From positions 1 to 7,262 of IMG/VR virus record IMGVR_UViG_3300009076_000004: DNA of 7,262 nt; one strand, 5' to 3'. Shown in pieces: positions 1 to 7,262 of this stretch; within the stretch, counting starts at the first letter, position 1, and the number at the start of each line of letters is the position of its first letter. A model generated the notes under the pieces. The model had not been told where the DNA came from. It saw nothing but the letters and a program-made list of their open reading frames with translations, and ran no database searches. The position numbers and the translations under genes are program-made. This DNA comes from a virus.

Positions 1-123
1 GCGTCGAAATGAAAACGCCAGCTCAACGCCAGGCCGAACGCCGTGCCCGCATCAAGGCCACCGACATGGCCGAGGTTCGCGGGATCTTTGCGCCACCCGA
101 GCAGCACGCCGCTATTCGCGCCC
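1..123. repeat. Left copy of the exact 123-bp terminal direct repeat (circular overlap or tandem-copy junction)
   Basis: gcgtcgaaatgaaaacgcc...gctattcgcgccc is identical base for base to 7140-7262. It holds the last 12 nt of the 32-aa ORF and the 5' part of the 57-aa ORF. Confidence 0.97.
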
Positions 124-182
124 AGGTGTTTCGCATGCAGGTTCTCGCCGCCAGGAACCCGCTCGACAAAACCTTTTCCTGA
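9..182 (+). CDS. 57-aa arginine-rich small protein, possible DNA-binding regulator (third gene of the post-zot cassette)
   Basis: ATG at 9, TGA at 180-182. Translation: MKTPAQRQAERRARIKATDMAEVRGIFAPPEQHAAIRAQVFRMQVLAARNPLDKTFS. In the second copy (7148) the ATG overlaps the upstream ORF stop as ATGA and follows AAGGG by 7 nt. It is under 60 aa, so absent from the ORF track. The competing frame 43-258 is Pro/Arg-rich junk with a GTG start. Confidence 0.6.
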   Translation: MKTPAQRQAERRARIKATDMAEVRGIFAPPEQHAAIRAQVFRMQVLAARNPLDKTFS

Positions 183-190
183 TCCGCCAA

Positions 191-294
191 GGGTCCAGGC
201 TTTCCTTCCTGGGGACAACACGGGGACCCGCCGCAACCCCCTTGTGGGGTGCCCGTAGGGCGGTGGGGCAGGGGTATGGGGCAGCAGGCCCCAT
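191..294 (+). other. G-run-rich, hairpin-dense non-coding block between convergent genes; candidate packaging signal, minus-strand origin or bidirectional terminator
   Basis: There are seven G3-4 runs (211-214, 222-225, 246-249, 258-260, 265-268, 271-274, 278-281). Stems seen: GGGTCC 191-196 with GGACCC 224-229; CCAGG 195-199 with CCTGG 208-212; bulged gcaacccc/ggggtgc at 233-252; ATGGGGC 276-282 with GCCCCAT 288-294 (5-nt loop). No convincing ORF. Confidence 0.5.
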
Positions 295-446
295 GTCAAC
301 CTATGACCGCCACTGGCCCCCACTTCAACGCCACATTCGGCACCCTCGCGCTGTGCTAGTCTCCAGTTTCGGTCACGTTACCACGTGTGAGAACAAGGTA
401 TTACTTTTGAGTGTTACCGCGGTTGTCATGTACTAATCCCAACTAG

Positions 447-881
447 TTACACGGGCAGGGTTGCTGTAATGCCTTTTGGTGGAAATAACTTTACACTTCT
501 ATACATCGTGGAACATGAAACCAGCCACTCCCATAGGGAGAACCCGGTTGACAGGCTAAAAAGTTGGGCCGCGTTTGCTCCACTTGAAACGACGGTGGCG
601 ATTGTCACTAGCGAAGCTTTTCCCAGCACCTCTAACAGGCGTTCACCTTTGGCCGTCCCTTCGTGTTTTGCGCACGTGGCACGAGCTAGCCACGCCGCCG
701 CGTCTAGGCCCGCGATCCCTGCAATTAGCGCCTGATCCTCGGGCGTGGCGGTGCGCTTTCCATGCCGCCACGCGCTCACGTGGCCCCGAGGTACCCCCAG
801 CATTTTTGCAAGCTGGTAATCGCTTCCGGCTATCGCCTTGGCTGCGTCGATCAATTCATTAAGGGTTTCTACGTGTTTCAT
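447..881 (-). CDS. HTH DNA-binding regulator (Cro/CI or YdaS-like), putative phage repressor in the rstR position, with a hydrophobic C-terminal region
   Basis: 144 aa. The N-terminus ...GSDYQLAKMLGVPRGHVSAWRHGKRTATPEDQALIAGIAG... is a classic helix-turn-helix. It is the only minus-strand gene and is divergent from rep. The C-terminal ASLVTIATVVSSGANAAQLFSLSTGFSLWEWLV is hydrophobic. Confidence 0.75.
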   Translation of the reverse strand: MKHVETLNELIDAAKAIAGSDYQLAKMLGVPRGHVSAWRHGKRTATPEDQALIAGIAGLDAAAWLARATCAKHEGTAKGERLLEVLGKASLVTIATVVSSGANAAQLFSLSTGFSLWEWLVSCSTMYRSVKLFPPKGITATLPV

Positions 882-1222
882 GCGTGTCCAAATCTGGTAA
901 AGTCCAAACCGTCACCAAAAGTGGTGATTAGTACTTGTAAGTATCCCAAAATGAATGTACGCCCTAGTCCAAGCAGTCACAACAGAAACCGTGCGTTTCT
1001 GGTAGGGGATTCCACCCCTTCCGCCAACAGTGTTGTAAGGCTTCACAACGCGTCCAACCACACCAGTTGGCTGCATATCTCTTTGTTCATCGAGAACATG
1101 CCAAAGCGCCAGGCGCAGCCTCTGGAGGGCGCAAGCCCGAGGGGCCCCGCTTGCGGGGATACGGGCGCGGCGCAAGCCACCCCCGTTGGTAATCACGGGG
1201 AGATCAATCCGGAGACTGCACA
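882..1222. promoter_or_regulatory. Divergent control region between repressor and rep; candidate operators (912-943) and candidate plus-strand origin (1106-1200)
   Basis: A 341-bp gap separates the divergent genes. The lower-GC left half holds the palindromes TCACCA-aaag-TGGTGA (912-927) and TACTT-gt-AAGTA (932-943). The GC-rich right half holds GCGCC-a-GGCGC (1106-1116) and GGCGCA(A)GCC at 1112, 1128 and 1169. It also holds hairpins at 1145-1158 and 1181-1200. I could not place specific -35/-10 boxes with confidence. Confidence 0.4.
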
Positions 1223-2428
1223 GTGACCCGAGCGAGGAAGTCCGATCTCGTGATTGATGGTCACGAAGTGGCCTTGCGTTTGAAGGCTGAACGCCTCTAT
1301 ACCCGGTCGGTCGTTCATGTGGATTGGGTGCGCTTCACCTGCCGCTTGAAAAACGCTCCTTTGCCCACGGCTGACGACCTTTTTCCGCTGCCAGGTCACA
1401 CCTGGTCAAGCTCCATGCTGGAACGCATCGCCAAGACGCTGCGCGAGTTGCCAGATCCTGATTTCGCCGTGAGTGTCCAGGCAAAGACGCTGGCCGATCA
1501 GGCATGCGAAGCCCTCGGTCCCGACTTCCACGTTTTCCCCGAGATCCGCAAGGGTCACGACTTTTACCGCTTCCGCTGGTCCATCGTTCGCAACGATGTT
1601 GAGTGCGGTTGGGTCGGCTTCCTCGCCAGCGGGGAAAGTCCTCGCCAGCAGGCCCAGGCCGAAACTATGCATTGCAACATCTACGGCACCGGCTGCACCT
1701 TCGCAAAGCCCGGTTTTAACCACCGCCTGGCCGAGCTGGTTCGGTCAACGTCTGCCGTCTTAACGCGTGTGGATCTCGCCCTTGATTTCTTCGATGGCCT
1801 GTCTGGTGGCATGGAACGCGTGCGCGAGGACTACATGAACGGCCTCATGGACAACCGGGGGCGTCGTCCTTCGTGCAACCAGGTGGGCGACTGGTGCAAC
1901 GGTCGTGCCCGCTCGTTCTACACCGGCAGCAAGGAAGCCGGAAAGCAGACCAACGTCTATGAAAAGGGTCACCAGTTGTTCGGCCCTCTCGACCCCTCCA
2001 AGTGGATGCGTGCCGAGGTCCGTTGGGGCAACAAGTTGCGCGTTCTCGATGCCAACGTGTTGAACTTTCCAACCGACTTTTTTGCAGGCGCAAGCGATTG
2101 GCACGCCTCACTCGTTCGTGAGGCTGATGCCCTTTGCAAGCCCGAAAAGATCAAGACCACGCCACGCCTGGCCGCGGAAACCATCCTGGCCGAGGTGTCA
2201 CGAAACATCCGCTGGATTCGCAACACTGCCGCGCCTTCGCTGGCTCTTGCGTTTCAGTACCTGGGCACTGATTCATTCATGGAATTGGTGGAGCACCAGA
2301 AGCTGCCGGGCCGCTTGCAAAAGTTCATTCCACGCGAAGTCGCAAGCGCCTACACCAACGCCTTCAAACGCCTTTCAGGCTCCGGGACTGGCCGTCTCGG
2401 ACTACAGCCTTACTCGGCCGCAACGTAA
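1223..2428 (+). CDS. Rolling-circle replication initiation protein, Rep_trans family (RstA / gene II functional equivalent)
   Basis: 401 aa. Motifs read by eye: VHVDWVRFTC near the N-terminus, TRVDLALDFFDG, and NVYEKG as a candidate catalytic Tyr, as in Rep_trans/RstA-type initiators. It is the first gene of the + strand operon. The start is GTG 1223, with GGAG at 1211-1214. GTG 1250 is an alternative, and the first in-frame ATG is about 64 codons in. Confidence 0.8.
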   Translation: MTRARKSDLVIDGHEVALRLKAERLYTRSVVHVDWVRFTCRLKNAPLPTADDLFPLPGHTWSSSMLERIAKTLRELPDPDFAVSVQAKTLADQACEALGPDFHVFPEIRKGHDFYRFRWSIVRNDVECGWVGFLASGESPRQQAQAETMHCNIYGTGCTFAKPGFNHRLAELVRSTSAVLTRVDLALDFFDGLSGGMERVREDYMNGLMDNRGRRPSCNQVGDWCNGRARSFYTGSKEAGKQTNVYEKGHQLFGPLDPSKWMRAEVRWGNKLRVLDANVLNFPTDFFAGASDWHASLVREADALCKPEKIKTTPRLAAETILAEVSRNIRWIRNTAAPSLALAFQYLGTDSFMELVEHQKLPGRLQKFIPREVASAYTNAFKRLSGSGTGRLGLQPYSAAT

Positions 2429-2443
2429 CAGGAAACCAAGATC

Positions 2444-2764
2444 ATGCGCATGAAAAACCAGGCCGTTCTGCACGGCATCAAATCCAGCAAGGGCGACTTT
2501 GAAGGCCGGGGTTATGACTCCACCACCTTCCACCTGGCGGTGGATATGGGCGAGTCCAGCAACGGCGAAAGCATCGGCACTGTCACCCGTCCATTCAAGT
2601 TCGGCAAGTCCGATGAGTTCCAGAAATGGGCGCACCTGAAATCGTCCTGGCCCCTCGGTGGCATCACGTGCGATTGCGAATTTGATGTTGTGGCCGGTTC
2701 GGACAACAGCACGAAGTTGACCCTCCTGGCCATCCAGCCTACCGCTGCCCGCAAGGCCGCTTGA
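2444..2764 (+). CDS. Putative ssDNA-binding protein (gene V / RstB position)
   Basis: 106 aa, immediately downstream of rep. AGGA lies 9 nt before the ATG. The size and position match inovirus ssDNA-binding proteins. I recognised no diagnostic motif. Confidence 0.5.
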   Translation: MRMKNQAVLHGIKSSKGDFEGRGYDSTTFHLAVDMGESSNGESIGTVTRPFKFGKSDEFQKWAHLKSSWPLGGITCDCEFDVVAGSDNSTKLTLLAIQPTAARKAA

Positions 2765-2970
2765 TGCGCTACGTGATCCAGTCCGGCACCACCGGCCAAT
2801 TCCTGGCCCCGTCTTTCGAAGACGGTCAGCCGGAGTGGGTCATGTTGCTCCAGCAGGCCGGAGTCGTTGAAGACCTGGAGTCCTGCGCCCAACTCATCGA
2901 AGACCACACCGAGGTCTTCCACCGTCCCCAGGTCGTTGACCTGGACCAACTCCACCGGGAAACAGCATGA
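2764..2970 (+). CDS. Hypothetical small acidic protein (68 aa from ATG 2764)
   Basis: ATG 2764 shares its A with the upstream TGA (2762-2764), and AAGG lies 7 nt upstream. Translation: MRYVIQSGTTGQFLAPSFEDGQPEWVMLLQQAGVVEDLESCAQLIEDHTEVFHRPQVVDLDQLHRETA. It has no hydrophobic segment. The ORF track starts it at TTG 2761. Confidence 0.55.
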   Translation: MRYVIQSGTTGQFLAPSFEDGQPEWVMLLQQAGVVEDLESCAQLIEDHTEVFHRPQVVDLDQLHRETA

Positions 2971-3101
2971 CTGAAGACGATAGCCCGAAGATGTTTTGTG
3001 GCTCCTGCGGTTCCATCTTTGGAATGCTGGATCTCGAAGACTTCGACGATGTTCGCTGCCCTGAATGCAACTCGCAAGACGTTGCTGATATGGCCGAGTG
3101 A
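2967..3101 (+). CDS. 44-aa zinc-ribbon-like mini-protein (CxxC-N22-CxxC)
   Basis: ATG 2967 overlaps the upstream stop as ATGA, and TGA 3099-3101 overlaps the next ATG (TGATG). Translation: MTEDDSPKMFCGSCGSIFGMLDLEDFDDVRCPECNSQDVADMAE. It has two CxxC knuckles. GGGA lies 6 nt upstream. It is too short for the ORF track. Confidence 0.6.
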   Translation: MTEDDSPKMFCGSCGSIFGMLDLEDFDDVRCPECNSQDVADMAE

Positions 3102-3313
3102 TGAACCTTGTTACCTGCCTCACGGTGACCGTTCCTTGCCCTCCTGGTGATCAGTCCGTGTTGTCGCTCAGCGATGCACTCGACCCCGTATCGCTTGGCG
3201 TCACGCCCGAGCTTGTGGCCGCAGTGTTCGGCTGGGGTTTCGGCTCTGTGCTTGGCCTGTATTTCATCGGCTACGGCCTGGCCTGCGCCCTGCTCATGGT
3301 CCGAAAAATCTGA
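3101..3313 (+). CDS. Small membrane protein, coat-like (possible minor coat or morphogenesis protein)
   Basis: 70 aa from ATG 3101 (the track starts at GTG 3098). The C-terminal hydrophobic helix VAAVFGWGFGSVLGLYFIGYGLACALLMV is followed by a basic RKI end. It sits in the structural module upstream of the major coat gene. Confidence 0.55.
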   Translation: MNLVTCLTVTVPCPPGDQSVLSLSDALDPVSLGVTPELVAAVFGWGFGSVLGLYFIGYGLACALLMVRKI

Positions 3314-3352
3314 GGGGTATTCCCTCGACCGCTGCCAGGTCGGTTTACCTGG
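3312..3352 (+). promoter_or_regulatory. Structured leader upstream of the major coat gene: three stem-loops, two mutually exclusive
   Basis: GAGGG 3312-3316 pairs with CCCTC 3322-3326. CGACC 3326-3330 pairs with GGTCG 3338-3342. CCAGGT 3335-3340 pairs with ACCTGG 3347-3352. The last two share 3338-3342. The element lies in the only sizeable intergenic gap (59 nt) inside the structural operon. Confidence 0.4.
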
Positions 3353-3372
3353 TGAAAATGTGAAAGTTTGAA

Positions 3373-3588
3373 ATGAACAAAATCCGCAACTTTGGTGCTG
3401 CAACCCTCGCAACCCTCGCCGCTGCCGCAGCTCACGCCCAGGCCGTCAGCCCTCTGGAAACCATGCTTGACGAGGTGGACTTGACCGGCCTGTCGGTCAA
3501 GATCATCGCCGTTGGCCTGCTCGTGGTCGGCATTGCCCTGGCTTTCAAAGGCCCGGATCTGGCAAAGCGCGTGATCCGCAAGGTCTGA
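3373..3588 (+). CDS. Major coat protein (gene VIII equivalent) precursor
   Basis: 71 aa. The signal peptide MNKIRNFGAATLATLAAAAAHA ends in an AxA cleavage motif. The roughly 49-aa mature part has an acidic N-terminus (E, D, E, D), a hydrophobic core (VKIIAVGLLVVGIALAF) and a basic C-terminus (KRVIRKV). This is the canonical inovirus coat architecture. Confidence 0.9.
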   Translation: MNKIRNFGAATLATLAAAAAHAQAVSPLETMLDEVDLTGLSVKIIAVGLLVVGIALAFKGPDLAKRVIRKV

Positions 3589-3591
3589 GCC

Positions 3592-3696
3592 ATGTTGGTC
3601 GGTGCACTCATGGTTCTTTTCTGGATCCTCGTGGCCCTGCTTGGTGCCATGGGTGCACTCGTCTTTGTCATCGCCATCGGAAGGGCCAACACATGA
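3592..3696 (+). CDS. 34-aa hydrophobic peptide, possible minor coat protein (pVII/pIX-like)
   Basis: ATG 3592 lies 3 nt after the coat gene stop, and its TGA (3694-3696) overlaps the pIII-like ATG as ATGA. Translation: MLVGALMVLFWILVALLGAMGALVFVIAIGRANT, a single transmembrane helix. It is not in the ORF track. Confidence 0.55.
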   Translation: MLVGALMVLFWILVALLGAMGALVFVIAIGRANT

Positions 3697-5066
3697 GCCA
3701 CAATCGTTTTCTGGCTCTCGCGCTGGTCCTGCCCTTCGGCTTCGCGTTTGCGCAGTCTGTGGCCCCGTCCACGCCAGGCCCAACGGCTTTCCCAGTGTCC
3801 ACGGTGCGAAACATCAGCACCATTGGCCCAACGACGGTCAGTCCTGCCAATGTCGGTCGTTATGCCTTCGCTAATGCGATCGGTGGCAACGTGGTTGCCG
3901 ACGCTGCAACCGGACTCCCTCTTCCTGACGGTCGGACCTCGCCCGTCAATGTCACCTCCACCATTCCAAAAGCCTCCGTAGCGTCTGCCCTCGGTCGATT
4001 TGCGCGCAAGGCGTTGCCGATTCTTTCTACCGGCATTGCCCTTTACGACCTTGCCGAGGAGCTTGGCTATAAGGCGTCCACCACCGGTGGACCTGTTGTG
4101 TTTGAGAAGCAGGACATGAGCGTAGAGCCTTCTTCCGGCACTTACTATCGCGCGGCAAACGGTCCCTATGTCGGCAGTGCCTGGACGGCTCCCCAGGCTT
4201 GCAAAATCGCTATTGCCTCCGGCGGCGGTGTGTATACCGGCTACCTGCCAGCAGAGTCGCGCTGCACCGGCACCAAGGGTGGTTTTCCGTTCGGTGCCAA
4301 CGTCGGCCCTCATCCATCGGGCAATCCATACCCTTGTCCTGTTGGTCAGTTTTCCAACGGAACCTCTTGCTCCACCACTCGTCCCGTGGTGCCCTCCACG
4401 CCCGCACAGTTCGAAGCAGACATAGCCGCTAAAAGCGACTGGCAACCCTCTTCCGCTCTCGCACGAAGTCTCGTCGATGCCATCAAGGCCGGCGAGCTGG
4501 TGCAGGCTCAACCGCAGACCGTCACTGGCCCCGCTTCGACACCTGGTGCTTCCAGCACGACAACCGATGCGGTCAACGGCACCACGACCACCACGACCAA
4601 CACCTTCAACCACGTTTATGACGGTGCCAAGGTCACCACCACGCTGACCACCACCAACCTCACTATCAACACCAGCACCGGTGCTGTCGTCAGCAACACC
4701 ACCACCACGGCCAGCCCGGTGATGCCCGAGGCCGACCCCGACGATGAAGACGGAACACCAACCGATACCGCGCTGCCTGGTCAGCCGGATCTGTACGACC
4801 CCGAATATCCCGAGGGTTTGAAAGGTGTCTGGAACGCCAAGAAGGCTCAACTCCAGGACGTTCCCTTGCTTAACCTCCTGGGAGATCTCATGCCCACTGT
4901 CTCAGGCTCTGGCACGTGTCCGTCTTGGCCGTTGGACCTGGATCTCTATATCGTGGATTACGGCGTGCACCTGGTACAGGTTCCCTGCTGGATATGGGAT
5001 TTCGGCAAAGTCGTGATTATTTGCTCAGCATTGTTGCTGTCCCGTCGTCTAATTTTCGGGGGTTGA
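3693..5066 (+). CDS. Minor coat / host adsorption protein (gene III equivalent)
   Basis: 457 aa. It has a signal peptide MSHNRFLALALVLPFGFAFA-QS, Cys-containing N-terminal domains and a Thr-rich linker (nt 4548-4718). It also has an acidic stretch and a C-terminal hydrophobic anchor (VVIICSALLLSRRLIFGG). It is the largest structural gene, directly after the coat gene and before pVI/pI. GGAAGGG lies 7 nt upstream. Confidence 0.8.
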   Translation: MSHNRFLALALVLPFGFAFAQSVAPSTPGPTAFPVSTVRNISTIGPTTVSPANVGRYAFANAIGGNVVADAATGLPLPDGRTSPVNVTSTIPKASVASALGRFARKALPILSTGIALYDLAEELGYKASTTGGPVVFEKQDMSVEPSSGTYYRAANGPYVGSAWTAPQACKIAIASGGGVYTGYLPAESRCTGTKGGFPFGANVGPHPSGNPYPCPVGQFSNGTSCSTTRPVVPSTPAQFEADIAAKSDWQPSSALARSLVDAIKAGELVQAQPQTVTGPASTPGASSTTTDAVNGTTTTTTNTFNHVYDGAKVTTTLTTTNLTINTSTGAVVSNTTTTASPVMPEADPDDEDGTPTDTALPGQPDLYDPEYPEGLKGVWNAKKAQLQDVPLLNLLGDLMPTVSGSGTCPSWPLDLDLYIVDYGVHLVQVPCWIWDFGKVVIICSALLLSRRLIFGG

Positions 5067-5067
5067 A

Positions 5068-5400
5068 ATGGTCGCTGGTTTCACTCTGCTCTTAAAGAAG
5101 CTTGCCGACATTCTGAAATGGATTTCGGATCTGTTCATTGCTGTATTCGTCGCGCTTTTCGACCTGGTTAAAGATGGGTTCTCCTGGCTGTTTGAACAGA
5201 TGCTGGAGATCGTTATCGATGCCCTGGAAGGAATCGACGTATCCGGTATTTCTGCCGCTGGCGGTTGGGGCGATCTGCCCGCCGAGGTGTTGAACATCCT
5301 CGCGCTGTTGGGTGTCGCCCAGGCGGTGTCAATCATCATTGCATCCATCGGCATTCGCCTTGTGCTGCAAATCATTCCATTCGTTAGGCTCGGGTCATGA
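5068..5400 (+). CDS. Minor coat protein, gene VI equivalent
   Basis: 110 aa with several hydrophobic segments (ISDLFIAVFVALF, LNILALLGVAQAVSIIIASIGIRLVLQII). It lies between the pIII-like and Zot-like genes. Its stop overlaps the zot ATG as ATGA. Confidence 0.65.
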   Translation: MVAGFTLLLKKLADILKWISDLFIAVFVALFDLVKDGFSWLFEQMLEIVIDALEGIDVSGISAAGGWGDLPAEVLNILALLGVAQAVSIIIASIGIRLVLQIIPFVRLGS

Positions 5401-6731
5401 TCAACGGCATTGAAGGCATTCCAGGCTCGGGCAAATCCTATGAGGCTGTTGCATTTCACGTGCTTCCAGCATTGCAGGCCGGGCGCCTGGTCATTACGAA
5501 TCTGCCCCTCCTGGTCAAGATGCTCGTTGCCGTCAATCCCGGTTACGCCGATCTGATCGAACTCCGCACCAAGGCGCAGCCTGTGCTGGGCACCTGGGAT
5601 GCGTCCCGTTTGGATGAAGACGGCAACGGCGAGGCTTTCCAGTTGTTCCCCGATGGCTACGACTTCGCCAGGCATTTGGAAGTGCGCACCAAGGGGGAAG
5701 CCCTCCAGTTGTTCAGCGAGGGCCGTGTTTACGTGTTCCCGGCCACCGTAGCGCCCTTTTCCCAGGTGTGGGACTACTACACCACCTGGAAGCACCCCAA
5801 GACCGGCCAGGGTCCGCTTTTCATCATTGATGAGGTGCACGTCCCGCTCCCTCGCCAGAAGGCTGACGAACAGGTGCGCGAGTGGTTCTCGTTGCACCGT
5901 CACTTCAATGCCGACGTGCTGCTCATGTCTCAGCGCTTCCGCAAGATCCACCCGGATATTTCCGAGTTGTGCGCCATGCTGGTTCGCTGCCGCAAGGCCG
6001 ACATTCTTGGTCGTTCTGGCTCCTACATTCGCAAGGTCCATGCAGGCTATCCAGGCGCGGTGATCAGCACCGAGGAACGCAAGTACAAGCCCGAGATCTT
6101 CGGCCTCTACAAAAGCCACACACAAGGCAATTCTGTCGCGGAGGCGGGGGCCAGCGACGTTAAACCGCTCACCGTGCAATTCCGCCGCGTCACCTGGTTG
6201 GTGTGGCTCATTGCTGCCTCTTTCTGCGTGTACGCCTTCTGGCCCAAATCGAAACCCGAACCCAAGCCAGTTGACACCTCCTGGCTCAAGGATCTCCCGC
6301 CAGGTCCACCACGTGAAACCTTCGCACCTGGTGACATTCGCCCTGCAACCGTTTCACCATCTGCACCAGTTGCAAGTGCAAAGCCAATTGATTCCGGCGT
6401 GCCTGGTACGCCTGATCCCTTTGAAGGGAAAACCATTCACCTCACCGGGTGGATGAAATTCGGATCTCGCCAGGTCTATACCTTCACGATTGCTGACGCT
6501 GGGCGGCGCATCTTTGATTTGCAGTTGGCCGACCTGGCGCGCTCGGGCTATTCGTTTCAGCCCTTGGGTGAGTGCGCGGGTCTGCTGGTGTTCGATGGCA
6601 AGTCCAGGCCGGTGACGTGTGACGCTCCCGTGCTGGCCGTTGCATCGCCCTCTACGCCCATCGTTGTCTCTCAGACCACCGGGCGACGTTCTGACGATTC
6701 GATCAACCCTTCCAGGTCGCCCAACCTTTGA
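5397..6731 (+). CDS. Zot-like assembly ATPase (gene I equivalent)
   Basis: 444 aa. The Walker A motif sits at the extreme N-terminus (GIEGIPGSGKS) and the Walker B motif is LFIIDEVH. A central transmembrane helix (VTWLVWLIAASFCVYAFW) is followed by a Pro-rich linker and a C-terminal periplasmic domain. This is the typical pI/Zot topology. Confidence 0.9.
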   Translation: MINGIEGIPGSGKSYEAVAFHVLPALQAGRLVITNLPLLVKMLVAVNPGYADLIELRTKAQPVLGTWDASRLDEDGNGEAFQLFPDGYDFARHLEVRTKGEALQLFSEGRVYVFPATVAPFSQVWDYYTTWKHPKTGQGPLFIIDEVHVPLPRQKADEQVREWFSLHRHFNADVLLMSQRFRKIHPDISELCAMLVRCRKADILGRSGSYIRKVHAGYPGAVISTEERKYKPEIFGLYKSHTQGNSVAEAGASDVKPLTVQFRRVTWLVWLIAASFCVYAFWPKSKPEPKPVDTSWLKDLPPGPPRETFAPGDIRPATVSPSAPVASAKPIDSGVPGTPDPFEGKTIHLTGWMKFGSRQVYTFTIADAGRRIFDLQLADLARSGYSFQPLGECAGLLVFDGKSRPVTCDAPVLAVASPSTPIVVSQTTGRRSDDSINPSRSPNL

Positions 6732-6766
6732 CCCGCTGAACGGTAGCTATTAGCAGACCAAAGGTA

Positions 6767-6794
6767 TTGACGTGACGCGTCACGGTGATACAAT
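6767..6794 (+). promoter_or_regulatory. Near-consensus sigma70 promoter with extended -10 and an embedded palindromic operator
   Basis: TTGACG is at 6767-6772, followed by a 16-nt spacer, TG at 6786-6787 and TACAAT at 6789-6794. A perfect 14-bp palindrome CGTGACGCGTCACG (6771-6784) fills the spacer, and TCACgGTGA (6780-6788) overlaps it. AAGG lies 7 nt before ATG 6820. Confidence 0.65.
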
Positions 6795-6819
6795 AGAGGC
6801 ATCAACACAAGGTGCCCAC

Positions 6820-7056
6820 ATGACACAAATCGACCTCTTCGCTCCTGTTCTGCACACACTTCACCCGCCTCACTTCACTGGCAGGCCGGAGTGCATGCAT
6901 CATTGCCGTGCTGAGTTCACGTTTGATTGGCACGATTTCGGCGGTCCTATCGATGCCCCTATCACCATCGCTTGCGGCTCTGTCTCGACTGGTGAGCTTC
7001 GCGACGGTCGTATTCCTGCGTTTGATTTCGAGTTCCGTGCAGGGTGGTGCAAATGA
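6820..7056 (+). CDS. 78-aa hypothetical protein with Cys/His cluster (first gene of the post-zot cassette)
   Basis: ATG 6820 has an AAGG Shine-Dalgarno sequence. The track's GTG 6772 start lies inside the promoter and is therefore unlikely. Translation: MTQIDLFAPVLHTLHPPHFTGRPECMHHCRAEFTFDWHDFGGPIDAPITIACGSVSTGELRDGRIPAFDFEFRAGWCK. I recognised no family. Confidence 0.55.
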   Translation: MTQIDLFAPVLHTLHPPHFTGRPECMHHCRAEFTFDWHDFGGPIDAPITIACGSVSTGELRDGRIPAFDFEFRAGWCK

Positions 7057-7151
7057 GCGCGCTTGAGGTGTGCGGCTGGCTTGTTTGGACGTGGTTTTGG
7101 TCCTACACAATTTTTATGTTGCTTCGATCTGCTGCAAGGGCGTCGAAATGA
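7053..7151 (+). CDS. 32-aa Trp-rich single-pass membrane peptide (second gene of the cassette)
   Basis: ATG 7053 overlaps the upstream TGA as ATGA, and its own TGA (7149-7151) overlaps the next ATG as ATGA. Translation: MSALEVCGWLVWTWFWSYTIFMLLRSAARASK. It has a hydrophobic, aromatic core and a basic tail. It is not in the ORF track. Confidence 0.5.
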   Translation: MSALEVCGWLVWTWFWSYTIFMLLRSAARASK

Positions 7152-7262
7152 AAACGCCAGCTCAACGCCAGGCCGAACGCCGTGCCCGCATCAAGGCCAC
7201 CGACATGGCCGAGGTTCGCGGGATCTTTGCGCCACCCGAGCAGCACGCCGCTATTCGCGCCC
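7140..7262. repeat. Right copy of the exact 123-bp terminal direct repeat
   Basis: Identical to 1-123. Confidence 0.97.
7148..7262 (+). CDS. 5' part of the 57-aa arginine-rich protein (second, window-truncated copy of 9-182)
   Basis: Same sequence as 9-123, and the window ends before the stop. This copy shows the native upstream context: AAGGG Shine-Dalgarno and the ATGA overlap with the 32-aa ORF. Confidence 0.6.
   Translation, partial: MKTPAQRQAERRARIKATDMAEVRGIFAPPEQHAAIRA

What the first reader, a model, noticed from the sequence alone, without database searches (positions are those of the whole stretch)
6767..7262. Self-promoted three-gene cargo cassette downstream of zot, wrapping the circular junction (continues to 182)
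After the assembly gene, where CTXphi carries ctxAB, there is an independent strong promoter. It is followed by three small ORFs chained by ATGA overlaps: 78 aa with Cys/His (6820-7056), 32 aa Trp-rich membrane peptide (7053-7151) and 57 aa arginine-rich (7148->182). None looks like a core inovirus morphogenesis or replication gene. A small membrane peptide coupled to a small basic putative DNA-binding protein under an operator-bearing promoter suggests three options. These are a toxin-antitoxin or addiction module, a superinfection-exclusion module, or a second immunity switch. I cannot assign a family, so this is the best candidate for something undescribed here.
Basis: partly seen in the sequence, partly recalled or inferred. 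Interest (0 to 1): 0.8.

Follow-up and report, generated by a model that had tools for sequence, protein, structure and literature searches.

The report
Self-regulated accessory gene cassette in filamentous phage
The three small genes after the phage assembly gene are a real, self-promoted unit, and they are one example of a widespread, undescribed phage cassette in which a conserved promoter with a palindrome and a conserved tiny DNA-binding protein bracket very variable small cargo genes, much as anti-CRISPR operons are built.

Summary
The window is a complete circular inovirus genome of 7139 bp. Downstream of zot lies the best sigma-70 promoter in the window (TTGACG-16-TACAAT, 6767-6794). 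A perfect 14-bp palindrome, CGTGACGCGTCACG, sits in its spacer. Three ATGA-coupled ORFs follow: A (78 aa), M (32 aa) and B (57 aa).

The trio itself is not the conserved unit.
- M is a 95-nt insertion found only in this lineage.
- A occurs in four different inoviruses, at three different positions or orientations.
- B belongs to a large family with no Pfam domain and no functional name from any source (927 clusters at 50% identity). This family also occurs in tailed phages.

B is always the last gene of a cassette of 2-3 genes. A CGT(G/T)ACGCGT(A/C)ACG palindrome inside a promoter lies 214-834 nt upstream of B. That makes 25 hits in 24 kb upstream of B, against 6 in 239 kb elsewhere. The cargo genes between palindrome and B are almost all unrelated (37 proteins, 34 clusters) and match no known family.

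Best reading: this is an autorepressed accessory cassette built like an acr-aca operon, with B as the repressor that binds the palindrome. The cargo function is unknown; counter-defence or superinfection exclusion are the leading guesses. A toxin-antitoxin module or a second immunity switch is unlikely.

The parts
6731..6766 (+). Region upstream of the promoter, partly conserved between cassettes (CCGnTnAACGGTA... element). It includes the inverted repeat 6724-6737 / 6752-6765 that spans the zot stop codon.
   Evidence: The alignment of the window, L003 and L004 keeps blocks here. L014 and L075 show the same CCGACAA(A/G)CGGTAG motif. The function is unknown.
6767..6794 (+). Sigma-70-type promoter: -35 TTGACG (6767-6772), 16-nt spacer, extended -10 TGaTACAAT (6786-6794).
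   Evidence: It is the best promoter-like site in the window, with 10 of 12 matches and the TG. It is invariant or nearly so across three inoviruses whose synonymous sites are saturated.
6771..6784 (.). Operator: a perfect 14-bp palindrome, CGTGACGCGTCACG, filling the promoter spacer. It is the presumed binding site of a B dimer.
   Evidence: It is unique in the genome. The same palindrome or the CGTTACGCGTAACG variant lies inside a promoter upstream of 25 of the 26 B genes that have at least 300 nt of upstream sequence.
6801..6819 (+). Predicted 5' leader (transcription start near 6801), rich in C and A, with Shine-Dalgarno AAGGTG at 6809-6814.
   Evidence: Read from the sequence. The leader has no significant RNA structure (z = +0.62). 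It is conserved in L003 and L075.
6820..7056 (+). Cargo gene A: 78 aa, soluble, pI 5.8. It belongs to a family seen only in inoviruses and its function is unknown.
   Evidence: Homologues: L003 56% identical, L004/L005 38%, L075 about 29%. It is under purifying selection. It has no Pfam, PHROG or PADLOC hit. The AlphaFold2 model failed (pLDDT 38.5).
7053..7151 (+). Cargo gene M: 32 aa, Trp-rich, predicted single-pass membrane peptide (MSALEVCGWLVWTWFWSYTIFMLLRSAARASK). It lies on a 95-nt insertion bounded by AAATGA at both ends.
   Evidence: It is absent from L003, L004 and L075, where A and B overlap directly. Analogous but non-homologous membrane genes sit in the same middle position in L048/L060 and L073. 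No homologue was found, so it is the least certain gene.
7148..7262 (+). Regulator gene B, 5' part (57 aa in all, pI 11.5). It continues across the circular junction.
   Evidence: The family has 106 clusters in the 5.8-billion-protein set and 927 representative clusters at 50% identity. dN/dS is 0.13. The AlphaFold2 model has pLDDT 86.8 and shows helix, beta-hairpin, helix.
9..182 (+). Regulator gene B, the complete copy as it reads at the start of the window. Positions 1-123 duplicate 7140-7262.

Best explanation
The region is an autonomous, negatively autoregulated accessory-gene cassette inserted in the variable zone between zot and the repressor gene. Host sigma-70 RNA polymerase fires a near-consensus promoter. 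One mRNA starting near 6801 is translated into A, M and B through ATGA translational coupling.

B is a basic protein of 57 aa (helix, beta-hairpin, helix). It is inferred to dimerise and bind the 14-bp palindrome in the promoter spacer, which would block the polymerase. Expression would then be a burst followed by a throttled steady state. This is the same logic as in acr-aca operons.

The promoter, operator and leader on the 5' side and the B gene on the 3' side form a conserved frame, and unrelated small cargo genes are exchanged within it. In this phage the cargo is A, a cytoplasmic protein found only in inoviruses, plus M, a Trp-rich inner-membrane peptide acquired secondarily.

The cargo function is not known. 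I rank counter-defence or exclusion of competing phages as most likely.

Shown here: the anatomy, the conservation, the association between operator and B, and the diversity of the cargo. Inferred: that B binds the palindrome, that it represses, and what the cargo does.
For: 1. The promoter and palindrome are real and unique in the genome.
2. About 35 nt of promoter and operator are invariant across three inoviruses whose A and B genes have saturated synonymous sites.
3. B is a large family: 106 clusters, or 927 representatives at E <= 1e-3. It occurs in inoviruses and in tailed-phage contexts, namely next to integrase and lysis genes, next to tail and lysis genes, and between NinB and terminase.
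4. In 25 of the 26 B loci with at least 300 nt of upstream sequence, a CGT(G/T)ACGCGT(A/C)ACG palindrome (up to 2 mismatches) lies 214-834 nt upstream, between a -35 and a -10 element. That is 25 hits in 24 kb upstream against 6 in 239 kb elsewhere. At least three of those six head neighbouring operons.
5. The two halves of the palindrome change together (GTGAC/GTCAC against GTTAC/GTAAC), as expected for the site of a symmetric dimer. The G-type half-site goes with a KTP N-terminus in B: 6 of 6, against 1 of 19 for other N-termini (Fisher p = 4e-5, not corrected for relatedness).
6. B is always the last gene and is coupled by ATGA or GTGA, or is fused to the cargo.
7. The spacer is 16 nt, close to optimal, so the promoter should be strong by itself. 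This makes a repressor more likely than a MerR-type activator.
8. The cargo is highly variable: 37 proteins fall into 34 clusters, with a median length of 66 aa.
9. Weak remote hits point to DNA-binding regulators: phrog_536 'transcriptional regulator', and NCBIfam 'LexA regulated protein' and 'plasmid repression protein F'.
10. Published precedent for this architecture: Aca1, Aca2 and the ribbon-helix-helix protein Aca14 (PMC6765145, PMC13551039).
Against: - There is no direct evidence that B binds DNA or represses. B has no Pfam domain, no sequence match in the PDB and no significant fold match.
- The model is of a monomer only.
- No cargo protein matches a known anti-defence, exclusion or toxin family, so the biological role is open.
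- One B locus with ample upstream sequence (L054) shows no palindrome anywhere near B. A second (L061) has none upstream, only one about 700 nt downstream of the B start.
- L024 has the promoter and operator but no canonical B.
- No intrinsic terminator was found after B.
- The loci are related to each other, so the association statistics overstate independence.
Confidence: 0.7

Rival explanations
1. Type II toxin-antitoxin (addiction) module with the toxin gene first, as in higBA or mqsRA. A or the membrane peptide M would be the toxin. B would be a DNA-binding antitoxin that autoregulates the operon.
For: The genes are small, translationally coupled and sit under a palindrome-bearing promoter, with the DNA-binding protein last. 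Inoviruses often carry toxin-antitoxin modules (PMC6813254, PMC12328805). The tail of B after residue 45 or so is variable and could bind a partner. M resembles small hydrophobic toxins in size and composition.
Against: The same conserved B core of about 45 residues is paired with about 34 unrelated cargo families. Many B proteins are only 50-55 aa, with a generic Lys/Arg tail and no room for a partner-specific domain. No cargo protein matches a toxin family or a PADLOC model. The number of cargo genes varies from one to two, and their sizes range from 32 to 256 aa. M is absent from the three other A+B cassettes.
Confidence: 0.1
2. A second immunity or life-cycle switch of the inovirus. B would regulate phage replication or assembly genes, as RstR, RstC or Pf4r-type regulators do.
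For: The cassette lies next to the regulatory region, between zot and the repressor gene. B is basic and probably binds DNA.
Against: The palindrome is unique to the cassette promoter and absent from the intergenic region between the repressor and rep genes. The same B and operator occur in tailed phages at unrelated positions. Inoviruses with a different Rep family carry the cassette at other positions and in the other orientation.
Confidence: 0.05
3. The palindrome is bound by a host factor or another phage protein, not by B. B would have another role, such as a chaperone or co-factor of the cargo, or an RNA-binding translational regulator.
For: There is no biochemical evidence for B-DNA binding. 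B has no recognised DNA-binding domain. L024 carries the promoter and operator without a canonical B. The C/A-rich leader is conserved across cassettes and could be an RNA target.
Against: The operator and B co-occur tightly in otherwise unrelated genomes. Operator half-sites co-vary with the B N-terminus. The leader has no significant structure. Several members give weak profile hits to transcriptional regulators.
Confidence: 0.1
4. The region is non-coding (an origin, packaging signal or attP) and the ORFs are chance.
For: Filamentous phages have structured non-coding regions near this position. ORF32 has no homologue.
Against: A and B are under purifying selection. Their reading frames are intact in four and in more than 100 lineages respectively. 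The window has no Rfam match.
Confidence: 0.01

Closest known systems
acr-aca operons (anti-CRISPR genes plus an anti-CRISPR-associated autorepressor such as Aca1, Aca2 or the ribbon-helix-helix protein Aca14)
   Same: A strong promoter with an inverted-repeat operator. One to a few very small, highly variable genes with no known domains come first. A small conserved regulator is the last gene. The unit is found in unrelated mobile elements at variable positions. The regulator sometimes has a second operator in front of a neighbouring operon (L073/L074; compare PMC13551039). Regulator-cargo fusions exist (P0005).
   Different: B matches no known Aca in the libraries I could search: it has no HTH or RHH Pfam hit and no sequence hit in the PDB. 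I could not obtain the sequences of Aca families that lack a solved structure, including Aca14. Its model is helix, beta-hairpin, helix. The operator is a GC-rich 14-mer in the spacer, whereas the Aca14 repeat is AT-rich and overlaps the -10 element. None of the cargo proteins tested matched a known family in Pfam, PHROGs or PADLOC, and anti-CRISPR activity is untested. No dedicated anti-CRISPR database was available.
Phage morons (autonomous transcription units inserted between core genes, as described for lambdoid phages; my own knowledge)
   Same: It has its own promoter. It is inserted between core modules and is present or absent, and differently placed, among related phages. Its GC content is slightly lower (A 55%, M insert 52%, genome 58%).
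   Different: Classical morons do not share a common dedicated regulator and operator. No terminator was detected after B.
ctxAB in CTXphi
   Same: Accessory cargo downstream of zot in a filamentous phage, with its own promoter.
   Different: There is no homology. ctxAB is controlled by host regulators (my own knowledge), whereas this cassette carries its own regulator. The products here are tiny and not secreted: A has no signal peptide.
PfsE of Pf4 (a 30-aa inner-membrane peptide whose aromatic YAWGW motif binds PilC and blocks type IV pili; PMC8764522)
   Same: M is encoded by an inovirus, is 32 aa long, is predicted to span the membrane once and has a cluster of aromatic residues (GWLVWTWFWSY).
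   Different: There is no sequence homology and no YxWGW motif. pfsE lies in the Pf core region, not in a regulated cassette. M is found only in this lineage. This is an analogy only.
Small regulators with a basic helix followed by a ribbon-helix-helix: CopB/RepA2 of IncFII plasmids and YbfE, the 'LexA regulated protein' (sequence resemblance recalled from my own knowledge)
   Same: An N-terminal basic helix is followed by a short strand and an amphipathic helix (…AERQ..R.RKA…EVRGIFAP..H..IK…). One of 106 members hits NCBIfam PRK11675 at 4e-4, and two hit UrfF, 'plasmid repression protein F', at 7e-4.
   Different: B lacks the second helix of the ribbon-helix-helix fold. The model shows a beta-hairpin rather than a single ribbon strand. 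None of the 106 members hits an RHH Pfam model.

Membership tests
acr-aca operon | The terminal gene belongs to a described Aca family (Aca1-14) or carries an HTH or RHH domain. | tested here: not met
   None of 106 B-family members hits an HTH or RHH Pfam model. The profile search of the PDB, which holds Aca1 and Aca2 structures, gave no hit at E <= 10. The Aca14 sequence could not be obtained.
acr-aca operon | An inverted-repeat operator lies in the operon's own promoter. | tested here: met
   A 14-bp palindrome sits between the -35 and -10 elements. It is conserved upstream of 25 of the 26 B genes with at least 300 nt of upstream sequence.
acr-aca operon | The upstream genes are validated or recognisable anti-CRISPR or anti-defence genes. 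| tested here: inconclusive
   Cargo proteins gave no PHROG, Pfam or PADLOC hits. No anti-CRISPR or AntiDefenseFinder library was available.
acr-aca operon | The regulator represses its own promoter. | not testable with these tools
   This needs an EMSA or a reporter assay.
Type II toxin-antitoxin module | The toxin belongs to a recognisable toxin superfamily. | tested here: not met
   A, M and ten other cargo proteins have no Pfam or PADLOC hit.
Type II toxin-antitoxin module | The toxin and antitoxin form a cognate, co-evolving pair. | tested here: not met
   One B family goes with 34 unrelated cargo clusters among 37 proteins.
Type II toxin-antitoxin module | The toxin arrests growth and the antitoxin relieves it. 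| not testable with these tools
   This needs expression experiments.
Ribbon-helix-helix (CopG/Arc/MetJ) superfamily | Strand, helix, helix topology detectable by profile or by fold. | tested here: inconclusive
   The model is helix(4-17), hairpin(21-28), helix(30-49), without a second C-terminal helix. There is no RHH Pfam hit and no significant Foldseek hit. NCBIfam hits are weak and involve 1-2 of 106 members.
PfsE-type superinfection-exclusion peptide | A membrane peptide of about 30 aa with a conserved YxWGW motif that binds PilC. | tested here: not met
   M has an aromatic cluster but no YxWGW motif and no sequence similarity (motif from PMC8764522). Binding cannot be tested here.
Moron | An autonomous promoter-to-terminator unit that is variably present or placed among related phages. 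| tested here: inconclusive
   The promoter and the variable position and orientation in four inoviruses meet the definition. No intrinsic terminator was found after B. The GC shift is only modest.

The most novel reading that the evidence does not exclude
The B family, together with the CGT(G/T)ACGCGT(A/C)ACG operator, is a previously unrecognised class of Aca-like anti-defence regulator that is not HTH. It marks hundreds of cassettes of unknown small proteins in uncultivated phages; the few host clues point to Betaproteobacteria (a Propionivibrio MAG, and Tct transporter genes flanking the L003 prophage). The cassettes are exchanged between filamentous and tailed phages. In this phage, A would be a new inovirus-specific inhibitor of a host defence or of a competing phage, working with or without the membrane peptide M. 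B could then serve as a guilt-by-association anchor for discovering many new counter-defence or exclusion proteins.
Probability: 0.35. Interest if true: 0.75.

Novelty: new variant of a known kind. Interest (0 to 1): 0.6.

Why it matters
If B is the autorepressor of these cassettes, then a 14-bp DNA motif and a protein signature of about 45 residues (…AERQ..R.R…EVRGIFAP..H..IK…) become a cheap search handle for hundreds of cassettes. These cassettes hold very small, fast-swapping phage genes that match no family in Pfam, PHROGs, NCBIfam or PADLOC. This is the class of genes that has yielded anti-CRISPRs and other counter-defence proteins when anchored on Aca regulators.

It would also show that filamentous phages and tailed phages draw on the same pool of regulated accessory cassettes. 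Finally, it would add a DNA-binding scaffold outside the HTH class, and possibly outside the canonical ribbon-helix-helix class, to the set of regulators that control such genes.

For this phage, it identifies A, and perhaps M, as the only non-core genes. They are therefore the likeliest determinants of how the phage interacts with its host or with competing phages.

Tried and rejected
- DNA similarity to cultured phages, for the whole genome and for the cassette: no match.
- B against INPHARED phages and PLSDB plasmids by tblastn: no match, apart from one chance hit at E = 7.
- Pfam, PHROGs, NCBIfam and PADLOC for A, M and B: nothing significant.
- Structure of A: the AlphaFold2 model from a two-sequence alignment had pLDDT 38.5 and was unusable, so no fold search was run on it.
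- Fold search with the B model: no significant match in the PDB or BFVD. The best was an unnamed 56-aa viral protein at E = 0.03.
- Exact-pattern scan of 185,579 species genomes for the promoter plus operator 19-mer: three hits, all inside unrelated coding sequence without A or B, so chance. The single IMG/VR hit (L009) is also chance.
- Metagenome scan with the 18-mer: 33 hits. Only L014, L024, L028, L040 and L045 have promoter architecture; the rest are chance hits in GC-rich coding DNA.
- More A homologues in IMG/VR, searched with three different A sequences: none beyond one spurious 21-residue match.
- Metal-binding idea for A: rejected, because its Cys and His residues are not conserved.
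- Structured RNA in the leader: not supported (z = +0.62). The window has no Rfam family.
- Literature search for the operator sequence or the EVRGIF motif: only coincidental primer matches.
- The Aca14 sequence could not be retrieved for a direct comparison.
Full report
**1. What is in the window**

The window has a 123-nt terminal direct repeat (1-123 = 7140-7262). It is therefore a complete circular genome of 7139 bp. The gene content is that of an inovirus:
- a divergent HTH repressor (447-881, minus strand; phrog_638, 8.5e-17)
- a Rep_trans initiator (1223-2428)
- an ssDNA-binding-like protein (2444-2764)
- a coat protein (3373-3588)
- a pIII-like protein (3693-5066)
- a pVI-like protein (5068-5400)
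- Zot/pI (5397-6731)

The same phage was assembled at 99.97-100% identity from four other samples (L002, L006-L008). It has no DNA match among 50,697 GenBank phage records. Its Zot is only 31-33% identical to the nearest cultured inoviruses.

**2. Check of the observation**

- The promoter is TTGACG (6767-6772), 16 nt, then TACAAT (6789-6794) with an upstream TG. It is the best sigma-70-like site in the window, with 10 of 12 matches. Only two sites were found in all, against 2.1 expected by chance.
- The spacer holds a perfect 14-bp palindrome, CGTGACGCGTCACG (6771-6784). It occurs nowhere else in the genome.
- A Shine-Dalgarno sequence (AAGGTG, 6809-6814) precedes ORF78, here called A (6820-7056).
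- ORF32, here called M (7053-7151), and ORF57, here called B (7148 across the junction to 182), follow with ATGA overlaps.

**3. Are the ORFs genes?**

A has homologues in three other inoviruses: L003 (56% identity), L004/L005 (38%) and L075 (about 29%). Between the window and L003, synonymous sites are saturated (pS 0.82) while pN is 0.29. For B, dN/dS is 0.13. Both are therefore protein-coding genes under purifying selection.

M is different. In L003, L004 and L075 the stop codon of A overlaps the start codon of B directly (…GCAAATGAAGACG…). The window has 95 extra nucleotides, bounded on both sides by AAATGA, and these encode M exactly from one ATGA to the next.

M is a 32-aa Trp-rich peptide with one predicted membrane span and a basic tail. 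No homologue was found. Its status as a gene rests on three points:
- the preserved translational coupling
- its composition
- non-homologous membrane proteins occupying the same middle position in two unrelated cassettes, L048/L060 (60 aa) and L073/L074 (75 aa)

**4. The conserved unit is a frame, not the trio**

Aligning the promoter regions of the window, L003 and L004 shows about 35 consecutive positions (GTTGACGTGACGCGTCACGGTG.TA.AATAGAGGC) that are invariant or nearly so. This holds even though synonymous sites in the adjacent genes are saturated. The non-coding DNA is thus under stronger constraint than the proteins.

B is a member of a large family:
- 106 clusters in the 5.8-billion-protein collection. 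None has a Pfam domain, and those that a source names are almost all called 'hypothetical protein'.
- 927 clusters at 50% identity with E <= 1e-3, of which 310 have E <= 1e-10, in the exhaustive profile search.
- A consensus of MTAKTnAERQaa.RaRKA….EVRGIFAP..dHaaIKa.AaKLa.

Genomic contexts show B in inoviruses (the window, L003, L004/5, L075). It also occurs in tailed-phage or prophage contigs:
- next to integrase and lysis genes (L046)
- next to lysis and tail genes (L047)
- between NinB/DUF3310 genes and terminase (L048-L050)

Twenty-one further loci came from IMG/VR.

In every locus B is the last gene of a run of two or three genes, and it usually overlaps the preceding gene by ATGA or GTGA. 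In some loci it is fused to the cargo (P0005 in L028, and L052).

**5. The operator goes with B**

In 25 of the 26 B loci with at least 300 nt of upstream sequence, a palindrome matching CGT(G/T)ACGCGT(A/C)ACG with up to 2 mismatches lies 214-834 nt upstream of B. It always sits between a -35 element (usually TTGACG) and a -10 element (TATAGT, TATGAT or TACAAT), with a spacer of about 16 nt. A C/A-rich leader ending in GGAG follows.

Over all loci there are 25 hits in the 24 kb upstream of B and 6 in the remaining 239 kb. At least three of those six sit in front of the next operon (L061, L068, L073).

The commonest form is CGTTACGCGTAACG. The window carries CGTGACGCGTCACG. The two halves change together, as expected for a site read by a symmetric dimer.

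The G-type half-site occurs with all six B proteins whose N-terminus reads KTP, and with only 1 of 19 others (Fisher p = 4e-5, not corrected for relatedness).

The near-optimal 16-nt spacer argues that the promoter is strong by itself. A protein bound in the spacer would therefore repress rather than activate.

B is very basic (pI 11.5). Its AlphaFold2 model, built on 106 sequences with mean pLDDT 86.8, is a helix (4-17), a beta-hairpin (21-28) and a helix (30-49).

B has no Pfam domain, no sequence relative in the PDB and no significant fold match. The only hints are weak profile hits in a few members:
- phrog_536, 'transcriptional regulator'
- NCBIfam 'LexA regulated protein', PRK11675
- NCBIfam 'plasmid repression protein F'

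These fit a resemblance I recalled to basic-helix-plus-ribbon regulators such as CopB and YbfE. They do not establish membership.

**6. The cargo**

Thirty-seven cargo proteins from about 27 cassettes fall into 34 clusters. The only multi-member cluster is the A family of the four inoviruses. The median length is 66 aa.

None of the proteins tested matched Pfam, PHROGs (apart from one family of unknown function) or PADLOC.

The cassette sits at different places in the four inoviruses that carry A:
- after zot on the same strand (the window, L003)
- after zot but convergent with it (L004/5)
- between pVI and zot (L075)

These phages also use two different Rep families. The cassette is therefore mobile. 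Cargo is presumably exchanged by recombination between the conserved 5' frame (promoter, operator, leader) and the conserved 3' frame (B); this last step is inference.

**7. Mechanism proposed**

Host RNA polymerase transcribes A-M-B from about 6801, and coupled translation yields all three products. B then accumulates, binds the palindrome as a dimer and shuts down its own promoter. The result would be an early burst followed by a low, buffered level.

This is the logic established for acr-aca operons (PMC6765145). It was recently extended to a ribbon-helix-helix regulator, Aca14, which also controls neighbouring operons (PMC13551039). L073/L074 show a comparable second operator.

What A and M do is unknown. 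A is cytoplasmic and restricted to inoviruses. M is a Trp-rich membrane peptide. In size and aromatic cluster it recalls PfsE of Pf4, which blocks type IV pili through PilC (PMC8764522), but it lacks the YxWGW motif and any homology.

My ranking for the cargo function:

| Cargo function | Estimated probability |
|---|---|
| Counter-defence | about 0.35 |
| Superinfection exclusion or surface modulation | about 0.3 |
| Toxin-antitoxin | about 0.1 |
| Other | the remainder |

**8. Rivals**

- Toxin-antitoxin. This is disfavoured because one short regulator is paired with dozens of unrelated partners, and no partner looks like a toxin.
- A second immunity switch. This is disfavoured because the operator is confined to the cassette, and the same regulator and operator occur in tailed phages.
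- A host factor binds the palindrome and B does something else. This cannot be excluded without biochemistry. L024 carries the promoter and operator without a canonical B. L054 has B without a detectable palindrome, and L061 has a palindrome only downstream of B.
- A non-coding origin or attP. This is refuted for A and B by selection and conservation.

**9. Novelty and verdict**

The architecture is of a known kind: an autoregulated accessory or anti-defence operon with a terminal regulator. The following appear to be undescribed:
- the regulator family
- its operator
- the breadth of cassettes they mark
- their sharing between filamentous and tailed phages

There is no family annotation, no match in cultured phages or plasmids, and no literature hit for the motif.

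I rate this a new variant of a known kind, with interest 0.6. Its interpretation is partly supported.

Noticed in passing
window 1-123 and 7140-7262: A 123-nt terminal redundancy shows the window is a complete circular genome of 7139 bp. The same phage recurs at 99.97-100% identity in four assemblies from other samples (L002, L006-L008).
   Followed up: yes
window 762-1226 (+) versus 447-881 (-): Gene callers in three public assemblies called a 154-aa plus-strand ORF that overlaps the repressor gene antisense, and they did not call the 144-aa HTH repressor. The repressor has strong PHROG support (phrog_638, 8.5e-17), so the 154-aa ORF is probably a miscall. The same callers also missed ORF78 and ORF32.
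   Followed up: partly
window 183-446: A GC-rich intergenic region (60% GC) lies between B and the repressor gene. It has several short GC hairpins and only moderate excess structure as ssDNA (z = -1.8). It is a candidate attP, minus-strand origin or packaging signal and remains unexplained.
   Followed up: partly
window 3592-3696: A 34-aa fully hydrophobic ORF (MLVGALMVLFWILVALLGAMGALVFVIAIGRANT) lies between the coat gene and the pIII-like gene and overlaps the pIII-like start by ATGA. It is probably a minor coat protein (g7/g9-like) or a PfsE-like peptide.
   Followed up: no
window 882-1222: The intergenic region between the repressor and rep genes contains a different inverted repeat (TCACCAAAAGTGGTGA, near 912-927). 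This is probably the operator of the HTH repressor and is unrelated to the cassette palindrome.
   Followed up: no
L073 364 and 1215 (also L074 330 and 1181): This locus has two copies of the operator. One heads the cassette (58-aa acidic protein, 75-aa membrane protein, B). The other heads the next operon (a 92-aa protein and a DUF7227 protein). B may therefore co-regulate neighbouring operons, as reported for Aca proteins.
   Followed up: partly
L024 1-2725: An integrase-bearing element carries the same promoter and operator (about 2614-2631, minus strand), followed by ORFs of 44, 147 and 133 aa. It has no canonical B. The 133-aa protein contains a basic stretch like the B N-terminus (MTAQTPAQRKAAERQRHK).
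   Followed up: no
L003 10487-10950: Downstream of the cassette in this prophage, a segment of about 100 nt occurs twice (around 10497-10601 and 10806-10919). A transposase fragment follows. Tct transporter genes flank the prophage on the other side. The repeats may be attachment or REP-like sequences.
   Followed up: no
L009 1-200: A giant-virus MAG contig (AT-rich) begins with about 200 nt of GC-rich sequence that contains the palindrome by chance. It looks like a chimeric assembly end.
   Followed up: no
L003, L004/L005 and L075 versus the window: Inoviruses that carry the A+B cassette use two unrelated replication initiators: Rep_trans (PF02486) in the window and REP_ORF2-G2P (PF23343) in L003 and L004. 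The cassette therefore moves between distinct inovirus backbones.
   Followed up: partly
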